In this document: one piece after another, positions 1 to 64,000 of the stretch
How positions within the stretch are numbered: position 1 is the first letter of the stretch
Layout of the letters: every line of letters begins with the position of its first letter
Assembly (NCBI GenBank): GCA_964643575.1
Contig: CAZXTD010000004.1
Coordinates: forward strand, 2,016-66,015
Reading direction: 5' to 3'
From: an uncultured Glaciecola sp.
GTDB taxonomy: Bacteria; Pseudomonadota; Gammaproteobacteria; Enterobacterales; Alteromonadaceae
Length of the DNA stretch: 64,000 bases
Notes under the pieces: model-generated
Told to the model about the DNA's origin: nothing
What the model saw: the letters and a program-made list of their open reading frames with translations, nothing else
Database searches by the model: none
Position numbers and translations under genes: made by a program

Positions 1-1
1 T

Positions 2-253
2 GAATGGCTAAGTAAGGCCTTAAAGGCAGTTTCTCGAGTGCGCAAAAACGCAAAATCGGTGTTGTTACCTTGTTTAATCATTATTGCAGAAGACGAGCAA
101 ATTGTGGATAACCGCTTGTTACGTAAAACCGCCAAGCTGATGCCAAATACCTCCCTTATTGATGTGCCTAATGCTCGTCATGAAGTGTTTTTTGAGCAAG
201 ACGCCGCCAGAAGCTTTGCCCTTTCAAAAATTTACGAATTTTTAGAAGCCTAA
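2..253 (+). CDS. 5'-truncated alpha/beta hydrolase, lysophospholipase L2 (PldB)-like C-terminus
   Basis: Frame is open from base 2 (EWLSKALKAVSRVRKNAK...); ends with the ARHEVFFE catalytic-His motif typical of PldB-like hydrolases. Confidence 0.65.
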   Translation, partial: EWLSKALKAVSRVRKNAKSVLLPCLIIIAEDEQIVDNRLLRKTAKLMPNTSLIDVPNARHEVFFEQDAARSFALSKIYEFLEA

Positions 254-301
254 GTTTTACCGCTTATTAACTAAAATTTACCACACGAGAATAGAAACAA
301 T

Positions 302-766
302 ATGCTAGACGTTGTCCTTTACGAACCCGAAATACCACCAAATACAGGGAATATTTTTAGATTGTGTGCCAATTGTGGTTACAACCTGCACCTGATTGAA
401 CCTCTCGGCTTTGATTTAGACGAAAAGAAAGTGCGGCGTGCGGGTTTAGACTATCAAGAATTTGTTAAAGTAAAGCGACATGCTAATTTACAAGCTTATA
501 TTGAAAGTGAGCAACCAAAACGTATTTTTGCGTGTACCACAAAAGGCAAAAAATACCATCACGAAGCCGCTTATGAAAAAGGTGATACTTTGCTTTTTGG
601 GCCCGAAACACGCGGCCTTCCCAGTGACGTGATTGAGTCGCTGCCGTTGGAATGCAGATTACGTATTCCCATGACGGCAAATAGTAGAAGTATGAATTTG
701 TCTAACGCAGTAGCCGTTTTTGTATATGAGTCGTGGCGACAATTAGGCTTTGTTGATGCCTGTTAA
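302..766 (+). CDS. trmL: tRNA (cytidine/uridine-34-2'-O)-methyltransferase, SPOUT family
   Basis: [24 protein letters not shown] and [10 protein letters not shown] motifs. Confidence 0.97.
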
Positions 767-815
767 GGGGCAATAGTCTTTACTAAAGCGCGTTAATGCA
801 CTTGAAAGTCATTTA

Positions 816-1820
816 CTATTCGCTAGTTTGCTCTCGGCTTAGCAGCGCGACAGCTGCTTCTTTGGCAGATTTTCCTTTATACAAAACTTCGTATATTTGC
901 TCGCAAATTGGCATTTCTATGTGTTGAGCTGCGGCTAAAATGTGTACCTCATCAGTATTTCGATAGCCTTCTACAACCTGACCAATGCTATCAATTGCTT
1001 GTTCTACAGAAAGGCCTTGGCCTAAAGCTAGCCCAAACCGCCGATTTCGTGATTGATTGTCGGTACACGTGAGCACGAGGTCGCCTAAACAAGCCATGCC
1101 CATAAAGGTTTCGCTTTGCGCGCCTAAAGCTAAGCCCAAGCGTTTCATTTCTGTTAACCCGCGAGTAATCAAGGCTGTGCGAGCATTTGCGCCAAACCCT
1201 AGCCCATCGGCAAGCCCGGCACCAATAGCAATGACGTTTTTGACTGCACCACCTAACTGCACACCAATGAGGTCTTCATTAACATATACTCTAAAGCTTT
1301 TGGGGTTGTGCAGCAGTGCAGAAAACTCTTCGGCTAGCGCTTTATTTTTGCTCGATAAAGTGATTGCAGTGGGTAAACCAGCGGCCATTTCTGCAGCAAA
1401 CGTGGGGCCCGATAACACGGCCGTGGGGGTTGAGTTAGGTAAAAAATCCGCTGCAACTTCTTGTAGCAGCCTGGCAGTACCCGGTTCTAAACCTTTACTT
1501 GCCCAAATTACCTTGTGCTGAGATTTAATCAGCGGTGCGATTTCTTTGGCTATATCTGCAAAAGCGTGGCTAGGCACAACAATTAATAGGTATTCACTGG
1601 CAGTAATTGCATTGCTAAGGTCACTGGTTGGTGCTAGCGCATCAGGAAACTCGAATTTGGGGAGGTACTTTTGATTGCTGCGAGCTTGCTGCATGTCTGC
1701 GATGTCGCTGGCGTTTCGGCCCCATAAGTAAGTATGGTGTTGATTACGAGACAAACAAAAAGCGAGCGCAGTGCCATATGACCCTGCGCCAATTACTGTA
1801 ATTTTATGCTCTTTGTCCAC
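816..1820 (-). CDS. gpsA: NAD(P)H-dependent glycerol-3-phosphate dehydrogenase
   Basis: [10 protein letters not shown] Rossmann motif, [30 protein letters not shown]; lies downstream of secB. Confidence 0.97.
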
Positions 1821-1868
1821 ACGTTTCTCTTATTGCCAGTGATTTACGCTAGCATGGAAGAGTTTTGC

Positions 1869-2372
1869 TTATGCGTCAAGCTTTGGCGCGGCATCACCCG
1901 ACTGACCAGCTTGCGCTTCTTGATGTTTTTTCACGTAGGCCGCAAAAATAGCGTCAAAATTAACAGGTTGTAAATTAAGCGCAGGGAAAGTACCGCGGTT
2001 AACCAAGTTAGAGACCGCTTCACGCGCATACGGGAAGAGTAGGTTGGGGCAGTATGAGCCTAACATGTGTGCTTTGTTGTTTTCTGGCATCTCGCTAACA
2101 GCAAATATGCCTGCTTGCTGAACTTCACACAAAAACGCAGTTTCGCCGCTGTTTGTGGCAGTTACAGTGATAGTTAATACAACTTCGTATAGGTTAGGCT
2201 CAAGCTCGTTTGTGCGAGTGTCGATGTCTAACTTTACTTCTGGCTTCCATTCTTTCTGAAATACCGCTGGCGAGTTAGGTGTTTCAAATGAAATATCTTT
2301 TGTGTAAATACGCTGCAAGTTAAATTGTACTTCTTGAGGTGCTTGTGCAGCTGCTTGTGGTTCGTCGGCCAT
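1869..2372 (-). CDS. secB: Protein-export chaperone SecB
   Basis: [38 protein letters not shown]. Confidence 0.98.
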
Positions 2373-2495
2373 GGGTATTCCTATTTTTTACTACTAGTTG
2401 ATGTGCTTCGTTTATGTATTTTAAAGTTGAGGTAATGAACCTGAGTATCTACATAAGTGACGTTAAGTGATTTTCACTCACAGCACGGTTAAAAT

Positions 2496-2753
2496 TTAGC
2501 CCGCTAAAAGTGCGTCGAGCTTGCCGGCAGATTCGAGCGCAAATAAATCGTCGCATCCACCTACATGTGTTTCACCAATAAAAATTTGGGGAACGGTTGA
2601 GCCACCGTTAGCACGTTCAATCATGCCGTCGCGTAGTTCAGGATTTTTGTCAATTTCGATATTGTTGTAGCTTGCGCCTTTAGCTTCTAATAAGCCTCGA
2701 GCACGTTTGCAATATGGGCAGTAGCCTTTTGTGTAGATATCTATTTTTTGCAT
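2496..2753 (-). CDS. grxC: Glutaredoxin 3
   Basis: CPYC active site, TVPQIFIG, GGCDDL; in the rhodanese-grxC-secB-gpsA block. Confidence 0.96.
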   Translation of the reverse strand: MQKIDIYTKGYCPYCKRARGLLEAKGASYNNIEIDKNPELRDGMIERANGGSTVPQIFIGETHVGGCDDLFALESAGKLDALLAG

Positions 2754-2854
2754 AATTACTCTCTTTTATATTTTCGACTTATAGATAAAGTCTGCGCGTT
2801 CACGCTTTGGTATTAGCCTACGTGTTCGCAATAGCTTGATGCTAATTAATGGTT

Positions 2855-3286
2855 TTACTTACCTTTGGTGACTGGCAAGCTAGCGCCTGTCCATGCACCC
2901 ATGCCGCCGGTTAATACGTTAACTTTGGTAAAACCTTCTTTTACCATTTTCGACGCGGTGCCTGCGGCAAGGTTACCCATTGCACAGACAACTATAATGG
3001 GTTGTGCTTTATGTTTTTCAAGTTTAGAGAAGTTACCGGCTTTTACTTCTTCCGCTTTTATTTGGCGAGAACCAATAATATGCCCATTTTGGAAGTCTTT
3101 TTGAGGGCGAATGTCGAGCACAATTGCATCTTCTTTGTTCATCAATAATGTGGCTTGATGGTTATCAACTCTCGCGAATTTGGAAAGCATTGGGCTAAGA
3201 AACGAATATAGCAACATTATCACTAGTGCAGCCCAGATACCGGCTAAAATTAGGTTGTCACTGGCAAATTCAATCATTTGGTCCAT
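2855..3286 (-). CDS. Rhodanese-like domain protein with N-terminal TM helix (YibN-like)
   Basis: LDIR..DF..GHI.GS, IIVVCAMG and LTGGMGAW motifs; position upstream of grxC. Confidence 0.9.
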   Translation of the reverse strand: MDQMIEFASDNLILAGIWAALVIMLLYSFLSPMLSKFARVDNHQATLLMNKEDAIVLDIRPQKDFQNGHIIGSRQIKAEEVKAGNFSKLEKHKAQPIIVVCAMGNLAAGTASKMVKEGFTKVNVLTGGMGAWTGASLPVTKGK

Positions 3287-3659
3287 GCTACTGCTTCTCT
3301 CTTTTTATGTAAGGTGTATGCGTCAGTCGTAATGTTCATTTTATCATGATGGTTATAGTCAAAGCCTTAAGCAAAGCGCTTTTTGTTCAAGTAAATACAA
3401 CAAATATAGGGTAATAGTGCTTAGACCTGCTACAACGGGCACGAATTATATATAAACCACAGCTAAATAACAGTAATTATCGACTGCTGTTGTTCACGTG
3501 CGGCCATAAAACTGATAGATTATTAGCCATCTTAATTACTTACGCATTTTAGTCACGCTCGACCAATTCATATATTTATACAGTGTGATACGTAAACGAC
3601 ATGACTCATTATCTCTTTTCACTTGCAAATACACGGTTAAATGACTGTAAAGGACCAAT

Positions 3660-5189
3660 ATGACGCTCAAAAAAAAGACGCTCGCGCTATTCATTCTTGA
3701 TGGTTGGGGTTACCGAGAAGAAACCAACAACAACGCGATTGCCGCGGCCAATACGCCTATTCTAGACCGCTTAAATAAAGAATATGCCAGTACACTTATT
3801 TCAGGCTCTGGCCTAGATGTGGGCTTACCGCCTGGGCAAATGGGTAATTCGGAAGTTGGCCATGTAAATTTAGGCGCAGGTAGAGTGGTTTATCAAGATT
3901 TTACCAAGATCACTAAAGCGATTGATGATGGTAGTTTTAACGACAACGAAGTTTTGCTTAAAGCAATTGAAGACGCGGTAAAAAATGATAAAGCCGTGCA
4001 TATTATGGGTTTATTGTCGGATGGCGGCGTGCACTCGCATCAAGACCATTTGTTTGCTGCCATGCAACTCGCCGACACAAAGGGCGCTAAAAAAATATAT
4101 TTACATGGCTTTTTAGATGGCCGTGATACTGCGCCCCAAGGTGCAGAAAAATACGTCAAACAAGCAGAAGAAGCTTGTGCCAAACTAAATAACGCGCAAG
4201 TGGCTAGTTTGGTTGGGCGTTACTATGCAATGGACAGAGACAACCGCTGGGACAGAGTAGAGCTGGCGTACAATTTATTGGTGTCAGGCAAGGGCGAATT
4301 TACAAGCGACACTGCCAGCCAAGCGGTAGCTCAAAGTTATGCGCGCGAACAAACCGACGAATTTGTTAAACCAACCATAATCGGCGGCTATAATGGTATG
4401 CAAGACGGTGATGCAGTCTTGTTTATGAATTTTAGAGCAGACCGTGCTCGCGAACTTTCGCATGCACTAATTACCGAAGACTTCTCTGGGTTTGAGCGAG
4501 CAGTAAAGCCCGCTATCAACTTTGTACAGTTAACAGAGTTTGAATCAAACTTAAAAGCGCCTGTTGCTTATCCAACAGAAAACTTAGTGAATGTAATGGG
4601 TGACTGGTTAGCCCAAAATGGCAAAACGCAGTTACGCATTTCGGAAACCGAGAAATTTGCTCACGTCACGTTTTTCTATAGCGGTGGCAAAGAAGATGAG
4701 TACGATGGAGAAGAGCGCATTCTCATTCCTTCACCCGATGTAGCGACTTACGACCTACAGCCCGAAATGAATTCAGAAAAGCTGACCGATGCCATCGTTA
4801 ATGCTATTGAAGAAGGTAAATACGACGTCATTATTTGTAATTTCCCCAATGGTGACATGGTTGGGCACACTGGCAAGTTTGATGCAGCAGTAAAAGCGTG
4901 TGAGGCGGTAGATGCATGCATTGGGCGCATTACTGAAGCCTTGGCCAAAAATGACGGTGAATGCTTAATTACCGCAGATCATGGCAACGCAGAACAAATG
5001 CAAGACCCTGATACAGGTGTTGCTCATACGGCGCATACTAGTGAGCCAGTGCCATTTATTTACTTTGGACGACCAGCCAATGTGCGCAGTGGAGGCACAT
5101 TAAGCGATGTTGCTCCTACAATGTTGCATTTAATGGGCATGGAGCAACCAAAAGAAATGACTGGAACGCCCATTGTCACGCTTAAATAA
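3660..5189 (+). CDS. gpmI: 2,3-bisphosphoglycerate-independent phosphoglycerate mutase
   Basis: [30 protein letters not shown]. Confidence 0.98.
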
Positions 5190-5224
5190 GCGTTTAGCGC
5201 AACATTAAATGAGGCAAACACAAT

Positions 5225-6448
5225 TTGTGTTTAGTTAACGGCTGGCAAAAAAATAGTATTACCCTCTTAGTAATTACTGAGAGGGTAAGTGGTGTTTTGT
5301 TAGCGCCGATACTTGCGCTTGTATTGATGCTTTGCGCTACCTTTGCCCCGTTTGGTGTAGCCTACAGTCAAAGCGAAACAAAAGACCTAGCGAATATCCA
5401 ACAAATGATTGCGCAAACGCAAGCGCGCTTAGATAAAACCCTAGCCGATTCCGAACGTTTGCAGCAAGAATTGAAGCTTGCAGAGCTTAAAATTGCAGAA
5501 ACAGCCACTATTTTAAACAAGACCGACAAAGAGCTTGAGACCACTCGTGTGGAGCTTGAACGTTTAAACGCAGAAAAAACACGTATCAACACCGAAATCA
5601 AAAACCAGCAGTCTGCGTTAGCCAGTCAAATAAAAAGTGCCTATATGACAGGCGACTATGATTTTGCCAAGATGATATTTAATCAAAATGAAGCGGGTAA
5701 ATTTGAGCGAGTGCTCACCTATTATCAGTACTTAAATAAAGCCAGACAGTCGCAAATTGAAAACTTTAGAGGGTTAGTGCATGCGCTAGATACCGTGCAG
5801 GTTGAGCTCGATGCAGAAGAAGCCGAACTAGCAAATTTACTACAACAACAGTCAGCGCAGTCAAGAAAATTAGGTGACCAACAGCAGGCAAGGTTTGTTT
5901 CGCTCAGAAAACTAGAACAACAAATTAAAACAGACCAAGCAAGGGTATCGCAGCTTCAACAACAAGAAAATGACTTGGTTGCGGCTATTGAACAAGCCGA
6001 AATTGACGCCCGCCGAGCACGTGAGCAAGCTGAACAAGCCGACATTGAGTTGAACGGATTAAGCCAAATAAAAGGACAACTGAGAGTCCCAACGGCGGGC
6101 ACGATAGAAAGATTGTTTGGTAAACGCCGGCAAGGTCAGGTGCGCTGGAAAGGCATTGTAATAAACTCTAAAGCAGGCAGCACAGTAGCCTCGGTGGCTG
6201 ATGGTGTCATTTTATATGCTGACTGGCTGAAAGGATTTGGCTTGGTTGTTATTGTCGATCACGGAGAAGGCTACATGAGCGTGTACGGTCGCAATCAAGC
6301 CTTACTTAAAAATGTGGGCGACACAGTCACCGCCGGTGATGCTATTAGCTTAGTCGGCACAAGTGGCGGTCAAGCTCGAGCAAGCTTGTATTTCGAGATT
6401 AGGCATAAAGGCAAGGCGCTTAATCCGAGCGCTTGGTTGGTTCGATAG
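5225..6448 (+). CDS. envC: Murein hydrolase activator EnvC (coiled coil plus degenerate M23 domain); true start probably somewhat downstream
   Basis: Long coiled coil, then WKGIVI...YADWLKGFGLVVIVDHGEGYMSVYG...LYFEIR; follows gpmI. Confidence 0.9.
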   Translation: MCLVNGWQKNSITLLVITERVSGVLLAPILALVLMLCATFAPFGVAYSQSETKDLANIQQMIAQTQARLDKTLADSERLQQELKLAELKIAETATILNKTDKELETTRVELERLNAEKTRINTEIKNQQSALASQIKSAYMTGDYDFAKMIFNQNEAGKFERVLTYYQYLNKARQSQIENFRGLVHALDTVQVELDAEEAELANLLQQQSAQSRKLGDQQQARFVSLRKLEQQIKTDQARVSQLQQQENDLVAAIEQAEIDARRAREQAEQADIELNGLSQIKGQLRVPTAGTIERLFGKRRQGQVRWKGIVINSKAGSTVASVADGVILYADWLKGFGLVVIVDHGEGYMSVYGRNQALLKNVGDTVTAGDAISLVGTSGGQARASLYFEIRHKGKALNPSAWLVR

Positions 6449-6600
6449 TCTTTTTAGGTCTTAGAATGTTTTAAGGCCTTTGTGTGTCGACGTAGACGCA
6501 AATTAACATACAAAGGTATTATAAAACATACATTAGTTGATGCTGAGTACAGTATTATTAAACGATGTAAATTCATGGTGTTGCGCTGTCCAATCGAACA

Positions 6601-7194
6601 ATGAACAAACAAATTAATCAGCAAGCTCACAAGTTTCCCGTTGCCACTATTCAGTCGGGCTTTACGCTCATCGAACTCATTATTGTGATAGTCATACTCG
6701 GCATTCTTGCTGTGACAGCCGCGCCTCGTTTTATTGATATTCAATCAGATGCGCAAGCCTCTGCATTAAAAGGGGTGAGTGCAGCTTTGGCAAGTGCCAA
6801 TACCTTGGTTTACGCACAAGCGTTATTACAAGGGCAAAGCGAGCTCGAGAGTGGCTCGGTTGATGTGGGTAATAATGTAAACGTGGCAACTCGTTACGGA
6901 TACATCAGCTTTAATAGCAACGTGCACAGTGGTGCAAATGTGGCGCAAATAATCGATATTGATATTTGTCATCATTTAAATACTGATAATTCGTGTAATC
7001 CTGACGGCTCTACCCAATTTATTTATGATGTGGATACCATTAGCGGTGTCTCTATGGTGCGCATATTTTCAGGACGTCTCGCTGATAGCGACCGTGGGCC
7101 CGACAATGACCAAATTGAATGTCGAGTTGATTATCGCATGCCGGTTAATGCGGGTGATAACCCTGCCTACGAAGTTTTTGCTGACGAGTGCTAA
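6601..7194 (+). CDS. MSHA-type pilin-like protein with class III signal peptide
   Basis: SG|FTLIELIIVIVILGILAVTAAPRF prepilin cleavage/methylation motif, followed by IDIQSDAQASAL as in MshA/MshB-like pilins. Confidence 0.85.
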   Translation: MNKQINQQAHKFPVATIQSGFTLIELIIVIVILGILAVTAAPRFIDIQSDAQASALKGVSAALASANTLVYAQALLQGQSELESGSVDVGNNVNVATRYGYISFNSNVHSGANVAQIIDIDICHHLNTDNSCNPDGSTQFIYDVDTISGVSMVRIFSGRLADSDRGPDNDQIECRVDYRMPVNAGDNPAYEVFADEC

Positions 7195-7506
7195 ATTTGC
7201 GCTGATAAATACGCTTACCCGTTAATACCAACTTTCCTCTTTTGCTAGGGTTTGATTTGTCGCTTATTTCTATTTTGGGCGTCGTTGACCACCGTTACCA
7301 CAGCACTTGGCTCAATGCAGGTGTTTATTAAGCCTGAGAACGGAATTGCTCGCCCCTTTATCTATAAGTTCTTCCTTTTTACTATTTATATTTATGCCGC
7401 TAGCCAACAAAGCAACAGATGAAAAGTGACAAAAAGACTTTGACTGTTATCATCGCATTACAGTTGCTATTAATACTCTTCAGCTTGTACTGATGTTTAT
7501 TGCCTT

Positions 7507-8268
7507 ATGGCTGTTAGTATAATTACGTTAAGTAAATATGTGGCCGAGTATGCATTGATGAAAAAATTCTTACAAAGACTATTTATCCCTCAAATATTAC
7601 AAGCAGATAGAGCGCAAAGGGACACGTCAAAAACGCTTGCTAAAGCATATGAAGAGAGCTTAGTGACCAATTTATGGGAAGATACAGGTAGGCTTTATTT
7701 TTTACTCGATACTCTTAAGCTAAGTTTTGAAAGCGAAGTTGGCTTAGTTACTTATGAACGTTTAAGCGTAGAAATGGTAAAGGATATTTTAAACCAAATT
7801 AAAGAAGGCGAAAGCGCTGCCTTTCGGCAAAAAATTGTTGCTGAGCAAACCAGTGAAATACGTATATCGGTGTGCGGAATGACGTGGCAAACTTTGCACG
7901 GGCAAAGCCGAACGCGAGCCATTACCGAAGCTGCAGTGCTGCGAAGCACCACTCCTGATTTTTTAAACAGTCAAGCTTTGTTTAAGCACGCCGACCGCAT
8001 CATAGACCTAGACCCTAATATTCTAAGCTTACCTAACCAGGTAAATGTATTCACCTATGACCGGGTGAGCGTAACAGATTTTTTTAGTCAAATAAAAACT
8101 ATCAATACCCGTTTTGAGCCTGAAAATAAGGCCAGTATCAACTTAAATAGAGAAAATTATTTGGCGCCTTTTAGTGATAATGAGCAAAAGACAATAGACA
8201 CTTTAGAGCAAGGTCGCTCACTTAGCCAAAAAGCTTATAAGCCGCTAACATCAACACCAAAAGTATGA
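7507..8268 (+). CDS. Hypothetical protein, no recognisable domain (alternative start 7558)
   Basis: 253-aa ORF filling the gap between genes; overlaps the 3' end of the convergent transporter gene by 47 bp. Confidence 0.65.
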   Translation: MAVSIITLSKYVAEYALMKKFLQRLFIPQILQADRAQRDTSKTLAKAYEESLVTNLWEDTGRLYFLLDTLKLSFESEVGLVTYERLSVEMVKDILNQIKEGESAAFRQKIVAEQTSEIRISVCGMTWQTLHGQSRTRAITEAAVLRSTTPDFLNSQALFKHADRIIDLDPNILSLPNQVNVFTYDRVSVTDFFSQIKTINTRFEPENKASINLNRENYLAPFSDNEQKTIDTLEQGRSLSQKAYKPLTSTPKV

Positions 8269-9409
8269 CTAAACCTCCTGCGATGTTTGCGAGTTTGCTG
8301 TTGGCGTAATTTCCCATAAGATCCGGCCGGTTACATACCCAAACCAATAAAATAGCAGATATCGGTAAGAGCAAAGCATTAGAGGTTTGCGCTAAAATGA
8401 TCAGTGCCAGAGGTTTAAGCCCTAAGCTAGCCGCAAAGGTACCGATAGCCACAATACTAATTGCCGTTGCTTTAAAACGAAGATCTTTAAGTGTGTTGCC
8501 CCAGCCAAATAAACCACTAATGGCAAAAGCAGCAGCTAATGGCGCGGTGAGCGCACTTGTTAAGCCTGCTGCAAATAAACCTATACCAAAAAAGAGTGCT
8601 GCGTTGTCACCTAGCAATGGCGCAAGTTGACTAGCAATATTTGATTTATCCACACTAATTTGTGTCGCAAAAAAGGCGGTAACCGAGCTCGAAAGTATCG
8701 CGAAGGTGACTAAGCCGCCCATGCCAATGCTAATAGCGAGCTCTTTGTTCTGCTGTGACACGCTGCCAATATCTTTATTGTTTTGTTTATCTTGTGCGCT
8801 TAAACCGGCGTGTAAAAATAAATTATAAGGAACAATAGTCGTGCCAACAATTGCCAAGGCAAGCGCGGGTGTGGCAAGGGAAGTATCTGAAAATGTTAAG
8901 CCTTTAGCGAGTAAGTCAGTATTAATGCCCACAACAAACATTAAAGAGATAAAGACAATACTCATCAGCACAACCAAGCCAACCAAGCACTTTTCTACAA
9001 TGCTGTAATGCCCAGTTAGCAATAGCAACGCTGCAATAACACCAAGCGTGAGTGCCCACGTTTGAATACTCGCACCAAAACTCGCGCTCAAACCTAAAGC
9101 CGCCCCGGTGATATTGCCGCCTTCATAAGCTGCGTTGCCAATACCGATTGCTGCAATGACTAAAGCACCTATGAGAATACGGGCCGCTTTGCTTTGCAGA
9201 CTTTGCATAATTGCTTGTGATAAACCGAGGCCCGATACGCTTCCTAAACGAGACGCCATTTCTTGCAGTGTATAAGTTGCTAATATCGCAAATGCAAGTA
9301 ACCAGACCAAGGTGAAACCAGTTTGACCACCCACTACTGTAGCCGTTGTCACTGTGCCGGGCCCAATAAACGCTGCGGTGATGATCAGTCCTTTAATTCC
9401 TGCTCGCAT
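8222..9409 (-). CDS. NRAMP-family (SLC11-like) transporter with non-canonical motif
   Basis: About 11 TM helices; AAFIGPGT and GTTIVPYNLFLHA align with NRAMP TM1 and TM6. Confidence 0.85.
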   Translation of the reverse strand: MRAGIKGLIITAAFIGPGTVTTATVVGGQTGFTLVWLLAFAILATYTLQEMASRLGSVSGLGLSQAIMQSLQSKAARILIGALVIAAIGIGNAAYEGGNITGAALGLSASFGASIQTWALTLGVIAALLLLTGHYSIVEKCLVGLVVLMSIVFISLMFVVGINTDLLAKGLTFSDTSLATPALALAIVGTTIVPYNLFLHAGLSAQDKQNNKDIGSVSQQNKELAISIGMGGLVTFAILSSSVTAFFATQISVDKSNIASQLAPLLGDNAALFFGIGLFAAGLTSALTAPLAAAFAISGLFGWGNTLKDLRFKATAISIVAIGTFAASLGLKPLALIILAQTSNALLLPISAILLVWVCNRPDLMGNYANSKLANIAGGLVILLVLMLAAYKLFG

Positions 9410-9704
9410 TAGTAAAAGTATCCTTTGGTCTCTTAAATCAACATGAGTGTATCAAAATACTCCAAGAAGGTTGTTGGTTTTATGAGAGCCTTGGATTTCA
9501 AGCGCAATATCGCAAACATCGCCATTCTTAATAACTTGTGACACTTTTAAAAAAGGCAAACATTCAACAGTCTTTACTGTTAAAAAATGATTATGCTAGT
9601 CTGTCAATGAATCCAATTCACTTATATATTTGATTATGCGAAAGAACTCAGTATGATTAATAGCCCTGCAAACTAGTTTATTTTCAACGAGTTAATTATT
9701 CCTC

Positions 9705-10361
9705 ATGCAATCATCTATTCACGTCAAAAATGATTTATCGCAACTTTATGAAAATGCTGACCAAGCCGCTTTTTTACAACCCCAAGCATTTGTAGAAGGC
9801 GCGATTTTAGGGGCCGGTGCGTGTCCTGAAATTCCGTTGCCTGATGTTTGGTTACCATGGGTGATAAAGGAGCACGGTCAAATAAAAGATGCGGCGCAAG
9901 CTGACGCGATAACCGATTTGCTGTTTGCGCACTTTAAGATGTGTTTGGCACAGATGCATGATGAGAGCCTTAAGGTCCCTAGTTATGCGATTTATAGTGA
10001 CCCATCAATACAAGAAAATGACAATGAAGCGCTTTCTCAATGGTGCGAAGGCTTGGTGATGGCACATAGCGCAATGGAGCCATGTTGGCAGAAGGCATGG
10101 AACTTGATGCAAAAGAAAAAGCCTGACCTAGCACCGGAGATGGCTAAAAACCTAAAACATTGTTTGTTAATGTTTTCTACCTTTGCAGACCCAGAAAAAG
10201 CGATTAAAGAAGCAGCTAAGAAAGGCGATTTCACTTTAGCTCAAAACTTACCTCTAGTTTCGCAAAGTCTACAACATACCCTGGCTACTTATATTGAATT
10301 ATCTGGTGAACTAGCTGCATACTTGCCCAATCAGTTCGAGACGTTTAAGCAAGAAAAGTAG
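9705..10361 (+). CDS. UPF0149/YecA-like protein
   Basis: FVEGAILGAGACPEIPLPDVWLPWV and WCEGLVMA pattern. Confidence 0.7.
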   Translation: MQSSIHVKNDLSQLYENADQAAFLQPQAFVEGAILGAGACPEIPLPDVWLPWVIKEHGQIKDAAQADAITDLLFAHFKMCLAQMHDESLKVPSYAIYSDPSIQENDNEALSQWCEGLVMAHSAMEPCWQKAWNLMQKKKPDLAPEMAKNLKHCLLMFSTFADPEKAIKEAAKKGDFTLAQNLPLVSQSLQHTLATYIELSGELAAYLPNQFETFKQEK

Positions 10362-10362
10362 C

Positions 10363-11508
10363 TTACTCTTTTTTATGATTTATATGTTTGAGTATGAATG
10401 TTTCTGGTCGTAAGTCATAAGCAGACGTTTTACCATTAAGTACTTTGCTCATACTTTTAATCGCTTCTTTTGACCATTGAGGTGAATGTAAGAAGTCACC
10501 AAAAACCTGTGCATTGTTTTTATTTATATGACTCATGGGTGTTTTTATTACAAGCCCTAACTCGTCAGAAAAGTCGATTCCGTTCAAGTAATCGTAATAT
10601 AAAACAAGCGAAAAACCGGCTTCTAAAAAGTGGCCACCCATGCTCATTGTTAACTTGTTTTGCTCGATTAAAGACGGAGTCTCGTTCGACCAATCTATAC
10701 TGCCAATCACGGAATGTTTCGGGATTGACATTTTGCTTGTCTCTAGACCTTCCAATAACCCATATGCCATGATGTCGCTTGCAAGCCAAAATGCATCTAT
10801 GCTCGCATGTCGCTTAACTATTGTAGGGGTTATTTGGGCGACTCTTTGTTTGCTCCAGTCGCCATAAATAAACCCTAAAATCTGACTATTGCCGTCAGCT
10901 TTTACGGCTTCTTCAAGACCTGCCAGCCTCTGTTTGCTGACATCTGCAAAGCTTTGCCCGGTAATCGCAAAAAGATTGATATTGCATGCTTGGTTCGGAC
11001 ATTTATTGTTACGCCCTTGTTTGATTAATGCTGTGCCCAAGTCTTTACCCACAAGGAAATCATTAGGTGAAAGCTGTGCTAACCAATTAGGGTATTTTTC
11101 TCGGGGTTTACCTATAGACTTGCTCTGCTGCAATGACACATCTGAATTAATCGATATTAATGCAATGTCGTGTTTTTGGAGCAACAGCAGTATTTCTTCC
11201 TCAGAGCCAACCCAAAACGATGTCAGAACAAGTGAAGGCTTTTGGGGGCTGGCATTGATGCGGTTTTCTATAAATTCGGCAGCGCGAAATCTATTCCTCA
11301 TCGACTCTGGCGGATAAGCTACGTCCAAATTAAATCCTAAAACGTCAGCCACAGCTTGAGCAAAGTCAACCTGTGCATCCCAAAACGGAAACCCTTTATC
11401 AACTGGATAAATGAATAGAACATGCTCAGTATTAGTCTGTTCAAGCTTGGCGTTCGCATTAACGACAAAGCTTAGAATGCAAAAAATAGATAAAAATATG
11501 CGTGCCAA
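10363..11508 (-). CDS. Periplasmic sugar-binding-like protein (type I periplasmic binding fold)
   Basis: Signal peptide; FWDAQVDFAQAVA, RLAGLEEAV, YGDWSKQRV, DIMAYG, GGHFLE. Confidence 0.8.
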   Translation of the reverse strand: MARIFLSIFCILSFVVNANAKLEQTNTEHVLFIYPVDKGFPFWDAQVDFAQAVADVLGFNLDVAYPPESMRNRFRAAEFIENRINASPQKPSLVLTSFWVGSEEEILLLLQKHDIALISINSDVSLQQSKSIGKPREKYPNWLAQLSPNDFLVGKDLGTALIKQGRNNKCPNQACNINLFAITGQSFADVSKQRLAGLEEAVKADGNSQILGFIYGDWSKQRVAQITPTIVKRHASIDAFWLASDIMAYGLLEGLETSKMSIPKHSVIGSIDWSNETPSLIEQNKLTMSMGGHFLEAGFSLVLYYDYLNGIDFSDELGLVIKTPMSHINKNNAQVFGDFLHSPQWSKEAIKSMSKVLNGKTSAYDLRPETFILKHINHKKE

Positions 11509-11595
11509 GGATATATCCTATTAAATCAGATGTTCAAAAAGTTGAGCAACCAAGGTTAATTACCGTAAGCCCTATAATAGTTGATAATTCGGTGT

Positions 11596-12045
11596 TCAAA
11601 AAGGCTTGGCAATTGCCAATACTACAATTATAAGTAAGGCCAACACGGGCGCTTCGTTTAATATTCGATAAAACTTATGACTGTGAGTATTGGTATTATT
11701 TAAAAATCGCTTCATCAGTACAAATAAGTACGCGTGATAAACGTAATACAAAATCACAAACACCAACTTTATATGTAGCCACATGCTTAGCTTAAACCAG
11801 TCACGGCCATATTCTACAATCAATAAAACGCCAAAAACTAAGGTTAGTACGGCAAAAGGTGTGACAAAATACCAAAGCCGCCGCTGCATAATATTGAGTT
11901 GGTCTTTAAAGGCTTGATTAGTACTTTCGGCGTTATAAACAAACAAGCGAGGCAAGTAAAACAAGCCGGCCATCCAAGCGACCATAAAAAACACATGTAG
12001 AGATTTGTACCAAAGTAGCAAAGGGATATTTGTTAACCAATCCAT
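11596..12045 (-). CDS. hemJ: Protoporphyrinogen oxidase HemJ (CopD family)
   Basis: KSLHVFFMVAWMAGLFYLPRLFVY, WLHIKL, RILNEAP. Confidence 0.92.
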   Translation of the reverse strand: MDWLTNIPLLLWYKSLHVFFMVAWMAGLFYLPRLFVYNAESTNQAFKDQLNIMQRRLWYFVTPFAVLTLVFGVLLIVEYGRDWFKLSMWLHIKLVFVILYYVYHAYLFVLMKRFLNNTNTHSHKFYRILNEAPVLALLIIVVLAIAKPF

Positions 12046-12065
12046 ATAAAGTTCCAGTTAATCGA

Positions 12066-13943
12066 CTAGTGCCGTAGTCGGAGCAAATAAGTATGCAGCA
12101 TGTTCCAAGTGATTATACCGCAAATCTGACCGCGGATTTTTTCTGAATTGTGACCGTCAAATAGTTCTGAATCAATGTTTTCGTGTTCACTAGCCGTATT
12201 TGAGTACACAACAACACCGCCTTGTCGTTTTTTATAAAGTAATTCATAAACCTCGGCCAAGGTATTTTGTTCTGATACCGAGTGCAAGCTTTGTAGGCTA
12301 ATCGGATAAGCATTTTCTTGTAAGCTAACGTCGAGACTGACTAAGTTCCAGTCAAAATTAGGATCGTCAGCTGAGTCAGTATAATTAGGTGTTTTTTCGC
12401 GCATTTCATCAGAGTCTACGCTTACTGCGTTGTCGATAATTTCAGGCTCGATTGATGTTTTACTTACTCTATCAATTACAAACGCATCGGGGTGCTCTTG
12501 CAAATAACCATACATTTCGGCATCTTTGCCATCATAGTATACGCGAATATCGCGGCGCATGATGGCCATTACGCCAGTGTCTTGCAGCACATCTCTAATT
12601 GAGGTGGTGGTGTAGGGCAGGCCTTGATAGTCTAGTTGCAATACAAAAATAGAGCGATTAGCGCACAATTGCTTAGAAGTGACGTAAGCACTTACTATTG
12701 TTATGATGGCCGGCAGAATTACCTGTTGTGTTGAGCTCAGTTCCATAGCAGCCGATAGCGCGGCCATGGGCGCATGCAGCACAGCGGCTAAAAAGCCTGC
12801 TAGGCCAAGTAAAGCGTAATTTTCTGTAAGGCCTGACACTACTTGGCTATCTACTTCAAAAACAAACAAGCCCTGCAGGAAAAGCGTACCGGCTAAAATG
12901 CCTATCACCATTACAGCTCCAATGATCCCGCCAGGTACGCCTAAGCTAATGGCTACGATGGCGAGTAAAAACTTAGCGGCAAATAGCAGGGCTATGGCTA
13001 GTGTGTCGGGTGACGCATGTAAGAAGTTATTAATGTTAATAAATTCTGCACCAAGGGCACTGGGCATAAAAAAGGCAAATGCGCCCGTAATCACGGCAGC
13101 CGCCAACAAGCGCGTTACCATTGACAGCGGGCGACACAATCGCATGATACGCATTAGCTGGCTATTAAATACACTGGCCAATATACCCAAAAACATGCCC
13201 AATAAAATAAGCAAGGGAAAGTGCGAGTATTCCATGATTGAGAAGTCTAAAAATGCGAGTTCAGTCACATCACCAAATACCAAGCGTGTTAAAAACGACC
13301 CGCATGCGGCGGCGAGCAAAACAGGCACAAAAATATGTACCTTGTATTCCCGCATCACCACTTCCATTACAAATATTACAGCAGCAAAAGGGGTATTAAA
13401 TGCTGCAGCAATACCTGCTGCAATGCCGCACCCGGCTAATATGCGCAGGCTATTAAAGGGGAGTTTAAACCAACGGCCAACGTAATGACTCGCTGCAGCC
13501 GCTAAATGTACTGTCGGGCCTTCTTTGCCCACAACAAAACCGCTGGCTAATGCTAAAATGCCGCCAAAAAACTGATTGATTGAGCTGACAAAAGGAATGT
13601 GACCGTAAAAAAGTTTAAATCGGTGTATAACAAATGGTATACCCAGCCGATAATGTTTAAACCCGGTAAGTTTTGCGATGGCAATGATGGTAAGTACGGC
13701 AATAATTGGGAATAAAAATAGTTGCCAACTAGGCAATGCGCTATAATCTCCCACACTGCCTAAAATCGATACTTGTAAAAGCGCTAAACATAGCCTAAAC
13801 AGTATGATGATACCAGCCGCAATGAGCCCGCCTAGCAACCCGATAATACATAGTTGGACTGATGTAGACGGTGTTGATAGAGCTAGGCGCAGCGCAGGTA
13901 AAAAGCTGAGCGATTGCAAAAAGTGTTGGGTGCGAGTAAACAA
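12066..13943 (-). CDS. CLC-family chloride channel/antiporter with degenerate C-terminal CBS-like region
   Basis: GKEGPTVH, AAAFNTPFAAVIF, PGGIIG and multiple TM helices. Confidence 0.9.
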   Translation of the reverse strand: MFTRTQHFLQSLSFLPALRLALSTPSTSVQLCIIGLLGGLIAAGIIILFRLCLALLQVSILGSVGDYSALPSWQLFLFPIIAVLTIIAIAKLTGFKHYRLGIPFVIHRFKLFYGHIPFVSSINQFFGGILALASGFVVGKEGPTVHLAAAASHYVGRWFKLPFNSLRILAGCGIAAGIAAAFNTPFAAVIFVMEVVMREYKVHIFVPVLLAAACGSFLTRLVFGDVTELAFLDFSIMEYSHFPLLILLGMFLGILASVFNSQLMRIMRLCRPLSMVTRLLAAAVITGAFAFFMPSALGAEFININNFLHASPDTLAIALLFAAKFLLAIVAISLGVPGGIIGAVMVIGILAGTLFLQGLFVFEVDSQVVSGLTENYALLGLAGFLAAVLHAPMAALSAAMELSSTQQVILPAIITIVSAYVTSKQLCANRSIFVLQLDYQGLPYTTTSIRDVLQDTGVMAIMRRDIRVYYDGKDAEMYGYLQEHPDAFVIDRVSKTSIEPEIIDNAVSVDSDEMREKTPNYTDSADDPNFDWNLVSLDVSLQENAYPISLQSLHSVSEQNTLAEVYELLYKKRQGGVVVYSNTASEHENIDSELFDGHNSEKIRGQICGIITWNMLHTYLLRLRH

Positions 13944-14081
13944 ATTAATACGCTATTAGTTGATTCAATATAAACGAACGGCTATTGAGTGAAATTCTAC
14001 AAGATTGCTACGCTATCGTATTGTTGCATATACGTTAGCGATAGTATCAGATTAACATAAAACAACAACTTAGGAGAGACA

Positions 14082-14792
14082 TTGGACTTAAGAAAATACC
14101 GCGAAAAAGCTGGCTTTGTTCGCTATTACTTAGTCTTAATTATAATTATTGTTGCAGTCGCTTACGCAGGCTATGAGTTTGCGCATGTCGAAAAAGCGAG
14201 TTTAGAAGCAGACAATAGGCTACTCAATAAAAGCCTGAATAATTTGAGCGGTGAGCATCAAAAGCTACAATCTGACTACAATATTTTGAAAGTAGAGCTA
14301 GAAATAGCACAACTAGCTAATGAGCAGTCTCAAGTCAGTATTAAAGATGGTATTAACCGTGAACAAACTTTAAAAGAACAAATATCGTTTTATCAACGAG
14401 TGCTTGCCCCCGAAATGTCGCAAGATGGCTTTGTAGTTGAACGAATGGAAATATCGCCAACGGTAAGTGAAAATAACTACGCAGTAAATATGATTTTATT
14501 GCAACATGAAAACATCAAAGCCGTTGTAAAAGGGACCTTGAGCATTCGCGTATTCGGGAGTCAAAACGGTAAGGCGCAAAGCTTTGACATTCAAGACCTG
14601 CAAGACGTACCTAAGTCGTCATTAGAATTTGCGTTCAAATATTTTCAGGTTGTACAAACAAGCATAACCTTACCGAGTGACTTTACGCCCGACCGTTTCG
14701 AAATCAATACCGACATTTACAAGTATCGTAAAAAACGTGGGTCCTATTCAACTACCATTAAATGGCAAGAAGCATTTAGCGAAGCTGAGTGA
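14082..14792 (+). CDS. Conserved protein with N-terminal TM helix and coiled coil (DUF6776-like)
   Basis: TTG start with AGGAG RBS; FYQRVLAPE and FKYFQ...LP.DF.P motifs; lies upstream of erpA. Confidence 0.7.
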   Translation: MDLRKYREKAGFVRYYLVLIIIIVAVAYAGYEFAHVEKASLEADNRLLNKSLNNLSGEHQKLQSDYNILKVELEIAQLANEQSQVSIKDGINREQTLKEQISFYQRVLAPEMSQDGFVVERMEISPTVSENNYAVNMILLQHENIKAVVKGTLSIRVFGSQNGKAQSFDIQDLQDVPKSSLEFAFKYFQVVQTSITLPSDFTPDRFEINTDIYKYRKKRGSYSTTIKWQEAFSEAE

Positions 14793-14817
14793 ATACTTGA
14801 TTAAAACACTCAGGTAT
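14793..14817 (+). promoter_or_regulatory. Type-1 IscR binding site
   Basis: ATACTTGATTAAAACACTCAGGTAT matches ATASYYGACTRWWWYAGTCRRSTAT at 23 of 25 positions, about 90 bp upstream of erpA. Confidence 0.8.
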
Positions 14818-14908
14818 TAGATAATTAACGGGTTGATTAGTTTATTAATGCAAGCACATTGGGATGTATTAATGTGATTTCGAACGTATGGTGCTTGTGG
14901 AGAAATTT

Positions 14909-15253
14909 ATGTCTGTAGAATCTGCCATGCCTATTGAGTTTTCAGACTCGGCGGCAAGCAAAGTTAAAACCCTGATTGAAGAAGAAGAAAATCCAAACCT
15001 TAAGTTGCGCGTGTATGTCACAGGTGGCGGATGTTCTGGTTTTCAATACGGATTTACATTTGACGAAAAAGTAAACGAAGGCGATATGACCATTGAAAAT
15101 CAAACTGTCACTTTAGTGGTAGACCCAATGAGTTTACAATACTTAGTTGGCGGCATCGTTGATTATACTGACGGTTTAGAAGGCTCTCGTTTTTTTGTGA
15201 ATAACCCAAATGCGAGTACCACTTGCGGCTGCGGCGCGAGTTTTAGTGTGTAG
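14909..15253 (+). CDS. erpA: Iron-sulfur cluster insertion protein ErpA
   Basis: [17 protein letters not shown] and [14 protein letters not shown]; start moved to ATG 14909 after a GGAG RBS. Confidence 0.96.
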
Positions 15254-15311
15254 TTGAGTTTTAATAATCACTTTTACGCAGTACAACATTAACAACCACA
15301 GGAAAATATAA

Positions 15312-15896
15312 ATGAGTGCAAGTATGCAATTGTACGGGTCGACAACCTCACCTTACGTGCGCCGCTTACGTATTTACATGCAGGAGCTTGAGCACGAGTT
15401 TATCGAGGTTGATATATTCAATAGCAGAGACCGCAGCAGTATTGCAATTGACAACCCGACGCTTAAAATTCCAATGTTAAAGCACGACGGGCAGGTAATC
15501 CTCGATTCTGGCGTGATTCAGCAATATCTTCAGCAGGTGCTAACATTACCTCAGCTAAGCTGGGACGAACGCAACTTACTGACCAGTATCGATGCGGTCA
15601 ACGATTCCCTTGTGCAAATGCTGATACTTTCACGCTCCGAAATAGACACAAGTTCAGACAAAATGTATTTCAGAATACAACGTGAACGCATGGATGTCGT
15701 ATTCGCTCATTTAGAAAAGGCAGCAGAGCAAGGTGCATTTGAACAATGGAATTATCTTTCGATTAGTCTTTACTGTCTGCTAGATTGGGTTATGTTTAGA
15801 GCATTGCATGATATTTCTAGCTTTAGTTTGTTAAACAAACTTTACCATCAGTGGCATCAGCTGGCTATTTGCCATCAAACTGACCCTCGCCAATAG
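15312..15896 (+). CDS. Glutathione S-transferase family protein
   Basis: LYGSTTSPYVRRLR, NPTLKIPML, DSGVI. Confidence 0.88.
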   Translation: MSASMQLYGSTTSPYVRRLRIYMQELEHEFIEVDIFNSRDRSSIAIDNPTLKIPMLKHDGQVILDSGVIQQYLQQVLTLPQLSWDERNLLTSIDAVNDSLVQMLILSRSEIDTSSDKMYFRIQRERMDVVFAHLEKAAEQGAFEQWNYLSISLYCLLDWVMFRALHDISSFSLLNKLYHQWHQLAICHQTDPRQ

Positions 15897-15906
15897 CGTT
15901 TTTATT

Positions 15907-16860
15907 TTAGGTCGAAAAGTGCACTTCGGCGCGTATGGCAACGCCTGGTGAGGCTCTAAAGTTTTCCTCGCGTAGCCATAAAATAAAGGGTTCTACTTCT
16001 ATAAATAGCCAGTCGCGCAACACTTTTCTTTTGTAACGCATGCTCAGTAGCATTTGTTCTTTGCGGTAATTAGGTCGAGACAGGCCGTCTATCATTGCCG
16101 TGAATACGTAGCTCGTGTCGTTCTTGGCCAAATGCAAATATTGGACTTCGTGTCGCCATACCCAATCGTCTGTTTTATCTCTAAAGCGGAAATTATTATT
16201 AAACTCAAAGGCCGACCGGCTATCAAACACATAGCCAAACTCGGCATTTAGCTCAACGCCTAGTTTATCGCCTGAGTACCAATGGCTCTCAGCATAGTAG
16301 TAAAGATTAGCGTCTTTGCTATATTTTATTTCATCCGTATAACGAGCTCTTGTATAAAGCTGGCTGCCGCGCCCAAAACCAACCCGGTAGGATAGTTTGT
16401 CTTTGTCTTCTTGTTTGAATTGCAATGCAAGAACCGTTTGGTCATTGTTGCCAAGCTCATCACGACGAGCTGATTTCAAAGCTTGTTGATTACCGCTGTC
16501 TTCTTCGTCTGACAAAAATAGTTCTACACGGTCTTTTAGTGCGGGAAGGGTAGCACGAATTCTAAATCTAAAGTCAATTTCACTAAAATCGCCCGAACGA
16601 GGCTCCCAACCAAAACGCAATTTGCCCCGTGTAGTGGGTAATGTGTCTTGATTGCCGCCTTCGTGCTTAAACCAGTTATTGATTGTGTCGGCAGTAGAGT
16701 CTACGCCGTAGTTTAAATAACAGTATGCGTCATCTATCGGTCCGAGTTGACCACAAAAATCATAATTTAAATCGTTTATTACTTGCTTGTCTGGCCGTTC
16801 GTTTGACAGAACAACGGCATGCCAAGTATTGAGTAATAAGAAATAAAGACCAAAACGCAA
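15907..16860 (-). CDS. Hypothetical exported protein, probable outer-membrane beta-barrel
   Basis: Hydrophobic N-terminus, alternating beta-strand pattern, C-terminal aromatic end (RAEVHFST). Confidence 0.7.
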   Translation of the reverse strand: MRFGLYFLLLNTWHAVVLSNERPDKQVINDLNYDFCGQLGPIDDAYCYLNYGVDSTADTINNWFKHEGGNQDTLPTTRGKLRFGWEPRSGDFSEIDFRFRIRATLPALKDRVELFLSDEEDSGNQQALKSARRDELGNNDQTVLALQFKQEDKDKLSYRVGFGRGSQLYTRARYTDEIKYSKDANLYYYAESHWYSGDKLGVELNAEFGYVFDSRSAFEFNNNFRFRDKTDDWVWRHEVQYLHLAKNDTSYVFTAMIDGLSRPNYRKEQMLLSMRYKRKVLRDWLFIEVEPFILWLREENFRASPGVAIRAEVHFST

Positions 16861-17037
16861 CAGTTTAATAATAAATTCACCTTAATTAGCTTGTGTTTTG
16901 TGCTACGGCTGGATATTTTAGCTCTGTGGTATCTTATACAGTGATTATTAACATTATCTAAGTATAATACCAACACAAGCGAAGCGCTTATTCAAATAAT
17001 AATCTTCAATAGCATTTGTATACAAAGAGGGAAAACC

Positions 17038-17298
17038 ATGGGCTTAAGTGTACCCAGTATAATACTGATATTAGTCATCGTGATACTGTTGTTTGGCACA
17101 TCAAAACTAAAAAACATGGGGTCAGATTTAGGATCTGCGCTTAAAGGCTTTAAAAAAGCAGTAAGTGAAGACGACAGTAAAAAAGACGATCAACAAGACG
17201 CTGATTTTGCGCCGCTTGAAAAGCCCGACCAAAAAACGGCCGATTCAAATGTGCAACAAACGTCTCAAAACGCTGATAAAGAAAAACAAGACAAGTAG
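17038..17298 (+). CDS. tatA: Twin-arginine translocase subunit TatA
   Basis: ILLFGTSKLKNMGSDLGSALKGFKKA. Confidence 0.96.
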   Translation: MGLSVPSIILILVIVILLFGTSKLKNMGSDLGSALKGFKKAVSEDDSKKDDQQDADFAPLEKPDQKTADSNVQQTSQNADKEKQDK

Positions 17299-17316
17299 AA
17301 ATAAGAACGCTTTTTT

Positions 17317-17973
17317 ATGTTTGATATCGGCTTTTTAGAAATGATGGTGATTGGTGTCCTTGCGCTTTTGGTGCTAGGGCCAGAGCGTTTGCCGGGCGCG
17401 ATAAAGTCATGCATGCAAACCGTGCGAAGTATAAAAGAGATGGCAAACGGCTTTAAGCAAGAAGTTTCTGCTCAAATAGATGCCCATGAATTACATGCTA
17501 ATTTAAAAAAGGCTGAAGAATTGGGCATGAAGAATCTTGGTAAAGATATACAAGATTCGGTCAATGAGCTTAAAGAAGCTGCTGCTTCTGTACAGCGACC
17601 CTACCAAAAAGCGAAAGACGAGCTGACAAGCACCGATATTTCCAAGCAAATAGACGAGCGCAGTATTGCCCCACCCGTATCATCAAATCAGCAATCACAA
17701 ACCGGCCAAGCTGTAACTGATACGCCTGAAATCGCTTTTCCCTCAAACGAGCCTCAAATCACGCCGCAAAGAGAGTTTGACGATTATCAGCATAACGATA
17801 ACGCGTTATCTGCAGACGGTGAGAGTGGGCAGGCGCAGACTGAGCTTAAGTCTGGAAATAAAAGCGAACAAGCCACAAACGAGCAGCCCGACAGTAGCTT
17901 CGATAACAATCTACTAGACGAAGCGATTTCTAAAAATATGACAAGGCCAACTGTAACCAAACCTCATGAGTGA
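17317..17973 (+). CDS. tatB: Twin-arginine translocase subunit TatB with long polar tail
   Basis: [26 protein letters not shown]. Confidence 0.95.
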
Positions 17974-18724
17974 ACCCGGTACTTTAATTTCTCATTTAAT
18001 CGAGCTTCGATCGCGTATTCTTAAAGCGTTGCTTGCAGTTTTAATTGTGTTTTTGTGCTTGTTTTACTTTGCACAAGACCTCTATCAATATCTAGCGCTT
18101 CCGCTTATTGCCACTTTGCCCGAAGGCTCAACAATGATAGCAACGGCAGTCGCATCGCCCTTTTTAGCGCCTTTTAAACTCACTTTGGTGCTTTCGTTTT
18201 TTATAGCTATTCCGGTTGTGTTATATCAAATATGGGCTTTTGTAGCGCCAGGCTTATACCGAAACGAAAAAAAACTGATTGCGCCCTTACTCGCGAGCAG
18301 CACATTGTTGTTTTACGCCGGTATGGCCTTTGCCTACTATGTTGTTTTCCCTCTCGTATTTATGTTTTTTAATAGCGTAGCGCCAGAAGGAGTGTTGGTT
18401 AGTACCGATATTTCAAGTTACTTAGATTTTGTACTCAAGTTATTTTTTGCCTTTGGTCTTGCATTTGAAGTACCTATCGCGGTCATACTCATGTGCTGGA
18501 CGGGAGCTACTACCGCAGAAAGCCTGCGGAAAAAGCGACCCTATGTCATTGTTGCCGCTTTTGTTATTGGCATGTTGTTAACACCGCCCGATGTTATTTC
18601 GCAGGTCTTGTTGGCCGTACCTATGTGGATTTTGTTTGAAATAGGGGTCATTATTGGTGGCCTTTATGGCAACAAACGTGCGCAAGAACCGCAAGATGAA
18701 GATGAGCCAGAAGACGCCCGTTGA
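17966..18724 (+). CDS. tatC: Twin-arginine translocase subunit TatC
   Basis: [28 protein letters not shown]. Confidence 0.97.
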
Positions 18725-18740
18725 GCTTTTCAACAATCAA

Positions 18741-19613
18741 ATGGACACGTGGATTGACACTGGGGTAAACCTTCTCGACCCACGTTTATGTTCTCCTGAT
18801 ATTTTACATCGCGCCTATGATGCGTATGTTAGGCATATCCTTGTTATTTCATCGACTTTAGACGAATCGGTTGAAGCTCTTGCGCTTTGTGCTTCTAATA
18901 ATCATGGTGATACTAACGCACCTCAAAATACCCACAAAAAAGTCAGACTGGCATGCACTGCAGGTATTCATCCTCATCACGCAGACAAATACGCTAAAAA
19001 CGGTCAAGTCATAAGCGATTCAGAGCAAGACTCTGCCAACGGCAATCTTCAATATTGGGCTAAACTTAAACAACTATGTGCCGATAAAAATGTGAGCGCA
19101 ATTGGCGAGTGTGGACTTGATTTTAATCGAAATTTTTCAACTCAAGAGAACCAACTAGCCGTATTTGAGCAACAATTAATCATTGCTGCTGAGCTTGGCA
19201 TGGGCGTTTATTTGCATGAACGCGACGCCTTTGACGCACAATTTGCCTTATTGCAGAAGTATGCGAGCCGTCTAAAGTTTATGGTTGTGCACTGTTTTAC
19301 CGGTACGCTAGCGCAAATGCTGAAATACCTTGAACTGGGGTGTTTTATTGGCGTAACTGGCTGGCTTTGCGATAACAAACGAGGGCTAGCACTACAAGAG
19401 GCGGTAAAGCATTTGCCGCTTTCACGCTTACTTTTAGAAACAGATGCGCCGTATTTATTTCCAAAAACACTGCGGCCTCGTAAATCGACCAATGAGCCTT
19501 GCAATATTCCTTATATTGGCAGAGCGCTGGCGGAACAGCTGGAAGAGTCTGAACAGACGGTAAGAAATTATGCGTTTAAAAACGCAGAACAGCTATTTTT
19601 CAATGAGAGGTAG
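18741..19613 (+). CDS. tatD: TatD-family DNase
   Basis: WIDTGVNL, GIHPH, IGECGLDFNR, YLHER, VHCF, LLLETDAPY; start moved to ATG 18741. Confidence 0.92.
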   Translation: MDTWIDTGVNLLDPRLCSPDILHRAYDAYVRHILVISSTLDESVEALALCASNNHGDTNAPQNTHKKVRLACTAGIHPHHADKYAKNGQVISDSEQDSANGNLQYWAKLKQLCADKNVSAIGECGLDFNRNFSTQENQLAVFEQQLIIAAELGMGVYLHERDAFDAQFALLQKYASRLKFMVVHCFTGTLAQMLKYLELGCFIGVTGWLCDNKRGLALQEAVKHLPLSRLLLETDAPYLFPKTLRPRKSTNEPCNIPYIGRALAEQLEESEQTVRNYAFKNAEQLFFNER

Positions 19614-19653
19614 CTGTAGACAATAATCGACAAATTTCACTCAAGAGTAGTAG

Positions 19654-21549
19654 ATGAAAATAGACGTACCACAATTACACAAATTAAACGCAAGCGCGAT
19701 TGTGGCCGTGGTGCTCGTTTTTGTCACATTACTACTGATGTTACCTTATTCCCTTACCCAACAGAGCACCCAAAATAGTACCAGTCTTAGCGCACAATAT
19801 TTTGTAGACACTTCTTTTAACATTGAGCTTAATGATGCTATTGAGCTAGAAAATGGTGCATGGCAAGCAGTGACAAATTTTAACTTTGGGCTTGTAAGCG
19901 AGCCCCATTGGCTAAAATTCACCGTTGAACCAACCTTGCAAGATGAACAGCGTTTGCTCCTACTGAATTACGGCTTGCTTGACCACGTGGACGTTTGGTT
20001 TATCTCCAGTTCTTCTGATGGCGCAGAACAAAAAGACGTTATTTCTGCTTTTAGCAGCGGTGATGTCTTTGTTTTTGACAATCGTGCGATTAAGGTCGAA
20101 CCTTTCTTATTCCGTGTTCCAGAAATTAATGAGCCACTTACCGTGATTATCAAAGTGAGTAGCAAAGGGCCTCTCAAAGTGCCAATGGAGCTTTGGGATG
20201 AAGCAAGATTTATCGAATATTCGGGCCTTCAAAAACTATTTTTAGGCCTGTTTTTTGGATTCATGATTGCAATGGCGCTGAGTAATTTGTTTATTTACGC
20301 GTCAACCCGTAACACGCTGTTTGCTATCTATACTGGCTACGTCACGAGTATAGGTCTTGTAGTAGCAGCCTTACACGGAATAGGCTTCCATTATCTGTGG
20401 CCCAATAATTTATGGTTACAAGAGTTTGCGGTCCCCATATTTGCAAACACCACAATGATATTCATCATTTCGTTGACGATACGTTTGCTCAACTTAAAAA
20501 AGGCTTCGCCAGTCAATTATCGACTTTTGCGTAATGTTCGTTACATCTTTATTATTTTGTTAATTCTTTGCGCATTTATGCCCTATCAGGTCGTTATTAA
20601 AACAGTTTTAGTCTTACTGGTTATAACCACCCCGATTATCTTAGTTTCTGGTATCACACAGGCCTTAGGCGGCAACACCGTTGCCCGCTATTTTTGTGGT
20701 GCATGGGGCGCGTTGTTGATATCGGGTGTCAGTATTGCCATGGAAAACTTTGGCGTTTATCAATCTCCTATCGATTCAAGCTATTTGCTAATGGTGGGCG
20801 CAGTCACCGAAGCCTCATTGCTTGCCTTAGCATTAGCAGTAAGCTTTTCTGAGCAGTTGTTTAAAGCCAGCAGTGCGCGTAAGACTGCTTTGGAAAACGA
20901 ACAAAAAGCCTTAATAGCCAGAGACGAACTTATCGCTCTGCAAGAAAAAAATCAGGCCGATTTAGAATACAGTATTGAAGAACGCACTTTGGAGTTAGAA
21001 ATTGCGCTCAGAGAATTAAGTGAGAAAAATGTCGAGCTCGAAAAACTCAGTGCGGCAGACCCACTAACTGGACTAATGAATAGGCGTTTCTTTGACAAAC
21101 GGTTGCTCGCAGAGACAAGACGAAGCAAGCGTGAACTTACGCCTTTAGGTATTGCGATGTTGGATATTGATCACTTTAAGAAGATTAACGATACCTATGG
21201 GCATTTATGTGGCGACTATTGTTTAAAATTATTCGCGCAAATGCTGAAAGATGAAGTGAAGCGGCCATCCGACGTTTTATGTCGATACGGCGGTGAAGAA
21301 TTTGTGCTTATCTTACCTAATACTGATATGGCGGGTTTAGAGAAACTCCTTGAACGAGTTCGACATACTGTTGAGAGTAAAAAAATTGTATTCGAAGGCA
21401 TATCACTGTCTATGACAGTAAGTATCGGCGGCTGCTCGCGCGTTATCGCTACGGAAGATGAACATGCATTGTTGGTTGGTTTTGTTGATAAACAATTGTA
21501 CCAAGCGAAAGAGTCGGGACGGAATCAGGTTAAAATAGGTAGCTACTGA
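19654..21549 (+). CDS. 7TMR-DISMED2 / 7TM-DISM / GGDEF diguanylate cyclase with RxxD I-site
   Basis: Periplasmic HWLKF...LLDHVDVW domain, 7 TM helices, DPLTGLMNRR, DIDHFKKINDTYGH, RPSDVLCRYGGEEF. Confidence 0.9.
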   Translation: MKIDVPQLHKLNASAIVAVVLVFVTLLLMLPYSLTQQSTQNSTSLSAQYFVDTSFNIELNDAIELENGAWQAVTNFNFGLVSEPHWLKFTVEPTLQDEQRLLLLNYGLLDHVDVWFISSSSDGAEQKDVISAFSSGDVFVFDNRAIKVEPFLFRVPEINEPLTVIIKVSSKGPLKVPMELWDEARFIEYSGLQKLFLGLFFGFMIAMALSNLFIYASTRNTLFAIYTGYVTSIGLVVAALHGIGFHYLWPNNLWLQEFAVPIFANTTMIFIISLTIRLLNLKKASPVNYRLLRNVRYIFIILLILCAFMPYQVVIKTVLVLLVITTPIILVSGITQALGGNTVARYFCGAWGALLISGVSIAMENFGVYQSPIDSSYLLMVGAVTEASLLALALAVSFSEQLFKASSARKTALENEQKALIARDELIALQEKNQADLEYSIEERTLELEIALRELSEKNVELEKLSAADPLTGLMNRRFFDKRLLAETRRSKRELTPLGIAMLDIDHFKKINDTYGHLCGDYCLKLFAQMLKDEVKRPSDVLCRYGGEEFVLILPNTDMAGLEKLLERVRHTVESKKIVFEGISLSMTVSIGGCSRVIATEDEHALLVGFVDKQLYQAKESGRNQVKIGSY

Positions 21550-21559
21550 CTATAGACTT

Positions 21560-24561
<3,002 letters not shown>

Positions 24562-24710
24562 CCTAGCTCGTGACTAGTTTCTGTCTGAAAACCCTGGTCC
24601 ATTAATCTACCGTTAAAAGCCTACCGATTATGCAGTTTTTACGTAATTTAAGACACCAAACTACCCTTAAGTTCTAGAAAGTGCAAATCAACGGGGTTTG
24701 CTGTTTGTAG

Positions 24711-25877
24711 TCAGCGCGTCAACATACTGCGCCAAATCTCGCCCCATCCAGGCTCTTTGCCAAAAAGAGTGATATTAGCTCTGAATATTCTAAAAGCGTA
24801 CATGCGAACAACCAGAATACCGAGTGCTAAAGAGATTAAAGAGACAATCACTTGCCAAGTAGGAACGTCCATTGATGCCAATCGCATTGGCATAAAGCTT
24901 ACCGATGTTAATGGAAACATCGACAAAATAGTGGCGACTTGCCCGTTTGGTTCACCTAGCACAAAAAACACTAAGATTACGGGTACCATCGGCAAAAACA
25001 TTACGCCGGTTTTACCGCTATGGTTTATGTCGTCGATAGTGGCTGAAAAGCCCACAAAGACATAGTTCCACAATACAATGCCCAAAGTACAAAACAGCAG
25101 CACTTGAATAAGTAACATGGGCGTTATGCCTGCTAGCATATTTGCTTCTTGAGTAATTGCAGCGATAACCAAAAATATCACCAGTGAGAATAGCGCGGTC
25201 GTAAATACGCTTTTTAAGCTCGACAAACAAAGCCCTAAGGTTTTACCATCTACCCATTGTTGATGAGACAAACAAGTTAGTAATTGCTCGGTAACGCGCT
25301 GCTGTTTTTCTTGGGTGACTGAACTTAAACATAAACCGAAGCTCGTAAAGACTGCAATAGCACTGAGTATTGCGGCCATTAGTCCTAATATTTGCGTATC
25401 TGCGCCTGAGTCCGCTTTGGCTTTGCTGATAAAAGAGAAGTCGATAGGATTGAGTAGGGTATCAAGTTGAGACTGCGATAACGACAAGGAGTTGAGAAGC
25501 TCAAGCTGGTAAAAATCGCTTAAGTCTTGTTCTAGCTCATCGTGCCATTTACTTTGCTGCAATGCATACAAAGTGAAGGTGTTTTCTTCTTGTTTTAGAA
25601 TAGCGTCTAGCTCGTTTTTATCTAAAATTTCAAAAAGCTGTGACTGGCTTAACTCGGCACTAATTTCACTTAGCGAAAATTTATCGCCCATGGGCGCACT
25701 CAATTCGCCGCCTACAATACCAATCTCAAAACGCGCTTGCTGACTCGTTTGATCCCAAACCTTTACGGCAAAAATTACAAGGTAGATGGCGAGCATAGCC
25801 GCGTAACCAATCAACTCCTGCTTCCATTTGAAGTTGCGCATAAATTCCCATTTTGCGACTAATACTGTTTTATTCAT
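24711..25877 (-). CDS. ABC-2 type permease (NatB/YhaP-like)
   Basis: VAKWEF N-terminus, QEKQQRVTEQLL (E-K..R..E.LL motif), PLTSVSFMPMRL; start overlaps the ATPase stop. Confidence 0.88.
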   Translation of the reverse strand: MNKTVLVAKWEFMRNFKWKQELIGYAAMLAIYLVIFAVKVWDQTSQQARFEIGIVGGELSAPMGDKFSLSEISAELSQSQLFEILDKNELDAILKQEENTFTLYALQQSKWHDELEQDLSDFYQLELLNSLSLSQSQLDTLLNPIDFSFISKAKADSGADTQILGLMAAILSAIAVFTSFGLCLSSVTQEKQQRVTEQLLTCLSHQQWVDGKTLGLCLSSLKSVFTTALFSLVIFLVIAAITQEANMLAGITPMLLIQVLLFCTLGIVLWNYVFVGFSATIDDINHSGKTGVMFLPMVPVILVFFVLGEPNGQVATILSMFPLTSVSFMPMRLASMDVPTWQVIVSLISLALGILVVRMYAFRIFRANITLFGKEPGWGEIWRSMLTR

Positions 25878-26794
25878 TATTGTGCTTCCTGCAGGCTGTT
25901 GAGGTAGATATCGTGTAGGGTTGCTTGAGAGGTTTGTAATGACGCAACTTTATGTTCTTTAAGTATTTTTTGAAGCACCTCAGGTAAAGATGCCGATAAT
26001 TCGAGGTGCAATACAACGGTGCTTTCATTTTTTTGTTCTGTTGCCAAAACGCCGCTGTAGCCGGCAAAAACTTCTTGATTGTTTGGTGAGTCAAAACTCA
26101 AGGTAATACTGCTGCCAATGCCCGATTGTTTGCAAATATTCTGGATATCGCCATAGAGGGCGGCACTTCCTTTGTTCATTAATAAGAAGCGGTCGGCGAG
26201 CTTTTCGACTAGGGACATTTGATGAGCGCTTAAAATAATCGTTGTGCCTTGAGCTTTAAGTTCTGCTAAAAAGTCGATGACTTTTTCCTGGTTGATGGGA
26301 TCAAGTCCTGAAAACGGCTCATCTAAAAACACAATACTCGGACTATGCAATATAGCCGAAATCAACTGTACTTTTTGTTGATTACCCTTCGATAAGGTTT
26401 TTAAGGGATCGTTTACGCGTTCAATTAAGTCGAAACGTTCAAGCCAATCTTTAGCTGCGCCAAGCGCTTTAGACTTGCTCATATCTTTGAGCTGGCCCAT
26501 ATAAACCAAGGTTTTTAAAATAGACGTTTCTTGAAACAAGCCTCGTTCTTCTGGCAAGTAGCCAAAATCACGGCTTTGAAGCTGCCCTGTGCTATTGCCT
26601 GCAGCATCAGTAAAACAAATTTCGCCTTCGTCAGCTTGGGTCAAACCAATTAACATACGAATAGTAGACGATTTGCCTGCACCGTTGGGCCCTAGCATGG
26701 CAAAGATTTCACCTTTATGCACATCAAAGGATAAGTCATTTACCGCAACAACCGTGCTGTATTTTTTCACAATATTCGAAACGCTTACCTGCAT
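25877..26794 (-). CDS. ABC transporter ATP-binding protein (NatA/YhaQ-like)
   Basis: Walker A GPNGAGKS, signature LSKGNQQ, Walker B VFLDEPFSGLDP, H-loop SAH. Confidence 0.93.
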   Translation of the reverse strand: MQVSVSNIVKKYSTVVAVNDLSFDVHKGEIFAMLGPNGAGKSSTIRMLIGLTQADEGEICFTDAAGNSTGQLQSRDFGYLPEERGLFQETSILKTLVYMGQLKDMSKSKALGAAKDWLERFDLIERVNDPLKTLSKGNQQKVQLISAILHSPSIVFLDEPFSGLDPINQEKVIDFLAELKAQGTTIILSAHQMSLVEKLADRFLLMNKGSAALYGDIQNICKQSGIGSSITLSFDSPNNQEVFAGYSGVLATEQKNESTVVLHLELSASLPEVLQKILKEHKVASLQTSQATLHDIYLNSLQEAQ

Positions 26795-26854
26795 ACGAAA
26801 TATATTCCTTTTTGATATTTAAAGTCAGATGTTATCTATATACGGCTCATTTTT

Positions 26855-26878
26855 ATCGAAGGGTCAGAGTCCTTGAAA
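26855..26878 (+). repeat. REP-like hairpin repeat, copy 2
   Basis: ATCGAAGGGTCAGAGTCCTTGAAA; two substitutions relative to copy 1. Confidence 0.85.
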
Positions 26879-26961
26879 GCTTAATTCAATTCTAAGGTAC
26901 AGTTTTAATCAAAGGTTGATTTATTACACTTGAGCATTGAGCACTATTTAAAGGATTAGTT

Positions 26962-27705
26962 TTGGCGAGAAGACGACGTATTACGCTACCAAACGTACCG
27001 ATGCATGTTATTCAGCGCGGCAATAATAAACAGGCGTGCTTTTTTCAAACAGCAGACTACGCCGTATATCTAAATAAACTTAAAGAGGCGGCTACTAAAT
27101 ACGAAGTAGAAGTACATTGTTTTGTTTTAATGACTAATCATGTCCATCTGTTATTAACAGCTAATTGCCATTCAGGTATAAGTCTACTTATGCAGAGTTT
27201 AGGTCGCTATTATGTGCGTTACGTTAACACAACATATGGCCGCACCGGAACATTATGGGAAGGCCGATATAAATCTAGCGTAGTAGACAGCGAAAACTAC
27301 TTACTTAGCTTATATCAATATATCGAGTTAAACCCAGTGAGAGCAAGGATGGTGGCGCATCCAAGAGACTACGCTTGGAGCAGTTATCACATGAATGGTG
27401 GAAACAGACATATTGGCCTAGTATCACAGCACCCACTTTATCTGGCCTTGGGTGATAATGTAGAGTCAAGGCGATATTCTTATAACGCTTTGCTAAAACA
27501 AACTCTTTCAGATGAACAAGTTGCATGGATATCCTCGAGTACAAATAAGTCACGCATTTTGGGTAGTAAAAAGTTTTCGCAACAAATCTCCTCTCAATTA
27601 GAACATTATTCAGGATATTTGAAGCATGGAGGCGATAGACGTTCAAAGGATTACATGTCAACCGCAAACCTATCTTATGACGAGAGTTACAGCAAAGATA
27701 ATTAA
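26962..27705 (+). mobile_element. REP-associated tyrosine transposase-like protein (RAYT; HUH/Y1, IS200-like fold)
   Basis: HVIQRGNN, HUH motif LMTNHVHLL, LWEGRYKS, catalytic-Tyr motif YIELNPVRA, YAWSSY; TTG start after AAGGA; flanked by inverted hairpin repeats. Confidence 0.9.
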
Positions 27706-27723
27706 AAGAGAAATTAGTTTTGG

Positions 27724-27766
27724 TTCAAAGACTCTGACCCTTTGATAAAGACTCTGACCCTTTGAT
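27724..27766 (-). repeat. Tandem REP-like repeats, copies 3-4
   Basis: TTCAAAGACTCTGACCCTTTGAT (27724-27746) directly followed by AAAGACTCTGACCCTTTGAT (27747-27766). Confidence 0.92.
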
Positions 27767-27801
27767 ACTGAGCCGCTTTAAACGGTCAGCTATATATCAA
27801 T

Positions 27802-28380
27802 CTATCGAAGTTCAAAATAGTAAACATCACTCGAGATCTGTGTAAAGGTGTCGTAGTTTACGAGGTATTGATTAATTAGCTCAGTACTTGTATTTGTAAC
27901 TAATACTCCCTCAAAGCCATGCATTACACTACTCCCCGTCTGAAACCAGTGTGCGCTTTTATCAGCATCGTAATAATATTGCTTAAAGCCGTATGAGTTT
28001 AAACTGTTTAAATATCGGCTAAGGGTTTCAAATGAAATATTTACTTGCTCAGGATATTTGTTGGCTAATTCATCCCAACTTGAAAACTCAATGCTTGACG
28101 CGCTTTCGAGGTATTGTTGCACGAAGCCACCTTGTGGAGCGCTTCCATATGTCATGTTTTTAAAATCGATAATTATGCTATTTAAGATGATGACGTCATT
28201 TTTCATATCGTCAATTTGCACAATAGAATGGGATTGAAGCTCTTTGGAAAGCTGACGAATGTTATCTAATACTTCGTTTTGCCTATAGTAGGCTTCGTCA
28301 AATTTTGGCGCACACGCAGTAATAAAAAGTATAGTAAATACAATGGATAAGAGCTTACCTAGCAGCCTTTTTTCGAGCAT
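27802..28380 (-). CDS. Hypothetical lipoprotein
   Basis: Basic N-terminus, hydrophobic core, lipobox ITA|C, AAGGA RBS; no recognisable domain. Confidence 0.8.
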   Translation of the reverse strand: MLEKRLLGKLLSIVFTILFITACAPKFDEAYYRQNEVLDNIRQLSKELQSHSIVQIDDMKNDVIILNSIIIDFKNMTYGSAPQGGFVQQYLESASSIEFSSWDELANKYPEQVNISFETLSRYLNSLNSYGFKQYYYDADKSAHWFQTGSSVMHGFEGVLVTNTSTELINQYLVNYDTFTQISSDVYYFELR

Positions 28381-28406
28381 TGTTTTACAGTTCCTTTTGT
28401 TAAGCT

Positions 28407-28475
28407 CTTTGATTGTTTCAAAGACTCTGACCCTTTGATCGTTTCAAAGACTCTAAAGACTCTGACCCTTTGATC
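28407..28475 (-). repeat. Tandem REP-like repeats, copies 5-7 plus a remnant
   Basis: CTTTGAT remnant (28407-28413); full TTTCAAAGACTCTGACCCTTTGATC (28416-28440); partial TTTCAAAGACTCT (28442-28454); AAAGACTCTGACCCTTTGATC (28455-28475). Confidence 0.92.
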
Positions 28476-28484
28476 GCTCTTTTC

Positions 28485-29333
28485 TTAAATATTCACCTGA
28501 ATATTATCAATCAACCTAGTTTTACCCAAAAATGCTGCTGCTAAAATCACCAAATGCTTATCTTCGTGACCAACTTGTAGCAACGTATCAGCGCTACGTA
28601 ATTCAAGATAGTCAGGTTTGAAGCCTTTCGCGGCGAGGGCACTTTTGGCATCGCCTATCAACAAGCTAAAGTCACGTCGCCCGTCTACGATGGCTTGCGC
28701 GAGTGCGCTAATTTCTTGATACAAAGCCGGTGCGAGTGTGCGCTGTTCTGGAGTCAAATAGCCGTTGCGAGAACTCATTGCTAGGCCGTCTTCGTGGCGT
28801 TCGGTGGGTACGCCGTGGATGCTTAGGTTCATCGACAAGTCGGTAACCATAGCTTTGATAACTTGTAATTGCTGAAAATCTTTTTCACCAAAAAAGGCGT
28901 GGTTTGGCTGTACCATGTTGAAGAGTTTACATACGATTGTGGCGACGCCTCTAAAATGGCCAGGCCGGCTGGCGCCGCAAATCATATACGACAAACCAGG
29001 AACTTCTACAAAGGTTTGTTGTTCTAGACCGCGGCTGTATATATCCTCGCTCTTTGGCATAAACAGAACATCTACGCCTAAGGCTCGTAGTGAATCTTGG
29101 TCGTTTTGTAGTGTACGCGGGTATGCATCTAAGTCTTCGTCGGGGCCAAATTGTAAGGGGTTAACAAATATTGATACAACCACTTTAGTTGCGTGCTTTT
29201 TGGCTTCTTTTACTAGCTTTAAATGGCCATTGTGCAAGTTACCCATGGTAGGTACAAAAGCGATGACTTCTTTACTGGACTGCCACGTACGGCGAATTTG
29301 TCTAAGGGCTAATATTTCGTCAACAATCTGCAT
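28485..29333 (-). CDS. panC: Pantoate--beta-alanine ligase
   Basis: [48 protein letters not shown]. Confidence 0.98.
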
Positions 29334-29377
29334 ACTAATTTCTTATTATTTGTTTAATCTAAGCTATTTGTAAGTTA

Positions 29378-30172
29378 TCACTCAAAGGTGTGCTCTGGCC
29401 CTGGGAAGCCTTTACTTCTTACTTCATCAATATAAGCAGTAACGCTTTTACGAATATCACCATGTTGCTCTAAATAGTTTTTTGAAAATTTAGGCATGTA
29501 GTTAGCACTAATGCCAAGCATGTCATGCATCACTAATATTTGGCCGTCGGTGTTAACACCTGCACCAATGCCAATGACAGGTATAGCAAGCGCTTCGCTC
29601 ACTTCTTGGGCCAAGTCTTTTGGCACGCATTCTAACACAAGTAGCTGAATGCCGGCTTTTTCAAGCGCAATCGCCGAATCTAACAAGCGCTGGGCTTGCT
29701 CGTCACTGCGCCCTTGTACTTTAAAACCGCCTAAAACATGCACAGACTGGGGTGTAAGGCCTAAATGACCGCATACCGGTACACTGCGCTCTACTAAACC
29801 GCTTATTGTCTCTAAAAGCCATTCACCGCCTTCTAACTTAACCATGCTAGCGCCAGCTCGCATCAAATTGGCGGCATTTTTGTAGGTAGATTCGGGCGTG
29901 GCGTAGCTCATAAAGGGCATATCAGCTACTACAAATGCTCGCTCGGCACCTGCACGCACAGACTTGGTGTGATACATAATTTCTTGTGTGGTCACCGAGA
30001 GTGTGTCGTCACTTCCTTGCAGTACCATGCCTAACGAGTCGCCAATCAGGATGACATCTATGCCTTGTTCATCAAACAACTTAGCAAAGCTAGCGTCATA
30101 AGCGGTAAGCGCCGCTATTTTGGTTTGCTCTTGTTTCATTTTTTGTAGAGCTGAAATTGTGAGTTTTTTCAT
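29378..30172 (-). CDS. panB: 3-methyl-2-oxobutanoate hydroxymethyltransferase
   Basis: [38 protein letters not shown]. Confidence 0.98.
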
Positions 30173-30187
30173 TTCAATTCCTTTGCT

Positions 30188-30706
30188 TTATGCCGCAATC
30201 GAGGAGTAATCAACTAAGGTTGGCAAGCGTCGTAGGCCATTAATAGGGCGTTTTGCTACCCATGTAGCCAAACTCTTTCCGTCGAGCATAATCATATCAG
30301 GGGCGATTTCGAATAATGGAACAAGCACAAACTCGCGTTGTGCCATGCCATAGTGGGGTAATGTTAAGCGATCGTTGCTCATTGTGACATTGTTAAATAG
30401 CAGTATATCGAGGTCGAGAGTGCGCGGGCCCCATTTATCACCTTTACGCTCGCGACCATGCCGTTTTTCTATTTCTTGAAGGCAATCAAGCAGTTCAATG
30501 GGCGACAAGGAAGTCGTTATCCGGCAAACAGCATTGACAAAATCTGGCTGGTTTTGCGGACCCATAGGGTTGCTGGTATACAGATGCGAACACTGCTGAA
30601 TGCTTATATTCTCGCTAGTATGAATGTCTGATAAAGCAGTTGCCAAAATAGCCTGAGAATCACCAATGTTGCTACCTAAGCCGATGTATGCGGTATCTGT
30701 CATCAT
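30188..30706 (-). CDS. folK: 2-amino-4-hydroxy-6-hydroxymethyldihydropteridine diphosphokinase
   Basis: YIGLGSNIG, QPDFVNAV, WGPRTLDLDIL, LPH, FVLVPL. Confidence 0.97.
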   Translation of the reverse strand: MMTDTAYIGLGSNIGDSQAILATALSDIHTSENISIQQCSHLYTSNPMGPQNQPDFVNAVCRITTSLSPIELLDCLQEIEKRHGRERKGDKWGPRTLDLDILLFNNVTMSNDRLTLPHYGMAQREFVLVPLFEIAPDMIMLDGKSLATWVAKRPINGLRRLPTLVDYSSIAA

Positions 30707-32184
30707 GCTTTAGGTTTCCTTTTACGCCTGCGCCGAGGGGCGCTATTCGGAAGTTGGTTAATCATTTTGTTGCGCTCGTTGGTACCGACTTCCTGAAACA
30801 TCGTCCACCACTGGGCCACTTCAAGCAGTTTGCCGCCCTCTACTTGCCCACGTAATAATAAAAAGTCGTAAGCAGCTCTAAATTTAGGATGCGTTAACAG
30901 CTGCAAGCAGCGTTTGCCTTGACGCTTGAATAGACGCGATTGTAAACCCCATATTTCGCGCACCGGAATGCTAAAACGTTTGGGGATCATGATACGCTTG
31001 CTTTGCTGGAATAAAACCTCTGCACTGGCTAAATTAATAGCGTCGTGCATTTGCATACTTGACTCAAACGTTAGCTCTTGAGCGCGTTCTTCCATTGGAT
31101 ACCACAAAAAGGTCGCATACAAAAAAGCGGGCGTAATACGCTGGTCATTATGAATACGGTTATCGGTGTTTTTGAGCATTTTACACACCAATTCATACTC
31201 TTTACTTGCGGTATCTTTAAGTAAAGGTGCAAGTAAAGGAAAAAGCTGCCCGAGGAGCTTATGCTTGAGCAGGCTTTCGAATGTGACGAGGCCGTAGCCG
31301 CTTAACAAAAGTTTATTGGCTTCTTCAAACATGCGTGCAGCGGGAATATTTGCCATAAGGTGTGCATGCTGCACAATACTTTTGCTCAAAGCTTCAGGTA
31401 ATTGCATGTTTAATTTACAGGCAAAACGCACAGCACGTATCATGCGCACAGGGTCTTCTCTAAAACGCACCTCGCTGTCGCCAATCATCTCTATGGCGCG
31501 GTTTTCAATTGAGTGCATGCCATCGGCAAAGTCTAAGATACTCTCGTCGGTAACGTCAAAGTACATGGCGTTAAACGAAAAATCTCTGCGTGCGGCGTCT
31601 TCTTCAATGCTGCCAAAAATATTGTCTCTTATAAGCTGACCGCTTTCACTTTGCTTCGACAAATCTTCTTTTTCGTCAAATCGACGTGAACGTCGCAACT
31701 TTTTACCCCGAGGGCCTTCCAAATTAGCTTGCTCAGTTGCTTGCTTGTTATTTACATGCTCTGGCGCTGTGCTAGCCCCTTTCATTTGAGTAGGCGTATT
31801 GTCGGCTTCTTTTGTGCTTGAACCCTCATTGCCCTCGCTAGCGTGATGACCTCTAAAGGTAGCCACTTCGATAATTTCGCGACCAAAGGTAATATGTGCC
31901 AAGCGAAAACGCCTGCCAATTAGGCGACAGTTACGAAAGCAGGCTTTTATTTGGTCTGGGGTTGCGTTTGTGACAACGTCAAAGTCTTTTGGCGTTTGCC
32001 CCATGAGCTTGTCGCGCACACAGCCGCCAACAGCGTAGGCTTTGTAATTATGCTGTATTAAGGTTTGTAAGACTTTTAAGGTATTGGGCGTTAAATCGCT
32101 TTTACGCATAACATGAGCGTTGCGAGGTATTACTTTGGCAAACAGTTTTTGCGGCGCTGTTTCCTGGTTTGTTATTTCGCTCAT
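30703..32184 (-). CDS. pcnB: Poly(A) polymerase I; start uncertain (ATG 32184 preferred)
   Basis: VGGCVRD, PKDFDV, LIGRRFRLAH, RDNIFGSIEEDAARRDF, EDPVRMIRA, HPKFRAAYDFLLLR. Confidence 0.95.
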   Translation of the reverse strand: MSEITNQETAPQKLFAKVIPRNAHVMRKSDLTPNTLKVLQTLIQHNYKAYAVGGCVRDKLMGQTPKDFDVVTNATPDQIKACFRNCRLIGRRFRLAHITFGREIIEVATFRGHHASEGNEGSSTKEADNTPTQMKGASTAPEHVNNKQATEQANLEGPRGKKLRRSRRFDEKEDLSKQSESGQLIRDNIFGSIEEDAARRDFSFNAMYFDVTDESILDFADGMHSIENRAIEMIGDSEVRFREDPVRMIRAVRFACKLNMQLPEALSKSIVQHAHLMANIPAARMFEEANKLLLSGYGLVTFESLLKHKLLGQLFPLLAPLLKDTASKEYELVCKMLKNTDNRIHNDQRITPAFLYATFLWYPMEERAQELTFESSMQMHDAINLASAEVLFQQSKRIMIPKRFSIPVREIWGLQSRLFKRQGKRCLQLLTHPKFRAAYDFLLLRGQVEGGKLLEVAQWWTMFQEVGTNERNKMINQLPNSAPRRRRKRKPKA

Positions 32185-32225
32185 ACTTTTTTGCTCATAC
32201 TGCTTAATTGGCTCATCCGTTGTGA

Positions 32226-33179
32226 TTAATAAGGTGCAGAGTATACGCCATTTTTGATAGAAACTAGCACTTCTGTTTGTTTTGGTAACATGTTGCTCGA
32301 CCAATGCTCAAGCGCCCATGCTAAGCATTGGTGTACTGTACTAAATTTTGGCACTTGCTGATAGTCAAAACCGAGGCAATACAAAGCAATACGCATATTA
32401 GCTATGGCTTGTTGCTTTTTTACCGCTGGGGCGAGGTTTTGTTTGGATAATTTTTGCCTTTCAAACTTGCCGTTGTTGGCAACTGCTATTGGAATATGCA
32501 AATAATTGGGTGGTTCATGATTAAACGCTTTATATAAAGCAAGGTGAATTGGTGTGGTGTTTATTAGATCATAGCCCCTCACAATATTGCTGACGCCTTG
32601 CTCAATGTCATCGCTCACTACGGCTAAGTGATAAGCATAAATACCATCTTTTCGCTGCAAAACCGGGTCTTCTGCTGCCATTGGGTCAAGTATATTTTGT
32701 TGTCCTAAATGCTCATCCACAAAAGATAGCGGCAGGTGAGTTTGTAAAAAACGTATCGCTAGGCGTGGCGAACTATTGAGGGCAAGCGGCAAACTAAGGT
32801 CACGGCAATGTCCGTCGTAATAAGTGTGTCGTGATTTAATCTGTTGGCGAGTGCAGGCGCAGGCGTACAACCTTTTAAGTTTGTCTAACTGGCTTAAATA
32901 CTGTCGGTAAATTGCGTGGCGTTTACTTTGAAATACTACCTTTGCGTCCCATTCTAAGCCATGGTCAACAAGTGATTCGAGTATACCGGGTACGAGGTTT
33001 TGTTGTGCGCGAGGCTCGTCGATGTCTTCGATTCTGACTAACCAAGTGCCATTGTGTTGCTTGGCATGTAAGTAACTGGCAAGTGCACACACCAAAGAGC
33101 CAAGATGCAAAGGGCCGGTAGGAGAAGGTGCAAATCTTCCCACGTACCCTTTAGACGTTTTGTTGCTTTGCTCTGCCAA
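32226..33179 (-). CDS. gluQ: Glutamyl-Q tRNA(Asp) synthetase
   Basis: GRFAPSPTGPLHLGS, LVRIEDID, CACTR, KLSKQN; no anticodon-binding domain; downstream of dksA. Confidence 0.93.
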   Translation of the reverse strand: MAEQSNKTSKGYVGRFAPSPTGPLHLGSLVCALASYLHAKQHNGTWLVRIEDIDEPRAQQNLVPGILESLVDHGLEWDAKVVFQSKRHAIYRQYLSQLDKLKRLYACACTRQQIKSRHTYYDGHCRDLSLPLALNSSPRLAIRFLQTHLPLSFVDEHLGQQNILDPMAAEDPVLQRKDGIYAYHLAVVSDDIEQGVSNIVRGYDLINTTPIHLALYKAFNHEPPNYLHIPIAVANNGKFERQKLSKQNLAPAVKKQQAIANMRIALYCLGFDYQQVPKFSTVHQCLAWALEHWSSNMLPKQTEVLVSIKNGVYSAPY

Positions 33180-33215
33180 GCGGATAAGCCTCTAGGCCTA
33201 ATTGCCTCAGGCAAC

Positions 33216-33662
33216 TTAGCCTTGCAGTTGTTTTTCTTTAATCTCTGCCATCGTTTTGCAGTCGATGCATAAATCAGCGGTAGGGCGTGCTTCTAAACGC
33301 TTGATACCAATTTCGATACCACATGAATCACAAAAACCAAAATCGTCTTCTTCAATACGTTTAAGGGTCTTTTCGATTTTCTTGATAAGCTTACGCTCAC
33401 GGTCACGAGTACGAAGCTCAAGAGAAAACTCTTCTTCTTGAGCTGCGCGGTCGACCGGGTCGGGAAAGTTAGCGGCTTCGTCTTGCATGTGATGCACGGT
33501 ACGGTCGACTTCAACCCTTAATTGATTGCGCCAAGCGCCCAAAATTTTCTTAAAATGCTCAAGTTGAGCATCGTTCATGTACTCTTCGCCTGGCTTTTCT
33601 TGATAAGGTGCCAGTTCTGCTAGCGCGAGTAATCCAATTGATTTAGTACTTTCTGTTGGCAT
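33216..33662 (-). CDS. dksA: RNA polymerase-binding transcription factor DksA
   Basis: [14 protein letters not shown]...[15 protein letters not shown] zinc finger. Confidence 0.98.
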
Positions 33663-33956
33663 CTGCCATTCTCCTAGCGTCTAACGTTTAGGCTCGCGGA
33701 ACACTTAATACTCCTTGAGTGTTGCCACATTACATTTTCATCCGCTATGTATACTACTTAAACCCAAACGAGATAAGTGTTCTTAAGATACTGATTAGCA
33801 ATATCTTTATAAAAGGTATCGAATGTGCTGTTACCACGCTCACCTAGTTTGTTAATTATTCAACTTAAGTCGAAAGCGTTTGGTCTGCGTTTTTCAGTAC
33901 CAGAAAAATTCAAGGACGGTAATATGGTGATTTTTTAGAAAAATGCAATCTTTTTT

Positions 33957-34658
33957 TTAAAAATCTATCGAAATAGGGTGCGTTAGCTTTATACCGTCTA
34001 AGTCCAAGTCGCAAGCATAACAAAGCACCTCAACCCCATGCGACTGCGCAAAATCAATCGCACTAGCATAGTCTGGATCAATGCTTTGGGCAATCTTAAA
34101 TTGGTCAATGGCTTCGCGCATCACACAAAACAACAGCGCTGCCCTTAACCCTTGTTGTGCAATTTCTGCTAGTTCGTAGCAGTGTTTTTGCCCGCGTTTG
34201 GTCACAGTATCGGGAAACATTGCAGTTTTTCCTTGGGCCAAAGTCGCAGACTTAACTTCTACATAACAGTCGGACATGCCGTCTTCTTGTAGCAAAAAGT
34301 CGATGCGACTGTTATTAAATTTTTGCTCTGGCAATATATGCGAGTATTGTGACAGCTCGCTTATGTGATGTTGCGATAAGGCTTCTTTTACTACTTTGTT
34401 CGCATTATTTGTATTAATACAAATTTTATTGCCTTTGATGTCGGTCGCATATTCCCATGTATATTGATATTTGCGCTTGGGGTTAGCCGATTTGCTCAAA
34501 TATACAATCGAGCCAGTGTCGTCGCATCCTGTCATTGCGCCCGTGTTAGGACAGTGCACTGTGATGACCTCGCCGCCAGATAATTGCACATCGGCTAAAA
34601 AGCGTTTGTATCTTTTTATAAGCTTTGCCTGAGTTAAGGCTGAAGAAAAGGCATACAT
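33957..34658 (-). CDS. sfsA: Sugar fermentation stimulation protein A
   Basis: KRYKRFLADV, HCPNTGAM, SRIDF, YVEVKS, FPDTVTKRGQKH. Confidence 0.95.
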   Translation of the reverse strand: MYAFSSALTQAKLIKRYKRFLADVQLSGGEVITVHCPNTGAMTGCDDTGSIVYLSKSANPKRKYQYTWEYATDIKGNKICINTNNANKVVKEALSQHHISELSQYSHILPEQKFNNSRIDFLLQEDGMSDCYVEVKSATLAQGKTAMFPDTVTKRGQKHCYELAEIAQQGLRAALLFCVMREAIDQFKIAQSIDPDYASAIDFAQSHGVEVLCYACDLDLDGIKLTHPISIDF

Positions 34659-34701
34659 TTGTTATTCTCTTGATAAATTCTTTGTCCATTGTGGAGCATT
34701 C

Positions 34702-36000
34702 ATGTCATTTTTTGTAGTTGAACTTAGCCAAAGCGCAGCAAAAGCGCCTTATTTACCCAGTTCTTTGGTTTCATATAAAGAAAATGCAGCCAGTATTCAT
34801 TTGCAATCGTCTAAAAACACAACACGCGACTTACAAAAAGCGACGCGTAAAATAGCGGCTTTGGGAGTCGTAGATATTGAGTTTGCAGGCGTTTGGACGC
34901 TTGAGCAGCAGGTCAGTTTTGTACAAAGCTTTTGTAATGCTGATTTTTCGGGTTCATTTAAATGGGCAACAGACAATGCCGATGATGTAGCAATGCTCGA
35001 AAACTACTTACTCGCGCTCTTAAAAACTCGCCAACTAGTTAACGCAACGCCTGAAGATATGAGCCCAGAAGCACTAGCGGATGCTGCGCAAAACTGGTTA
35101 AGCCAAATAGCGAAGGAACATGCCAAAGTTGATCTAAAGGCGAAACGCTGGACTGGGGAAGAATTAAAACAAGCAGGTTGGATGGGAATATACGAAGTCG
35201 GCAGAGGTAGCGAAAGGCCACCGGTGTTGCTAGAGCTCGACTTTAATCCTACGGGTAAGAGTGATGAAGTGGTTAGTACAGCCTTTGTGGGCAAAGGCAT
35301 CACTTTCGATAGCGGGGGCTACAGTATTAAGAGCAGCGAAGGCATGCTCGACATGAAGTGCGATATGGGCGGAGCAGCTACACTCACAGGTGCATTAGGT
35401 TTAGCCATTATGCATGGCCTGAAAAAACGCGTGAAACTCTATCTATGCTGTGCCGAAAACCTTATTAGCGGTCATGCTTATAAGCTAGGTGATGTGATTC
35501 ACTATAAAAACGGGACGACTGTCGAAATTGTGAATACCGATGCTGAAGGGCGTTTAGTATTAGCCGACGGCTTAATGGCGGCTTCTGAAAGCGGCGCACA
35601 GTTAATTATCGACGCAGCTACCTTAACAGGCGCAGCAGTTGCGGCACTCGGGCGTGAATATAACGCAGTGTTTAGTATGCATGATGATGCTAGTGAACAG
35701 TTTATGAAACTGTCGGCATCGCTTAATGAACCGCATTGGCGCCTACCTTTGGCGCAGTGGCATCAAGATCAGTGCCCGTCACCCTTTGCAGATACAGCAA
35801 ATAGTCGTCCTCAAAAAGGCGGTGGTGCAGGTGGCGCGTCAAATGCGGCCGGTTTTTTAGCACGCTTTGTTGATTATGAAAATAGTCAGTGGATACATCT
35901 TGATTTAGCAGCCGCTTACAGCAGAAACGCGACTGATTTAATGCCCGCAGGTGGCACAGGGATAGGCATAAGAACCTTGGCTAAAACCTTAACTAGCTAA
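34702..36000 (+). CDS. pepB: M17 aminopeptidase, PepB type
   Basis: VGKGITFDSGGYSIK, MKCDMGGAA, NTDAEGRLVLAD, DAATLTGA. Confidence 0.9.
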   Translation: MSFFVVELSQSAAKAPYLPSSLVSYKENAASIHLQSSKNTTRDLQKATRKIAALGVVDIEFAGVWTLEQQVSFVQSFCNADFSGSFKWATDNADDVAMLENYLLALLKTRQLVNATPEDMSPEALADAAQNWLSQIAKEHAKVDLKAKRWTGEELKQAGWMGIYEVGRGSERPPVLLELDFNPTGKSDEVVSTAFVGKGITFDSGGYSIKSSEGMLDMKCDMGGAATLTGALGLAIMHGLKKRVKLYLCCAENLISGHAYKLGDVIHYKNGTTVEIVNTDAEGRLVLADGLMAASESGAQLIIDAATLTGAAVAALGREYNAVFSMHDDASEQFMKLSASLNEPHWRLPLAQWHQDQCPSPFADTANSRPQKGGGAGGASNAAGFLARFVDYENSQWIHLDLAAAYSRNATDLMPAGGTGIGIRTLAKTLTS

Positions 36001-36053
36001 CTAAAATACTGGTCAAACTTAGCTTTGCAATCATTTATTATTTGACTGGACGC

Positions 36054-36236
36054 TTAGATGCCACCTAAGCGTTCGGCTAATTCTTTATACTTGGTTACGT
36101 CTTGGTCATCAAACATTGGCTCATCTGCAGCGTTTTTTTCTTTCGCTACTAAAAGATGTTCACGTTCTAAACGAGCCACTCTGGCTTCTTGAACGCCTAA
36201 AAACTCGGCAACTTGCGTTAAAGTCATTAATGCCAT
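36054..36236 (-). CDS. Small helix-turn-helix protein (MerR/excisionase-like fold)
   Basis: 60 aa; LMTLTQVAEFLGV..ARV pattern; GGAG RBS upstream. Confidence 0.65.
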   Translation of the reverse strand: MALMTLTQVAEFLGVQEARVARLEREHLLVAKEKNAADEPMFDDQDVTKYKELAERLGGI

Positions 36237-36402
36237 TGTGTTCTCCTGATATGAAAAGTTTTGTGTCGATGTAGAATATAACGACAGTAGATTAAAAATG
36301 TTTAGGTAAATGTGGTAATAACAGCAACAAAGTACTGATTTACTGTATTTTTATGCTATTGGCCTCACCAGCAGCACATCAAAGCAAAAACAGGAACAAT
36401 AA

Positions 36403-37008
36403 ATGACTGAAATTCTAGCCGCCGCCACCATGCTTTTTCTCATCATGGACCCTTTAGGCAATTTGCCTATCTATATGTCGGTGCTTAAATCTATCGAACC
36501 AAGGCGTAAACGCTTAGTTATTCTTAGAGAGCTTTGCATCGCTTTAGTCATCTTGTTTATCTTTTTGTTTAGTGGGCAAGCTCTGCTCGATTTTTTGCAG
36601 GTTAAGCAAGAAACTGTGAGTTTGGCAGGCGGCATTATTCTGTTTTTGATTGCAATAAAAATGATATTTCCAAAACCTGGTGGGGTGATGAACTTGCCTG
36701 AAGGTGAAGAGCCGCTCATTGTGCCTCTTGCTGTGCCAATGATAGCAGGCCCCTCAACAATGGCTGCGCTTATTCTATTGGCCAATCAAGAGCCCAATAA
36801 AATGCTAGATTGGAGCATTGCACTGCTTATTGCGTGGGGGCTTAGCGCTCTTATATTGTTGATGTCGGGTACTTTCCATCGATTGCTAAAAGACAAGGGC
36901 CTGCGGGCAATAGAGCGCTTAATGGGCATGATTTTGGTAATGATTGCGATACAGATGTTGTTAAACGGCATAACCGCTTACATAGACCACCTTATGCTGA
37001 CATCGTAA
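36403..37008 (+). CDS. MarC/YhgN-family inner-membrane protein
   Basis: LFLIMDPLGN, PLAVPMIAGPS, ERLMGMILVMIAIQM. Confidence 0.92.
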   Translation: MTEILAAATMLFLIMDPLGNLPIYMSVLKSIEPRRKRLVILRELCIALVILFIFLFSGQALLDFLQVKQETVSLAGGIILFLIAIKMIFPKPGGVMNLPEGEEPLIVPLAVPMIAGPSTMAALILLANQEPNKMLDWSIALLIAWGLSALILLMSGTFHRLLKDKGLRAIERLMGMILVMIAIQMLLNGITAYIDHLMLTS

Positions 37009-37168
37009 AGTTTTTGCTGTCATCTATACTAGTGTGCGCTTACGAGCGCTGGTATTTCTGACGTCATCAGGTATTATCGCCGCATAAACAAAACCAAAGC
37101 TTAACAAGCCAAACCTCCTCGGTTTTATCAGCGAAGGCGATTAAATTCGAGTATCAAGGGATTTCCCA

Positions 37169-37801
37169 ATGCAATTGCGAGAAAATAAATTAACCACCTT
37201 TGCCCAAGTTAGAGAGCTTCCCTCGCCAAAGAATGTGCTTTTTGCTTGTGCGTTGATGCAGCGCATGTTGCCTAACTATCAGTTATTCAGCCAAACCAGT
37301 GGTTTTGGCGACAGTCATCTTGCGCAGTCGTGCTTAAATTTGGTCTGGGAATGGTGCATGTCGCCACAAAGTAAGTTTAATGCCCAGGTGCAACTAGAAA
37401 AGTTAGAAGAGATTATTCCCGAGGTCAGTGACTTCGATACTTTTGGTGTGTATCCGGCACTGGATTACTGCATGGCCTTAAGTTCTGTTTTACAAGGTTT
37501 TAGTCAAGAGCATGAGCATGCTGCGGTAACGGTCGCTAAGCTAAGTCAGGGCTCGGTAGAAACTTACCTTTTGTTTAAGCATGAGCTGTTTGAGCATGAG
37601 TCGGCTTCAGGCGAACAAGAGATGCAAGCGCAAGCCATTAAAACGCATCCATTGATGGAGTTTGAAGTAGCGACGCAATTGAGCCTGCTAGAGTTTTGCA
37701 AAAGTAATAAAGTCACAAAAGACTTGGTTAAATCATTGCGAGCCGATTTGATGGCCGAAAACATGAGCAACTTAGGAATTGAGCTTAGTCCTGAGGGTTA
37801 A
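37169..37801 (+). CDS. YjaG/DUF416-family protein
   Basis: QRMLPNYQLF, FDTFGVYPALDYC, AKLSQGSV. Confidence 0.85.
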   Translation: MQLRENKLTTFAQVRELPSPKNVLFACALMQRMLPNYQLFSQTSGFGDSHLAQSCLNLVWEWCMSPQSKFNAQVQLEKLEEIIPEVSDFDTFGVYPALDYCMALSSVLQGFSQEHEHAAVTVAKLSQGSVETYLLFKHELFEHESASGEQEMQAQAIKTHPLMEFEVATQLSLLEFCKSNKVTKDLVKSLRADLMAENMSNLGIELSPEG

Positions 37802-38438
37802 ATTCGTATAAAAAGGCGAGTGCTTGGCTCGTCTTTATCTGTTTGAGTAATTGAAATGCTTGCGGTATTTCGCACTTGTCGTCGTGTCCTAATTCTAAGT
37901 AAATTTTCGCTTGAGGGGCAAGCAAGTTCTCATTAATGAGTTTATCTATACTCGCTTGCACCATATTTTTACCAAAAGGTGGGTCGATAAAAACCATCGA
38001 CAAGCGCTTAGTAAATTCTTTCAAGTCAGCTTCTAAAGCGCCCTTGTTAAGTACCAAAGCTTGTTCATCCTCTCGAAGCGTCTTAAGATTATCGCTTATT
38101 TGTTGACTTACCTTCGCATCTTGTTCAATAAAAATACAGTAGCAAGCGCCTCTTGATAAAGCTTCTATACCCAAACCTCCGCTACCTGCGTACATATCTA
38201 AGCAAATGGCTTGGGGTGTGTCGTGCATTAACCAGTTAAATAGGGTTTCTTTAACGCGGTCGCCTGTTGGTCGCAATCCTTCATGCACCAGCACTGGCAG
38301 GCGCCTACCGCGATGCTTACCGGCAATAATGCGCACCAAGCCTCGGCTAGTGGGGGCTTTGCCGCGCCTATTATCGTTAGGTCTTGCGCCTTTTGGAAGA
38401 CGCTTGTTACTTTTTGTTCGATTTGGGATTGGCGGCAT
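37785..38438 (-). CDS. rsmD: 16S rRNA m2G966 methyltransferase
   Basis: RIIAGKHRGRRL, LRPTGDRVKETLFNWL, DMYAGSGGLG, DPPF; divergent from ftsY. Confidence 0.95.
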   Translation of the reverse strand: MPPIPNRTKSNKRLPKGARPNDNRRGKAPTSRGLVRIIAGKHRGRRLPVLVHEGLRPTGDRVKETLFNWLMHDTPQAICLDMYAGSGGLGIEALSRGACYCIFIEQDAKVSQQISDNLKTLREDEQALVLNKGALEADLKEFTKRLSMVFIDPPFGKNMVQASIDKLINENLLAPQAKIYLELGHDDKCEIPQAFQLLKQIKTSQALAFLYEFNPQD

Positions 38439-38513
38439 AGGGCGACACGGTGCTATAATTTGCAGATTGTACGATTATCATATCAAGAATTTACAGGCGA
38501 AGCGTAGACAAAG

Positions 38514-39785
38514 ATGTCAAAATTATTTAGTTGGTTTAAAAAAGACTCTCCTTCCACAAGTGATCAAAAAGAACAAACGCAAGATGAAACCCTTCAAAAA
38601 GAAGGTGAGTTAGCAAATGAACCTATTGAGCAAAACAATGACTCAGATGAAGCCATCCAGTTACAAGCGTCAGCAACAGAAACCGCAAGTGATGATGTGC
38701 TTAACGGCACTCAAGACAAAGAAGTTATTGAGCTTGAAATTGAAAAAACCGAAGCAGAAATAGAAGGCGCAGAGAATACTCAAGACAACTCAACAGAGCA
38801 AAGCGAAACGGCTGTTGTGCTTAAAAATGAGACTAGTGCCCAAGCCAATAAACCGAGTTTGTTTGCCCGCTTAAAGTCGAGCCTGGCACGCACAAAAGCT
38901 AATATCGGCAGTGGTTTTAGCAGCTTTTTACTCGGCAAAAGCATTGATGATGAACTATATGAAGAGCTCGAAACCCAGCTCTTATTAGCCGATGTTGGTA
39001 TGACAACCACCAACAAAATAATTGATGAACTGACCCAAAACGCAAAAAGCTCTCAATTAAAAGATGGCGAGGCCCTGTCTAAAATACTGCAGGATCAAAT
39101 GCAGACAATATTGGATAAAGTGAATCAACCATTAGACTTTGACTTGGCCAAAGACGAACAAGGCAACAAGCAGCCTTTTGTTATCCTTATGGTAGGTGTT
39201 AACGGTGTGGGTAAAACCACGACTATTGGTAAATTGGCTAAGCAATTTCAAGCCGACGGCAAGCGAGTAATGCTGGCAGCCGGCGACACTTTCAGAGCAG
39301 CTGCTGTTGAGCAGTTGCAAGTGTGGGGTGAGCGAAATGACATACCCGTGGTCGCGCAGCACACAGGCGCCGACAGCGCGTCAGTAATTTTTGATGCGAT
39401 TGCTTCTGCGCAAGCTAAAAATGCAGACGTGTTAATAGCAGACACCGCAGGCAGGCTACAAAACAAAGACAACCTAATTGAAGAGCTTAAAAAAGTGGTC
39501 CGCGTGATGAAAAAGCTCATCCCTAACGCACCTCACGAAATCATGCTAACCTTAGACGCAAGTACAGGGCAAAACGCTGTGAGCCAAACGCGTATCTTTA
39601 ACAAGGCGGTGGGCATCACGGGTATTAATTTGACCAAGCTTGATGGCAGCGCTAAAGGCGGTGTTATTTTTGCCTTAGCCGACGAGTTTGCAATACCGGT
39701 TCGTTACATTGGTATTGGTGAGGGCATAGATGACCTGCGCGAATTTGAGTCTAAAGCCTTTGTAGATGCCCTGTTTGCTGATTAA
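38514..39785 (+). CDS. ftsY: SRP receptor FtsY
   Basis: Acidic N-domain, GVNGVGKTTT, DTFRAAA, DTAGR, TKLDG.AKGG. Confidence 0.98.
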   Translation: MSKLFSWFKKDSPSTSDQKEQTQDETLQKEGELANEPIEQNNDSDEAIQLQASATETASDDVLNGTQDKEVIELEIEKTEAEIEGAENTQDNSTEQSETAVVLKNETSAQANKPSLFARLKSSLARTKANIGSGFSSFLLGKSIDDELYEELETQLLLADVGMTTTNKIIDELTQNAKSSQLKDGEALSKILQDQMQTILDKVNQPLDFDLAKDEQGNKQPFVILMVGVNGVGKTTTIGKLAKQFQADGKRVMLAAGDTFRAAAVEQLQVWGERNDIPVVAQHTGADSASVIFDAIASAQAKNADVLIADTAGRLQNKDNLIEELKKVVRVMKKLIPNAPHEIMLTLDASTGQNAVSQTRIFNKAVGITGINLTKLDGSAKGGVIFALADEFAIPVRYIGIGEGIDDLREFESKAFVDALFAD

Positions 39786-39817
39786 CCTTTTTAGGTAACA
39801 AGACAAAACAATAAAAA

Positions 39818-40507
39818 ATGATCAAATTTGAAGAAGTAAGTAAAACATACCGCGGCGGCCAGCAAGCCCTGAGTAAAGTCGATTTTCATGTAGAACAGGG
39901 TGAAATGGCTTTTTTAACAGGGCACTCGGGCGCTGGAAAAAGTACCTTACTGAAGTTAATCAGTTTGATGGAGAGGCCCACAGTAGGCAGAGTCTTGATT
40001 AACGGACATGATCTCGGCCAAATAAAGCGCAAGCAAATAGCCTACATCCGCCGTGATATAGGCATGATTTTTCAAAGCCATCAGCTGCTTATGGATAAAT
40101 CAGTATTCGATAATGTGTCTTTGCCTTTAATTATTGAAGGCCACACCCGCAAAACGATAAAAAAGAGAGTGGAAGCTGCGCTTGAAATGGTTGGCCTGCG
40201 CGATAAAGTCAACAACTTGCCCATTACTTTGTCAGGTGGTGAACAGCAACGTGTGGGTATTGCAAGAGCGGTGGTAAATCGCCCTCCCTTGTTACTTGCT
40301 GACGAACCTACCGGCAACCTTGATCCTAAGTTGTCGATGGAAATTATTCGCTTGTTTGAGGATTTTAACAGTGCTGGTGTGTCGGTATTTATTGCCACTC
40401 ACGACCTTGGCCTTATAGCGCGCATGAAGTACCGTACACTGACCTTAAAAGACGGACGCATGATTACCGATGGTTTGTCGCAAAACGACCAAGGTGAATG
40501 GACATGA
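39818..40507 (+). CDS. ftsE: Cell-division ATP-binding protein FtsE
   Basis: GHSGAGKST, LSGGEQQRV, LLADEPTGNLD. Confidence 0.96.
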   Translation: MIKFEEVSKTYRGGQQALSKVDFHVEQGEMAFLTGHSGAGKSTLLKLISLMERPTVGRVLINGHDLGQIKRKQIAYIRRDIGMIFQSHQLLMDKSVFDNVSLPLIIEGHTRKTIKKRVEAALEMVGLRDKVNNLPITLSGGEQQRVGIARAVVNRPPLLLADEPTGNLDPKLSMEIIRLFEDFNSAGVSVFIATHDLGLIARMKYRTLTLKDGRMITDGLSQNDQGEWT

Positions 40508-41484
40508 GTATACTGTTTAAAGGACGACAGCAGGGTGCGAGTTCGCATAAAGTGAGCCTACTACAGCGCTTTATTATGTTTTTTGCAGACCACCTTCGTC
40601 AATGCGTTAATAGCTTGGGCAATCTTTATAGGACACCGTTTGCATCTCTTATGACAATAGGCGTTTTGGGTTTTAGTATCACTTTGCCTAGTACGCTTTA
40701 TATTATGGTTGAAAATACCGAACAGGTCACGGAAGAATGGCAACAAGCGTCTGAAATTTCACTATTTTTGCGGACAAACGTGAACGAGACGCAAGCTCAG
40801 CAATTGGTTGCGAGATTGTCGACTTGGGATGAAATTAGTCAAGTTAAGTATGTCTCGGCAGACGAGGGGTTACAAGAGTTTCAGCGTTTATCAGGCTTAG
40901 GTGAAGCCTTACAGTATTTGGATGAAAACCCGGTGCCTGCAACCGTATTAGTGGTGCCTAATTCAAAGCATGCGACACCTACCGCAGCGGGAATATTACT
41001 TGATAAACTCATTAAAGAACGTGAAGTAGATATTGGTAAGTTAGATATTGAATGGTTAGAACGTTTGTATGGCTTGCTCGCCATTGCAAAAGAGCTGGTT
41101 TATTTGCTGGCTATATTGCTATTTTTTGCGGTGGTTTTAATTATTGGCAACACGATTCGTTTAAATATTCTGAATCAACGCGATGAGATTTTAGTCATGA
41201 AACTCGTTGGTGCAACCGATGCATTTATCCAGCGCCCATTTTTATACACGGGTTTTTGGTATGGCCTATTAGGCGGCATTATGGCGTGGTTAACCGTGTC
41301 GGCAATTTTATTGTGGATTGGTTGGAGTCTCGAGAGCTTTATGCAGCAATACAGCATTCAACTTGATATTACCGGTATGAATATCAATGCTTTGGGTGTG
41401 ATGTTATTGGTTTCAATAATGCTAGGCTTGATGGGCTCATTTTTGTCAGTGCAAAAACACGTGAATGAGATTGAACCCGAATAA
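40498..41484 (+). CDS. ftsX: Cell-division permease FtsX
   Basis: ENPVP, IGNTIRL, MKLVGATDAFIQRPF. Confidence 0.95.
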   Translation: MDMSILFKGRQQGASSHKVSLLQRFIMFFADHLRQCVNSLGNLYRTPFASLMTIGVLGFSITLPSTLYIMVENTEQVTEEWQQASEISLFLRTNVNETQAQQLVARLSTWDEISQVKYVSADEGLQEFQRLSGLGEALQYLDENPVPATVLVVPNSKHATPTAAGILLDKLIKEREVDIGKLDIEWLERLYGLLAIAKELVYLLAILLFFAVVLIIGNTIRLNILNQRDEILVMKLVGATDAFIQRPFLYTGFWYGLLGGIMAWLTVSAILLWIGWSLESFMQQYSIQLDITGMNINALGVMLLVSIMLGLMGSFLSVQKHVNEIEPE

Positions 41485-41511
41485 AACGCTTTCTCGCCAT
41501 ACTAAATAACG

Positions 41512-42738
41512 CTACGCTTTTGCAACCGGATACATCGTCGAGACAGCTGTTGTCATGTCGTATTGCCATCGTATAGCTTGCTTGTGCTTTTCAAACAAAA
41601 TATCGGTGCTTAATTCAATTTCTCTGCTATTTTGCAGCAATCCATGCCAATTACCGGCTTCAATGGCAACGGCGCTCGATAATATAGACCAGTATTCACC
41701 TTCTTTTCTGATAAGCGCATCCTCTATCTTTTCCTCAAGCTCTAGCTTGTGTAATAGGTCAGTTATGGGCTTTTCTAGGATGATATCGATTAATGAAAAC
41801 AAACCGACTAAGAAGGCAGACATAGCATCGGCTTGATCAGCAATTTCAGCGTCGACTATTTCACAGAATTTGGCTCTTGAGAGTGACAAGTTTAGCAATT
41901 CATTAGGTTGCTCTGAGTTTAAGCCCGCCAGAGAAATGATGGCGACAAAGCGTCGTATCATCAACTCGCCCAAATAGTTTAGAGCATGACTAATAGAAGT
42001 TATTTTAAATGACTTATTGACCAAGGGGTTGTTAATAAACTTCATTAACAAAAAAGACAAAGTTGGGTCTTTTTCAAATACACCTTGTAATAGCTTTTTA
42101 TTCAGCTCGGGCTTGGCTATTTCAGATAATAGCTGCATGTATGCGAGCTTTGAGGCGGGCACAGTTTTCTTATTGCTTTCTTTTTTCTCTAAAAAGAAAA
42201 AGCCCTGCACATAATCGATACCATGTATTTTGCATTGTTCAAACTGGAAATTAGTGTGGACTTGTGTGGCTATTATTTTAATATTTTTGGTGGCGATAGA
42301 CTGTTTTAGCTGCGCCACTTGGTCTTTGGTGGTGTTAAGCAGCTCTAACTTCACATAGTCAACGAGGGCGAAAAACTCAGGCCACTCTAGCTGGTGTACA
42401 TGTCCTACTAGTTTAAACCCCTTGCTTTTAAGCGTTTTAATTTGAGTAATAAGTTCGCTTTCGGGCCTGATTTGTAGCTCAGAGAGTTCGACGATAACGT
42501 CTTGTGGGCTAAACCATTCTCCAAAATCAAACACAGAATCACTGTGAATATTCACAATCGTCATATTTTGCTGTAGCAAGTCGTCAAGGCTCAAACCGTG
42601 GTCGGGTTCACCATTAAGCTGAAGCTCATTGATATCCACAGGAAATAGTCCCGCGCGCGAGTCGCGATATAAAAACTGATAGGCGAAAAGCTTTTTATCA
42701 ATGCTGAATACGGGCTCGCGGGCAAAAATACGATTCAT
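41512..42738 (-). CDS. Degenerate EAL plus HDOD domain protein (CdgJ/YuxH-like)
   Basis: Paralogue of the upstream gene but with AYQFLYR, no DD motif and no EKVE; HDOD with DPTLS..LMKFIN. Confidence 0.85.
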   Translation of the reverse strand: MNRIFAREPVFSIDKKLFAYQFLYRDSRAGLFPVDINELQLNGEPDHGLSLDDLLQQNMTIVNIHSDSVFDFGEWFSPQDVIVELSELQIRPESELITQIKTLKSKGFKLVGHVHQLEWPEFFALVDYVKLELLNTTKDQVAQLKQSIATKNIKIIATQVHTNFQFEQCKIHGIDYVQGFFFLEKKESNKKTVPASKLAYMQLLSEIAKPELNKKLLQGVFEKDPTLSFLLMKFINNPLVNKSFKITSISHALNYLGELMIRRFVAIISLAGLNSEQPNELLNLSLSRAKFCEIVDAEIADQADAMSAFLVGLFSLIDIILEKPITDLLHKLELEEKIEDALIRKEGEYWSILSSAVAIEAGNWHGLLQNSREIELSTDILFEKHKQAIRWQYDMTTAVSTMYPVAKA

Positions 42739-42846
42739 GAGTTTACTCGTGGTTTAGTGTGGCTTAAATTATTAATAGTCATTCATTTTCAATATTGATG
42801 CTACTCAGTAAAATACGCTTATTCAAAAGGGCTTATTCATTCGTGC

Positions 42847-44076
42847 TTATGTAAATGTTGCTTTCATACCATCTGCCCAGGCTACTGATTTGTAGTACAT
42901 CGAAAATAGCTCGGGTTGCTCAATGCTGTTCTCATTGGCTAGTTTATCGATGGTTTCCCAGTCAGCGCGCTCAAAAGCGATGCAAAGTTGGTGTTGTTGT
43001 GCAAATAAACCCTTTGTGTTTTGTTGACACAACACTGCTTTAATCTCTTCAGAGAAGGGCAGGCTCTTCATGATTTCGGGCATAGGTTTATCGAGTAGTG
43101 CATCTATTAATGAAAACAAGCCCAGTAAAAAACCATGGGGCGGATCTTCTTTTTGTTTCATGGCAATGCCTAGCAGTTTACAAAAGTGCGCTCTTGCTAG
43201 GCTCGTTAAAATCAAGTCTAAGGGCTTGTTACCTTTTAGATTGGCAATGGCAAGTAAGGCAATAAATTTCTTTAGCTCAACTTGCCCTAAGTATTTTAGT
43301 GCATGAGCCAAGGTATCTATTTTTTGGCGTTTGTTGAATAACGGGTTATTAATGAATCGCATTAATTTAAACGATAAACCAACGTCTTTTTCAAACACCG
43401 TGTTGACCTTTTTGAGATCAAACTCTTTTGATACGCTAATGCCGACTAATTCCACGATTGAGCTTACTGATACTTCTATATTTTTATGTTTGACCATCTC
43501 AGGCCTTGATAAAAAGTAACCTTGAAAATAATGGAAACCCATTTCTTTGAGATCTTCATATTCTTCAATGGTTTCGACTTTTTCGGCGATAAGTGTTTTA
43601 CCCTGTTTCTTAAATTCGAATATGCGCTTCATTATAGCGGGGTTGTTCTTATCAATCGCATCAACTTCTAGCTTGATATAGCTCACTAAAGGCATTAAGA
43701 CTTCCCAATGCGGCGCAAAATCGTAGTCATCTAGCGCAATTTTATAGCCCAAATTAGTGATGTGTTCGCAAGCAGCAATGAGTTCAGGGTTTACTTCAAC
43801 GGTTTCGACAATTTCTATAACGACATTAAGCGGATCGAGAGTTGAAGGAAATCGATATAATAAGGTGTCTTGATGAAAATTGATGAATGCGGGCTTATTC
43901 ATCGTGATGTTTTCAACACCAATCGATAAATGGCTGCCGGCTAGCATTGAGCTGGTGGCTTCGTCGGGAGAAATGTCGGGAAAACAATTTTGCACGCCAT
44001 CACGAAACAGTAATTCGTATGCGAAAACGCGTTTTTTGGTATCGTAAATGGCTTGCCTAGCTACGTATGCAAACAT
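42847..44076 (-). CDS. EAL plus HDOD domain protein (CdgJ/YuxH-like)
   Basis: ARQAIYD, AYELLFR, IEIVE, ALDD, AEKVET, FQGY, then HDOD. Confidence 0.9.
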   Translation of the reverse strand: MFAYVARQAIYDTKKRVFAYELLFRDGVQNCFPDISPDEATSSMLAGSHLSIGVENITMNKPAFINFHQDTLLYRFPSTLDPLNVVIEIVETVEVNPELIAACEHITNLGYKIALDDYDFAPHWEVLMPLVSYIKLEVDAIDKNNPAIMKRIFEFKKQGKTLIAEKVETIEEYEDLKEMGFHYFQGYFLSRPEMVKHKNIEVSVSSIVELVGISVSKEFDLKKVNTVFEKDVGLSFKLMRFINNPLFNKRQKIDTLAHALKYLGQVELKKFIALLAIANLKGNKPLDLILTSLARAHFCKLLGIAMKQKEDPPHGFLLGLFSLIDALLDKPMPEIMKSLPFSEEIKAVLCQQNTKGLFAQQHQLCIAFERADWETIDKLANENSIEQPELFSMYYKSVAWADGMKATFT

Positions 44077-44556
44077 TGGTATCCTTATTTAATAAAGCAT
44101 TACTTGAGCTGTTGCTCAAGCTGGAAAAACTCATTTGTAGACTTTTTTTGCCCATCAATCGTCTTGTGTACGCAAGAAGTCAAAATACTCTGTCCGAGGA
44201 CCCTAAATGATTAAATTCTGATTATCAGATACTTATCGGTAAAAACATGAAAAAGTTTATGTTTGATAGCGTTTAATACTTGAATTATTTTGCTTAGGCC
44301 TTATATTTCATGCATTAGTTTATTTTAAAATTAATGCGAATTGAAACACGGCTATATGCCTTCACCAAAAAACTGAAATTTTTCTAGTGAACGCAAGGTC
44401 TTATTTAGTGTCTATGTAGTATAAACAATAAATAGGTGTAGCAAGATTACACAGTGGCTAGCAAGTAAAACTAAAAAATTATGAGTGTTAGCCGACTAAA
44501 CCAAATAGCAATTAAATGTGTAATTTATTTTCATCGCATAGTTTAAAGAGGTAAGA

Positions 44557-45414
44557 ATGAAAAAAGATATTCCATCTTTGGCATTAGCTGTCTCATCACA
44601 CAATGGTAGCATCGAAAGCTATGTCCAAGCTGTGTCGGGCATCGACATGCTTTCTGCAGAAGAAGAGAAAAGCTTAGCGACTCGTTTATTTGAAAATGAA
44701 GATCTCGAGGCCGCACGCGCATTAGTTATGTCTCATCTTCGCTTTGTTGTGCACATTGCTAAGTCATATTCTGGTTATGGCTTACCCCAAGCCGATTTGA
44801 TTCAGGAAGGGAATATTGGCTTGATGAAAGCGGTTAAGCGCTTTGATCCTAACGTAGGCGTTAGATTAGTGTCGTTCGCTGTGCATTGGATAAAAGCTGA
44901 AATTCATGAGTTTGTACTTAAAAACTGGCGCATAGTAAAAGTAGCCACGACCAAAGCGCAACGTAAGTTATTCTTTAACCTACGTAAAGCTAAGAAGCGC
45001 TTGGGTTGGTTTACTCACGAAGAAGTGCAAAAAGTGGCTGAAGACTTAGGTGTAAGCACAAAAGAAGTCTTGCAAATGGAGTCTCGCATGGCAAGCCACG
45101 ATACTGCTTTTGATCTGGGTAATGATGACGACGAGTCAGCTACTTTTAGTCCAGCGCAATACTTAGAAGACAAAACGACAGACGTTGAAATGTCTGTGAT
45201 TAATTCAGATATGGACGCGAGCGCCGCTAAGCGTCTATATTCTGCGATTAAAACGCTAGACGATCGTAGCCAGCATATTATCGAAACACGCTGGTTAGCC
45301 GACGACAAGCTGACGCTTCAAGACTTAGCGAATGAGTATGACGTATCTGCTGAGCGGGTTCGTCAAATAGAAAAGAACGCAATGAAGAAACTGCAAGCGG
45401 CGATGGTTGCTTAA
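44557..45414 (+). CDS. rpoH: RNA polymerase sigma-32 factor
   Basis: [19 protein letters not shown], RpoH box [19 protein letters not shown]. Confidence 0.98.
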
Positions 45415-45433
45415 TTAAATTTTCTGTTGATCG

Positions 45434-45460
45434 AAAAAAGCCGCTCTAGCGGCTTTTTTT
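45434..45460. terminator. Bidirectional rho-independent terminator
   Basis: AAAAAAGCCGC-TCTA-GCGGCTTTTTTT between convergent rpoH and yiiD. Confidence 0.9.
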
Positions 45461-46370
45461 ATGTCTTTTTATAACTAACCGGCAAAATCCAATACTGCGC
45501 AGTAAAGTCGGCAACGGCTTGCTCACCGTCGTAAATTTCGACATTGAGTGACGCTGGGCATTTTTTGCCTTGTTGTAAAAACTTAAACTTAGCACGTACC
45601 GTTTCAATATTACATATTGCTCTAGGGCGCATAGTTACTGGCTTATGATAATGAATACTTGCATCGCCTAATACAATCTCACCTTGCAAACCCTTTTGTT
45701 TAAGCTGTAAAAACAACATACCCCAGCCAGTGAGCGTGGCCAACGAATAAATACTGCCCGCAAACATAGTGCCATGCAGATTAATATTTTTATTGAGTGA
45801 CGCGCGAGTTTCGATAGTGCGCTCTGTATATTGATAAAGCTTGATACCCATGTGCTCGGTAATAGGAATTTGCTCATGCCATGTAACTTGTAACTCTTGG
45901 CACCATTTAGGATGCAAGATTAAAGCGTTATTATTTACCAATACTTTAAGCATTTGCTTTCTTTTAACTTTACCGAGATCATCAGGTGCATTATCTACTA
46001 CTTCGTAACCACCCGCTTGGAAGAATTCGATAGAAGTTTCTCGAGAGTTAGTAACTGCTCGCTCTGCGCCCAGATCTCGAGCGACTTGTTCTAGTGCTGC
46101 TAAGATACGATGGCCCACACCTAAGCGCCGATGCTTGTTACTTACGGCAATATGCCTAATTTGTGCTTCTTCTGATGTATTAAGATGCACTCGGCCACAG
46201 GCAACAATTTGGCCATTGGCACTTTTAAGTACTCTATGCTCGCTTACCTTTTCGTACTCATCTTTTTCCGAACCTTCTGGGTAGCCGTAAGGCTCTCGCA
46301 GCCATTGCCACCTAAAGTGGAAATACTCGTTAAGATCCTGCTCGGTTTTAGGAATAAAAATAGAATACAA
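45459..46370 (-). CDS. yiiD: Bifunctional GNAT / hotdog-thioesterase protein (YiiD/FabY-like)
   Basis: N-terminal GNAT (QIRHIAV...GVG), C-terminal IP...MG...NLHGTMFAGS hotdog domain; downstream of dtd. Confidence 0.85.
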   Translation of the reverse strand: MYSIFIPKTEQDLNEYFHFRWQWLREPYGYPEGSEKDEYEKVSEHRVLKSANGQIVACGRVHLNTSEEAQIRHIAVSNKHRRLGVGHRILAALEQVARDLGAERAVTNSRETSIEFFQAGGYEVVDNAPDDLGKVKRKQMLKVLVNNNALILHPKWCQELQVTWHEQIPITEHMGIKLYQYTERTIETRASLNKNINLHGTMFAGSIYSLATLTGWGMLFLQLKQKGLQGEIVLGDASIHYHKPVTMRPRAICNIETVRAKFKFLQQGKKCPASLNVEIYDGEQAVADFTAQYWILPVSYKKT

Positions 46371-46409
46371 AGCGTGTCCTCTGCTTGAGATATAAAGACT
46401 ACTATGTCT

Positions 46410-46859
46410 TTAGACTTGAATGATGAAAGTAGCTGGGCCGTCATTTACCAATGCGACTTGCATATTAGCACCAAACTGGCCTTGTTGACATGTACCATGG
46501 TATTGCTGGTAATGGGCAATAAATTCGAGATACAGTTTTTCTCCAATCTCTGGCGGGGCAGCTTGGCTAAAACCTGGGCGGTTACCTTTGCGGGTATCGG
46601 CGGCAAGAGTAAATTGAGAAATAACTAAAAGCTCGCCGTTAATATCACTCAAGCTATTGTTCATTTTGCCTTGAGAGTCTTCAAAAATTCTAATATTGGC
46701 GACCTTTTTGGCGAGTGACGCTACCTGTTCGCTTGTATCACCTTTTTCAGCGCACAGTAACAATAACACGCCATTTTGAATATTCCCGAGTGTTGTTGAA
46801 TTGACTGTTACAGATGCTTGGCTAACACGTTGTATTAAACCTATCAATGTATCCTCCAA
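46410..46859 (-). CDS. dtd: D-aminoacyl-tRNA deacylase
   Basis: IQRVSQASV, LVISQFTLAADTRKGNRPGF, FGANMQVALVNDGP. Confidence 0.97.
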   Translation of the reverse strand: MEDTLIGLIQRVSQASVTVNSTTLGNIQNGVLLLLCAEKGDTSEQVASLAKKVANIRIFEDSQGKMNNSLSDINGELLVISQFTLAADTRKGNRPGFSQAAPPEIGEKLYLEFIAHYQQYHGTCQQGQFGANMQVALVNDGPATFIIQV

Positions 46860-46930
46860 TATTCGATTTGTAGTGTTTCACTGTGCAGTGTTTTATGTGT
46901 GATGCCCTTGTAATGCCAGCACTAGCAGCA

Positions 46931-47875
46931 CTAAATTAGACTGTTCGAGAAATAATTGAGCGACTTTACCAAGGCTGTACTTACGCCTTCTTCGTTCATA
47001 CTATGACCGGCATCTGGCACGATGCAAAGGCTCGATGCCGGCAAATGCTCATGTAACGCCACGGCAGACTCGCACTTGCATACCATGTCGTATCGCCCGT
47101 GCACAATATGTGTTGGAATGTGCGCAATGAGTTCTGCATTGTTTAGTATATGATTGTCAGATATAAAGCACTGATTTAAAACATAAAAACACTCCATTAA
47201 CGCTAAGCTATATACTTGCTGAATGCTGGCAAGCTCACTCGATTTTTGCTCTGTGAGTATCAGTTTTGAAATACTGCCTTCCCAGTTGAACCAGCGGGTA
47301 GCAGCTTGGTTTCTAATACTTTCGTCATCACTTGTTAGGTCGGCATAAAATGCTTTGCAAAGTGATTGAGTACTGCTGTTGTCGTATCCATCTACAAACT
47401 GTTTATAATGCGCATGATAAACCTGAGAGGCGCCGCCTGTAGGCGATAAAAACCAGTCTGCGTCTTCTGGCCGGCCCAAGAAGATGCCACGTAATATCAT
47501 TGCAGATACATGCTGTGGTTGAGCAATGGCGTAACAAAGTGCCAGCGTAGAACCCCACGACCCACCAAACAAAAGCCATTTGTCGATACCAAAAAAGCTG
47601 CGTATTAGCTCGATATCTTCTATTAGCGTTTGCGTTGTATTATTTTGTAAAGAGCCGAAAGGTTGTGAGCGGCCGCAACCTCTCTGATCAAAGGCAATTA
47701 ACCGATAATTACCGCCAGCAAATGGCCATTGATAATTTTGACCAATACCAGCGCCAGGGCCACCGTGCAAAAACAAAGCAGGAATACCGTCGCTATTGCC
47801 TGATTCTTCTACATACAAATCGTGACCGTCGGGTGTCGATATTTTGTAAGACTTAGTCGCTTTGAATCCATCCAC
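46931..47875 (-). CDS. pip: Proline iminopeptidase (S33)
   Basis: LHGGPG, DQRGCGRS, FGGSWGSTL, LRGIF, VHGRYD, AGHS. Confidence 0.93.
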   Translation of the reverse strand: MDGFKATKSYKISTPDGHDLYVEESGNSDGIPALFLHGGPGAGIGQNYQWPFAGGNYRLIAFDQRGCGRSQPFGSLQNNTTQTLIEDIELIRSFFGIDKWLLFGGSWGSTLALCYAIAQPQHVSAMILRGIFLGRPEDADWFLSPTGGASQVYHAHYKQFVDGYDNSSTQSLCKAFYADLTSDDESIRNQAATRWFNWEGSISKLILTEQKSSELASIQQVYSLALMECFYVLNQCFISDNHILNNAELIAHIPTHIVHGRYDMVCKCESAVALHEHLPASSLCIVPDAGHSMNEEGVSTALVKSLNYFSNSLI

Positions 47876-47986
47876 TATTTGTATCCTTTTGGGTCGATTA
47901 CTTTTCTTTAAGACTATATACTGAGTTATGCGATAAATGCTACTGGCGATTAGTCTGAGTATTTATTAATCTAGATATAGATACGT

Positions 47987-48008
47987 ATCAACCTTGATTA
48001 AGGTTGAT
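47987..48008. promoter_or_regulatory. Perfect 9-bp inverted repeat, candidate operator
   Basis: ATCAACCTT-GATT-AAGGTTGAT in the divergent promoter region. Confidence 0.45.
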
Positions 48009-48039
48009 TGAAACCAAAACAATAAAAAAAGGGGTTTGT

Positions 48040-48267
48040 ATGTCGGGTCAAGGATCTGGCGGCAATGTGATTGCTGCTTTATGTAATATATTTTTTCCGG
48101 GCTTAGGCCAATTGGTACAAGGTCGAATTTTAGCAGCGATAATATTTTTTGTGATTGTAGCCGTGGGTTATGCAACATGGTTTTTAATCATTCCTCCAAT
48201 TATTGGCGGCTTAGTGCATCTTTGGTCAATCATTGACGCTGCGCGTTATAAAAGCTCAAGTTATTAA
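48040..48267 (+). CDS. Small membrane protein with two TM helices
   Basis: IFFPGLGQLVQGR...LWSIIDAA (PGLGQ motif); start moved to ATG 48040. Confidence 0.75.
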   Translation: MSGQGSGGNVIAALCNIFFPGLGQLVQGRILAAIIFFVIVAVGYATWFLIIPPIIGGLVHLWSIIDAARYKSSSY

Positions 48268-48372
48268 AAGTGAAGACTTAACTCAATCTGAATAGACTAT
48301 AAATAAGCGGTAGTCGGCTTGTTGCGCACCTTTATGTAACCGGCTCGTGTTAAACCGCACAAAGGAGAATGT

Positions 48373-49068
48373 ATGAAAGGTAAAACGCCCGCAGTAGTAT
48401 CGAAAAAGTCATTTTTATTACGCTGTGTTTTTATTGTTGCTGCTTTTATAACGCTAAACGGATGTGCATCGGCAGTTCAAGACGCTTATTTCGATTTGTG
48501 GGAAAAAGTCGGGGTTGAAAAGCGTGAAATACTCGTTGACCGTGTTGAAGACGCTCAAGAAACCCAAGAAGAAGCTCAGCAAGAGTTTGCCAGTGCTTTA
48601 GAAGAATTCAGCGCCTTAATTAACTTTGATGGCGGCGACCTTGAAGACTACTACGAGTCGTTAAACGATAAATATGAATCTGCCCAAGACAGCGCAGACG
48701 CCGTATCTTCGCGCATCGACAAAGTACAAAGCGTTGCACAATCGTTGTTTAGAGAGTGGGAGTCGGAGCTTGAGATGATAACTAACGAAAACCTCAAACG
48801 CGACAGCCGCAACAAGCTTAAAACAACACAGCGTAAATACGACGATTTACTTCGCTCAATGCGCCGCGTAGAAAGCAGCATGCCACCCGTGCTGAGTGCT
48901 CTACAAGATAACGTCTTGTATTTAAAGCATAACCTCAATGCCAACGCCATTGGCGCTTTACAGGGTGAGTTTTCGACCATCAAAAAAGATGTCAATACGC
49001 TCATCGGCGAAATGAATAGCGCTATTACGCAGTCAAATGCCTTTATAAAGGACTTGCAAGCTCAATAA
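48373..49068 (+). CDS. Coiled-coil lipoprotein (DUF2959-like)
   Basis: Lipobox LNG|C, EKREILVDRVEDA, LYLKHNLNA.AI. Confidence 0.82.
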   Translation: MKGKTPAVVSKKSFLLRCVFIVAAFITLNGCASAVQDAYFDLWEKVGVEKREILVDRVEDAQETQEEAQQEFASALEEFSALINFDGGDLEDYYESLNDKYESAQDSADAVSSRIDKVQSVAQSLFREWESELEMITNENLKRDSRNKLKTTQRKYDDLLRSMRRVESSMPPVLSALQDNVLYLKHNLNANAIGALQGEFSTIKKDVNTLIGEMNSAITQSNAFIKDLQAQ

Positions 49069-49100
49069 TTATCATTATCTAGGAGCTAATTTTATGGAAT

Positions 49101-49122
49101 GTAAGCGCTTGTTAGCGCTTAC
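49101..49122. terminator. Hairpin between convergent genes, overlapping the metJ stop
   Basis: GTAAGCGCT-TGTT-AGCGCTTAC; no strong U-tract. Confidence 0.5.
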
Positions 49123-49442
49123 TCTTCACTTTCCACTTTTGCTACATCAATCCCCATTTCTTCCATAATATTGCGCGCTTCTTTAGGAATACGGAAAGTG
49201 TTGTCTTTTTTGAGGTCTTGGTCGTTGGGTAGCGGCTGGCCGGTAAAGGCGTGCAAAAACGCTTCACATAATAATTCTGAGTTAGTGGCATGACGCAAGT
49301 TATTCACTTGTCTGCGTGTGCGTTCGTCGGTGAGCACTTTTAGCACGTTAATAGGAATAGACACAGTGACTTTTTTAACTTGTTCACTCTTTTTCCCGTG
49401 TTCTGCGTAAGGATGTATGTACTCGCCGTTCCATTTAGCCAT
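49119..49442 (-). CDS. metJ: Methionine repressor
   Basis: [30 protein letters not shown]...[23 protein letters not shown]. Confidence 0.99.
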
Positions 49443-49510
49443 TAGCTTTATCTTATTATTGTGTGGTGTGAATAGTGAAAGTCTACTGTTTATCTGGAAA
49501 AGGTCAATCT

Positions 49511-50468
<958 letters not shown>

Positions 50469-50540
50469 TGGCCTTGTCTGAAAAACGTTGATTATTTTGT
50501 TATCATAACGCCACTTGAATAACCTTAGCTGGGATGGGCG

Positions 50541-51524
50541 TTGAAACAATCAAATAATCTAAGCGGCACTTTGCAAGGCTATGTAAAAGCGAAATATCCT
50601 TTGCTTAAAGACATTGCTGCCAATTTCTGGAGCGACATCAAAAAAGAGCGAATTACTGTTTCGGCAGGCCATCTTGCCTATGTCAGTTTATTATCGCTTG
50701 TGCCGGTGATCATGGTGTTTTTTATGGTCATGTCTGCTTTTCCTGCCTTTTCTGAAGCACGCAATGATTTTCAGCAGTTTATTTTCAACAACTTCGTGCC
50801 GCATGCCGGCGACGTCGTCGAAAAATACATGACGGAATTTGTCAGCAATGCGTCTGGCATGACCGCCACTAGTATTGGCGTTTTGCTGGTGGTTGCCTTA
50901 ATTCTAATTTCGAATATCGACAAAACCTTTAATTATTTATGGAAGACAAAGGTACAGCGTCCGGTTATCTTCACCTTTGCCATATACTGGATGGTGATTA
51001 CTTTAGGCCCTTTACTAATAGGCATGAGTATAGCCGTAAGCTCATATTTAAACGGCTTGGCAACCTTTGCAGACGATTACACGCCAGGCTTTGGAACCGC
51101 ATTTTTAGCGCTTGTACCTTGGGCTTCTGCTATTGGCGCATTTATGCTCTTGTACATGATAGTGCCAAATAGAACCGTGAAGGCGAAATATGCTTTTTTT
51201 GGTGCGCTGTTTGCGGCGATATTATTTGAACTTACCAAACAAGGCTTTGGCTTATACATTACTAACTTTCCTTCTTACCAAGTGATTTATGGCGCGCTAG
51301 CGGTTATCCCTATTTTATTTGTGTGGGTGTATTTATCTTGGATTGTTGTATTAATGGGTGCAGTATTTACATACAGCGTCACAATGACTTGCGAGGCAAA
51401 AGATGCCGCCGAAATAGCGGAAGATGAAGCGAAAGAGGCCCATAAAGACGCGAAAGAAGCCGAAACTAAGGTAGCCGAAACTAAAACATCCGAAAAGAAG
51501 ACAGGGGAGGCTGACGCAGCCTAG
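50541..51524 (+). CDS. yihY: YihY/virulence factor BrkB family membrane protein
   Basis: AGHLAYVSLLSLVP, YQVIYGALAVIPILFVWVYLSW. Confidence 0.88.
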   Translation: MKQSNNLSGTLQGYVKAKYPLLKDIAANFWSDIKKERITVSAGHLAYVSLLSLVPVIMVFFMVMSAFPAFSEARNDFQQFIFNNFVPHAGDVVEKYMTEFVSNASGMTATSIGVLLVVALILISNIDKTFNYLWKTKVQRPVIFTFAIYWMVITLGPLLIGMSIAVSSYLNGLATFADDYTPGFGTAFLALVPWASAIGAFMLLYMIVPNRTVKAKYAFFGALFAAILFELTKQGFGLYITNFPSYQVIYGALAVIPILFVWVYLSWIVVLMGAVFTYSVTMTCEAKDAAEIAEDEAKEAHKDAKEAETKVAETKTSEKKTGEADAA

Positions 51525-52876
51525 AACTTTTGCTTGAGCGCTTCAAACAAATACATCCCTCTTAATGCACTTCGACGCAAAAAAGGAAGGGGAAATCGTT
51601 TCAAGGGCGATTCAAAGTAAGGAAGGTTAGGTAAAGACTCGGGCTCACATAGCAATTGTGCCAAACGCTCACCAGCTTGAATCGAAAAGGCTAAGCCGGC
51701 ACCACAATACCCGCCGCTATAAAGCGTATTTTCCTGTTTTTGATGATAAATACGTGGATAGTTGTCTAAAGAAATACTCACCCAGCCGCTCCAAAAATAA
51801 TTTACTGCAATAGGCGCAAGTTGAGGAAAGGTAGATAGCAAGCCTGCAAGTAAGGCTTTTTGTTGCTTAGGAGCGTTTGCGTTATTGCCACTGACTTTAC
51901 CACGCCCTCCAAACAGCAAACGATTATCTGGTAACAATCGGTAATAATATTTGAGCGGGCGCGTATCCATGACCATTAAATTGCTGTGCATACCAATTGC
52001 TTCAAGTTGTTTATTTGTGAGTACATCAGTGACCAATACACTTGATAATACCGGGAACATCCTGTTTTTTAGTAAAGGACTCTGCCTCTTAGGAAGATAA
52101 GCATTAGTTGCCCAAATGAGGTGTTTTGCCCTTATTAGTCCTGTGTTTGTTTGTATGTGATGAATCTTATTTTGTCTAAAATGCGACAATAAGGCTGTAT
52201 TGCCATAAATTGAAGCACCTGCACCAACTGCTAATTGTGCGAGCCCTTGACACAACAGCCACGGATTAATGCCAAAGGCTTTTGGATAATACACCCCACC
52301 AAAGGATTCAGTACCGGCCAAATATTGATGTTTGATTTGCTGTGCCGATACCGGTATTGCAGCGTCACCAAATTCATCTGACAACACATTTGCTTGCGCA
52401 TGAAGGCCAGCCAAAAGTGATTTTTTATGCGCTATTTTTAAGTATCCGCCTTTTGCAACTTCGCAGTCTATTTTGTGTTTTTCATTAATGTTAGCTGCAA
52501 TTTCAGCGACGTTGTCTACTGATTTTAAATAGTCGCTGTAAATGGCTTGGGCAGCATTTTTGCCCCATTTATTGATCATTTGAGCAACACTTAGCCGACC
52601 TGTGCCAGGTAAGACAAAGCCGCCGTTTCGACCGCTGCAAGCCCATCCAGGCTGATTGGCTTCGATCACGGTGCAATTTACATTGTAGGTTTTTGACAAG
52701 TGCAATGCTGCCGACAAACCAGTATAACCGCCGCCGACAATGGCAACATCTGTGTTGACATCTTGCCGTAGTGAAGGAAATTTTTGCACCGTGTCGCGTT
52801 TTGTCGCTGCCCAAACACTATCAGGCGCTCCTTGATTGATTGGAATGGTTTGTTCAACAAGTGGGTCGTACATCAA
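51521..52876 (-). CDS. FAD-dependent oxidoreductase (PuuB/DadA-like)
   Basis: VAIVGGGYTGLSAA, CSGRNGGF, ATNAY, LFGGRG, GYCGAGL. Confidence 0.85.
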   Translation of the reverse strand: MMYDPLVEQTIPINQGAPDSVWAATKRDTVQKFPSLRQDVNTDVAIVGGGYTGLSAALHLSKTYNVNCTVIEANQPGWACSGRNGGFVLPGTGRLSVAQMINKWGKNAAQAIYSDYLKSVDNVAEIAANINEKHKIDCEVAKGGYLKIAHKKSLLAGLHAQANVLSDEFGDAAIPVSAQQIKHQYLAGTESFGGVYYPKAFGINPWLLCQGLAQLAVGAGASIYGNTALLSHFRQNKIHHIQTNTGLIRAKHLIWATNAYLPKRQSPLLKNRMFPVLSSVLVTDVLTNKQLEAIGMHSNLMVMDTRPLKYYYRLLPDNRLLFGGRGKVSGNNANAPKQQKALLAGLLSTFPQLAPIAVNYFWSGWVSISLDNYPRIYHQKQENTLYSGGYCGAGLAFSIQAGERLAQLLCEPESLPNLPYFESPLKRFPLPFLRRSALRGMYLFEALKQKF

Positions 52877-53500
52877 TTATGCCGTGTTAGGAAAGGTCAA
52901 CAACATCTCGGCTGCAGTGCATTTACATAAGTCACCACAAATGGGGCAATCGTAATTGTCTTCAATACTGAGCATTTGCCACTTGTTTGCGTGCTCTTTC
53001 ACTAATTTGCCACCACACGCACTAAAGTAAGCAAATGCTGAGTTGTTGGGGCTTGCCAACCATATATGCGCAAGCCCAGCTTGCGCGCCTTGTCTAGCTG
53101 CATTTTTTATAGAGTGCTGAAGGAGTGTTTTACCAATGCCAAGACCTCTATAGTTTTCGTTAACGGTATTACATTTAAAGTAACATACCTGGTTTGTTGG
53201 CACTTCCCAATGTTTGGGGCTACACCATTTATCCACTTGCCAGTTATTAGCAGCATAGGTGAGCCTAAAGCCGACTAGCGCGCCTGTTTGTGTTTTTTGC
53301 TGTATAGCAATATCGGGATACTTGTTTGTATAGTCGGTGTCAATGGCGACCCAACTTGCATTAATATCGTTTTGCCAGCTTTTTTCATAAATAGATTCAA
53401 TGCTATTTGCGTCGAGATAATTGTCGCCATGCACGGTGTTACCCAAATCAACGATTGCCGAGAAATGTTCGGGTGCAAGTGCTTCATATAAGATTGTCAT
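52877..53500 (-). CDS. GNAT-family N-acetyltransferase
   Basis: YRGLGIGKTLL acetyl-CoA motif A; C-terminal CPICGDLCKC. Confidence 0.85.
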   Translation of the reverse strand: MTILYEALAPEHFSAIVDLGNTVHGDNYLDANSIESIYEKSWQNDINASWVAIDTDYTNKYPDIAIQQKTQTGALVGFRLTYAANNWQVDKWCSPKHWEVPTNQVCYFKCNTVNENYRGLGIGKTLLQHSIKNAARQGAQAGLAHIWLASPNNSAFAYFSACGGKLVKEHANKWQMLSIEDNYDCPICGDLCKCTAAEMLLTFPNTA

Positions 53501-53677
53501 AAAATACCGAGTTTGTGTGCGAGTATCACTACTACACCCTATAGTAACCGTGTTGAGTATAAAACTCGAAAAAATCTAGTTTTTTCTTAATTTAAGTTGT
53601 TTTTGGTCGTCAGTTCTTTACTGCGTTTCTTTTTCCTTACTTTCAAAAAAAATTTTAAGTTTTAAATTTCGCGCAAA

Positions 53678-53691
53678 TGTAAGCGGTTACA
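53678..53691. promoter_or_regulatory. LacI-family operator-like palindrome
   Basis: TGTAAGCGGTTACA, near-palindrome with a central CG, upstream of the PEP-CTERM/GH16 pair. Confidence 0.65.
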
Positions 53692-53835
53692 CGCCTGCAG
53701 CTGTGCGGCCAAAAAATTTTGAAAATGAGATGTGTTTTTAATGTTGCATAATTGTAAATTGGAATTTAGATTAATAGATTATTCGATAAATGCCTTGCTA
53801 AAAAAAGGCTAAAAAATACACATACGGAGAAAAAA

Positions 53836-54528
53836 ATGAAACGTTTATTAGCTGTCTTTTGCTTGAGTCTAGGACTCATAAGCACAAACGCTTACGCTGC
53901 TGCTATTGTTAATGGGGACTTTGCTACCTGTGACCTGACGGGGTGGGAAACAGCAGATGATTTTGGCGATGCCAATTTGGATGATTTTAGTGTAAATGGG
54001 CTTGCACCAGACTGTGCGGCGACAATAACAATAGATGACGCCAACTCTATGGCAATTTCAAACTCACTTTTATCAGAACTTGATCTCAGCGTTGCTGCTG
54101 GCAATTCCCTAGACATAAGGTTTGATTTTTCTGTTGGCAGCCTTTTAAGCGATATTCTGACAGAGGGGGGAGCGGGTTTCAGTATGTTTTTCATCAATGA
54201 AAATATTATGGGGTCCCAATTTGACCACACAGGACAACTAGGAGAAATCTTTAATCAAGAAATTCTAGGAGCAGAGAGTTTTCTTCAAACTTTTACGATA
54301 GATGAAAGTTTTTATAACACCAGCGGTTGGACTTTAGAAATTCAACTTGGGTCAAGCTTTCGTTTTGAAGAATCCTCTTCATTGACGTTAAATTCTGTTT
54401 CCTTACTCGAACGTTCTATTGACGTATCTGCACCAGCAAGCTTTTCATTAGTTTTCTTGAGTTTCTTGGCAATAAGTTTGTATTCGCGTAACTCAAAAAG
54501 ACATTGCACAAAACAAGTGAAAGCATAA
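53836..54528 (+). CDS. PEP-CTERM-like (exosortase-target) exported protein
   Basis: Signal peptide, IVNGDF..CDLTGW start, C-terminal VSAPAS plus TM helix plus basic tail (RNSKR). Confidence 0.75.
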   Translation: MKRLLAVFCLSLGLISTNAYAAAIVNGDFATCDLTGWETADDFGDANLDDFSVNGLAPDCAATITIDDANSMAISNSLLSELDLSVAAGNSLDIRFDFSVGSLLSDILTEGGAGFSMFFINENIMGSQFDHTGQLGEIFNQEILGAESFLQTFTIDESFYNTSGWTLEIQLGSSFRFEESSSLTLNSVSLLERSIDVSAPASFSLVFLSFLAISLYSRNSKRHCTKQVKA

Positions 54529-54542
54529 AAGGAAACCTAACC

Positions 54543-57410
54543 ATGTTGAAATTTACCAAATCACTTATTGCGTCTGTTGTTGTATTTACAGCTGCAACTC
54601 AAATGCCTGTTATTGCCGAGTGGGAAAATATTGATAATGTTGATCTTAATGCAGGGCGGCAAGTTTTTGACCGAACAAATAGGCAATTTAACAGCACAGT
54701 CAGCATTAAAAATAATAGTGGTGAAGACTTTATAGGTCCTTTGCGATTGCTTGTGAGTGACAGCAGTATGGTCCTTGCGAACCCAGACGGTAGCAACGAG
54801 GAAGGCGTCCCATACGTTGTTATCCCAGAGGGGCTCGGTGCTGGCGAGAGCGCCAGGCTACAACTAAGTTTTGAGCTACAAAGGGCTCGACTTCGTTTTA
54901 ATTTAGCACTACAGCAAGAAGCCGAAGAAGAATCTGATTGGGAGCTTGTATGGAGCGACGAATTTGACGGTGACCAAGTTGACGAAACAAAGTGGTCGTT
55001 TGAAGAGAACTGCTGGGGTGGTGGTAACAACGAACAGCAATGCTATACCAACCGGCTCGACAACTCGGTAGTTGCAGATGGTTTATTAACCATTATCGCC
55101 AAACGAGAGGATTTTACCGGGCCAAATAATCCAAATGGCGATACAAATAATTTGGCAACACTGCCCTATACCTCGGCACGCTTGCGCACAATAAACAAAG
55201 GTGATTGGACCTATGGGCGCTTTGAAATTAGCGCGAAAATGCCGCAAGGGCAGGGCACTTGGCCTGCTATATGGATGCTACCGACTGACTATGTGTACGG
55301 CGGATGGGCAGCTTCGGGCGAAATTGACATTATGGAAGCAGTTAATCTAAAAGCACAAAGTGACGCTAGTGGTGCGCAAGAAGGGGATGAAGAAAACAGG
55401 ATTCACGGTACTTTGCATTATGGGCGCTCTTGGCCAGGCAATGTGGCATCAGGTACTGACTTTAGTTTGCCAAATGGCATTAACCCTGCAGACGGCTTTC
55501 ACGAATATGCAATAGAGTGGGAAGACGGCGAAATACGTTGGTATATAGATGATATTCATTACGCAACGCAAACCTCAGACGGTTGGTATGCTCAATACGT
55601 AGATGAGGATGGCGTGTTACGCGATGCTGAGGGCTCAGCGCCATTTAATGAACGTTTCCACATGCTAATAAATCTTGCTGTAGGAGGCAATTGGGCTGCA
55701 AATGTAAACGAAACAGGTATCGATGAATCGGTTTTTCCACAAACCATGCAAGTTGATTACGTGCGCGTTTACGAATGTTCGATTAATCCATCAAACGGGC
55801 AAGGTTGCGCTACGATTGGTGAAAACCCTGAATTTGTGCCAGGCAACACGCCGCCAGTGTTACAAGACCCTGATTCAGATATTGGCGCAGGTCCAGTTTT
55901 TGACATATTCATTGACGATTTAAGCGATGGATTAGGTTTTGATGGCTTTAATCCCGATGGAACAGTCGTTTACAACGTGACATCAGAAGATGGCAGAGGT
56001 AACGTTATTTCACTGTCGCAAAGCGGTAATGTGGGTAACTTCTTTGTGAACGGTAGCCCGGGTATGGATTTGAGTCATTTTGCTGAATACGGCGAAATTT
56101 CGTTTGATATTAAAGTTGTCGAGAATAATAGCGACGCAACAGCCTTAATTAAAATGGACAGCGGTTGGCCCTCAGTGAGCGATATCCGCATCGAATTGCC
56201 AAGTGTTGGCGAATGGCAAACTGTGACGCTAAAAGTGGCTGATATTCTTGCAAACAGCAACACTTTTGCTCCCGGCAATTTTGCCGATGTTGCTCAAATC
56301 GTTAATCCATTCGTGTTTGAGCCTAGCGGGCCAGTTGAATTGATGCTCGATAACATCAAGTATCAATATAATCTAGCAGGCATTAATGAAGTTGTGGTGT
56401 TTGACGAGTTTGACCACCCTCCTTATACCTTAGGGCAGTTTGTTGCAAATGGCAGCGTCACCATGGAGCAAATCGACAGTGGTGATAGCGCGCAAGGCCA
56501 AGTCAAAGAGCTTACCTTTAATACCAACGAGTCGGTTGTATTCTTTCAAACACAAGTTGATGGCACGGGCGCAACGCTTAAGCTGGATATGACGCATTTA
56601 GACACGTTAGAGTTTGATTTATACCTTGTTGAAGACCCTCGAGATTTACGTAATTTTACCATTAAAATGGATTGCGGCTTTCCTTGCGGAACAGGCGATG
56701 TGCCAATTGAAGCACCACCGGTTGGTGTATGGACAAGTTACTCAATTCCTTTAGCTGATTTAGTGAGTCATCCGGGCTCTAATTTAGACCTTGCTAGCGT
56801 TGATACACCTTTGGTGATATTCCCAAGCTGGGGTAATCAGCAGGGCGTAGTGATGCAAGTGGATAACGTACGTGTAGTTGGCGACGGTGACGACAACAAC
56901 AATGTACCCATTGAAGTAGTGGTAGCAGAGGCAACCACTATTTTTGATGATGACTTAGCAAGTGAGTGGTCTTTCTTTGACTGTTGTGGCAACGCCGCGG
57001 TTAGCTTTGATACGGATGGACAAAGAGGCCAAGTCATTAAGGTCGACTTTTTTGGTCCATCAGGCACTGTGTCGGGTTTACAGGCAAGCTTACCACATAA
57101 CCTAAATGCAGTAAGCCAAGGCACTATTAGCTTTGATTTAAAACTTGTATCGCCATCGAACTTTGCAAATGCAGCTTATTTGGTTAAGTTTGAAGGCAGT
57201 GATGGCTCATTTTATGAGCGTGAGCTTAGCGCCAGTCTAGAAGGTATGCAACCTGAGCTAGGCCAGTGGCAGACCTACACGTTCAACATTGCAGACCTTG
57301 CTGCGGGTGGTTTAAATATAGAAAAGCTGCGTTTGATTATGGCCTTTCCAAGTTGGATGAATGCGCAAGGCGCAATTTATCAGCTTGATAATGTCGTTAT
57401 TACGCCATAG
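54543..57410 (+). CDS. Secreted multi-modular GH16 beta-1,3-glucanase (laminarinase-like)
   Basis: Signal peptide, WELVWSDEF, WPAIWMLP, catalytic EIDIME, NLAVGGNW; an N-terminal unknown module and three C-terminal beta-sandwich repeats. Confidence 0.92.
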   Translation: MLKFTKSLIASVVVFTAATQMPVIAEWENIDNVDLNAGRQVFDRTNRQFNSTVSIKNNSGEDFIGPLRLLVSDSSMVLANPDGSNEEGVPYVVIPEGLGAGESARLQLSFELQRARLRFNLALQQEAEEESDWELVWSDEFDGDQVDETKWSFEENCWGGGNNEQQCYTNRLDNSVVADGLLTIIAKREDFTGPNNPNGDTNNLATLPYTSARLRTINKGDWTYGRFEISAKMPQGQGTWPAIWMLPTDYVYGGWAASGEIDIMEAVNLKAQSDASGAQEGDEENRIHGTLHYGRSWPGNVASGTDFSLPNGINPADGFHEYAIEWEDGEIRWYIDDIHYATQTSDGWYAQYVDEDGVLRDAEGSAPFNERFHMLINLAVGGNWAANVNETGIDESVFPQTMQVDYVRVYECSINPSNGQGCATIGENPEFVPGNTPPVLQDPDSDIGAGPVFDIFIDDLSDGLGFDGFNPDGTVVYNVTSEDGRGNVISLSQSGNVGNFFVNGSPGMDLSHFAEYGEISFDIKVVENNSDATALIKMDSGWPSVSDIRIELPSVGEWQTVTLKVADILANSNTFAPGNFADVAQIVNPFVFEPSGPVELMLDNIKYQYNLAGINEVVVFDEFDHPPYTLGQFVANGSVTMEQIDSGDSAQGQVKELTFNTNESVVFFQTQVDGTGATLKLDMTHLDTLEFDLYLVEDPRDLRNFTIKMDCGFPCGTGDVPIEAPPVGVWTSYSIPLADLVSHPGSNLDLASVDTPLVIFPSWGNQQGVVMQVDNVRVVGDGDDNNNVPIEVVVAEATTIFDDDLASEWSFFDCCGNAAVSFDTDGQRGQVIKVDFFGPSGTVSGLQASLPHNLNAVSQGTISFDLKLVSPSNFANAAYLVKFEGSDGSFYERELSASLEGMQPELGQWQTYTFNIADLAAGGLNIEKLRLIMAFPSWMNAQGAIYQLDNVVITP

Positions 57411-57422
57411 GGCTAAGGTAAC

Positions 57423-57553
57423 TCCCCGTCATCCCGTCGAAGGACGGGATCTCCTTGGTATACAACTAACTTTAATTGAGACAGTTTACTGGGTTTCAAG
57501 GAGGTTACCGCCTTCGCGGTAATAACGGGGGAGCTTCGCGGTAATGACGGGGG
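57423..57553. repeat. Second family of palindromic repeat (inverted hairpin pair plus partial copy)
   Basis: TCCCCGTC-ATCCCGTC-GAAG-GACGGGAT-CTCCTTG ... CAAGGAGG-TTACCGC-CTTC-GCGGTAA-TAACGGGGGA, then GCTTCGCGGTAATGACGGGGG. Confidence 0.8.
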
Positions 57554-57629
57554 TTGTATTTAAACAATAAACGACAAGTCAAAGCTTGTAATGTAAGCTA
57601 TTAGCAATAAATATATCGAGGTAATTACA

Positions 57630-59567
57630 ATGAAAATAAAATCCTTAATGAGTTATTGCTGTTGCTTGTTCTTAGCCGCATTAGTCAGCGCGAGTGTCAG
57701 CGCGTCTGAAAAACATGTTACGCCCGAAGACCTATGGCAGTTGAAGCGTGTAAGCCCGCTAGGGCTTAATCAAGCAGGCACGCATGTACTTTACAGAGTG
57801 ACCGTGCCTAATATCCAAAGCAATGGTTTTGATAGCAAAGTGTATCAGGTGTCTGTTAATGGAGGCCCTAGTCAATTAGTCGAGAACTATCAAGGCTTGG
57901 TGGTAGATAAAAATGTGTCTCCTGATGGCACTAAAAAGCTTTTCCACCAATCAGTGAAAATAGATGTAGTACTTGGCACAGACCGCTACAAGGATTTGAG
58001 TAAATCAAACGCCTATGTGTTTGATGACTTAAACTATCGGCATTGGGACACATGGAACGACGGCAGTTTTAAGCATGTGTTTTATAAAGACCTAGTGAGT
58101 GAAGAACAAACCGACATAATGCTCAACGAGCCATACTCTTCCCCGCAATCACCTTTTGGTGGCGAAGAAGACTACATTTGGGGCCCACAAGGCAAACATA
58201 TTTATTACGTGAGTAAAAAGCTCGAAGGCGTTGAATATGTGACTAGCACCAACACTGATATATATCGTTATACACTCGCCAACAAAGAAACCGTTAATCT
58301 GACCAAAGACAACCTAGGTTACGACAAGTATCCAGCGTTTTCGTCTAAAGGACAGTTAGCTTGGCTACGTATGCAAACACCGGGTTACGAAGCCGATAAA
58401 AACGACATTATGGTCATGTTAGGCGACGATATGCTAAACCTGACAGGCCATTGGGATGAGAGCGTTCAAAGTTTTAAGTGGAGTAAAGACGCTCGCCGTA
58501 TTTACTTTACTGCTGCTACCGGTGGCACTATCCAGCTATTTCAAGTAAGCCTACCTCGGCGCTTAAGCGCAAGCACTAAAGCTGATGATCTTCAGATAGA
58601 ACAGCTCACTCAAGGCCAGTTTGATGTAAATGGCATTGTGGCAGAGGTTGACGGAAAGCTTATAGTGACCCGCAATAGTATGAACGCAGCCAGAGAGATT
58701 TATAGCTACAACATTAAAAGCAAAGCACTAACAGCCCTTACCACTGAAAACGACGCTTTTTATGCTTCAAAAGACTTGCCGACCGTTAAAAAGCAAATGG
58801 TGAAAACCCAAGACGGTCAAGACATGCTGGTTTGGGTGATTTACCCGCCTAATTTTGATGAAAGCAAAAAGTACCCAACATTGCTCTACGCACAAGGTGG
58901 CCCGCAGTCGCCCTTATCCCAGTTTTATTCGTTTCGTTGGAACTTCCAAGTTATGGCGTCACAAGGTTACATTGTGGTAGCGCCAAACCGCCGTGGTATG
59001 CCTGGGCATGGCGTTAAATGGAACGAGGCTATTAGCAAAGACTGGGGCGGCGGTGCTATGCAAGACTATCTCGACGCTATCGATGAGGTATCTAAAGCAT
59101 CTTACGTAGACAATGACCGCATTGGAATGATTGGCGCAAGCTTTGGTGGCTACTCAGTGTTTTACTTAGCCGCGCATCACGAAAACCGTTTTAAGACATT
59201 TATCTCTCACGACGGCGTATTTGATTTTAAAAGCATGTATGGCACTACCGAAGAGCTGTTTTTTGTGAATCATGATATCGGCGGCGCATATTGGGACAAA
59301 AACAACGCCGCGGCGCAAAAGTCGTATGAAGAATTTAACCCTATTAATTTTGTGCAAAATTGGAATGCGCCAATGTTAGTTATCCATGGCGGCAGAGACT
59401 ACAGAGTACCACTAGGGCAGGGCATTCAAGCGTTTCAAGCCGCACGTTTGCTTGGGCTTAAAAGCCGCTTAGTGTATTTCCCTGAAGAAAACCATTGGGT
59501 GCTTACTCCCCAAAATGGTTTGGTATGGCAGCATGAGTTCTTTAAGTGGTTGGATGAAACGCTGTAG
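57630..59567 (+). CDS. S9 family (prolyl oligopeptidase / DPP-like) secreted peptidase
   Basis: Signal peptide, beta-propeller region, QGGPQ, nucleophile GASFGG, D.RVP, EENHW. Confidence 0.93.
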   Translation: MKIKSLMSYCCCLFLAALVSASVSASEKHVTPEDLWQLKRVSPLGLNQAGTHVLYRVTVPNIQSNGFDSKVYQVSVNGGPSQLVENYQGLVVDKNVSPDGTKKLFHQSVKIDVVLGTDRYKDLSKSNAYVFDDLNYRHWDTWNDGSFKHVFYKDLVSEEQTDIMLNEPYSSPQSPFGGEEDYIWGPQGKHIYYVSKKLEGVEYVTSTNTDIYRYTLANKETVNLTKDNLGYDKYPAFSSKGQLAWLRMQTPGYEADKNDIMVMLGDDMLNLTGHWDESVQSFKWSKDARRIYFTAATGGTIQLFQVSLPRRLSASTKADDLQIEQLTQGQFDVNGIVAEVDGKLIVTRNSMNAAREIYSYNIKSKALTALTTENDAFYASKDLPTVKKQMVKTQDGQDMLVWVIYPPNFDESKKYPTLLYAQGGPQSPLSQFYSFRWNFQVMASQGYIVVAPNRRGMPGHGVKWNEAISKDWGGGAMQDYLDAIDEVSKASYVDNDRIGMIGASFGGYSVFYLAAHHENRFKTFISHDGVFDFKSMYGTTEELFFVNHDIGGAYWDKNNAAAQKSYEEFNPINFVQNWNAPMLVIHGGRDYRVPLGQGIQAFQAARLLGLKSRLVYFPEENHWVLTPQNGLVWQHEFFKWLDETL

Positions 59568-59653
59568 ATTGATTAAGCGGTTTTCGCAAAACACACATTA
59601 TATTTATTAATATGGTGTGCTCGGTTTTTAGTCGAACTATTAAAAAACTAAGA

Positions 59654-60742
59654 TTAGGGTTCAGGTGGTGACTGCGTTTCAACTTCGATGCGGTCACGGC
59701 CATTTTCTTTGGCCACATATAGTAGTTCATCAGCCCGTTTTAAAATGTCTTCGATAGGCTCTTCGTTACTCAAAGTAACAATACCAAAACTCATGGTGAT
59801 AGATAACTCTTTAGAAGACATCAATTTGCTCACGAGGCTGCTTTTGACCTTTTCAATTACTTGTGGTGCTTGGTCTATGCTGCACCTAGGTAGCACTATT
59901 ACAAACTCCTCTCCGCCCCATCGGCATATGACATCACTTTTACGTAAATTTGCAGATAATGTGTCGGCTATACCAATTAGTACCTCATCGCCAACCTGAT
60001 GCCCGTATGTGTCGTTTACTTTTTTGAAGTGGTCAACATCGGCAAAGCACAAGCAGAATGGAGATCGTGACTTCTTCATCATTTCAAGCTCGTAGTCGAG
60101 TAATTCGTATAAAAAGTGACGGTTATATAAGCCGGTGAGCTCGTCATTATAAATTTGTTTTTGTAGGCGTTTGCTTTGCTTGATTTGCATAGACTTTAAC
60201 CGCATTAATACAAACATTAATGCGGCGCCAGTCATGAGCGTAACAATCAAAAAGAAAATATCAGCGGTTCTGGCTGAACTTTTGCCTTGTGCACTTTCGG
60301 GAAAAATCGCATGTATTATGACCAGTTCTGCGACTACCAAAAGCCCTATTGCACCTGTGACCCAGTAATTTTTAGCCGTGTTCAAAGTTGCCATTGCAAT
60401 GGTCGACCATAAAATCATTTGCGCGCCAAAGTCAGTGCCGGTAAACCATGTGATTATCGGCACATTCACAATCATATTAACCAGGGCGAGTATTACCGAT
60501 AGTTCAAATTTTCCGGTGCGCACCAAGTAAGTCGAAGCACACCACAAAAGTGCACCAACAATACAGGAGTAAACCGCGGTCCACATAGAGCCTGCTGTAA
60601 ACAGCACGATGCCGACAATATTCATGCTAAAACCACTTATGCAAGACAAGAAAATACCGAAATATTCGGCATGCTTGCGCTTTTCTATCTGTTTGGGTGG
60701 ATAGTTAATAAAGTTACTTAAACGCGCTATTAGACTCACCAT
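59654..60742 (-). CDS. Membrane-bound GGDEF diguanylate cyclase with RxxD I-site
   Basis: About 6 TM helices; DELTGLYNR, DVDHFKKVNDTYGH, RKSDVICRWGGEEF. Confidence 0.9.
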   Translation of the reverse strand: MVSLIARLSNFINYPPKQIEKRKHAEYFGIFLSCISGFSMNIVGIVLFTAGSMWTAVYSCIVGALLWCASTYLVRTGKFELSVILALVNMIVNVPIITWFTGTDFGAQMILWSTIAMATLNTAKNYWVTGAIGLLVVAELVIIHAIFPESAQGKSSARTADIFFLIVTLMTGAALMFVLMRLKSMQIKQSKRLQKQIYNDELTGLYNRHFLYELLDYELEMMKKSRSPFCLCFADVDHFKKVNDTYGHQVGDEVLIGIADTLSANLRKSDVICRWGGEEFVIVLPRCSIDQAPQVIEKVKSSLVSKLMSSKELSITMSFGIVTLSNEEPIEDILKRADELLYVAKENGRDRIEVETQSPPEP

Positions 60743-60744
60743 AA

Positions 60745-61797
60745 TTATGTTAGCAACTTTGTTTGAATATTGTTTCTTCCTTGCGCTTTTGCTTGATACA
60801 AGAGTGCGTCTACACGTTGCAAAAGGTGGTCTAAGCTCTCGTTGCCATCGCTTTCAACCAAACCAAAACTCATAGTTATAGACAAACCGTCTATTGCGTT
60901 ATCACTTACCACGCTGGCAATCGCCTGTATTACAGACTCGGCATACTCTACTCTGCTTTCTGGCAGGTAAATCAAAAATTCTTCACCGCCCCAGCGACAG
61001 GATGTATCGTTTTGCCCCAAATAAGTCTGAAAGCATTCAGACACCATTTTAAGCACTTTATCGCCAACATCATGGCCATGGTTATCGTTGATTGATTTGA
61101 AGTGGTCAATATCGGCCATCGCTAGAGTGAAAGAACGTTTTTCGCGAGCTGAAACGGCCAATTGATAATTCAAAAATGAAGTGAAATAACGTCTGTTGTA
61201 AAGGTCGGTTAAGTTGTCACGGTTGGCTAAACGTTGAAGTTTGTTCCGGCGCTTACTAACCGACAGACTCATTGTCACGATAGAAAGCAATAGCAAAGTG
61301 CCGCCGACACCAATAAACACTAATTTGGAGTAAGCATAAAACTCATATTCGGTGCTATGTGGAATAAAATACTGAAGGCTAACAAAGATAAGTATCGCGA
61401 GGCCAAAAATGTTACGTGCAACGGCCAAGTTAATACTTGTATTAATGGCAAACAAGCATGCTGTGGGCCATATCAACATGTGAAAGCCTGACTGCGTGCC
61501 ATAAACCGTGGTGTGAAATGCAATCACAAAAAGATTAGTAATGGTTATTAATAAAACTGCTTGGTCAAAACGAATTTGTGCAATCAAGACAAGTGAATAT
61601 AGGTAGAGACAAACTGCAATGATATTAACAAAGATAAGGCTATGAATATTTGCCTGAAAGACCGTCCATAGCAAAAACGAGAAAGCAACCAGCATCGCGA
61701 TACTAAACTGCATCATTCGTTGATACTCGCGTTTCGCGAACGGCTCAAGTGCCTTGTAGCGGTCTTTAAAGTTGTTTGATGCGGAAGCTTTAATCAA
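60745..61797 (-). CDS. Membrane-bound GGDEF diguanylate cyclase without RxxD
   Basis: About 6 TM helices; DNLTDLYNRR, DIDHFKSINDNHGH, GQNDTSCRWGGEEF. Confidence 0.9.
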   Translation of the reverse strand: MIKASASNNFKDRYKALEPFAKREYQRMMQFSIAMLVAFSFLLWTVFQANIHSLIFVNIIAVCLYLYSLVLIAQIRFDQAVLLITITNLFVIAFHTTVYGTQSGFHMLIWPTACLFAINTSINLAVARNIFGLAILIFVSLQYFIPHSTEYEFYAYSKLVFIGVGGTLLLLSIVTMSLSVSKRRNKLQRLANRDNLTDLYNRRYFTSFLNYQLAVSAREKRSFTLAMADIDHFKSINDNHGHDVGDKVLKMVSECFQTYLGQNDTSCRWGGEEFLIYLPESRVEYAESVIQAIASVVSDNAIDGLSITMSFGLVESDGNESLDHLLQRVDALLYQAKAQGRNNIQTKLLT

Positions 61798-62025
61798 TTT
61801 ACTAAACCCAATGCACTGGATCGGTGGTGCGGGCTACGCTCGTTAAGGGTAACAATTTTCTGCATAAGACGAGACGAGTCTTCCCAGCAAATTGTATACT
61901 TGGCGGTAATTGTGCGAACAAGTGTTAACTCTCCAAGAGCGTTATGTTGAGCATTCGTTAGCACATAATATCGGCCTAATTGTGGGAAACTTAAGTAGTT
62001 TTACGCATTCTGTCTATTCAAATAA

Positions 62026-62493
62026 TTACTCTTCGAGGATGTACGTAAAACGGCCATTCGCCGTTTTTCTAAACTTTCCTGAATCGAGGTCGCCGTTATC
62101 CAAAATAGTATCGAGCTCAGCTATTTCTGCTTCGGTAGCGGTCGGTCCAACAATAGAGATGCCCGCATAAGAATAGCCATCAGGTCCTTCCCAATTCCAG
62201 TTACCACCAAGTGCTGTTGTGCTCAACCATTCGGTTTCGTTAATGGCTAAACCTCTAGCAACGGGTAAGGTGAGGTGTGTATCGTCTGGGTAAACGCCAT
62301 TGACTTGCTTAGCAATATCAAATGCTCGAGCAAAACTGCCGAGCTGCGTTGCGGTTTCAGACAAGCTTGCTCTGAGCACCATGTTTTTGTAGGAGGGTAA
62401 GGCAACCGACGCGAGTATGCCGATGATTGCGACCACAATCATCAATTCGATTAAGGTAAAGCCTGTTTGTTTTTTATTTGATAATACTTCCAT
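62026..62493 (-). CDS. Type IV pilin / pseudopilin-like protein
   Basis: TG|[24 protein letters not shown]; no cysteines. Confidence 0.88.
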
Positions 62494-62625
62494 TTGAACA
62501 CCCCTTTACTACGACAACTTAGATCATTGATGATCACGTTTGTTCTAGACATCGTTCAAAATGGAAGATACCACATGCTTGAAGCAGTTAGGTCATGTAT
62601 GAAAATACGCGCGTATATCTTGGGC

Positions 62626-62642
62626 CGCAATATTTGCACCAA
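62626..62642 (-). promoter_or_regulatory. Candidate sigma54 (-24/-12) promoter
   Basis: Minus strand TTGGTGCAAATATTGCG has GG-N10-GC spacing, about 130 nt upstream of the pilin ATG. Confidence 0.55.
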
Positions 62643-62663
62643 ATGAGTACTTACCCCATAGCA

Positions 62664-62909
62664 TTATCCGTGAAGTTTTGTGTATTTCTCGGCAAGTTGA
62701 TCAAGAGTTTCAACTCTTTTTGGGTCGGCAACAATGCATTCTATTGGGCATACTTGAACACAACTAGGCTCATCAAAGTGCCCCACACACTCTGTGCATT
62801 TGTCGGCGTTTATTTCGTATATCTCAGCGCCCAAAGCAATGGCATCGTTGGGGCATTCTTCGGGGCATAGATCGCAGTTTATGCATTCGTCGGTGATATG
62901 TAGTGCCAT
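62664..62909 (-). CDS. yfhL: YfhL-family 2[4Fe-4S] ferredoxin
   Basis: CINCDLCPEECP and CTECVGHFDEPSCVQVCP. Confidence 0.93.
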   Translation of the reverse strand: MALHITDECINCDLCPEECPNDAIALGAEIYEINADKCTECVGHFDEPSCVQVCPIECIVADPKRVETLDQLAEKYTKLHG

Positions 62910-62989
62910 GTTATTAACCTCACGCAGGTAGTTACATTAGTGTGTATTTGCAGGTTAGCGTGAATAACGAATTATGCTCTTGATCTTCG

Positions 62990-63661
62990 TCAAAGATAAG
63001 CGTTTTCTAAAATAGACAGAGTAAAAGATTTGCGCAAATAGAAACCGCGAGGCCTTGTTTTGATTATGCTGCCATCGGCTCCAACGGCATCTGTAAGGGC
63101 GCTTCCGTTTGCGGCTTTAGGTCGTAATTGCAATACCTCACCTACTCGGGCGGTAATGGTTTCGACTTGGCCCAGAGCAATGAGATCCATTAACTCTTCC
63201 CAGTCTTCTTGCATGAGTTTTGATTGCTGGTCGTTAGGTTGCCACATAATGGGCGAGCCGACGACACGATCTGCGGGGGGAATTTCACGCTCACCTTGGA
63301 CCGGTATCCACAATACCTTCGTTAGTTTGTTGCGTACGTTTGAAGTTTCCCACGTCAGGCCCGTCAAGTGTGTGAGTGGCGCATAACATACATAGGTGGT
63401 CTCAAGAGGTGTATTGGCGTGGCTTAAAGGGAGCGTTTTGAGCTCAATACCCAATTCAACAAAGTCTTGCTCAGGTTTACTGCCAGCGCTTGCGCCTAAA
63501 TAGGCCTCAATAAGCTGCCCGCTCCAGCCTTTGTGACGTTTAAAATTAAGCGGCACTTTTACGCCGATGTGCTGAGCGATATCAGCAAGGCGTAAACCTG
63601 CCATTTCGCTAGCGCGTGCCATAAGTGCACTTTCAGATTGAGGTGGGGCTTGAATTTTCAC
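62990..63661 (-). CDS. mutH: DNA mismatch repair endonuclease MutH (start moved to GTG 63661)
   Basis: KGWSGQLIE, AGSKPEQDF, ELKTLP, LQLRPKAA, RGFYLRK. Confidence 0.96.
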   Translation of the reverse strand: MKIQAPPQSESALMARASEMAGLRLADIAQHIGVKVPLNFKRHKGWSGQLIEAYLGASAGSKPEQDFVELGIELKTLPLSHANTPLETTYVCYAPLTHLTGLTWETSNVRNKLTKVLWIPVQGEREIPPADRVVGSPIMWQPNDQQSKLMQEDWEELMDLIALGQVETITARVGEVLQLRPKAANGSALTDAVGADGSIIKTRPRGFYLRKSFTLSILENAYL

Positions 63662-63758
63662 AAATCTGCAACAAATACTTTGACTAAATCTAAGAATATG
63701 AAAGAATGTAAGTATATCAAAAAACAACCGCGCCAGGTAATCAGAGTGATTGATACCG

Positions 63759-64000
63759 ATGATTGATACCGAAGGGTACCGCGCGAATGTTGGCATTATA
63801 ATCTGTAACAAATCAGGACAAGTATTCTGGGCCAGACGCTACGGCCAACATTCATGGCAATTCCCCCAAGGTGGAATTGACCAAGGCGAAACTGCCGAAC
63901 AGGCAATGTACAGGGAGCTAACCGAAGAAGTTGGCTTAACACAAAAAGACGTAAAAATCGAAGCAGTATCACGCACTTGGTTGCGTTATAAATTGCCCAA
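63759..64000 (+). CDS. rppH: RNA pyrophosphohydrolase, 3'-truncated by the window edge (absent from the ORF track)
   Basis: Translated by hand: [60 protein letters not shown] (Nudix box); divergent from mutH. Confidence 0.96.

Follow-up and report, generated by a model that had tools for sequence, protein, structure and literature searches.

In the stretch of DNA analysed here (64,000 nt from an uncultured Glaciecola sp.; the window), a small gene and the GH16 laminarinase gene behind it probably represent an undescribed means of fixing secreted enzymes on the cell surface, with binding between the two products predicted. The pair recurs beside many unrelated secreted enzymes in marine bacteria. 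We read it as one copy of a conserved, portable two-component cassette for tethering enzymes, in which the small protein would be an exosortase-sorted receptor, cognate 1:1 to the enzyme and predicted to bind a module at the enzyme's terminus. We give this reading a probability of about 0.5. The features of the locus are as follows.

53501..53835, + strand: AT-rich intergenic region upstream of the gene pair, presumed promoter region
53836..54528, + strand: small partner gene, 230 aa, with a signal peptide, a CBM-like jelly roll and a PEP-CTERM-type tail
53836..53898, + strand: Sec signal peptide of the small protein, cleavage after AYA (residue 21), the position inferred via the A-x-A rule
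54424..54525, + strand: C-terminal sorting signal of the small protein (residues 197-230), made of V-S-A-P-A-S, a hydrophobic helix and SRNSKRH
54529..54542, + strand: 14-nt spacer AAGGAAACCTAACC with the RBS AAGGAAA, between the small gene and the laminarinase gene
54543..57410, + strand: GH16 laminarinase gene, 955 aa, start ATG at 54543
54543..54617, + strand: signal peptide of the enzyme, 25 aa, SPase I type (…QMPVIA before the cut, EW after it), no lipobox
54618..54932, + strand: unnamed terminal module, 105 aa (residues 26-130), proposed docking element
54936..55775, + strand: GH16 catalytic domain, residues 132-411
55776..57407, + strand: C-terminal beta-sandwich, galactose-binding-like (CBM-like) region, with PF18559 Exop_C in two stretches (best 633-763)

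A preliminary description of this DNA placed the end of a small PEP-CTERM-like protein 14 bp before the GH16 start, and this is the arrangement found: the stop TAA of the small gene is at 54526-54528. There is no terminator between the two genes, and the arrangement is therefore operon-like. Promoter and terminator scans around the pair returned nothing above shuffles. A weak sigma-70-like match at 53725-53752 (9/12 of the consensus) is a candidate only, since shuffles score as well. The 968-aa ORF that opens at TTG 54504 is an upstream extension; the real product has 955 aa.

The small protein begins with the signal peptide MKRLLAVFCLSLGLISTNAYA, followed by A, and ends in IDVSAPASFSLVFLSFLAISLYSRNSKRHCTKQVKA. 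AlphaFold2 models it as a beta jelly roll at moderate confidence (pLDDT 65), and the best Foldseek matches of this pLDDT-65 model are CBM27, CBM4 and CBM16 (E ~5e-6, TM 0.4-0.55). A Pfam search of the protein and its homologues found no CBM match, so that the CBM likeness is at the level of the fold only; PF02018 (CBM_4_9) matches one distant relative. The small protein is no duplicate of the CBM-like domains in the enzyme itself (hhalign probability 0.1). It is a single domain, encoded once per enzyme, and would thus be a 1:1 adaptor rather than a multi-site scaffoldin. The word "scaffold", used for it in the preliminary description, was too strong.

As read from its residues, the tail is a "SAP" variant of PEP-CTERM. 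It has the tripartite layout, with SFSLVFLSFLAISLY followed by SRNSKRH in the 7 residues before the stop, on a protein that also has an N-terminal signal peptide. The Pro-Glu-Pro motif is nearly invariant in PEP-CTERM (Haft et al., 2006, PMC1569441). The window's protein reads V-S-A-P, with E replaced by A, and matches neither PF07589 nor TIGR02595 even at E<=1. Its family has the motif V[PS][EA]P, and among 70 members PEP occurs in 22, SAP in nine, SEP in seven and PAP in six, with others in the remainder. Homologues of the small protein match PF07589 in 5/8 cases (best 1.7e-5) and TIGR02595 in 4/8, and it is this homology that justifies the label "PEP-CTERM-like". About 10 ORFs of the window's genome end in [VA]SAP[AGS], a TM segment and basic residues. 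No exosortase (PF09721, TIGR04178) was found in that genome, a 91%-complete assembly of 300 contigs, nor was any counterpart there to the exosortase/EPS loci of two congeners. PF09721 is present in 43/43 of the other cassette genomes vs 35/52 genomes without a cassette (Fisher P=9e-6), which speaks for a cassette that depends on exosortase.

The enzyme is, judged by sequence and homology, a GH16 of the laminarinase type. It matches PF00722 (2.7e-16), its best solved relatives are laminarinases (3iln, 4e-44, over residues 132-411), and the motif EIDIME at residue 260 (55320-55337) fits the catalytic pattern E-x-D-x-x-E. On inspection it has no Cys lipobox, and its C-terminus, …YQLDNVVITP, carries no TM segment or sorting motif. 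This agrees with the earlier remark that the enzyme has a signal peptide, here of the SPase I type, and no lipobox or sorting signal. By their sequences, both products are exported via Sec.

The same description noticed a beta-rich module of ~100 aa before the catalytic domain. The module begins at the mature N-terminus (E-W…) of the laminarinase, and AlphaFold2 folds its 105 aa into a 7-strand beta-sandwich with high confidence (pLDDT 94.6, pTM 0.82). No Pfam or NCBIfam model matches residues 26-130. A profile of the module gave only noise against PDB sequences, and Foldseek found no specific solved relative, only generic Ig/CBM2-like sandwiches (E>=5e-3), weak matches among which are CBM2 and glycosidase Ig-like domains. 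The module family comprises 162 representative clusters at 50% identity, with N- and C-terminal variants, and the module is terminal in 141/149 module-bearing representatives. All signal peptides inspected lack a lipobox. The two components complement each other: the small protein has a sorting tail, and 0/150 representative carriers of the module have a PEP-CTERM tail of their own.

In 28/29 N-terminal-type loci the module begins precisely where the mature protein does, and its second residue is a near-invariant Trp. This exact placement would suit a covalent joining, in which the exosortase, working as a transpeptidase, would attach the cut C-terminus of the small protein to the module, e.g., to its N-terminal amine, giving a post-translational conjugate of jelly roll and enzyme. 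Sortase-type enzymes do catalyse transpeptidation; for exosortases we know of no such precedent. The module also lies at the extreme C-terminus in 34/149 representatives, where there is no free amine, and a simple gene fusion would give the same outcome. One ORF among 150 representatives (P0111) does fuse the small protein and the module. It keeps a full PEP-CTERM tail and a second signal peptide, and on this ground we take it for an in-frame read-through, not a true domain fusion. We consider covalent joining very improbable.

Evidence for the tethering reading comes from the recurrence of the pair. The preliminary description proposed a neighbourhood check with an HMM of the module, and we ran it on 401 Alteromonadaceae genomes. 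A small PEP-CTERM gene of the window protein's family lies directly upstream of 89/96 module genes; counted as same-strand upstream PEP-CTERM small ORFs, these are 59/64 strong and 30/32 divergent module genes. The binomial probability of such adjacency by chance is ~1e-188. In the other direction, a search of GTDB genomes with an alignment of the small protein found a module gene after 17/17 full-length small genes. Of the seven module genes with no partner nearby, three are in Paraglaciecola genomes that lack any match to the small family; the partner is thus not required for the module to persist. The pair also occurs in Thiodictyon, and the pairing is thus independent of lineage.

The passengers are diverse. 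They include GH16, GH10, GH13 pullulanase, GH39-like, GH43 and pectate-lyase-fold enzymes, and also S8 peptidases, LamG/RCC1 giants, Rhs/teneurin YD proteins and PKD/beta-propeller proteins. The preliminary description mentioned similar modules on other enzymes next to PEP-CTERM genes; GH10, pullulanase, GH43, S8 peptidase, Rhs and PKD proteins now provide them. The small gene is linked to the module, not to the type of enzyme. In Glaciecola siphonariae, of the same genus, and at four other loci the module forms the extreme C-terminus, yet the small gene keeps its upstream position. The flanks of the pair vary between genomes, and the tree of the small protein has supported passenger switches: GH10 within a GH16 clade, S8 and Rhs as sisters, and LamG and Ig within a GH16 clade. 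It follows that the small gene, the signal peptide and the module move as a block. Chance synteny among orthologues was rejected on the grounds of the varied flanks, the passenger switches, the swap between N- and C-terminus and the occurrence outside the family. Distances among small proteins and among modules co-vary (Mantel r=0.81, 70 pairs, 0/2000 permutations as high), a mirror-tree signal of co-diversification that co-inheritance and physical co-evolution produce alike. Simple co-inheritance of the cassette would equally be expected to give both this signal and the synteny.

These data also bear on whether the two proteins touch at all. They may co-operate without contact, the small protein as a surface glycan binder (CBM-like, in the style of SusE/F) and the module as a separate means of sticking the enzyme to exopolysaccharide, LPS or substrate, with the two co-encoded only because both serve the degradation of polymers near the surface. 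The fold likeness of the small protein to CBM27, CBM4 and CBM16, the CBM_4_9 match in its distant relative and the CBM2 and glycosidase Ig-like domains among the weak matches of the module all point this way. The S8 peptidase, Rhs/YD and PKD/beta-propeller partners, however, share no glycan substrate; what stays constant next to the small gene is the module (93% adjacency), with which the small protein co-diversifies, and hhalign finds the small protein unlike the CBM-like domains of the enzyme. Co-operation without contact is, in our estimate, improbable, though less so than the covalent joining.

A stronger competitor retains the contact and makes it transient. The small protein could be an adaptor for folding or secretion that stays fixed in the inner membrane through its C-terminal helix. 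Like the Lif foldase for lipase or a pilotin for its partner, it would bind the module briefly in the periplasm and hold or fold the enzyme or hand it to the T2SS, after which the enzyme is released free. The layout of the loci suits this. Every enzyme has a small gene to itself, in each case upstream and with tight spacing; a generic anchor would have no need of a separate gene for each enzyme, a pattern that suits a dedicated chaperone just as well. The tight spacing (14 bp here; the genes overlap in A. pelagimontana) and the fixed gene order speak for the tethering reading too. Genomes hold up to 3-4 separate cassettes and not one common anchor, one C-terminal-type pair adjoins a gspC-D-E-F operon, and the module survives in a few genomes that lack the partner. 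Against it, the full PEP-CTERM tail layout is kept, and exosortase is present in all 43 of the other cassette genomes; a plain membrane anchor would need neither. A small autonomous beta-sandwich that is predicted to fold confidently alone offers no obvious job for a chaperone, and the module occurs at either terminus. We regard this adaptor as unlikely, and as the most probable of the alternatives.

Under the preferred reading, two-component tethering, the paradigm of PEP-CTERM and exosortase suggests that the tail would retain the small protein in the inner membrane up to its cleavage by an exosortase near V-S-A-P; at the cell surface, an acceptor in the envelope or exopolysaccharide would then receive the protein. 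For PEP-CTERM proteins in general, surface location and acceptor are both poorly established. From comparative genomics, the module at the mature N-terminus of the laminarinase would then bind the jelly roll without a covalent bond, each enzyme pairing with a single cognate receptor. Crossing of the outer membrane would probably be by type II secretion, which is a guess. An enzyme with no anchor of its own would thereby be retained on the cell or in its slime layer, and the laminarin fragments that it releases would remain close to the cell's transporters.

PEP-CTERM/exosortase (EpsH) sorting uses the same tripartite tail, a motif followed by a TM helix and a basic cluster, at the very C-terminus, with many species-specific tails per genome and an exosortase that co-occurs in relatives. 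Unlike in that system as described, the near-invariant Glu is Ala here (VSAP), the window's protein misses both HMMs, and the assembly yielded no exosortase; nor does the described system include the obligate pairing of a PEP-CTERM protein with a module on an adjoining enzyme that lacks a tail. The preliminary description had suggested a display system like cohesin-dockerin. The association of the genes stands, and the likeness extends to a small anchored receptor with a short docking module, as in the single-cohesin anchors of the OlpA/OlpC type in Acetivibrio thermocellus, to a terminal module common to many different secreted enzymes, and to the proposed outcome, display of the enzyme near the cell. 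Neither part is a cohesin or a dockerin: a Pfam search of the pair and its homologues matched neither domain. Dockerin is a duplicated, Ca-binding EF-hand segment, whereas the module is an all-beta sandwich of seven strands, and in place of a cohesin the small protein here best matches CBM27, CBM4 and CBM16. The hosts here are diderm Gammaproteobacteria, and the proposed anchoring is by PEP-CTERM and exosortase, not by SLH or sortase as in cellulosome anchors. The receptor is 1:1 beside each enzyme, whereas a cellulosome has one scaffoldin with many sites.

Two other systems are similar in part. PulA of Klebsiella, a pullulanase secreted by type II as a surface lipoprotein, is lipid-anchored at its N-terminus. 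Here too a polysaccharide hydrolase is proposed to be held at the surface via its N-terminus, and pullulanases are among the passengers; unlike in PulA, the proposed anchor is a protein-protein contact with a separate sorted protein and not an acylated Cys. The T9SS CTD of Bacteroidota is likewise a terminal, Ig-like beta-sandwich of ~100 aa on many unrelated secreted enzymes. It determines surface attachment, the role proposed for the module. The module differs in phylum and machinery, is mostly N-terminal, and has a dedicated small protein as partner rather than a shared sortase/LPS pathway. T9SS CTD models are not among its matches (residues 26-130 hit nothing in NCBIfam or Pfam), and its hosts are Gammaproteobacteria.

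Beyond this locus we tentatively propose, with somewhat less confidence than the tethering itself, a general exosortase-dependent "plug-and-socket" display of diderm bacteria, in which the jelly roll is the socket and the beta-sandwich a plug specific for the co-encoded socket. The unit may have been joined time and again to glycosidases, peptidases, adhesin-like proteins and Rhs/YD proteins, and it extends well beyond the Alteromonadaceae. Neither the small-protein family nor the module family is present in Pfam or NCBIfam. A literature search of incomplete coverage found no description of the pair, which may have been described elsewhere.

If the binding is true, each part would define a new protein family, and together they could be used as an orthogonal tag-receptor pair for display on the surface of Gram-negative hosts. 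If the plug-and-socket reading is true, the pair would be, in Gram-negative bacteria, a functional equivalent of cohesin-dockerin made of unrelated folds. The pair also offers a testable handle on the function of PEP-CTERM proteins, twenty years after their first description: a small sorted receptor, and a compact module that is modelled with confidence and is carried by laminarinases, xylanases, pullulanases, GH43 enzymes and peptidases. To our knowledge, free-living marine Gammaproteobacteria have neither the Sus-like lipoprotein systems nor the T9SS known from Bacteroidota. The pair bears on how these bacteria hold large secreted polysaccharide hydrolases near the cell, a question relevant to ocean carbon turnover and to "selfish" vs "sharing" uptake.

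The gene pair in the window lies on the forward strand and is arranged as follows.

53836-54528, +: small gene, an ORF of 230 aa
54526-54528, +: TAA stop codon of the small gene
between this TAA and the ATG at 54543, +: 14-nt spacer, AAGGAAACCTAACC, with the RBS inside
54543-57410, +: GH16 laminarinase gene, 955 aa, ATG start

The small protein begins with an SPase I signal peptide. Its body opens with NGDFATCDLTGW, a motif typical of CBM-like jelly rolls, and its C-terminus runs from VSAPAS through a hydrophobic helix to SRNSKRH. The laminarinase has a 25 aa signal peptide without a lipobox, followed by the 105-aa module, a GH16 domain (PF00722 match; 3iln at 4e−44; catalytic EIDIME) and a CBM-like C-terminal region. 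Its C-terminus has no sorting tail. A 968-aa GH16 ORF can be read from a TTG inside the small gene (54504-54542 extension), but the credible start is the ATG at 54543, which is preceded by an RBS and opens a proper signal peptide. The sequence shows two tightly coupled genes with exported products, one with a PEP-CTERM-class tail and the other anchorless. The preliminary description of the pair was accurate in every detail.

The first three long-contig relatives (Alteromonas pelagimontana, a Paraglaciecola and a metagenome contig) all encode a big GH16 protein with the same N-terminal module directly downstream of the small gene, and the genes flanking the pair are wholly different among them. 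We then searched 401 Alteromonadaceae genomes with a profile of each part and compared coordinates. A small-family gene ends 57-196 bp upstream of the module, a gap that corresponds to the signal peptide and a short spacer, in 59/64 strong module matches. Conversely, the module lies directly downstream of 60 of the 64 small-family matches (E<1e−8), and for a 61st it sits C-terminally in the protein that follows; the other three are two contig-end fragments and one orphan (genome G163). The 32 weaker module matches are mostly GH43 enzymes, and inspection of the fetched sequence placed a ~215-aa PEP-CTERM-tailed ORF, belonging to a more diverged small-family branch, directly upstream of 30. Combined, 89/96 module genes in the 401 genomes have a small-family partner directly upstream, and chance adjacency is negligible (P ~1e−188). 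This was the check proposed beforehand, a module HMM with a neighbor count; the predicted genomic association is very strong, and the module is what it is specific to. Neither the small gene nor a remnant was found beside the remaining seven, at loci L083, L118 and L119 (Paraglaciecola genomes G321, G335 and G383), L084, L085, L093 and L097. At L085 the small gene was apparently cleanly deleted, because the flanks match the A. pelagimontana locus.

Downstream of the small gene, the proteins that bear the module represent a dozen or more unrelated classes. They include glycoside hydrolases (GH16, GH10, GH13 pullulanase, GH39-like, GH43), a pectate-lyase-fold protein, an S8 peptidase, LamG/RCC1 giants, PKD/beta-propeller proteins and, in Thiodictyon, an Rhs/teneurin YD protein. 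Two of the loci are as follows.

L060:434-6998, Thiodictyon MAG: small gene, then a ~1940-aa Rhs/teneurin-like YD-shell protein with an N-terminal module, its ORF running off the contig end
L061:6678-11054, Glaciecola siphonariae (G218): protein adjacent to the small gene, 1459 aa, Ig-like repeats, no GH16, module at residues 1353-1459

Thiodictyon is outside the Alteromonadaceae and its partner is an Rhs/YD protein; therefore the system is not confined to carbohydrate-active enzymes. That the small protein binds glycan without interacting with the enzyme is improbable, since its partners include peptidase, Rhs and PKD proteins. G. siphonariae belongs to the same genus as the Glaciecola-like window genome, and its extreme C-terminal module is a natural position swap. 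At four more C-terminal-type loci, in other organisms, a PEP-CTERM jelly-roll gene closely precedes the module gene. Such C-terminal variants also make covalent ligation of the small protein to the enzyme's N-terminus very improbable. Partner class clusters on the small-protein tree (20 changes against 43.7 when shuffled), and the tree also holds supported switches; therefore the unit of small gene, signal peptide and module is re-used on new enzymes. Module and small-protein distances are strongly correlated (Mantel r=0.81; 0/2000 permutations as high). It is the module, rather than the enzyme, to which the small gene is linked. A 393-aa metagenome protein (P0111) reads as one chain from an entire small protein, PEP-CTERM tail included, through to the signal peptide and module that follow; either its stop codon was lost or it is a sequencing/gene-calling artifact.

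The small protein itself matched no family in Pfam or NCBIfam. Its AlphaFold2 model is a beta jelly roll of moderate confidence (pLDDT 65), with CBM27, CBM4 and CBM16 as the best PDB matches. Homologs end in VSEPA or VPEPA (V[PS][EA]P over 70 members), and 5/8 match PF07589 and 4/8 TIGR02595. By homology and architecture the tail belongs to the PEP-CTERM class, although the window's protein falls short on two formal points (PMC1569441): its HMM score, and a Glu that should be invariant. About 10 ORFs of the window genome (G000) end in an intact [VA]SAP[AGS], a TM helix and a basic cluster, for example:

C16:13434-14279
C68:18921-19424
C154:8954-9829
C156:6800-7468
C274:3181-3621
C198:4576-5214

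These tails represent a genome-wide "SAP" variant of the signal, with Ala in place of the supposedly invariant Glu.

An exosortase (PF09721) is encoded in 43/43 other genomes tested that have the unit, compared to 35/52 without it (Fisher P=9e−6). In the window genome (91% complete, 300 contigs) neither PF09721 nor TIGR04178 found one, nor did we find a counterpart of the exosortase/EPS loci that two congeners carry; the simplest explanation would be a gap in the assembly. Exosortase match scores in the family form two classes (~210-250 and ~140-170 bits), suggestive of two exosortase subtypes, with no simple relation seen to tail motif (PEP vs SAP/PAP). The main rival reading, if an unlikely one, makes the small protein a Lif-like adaptor, tethered to the membrane, for secretion or folding: it accounts for the one-gene-per-enzyme pattern and for a type II secretion operon beside one locus, but leaves the conserved sorting motif and strict exosortase co-occurrence unexplained. 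That operon (PDZ/GspC-like, GspD secretin, GspE, GspF) is divergent to a C-terminal-type pair, the two together spanning L121:1-5042 and 6001-8799, and, as a single case, is only a hint to the export route.

The module matched nothing in Pfam or NCBIfam. It is predicted with high confidence to be a 7-strand beta-sandwich (pLDDT 94.6, pTM 0.82). Foldseek returned only generic Ig-like/CBM2-like sandwiches (E≥5e−3) and a profile search of PDB sequences returned nothing. A module-only search of 1.84 billion representative proteins yielded 162 clusters (E≤1e−3). Among 149 of the best 150, those re-detected by the module HMM, 107 have the module behind the signal peptide and 34 have it at their extreme C-terminal end; none of the 150 has its own PEP-CTERM tail. 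The predicted signal-peptidase site is the exact module start in 28 of the 29 Alteromonadaceae loci inspected, where mature position 2 is a near-invariant Trp.

The cohesin-dockerin-like scaffold display proposed earlier is partly supported, and in functional terms cohesin-dockerin anchoring is the closest analog. Neither the fold nor the family of the parts matches, however, and the receptor would be a 1:1 adaptor, unlike the scaffoldin of cellulosome-type systems. We did not find this pairing described in the literature searched. We class it as a putative anchored-receptor and docking-module system of enzyme display whose two parts come from undescribed families, with binding and surface location inferred. 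With a probability of roughly 0.5, the small protein would be processed by exosortase and placed on the surface of the cell or within its exopolysaccharide layer, its jelly roll would bind the terminal beta-sandwich of the enzyme, and the laminarinase would thereby be kept near the cell.
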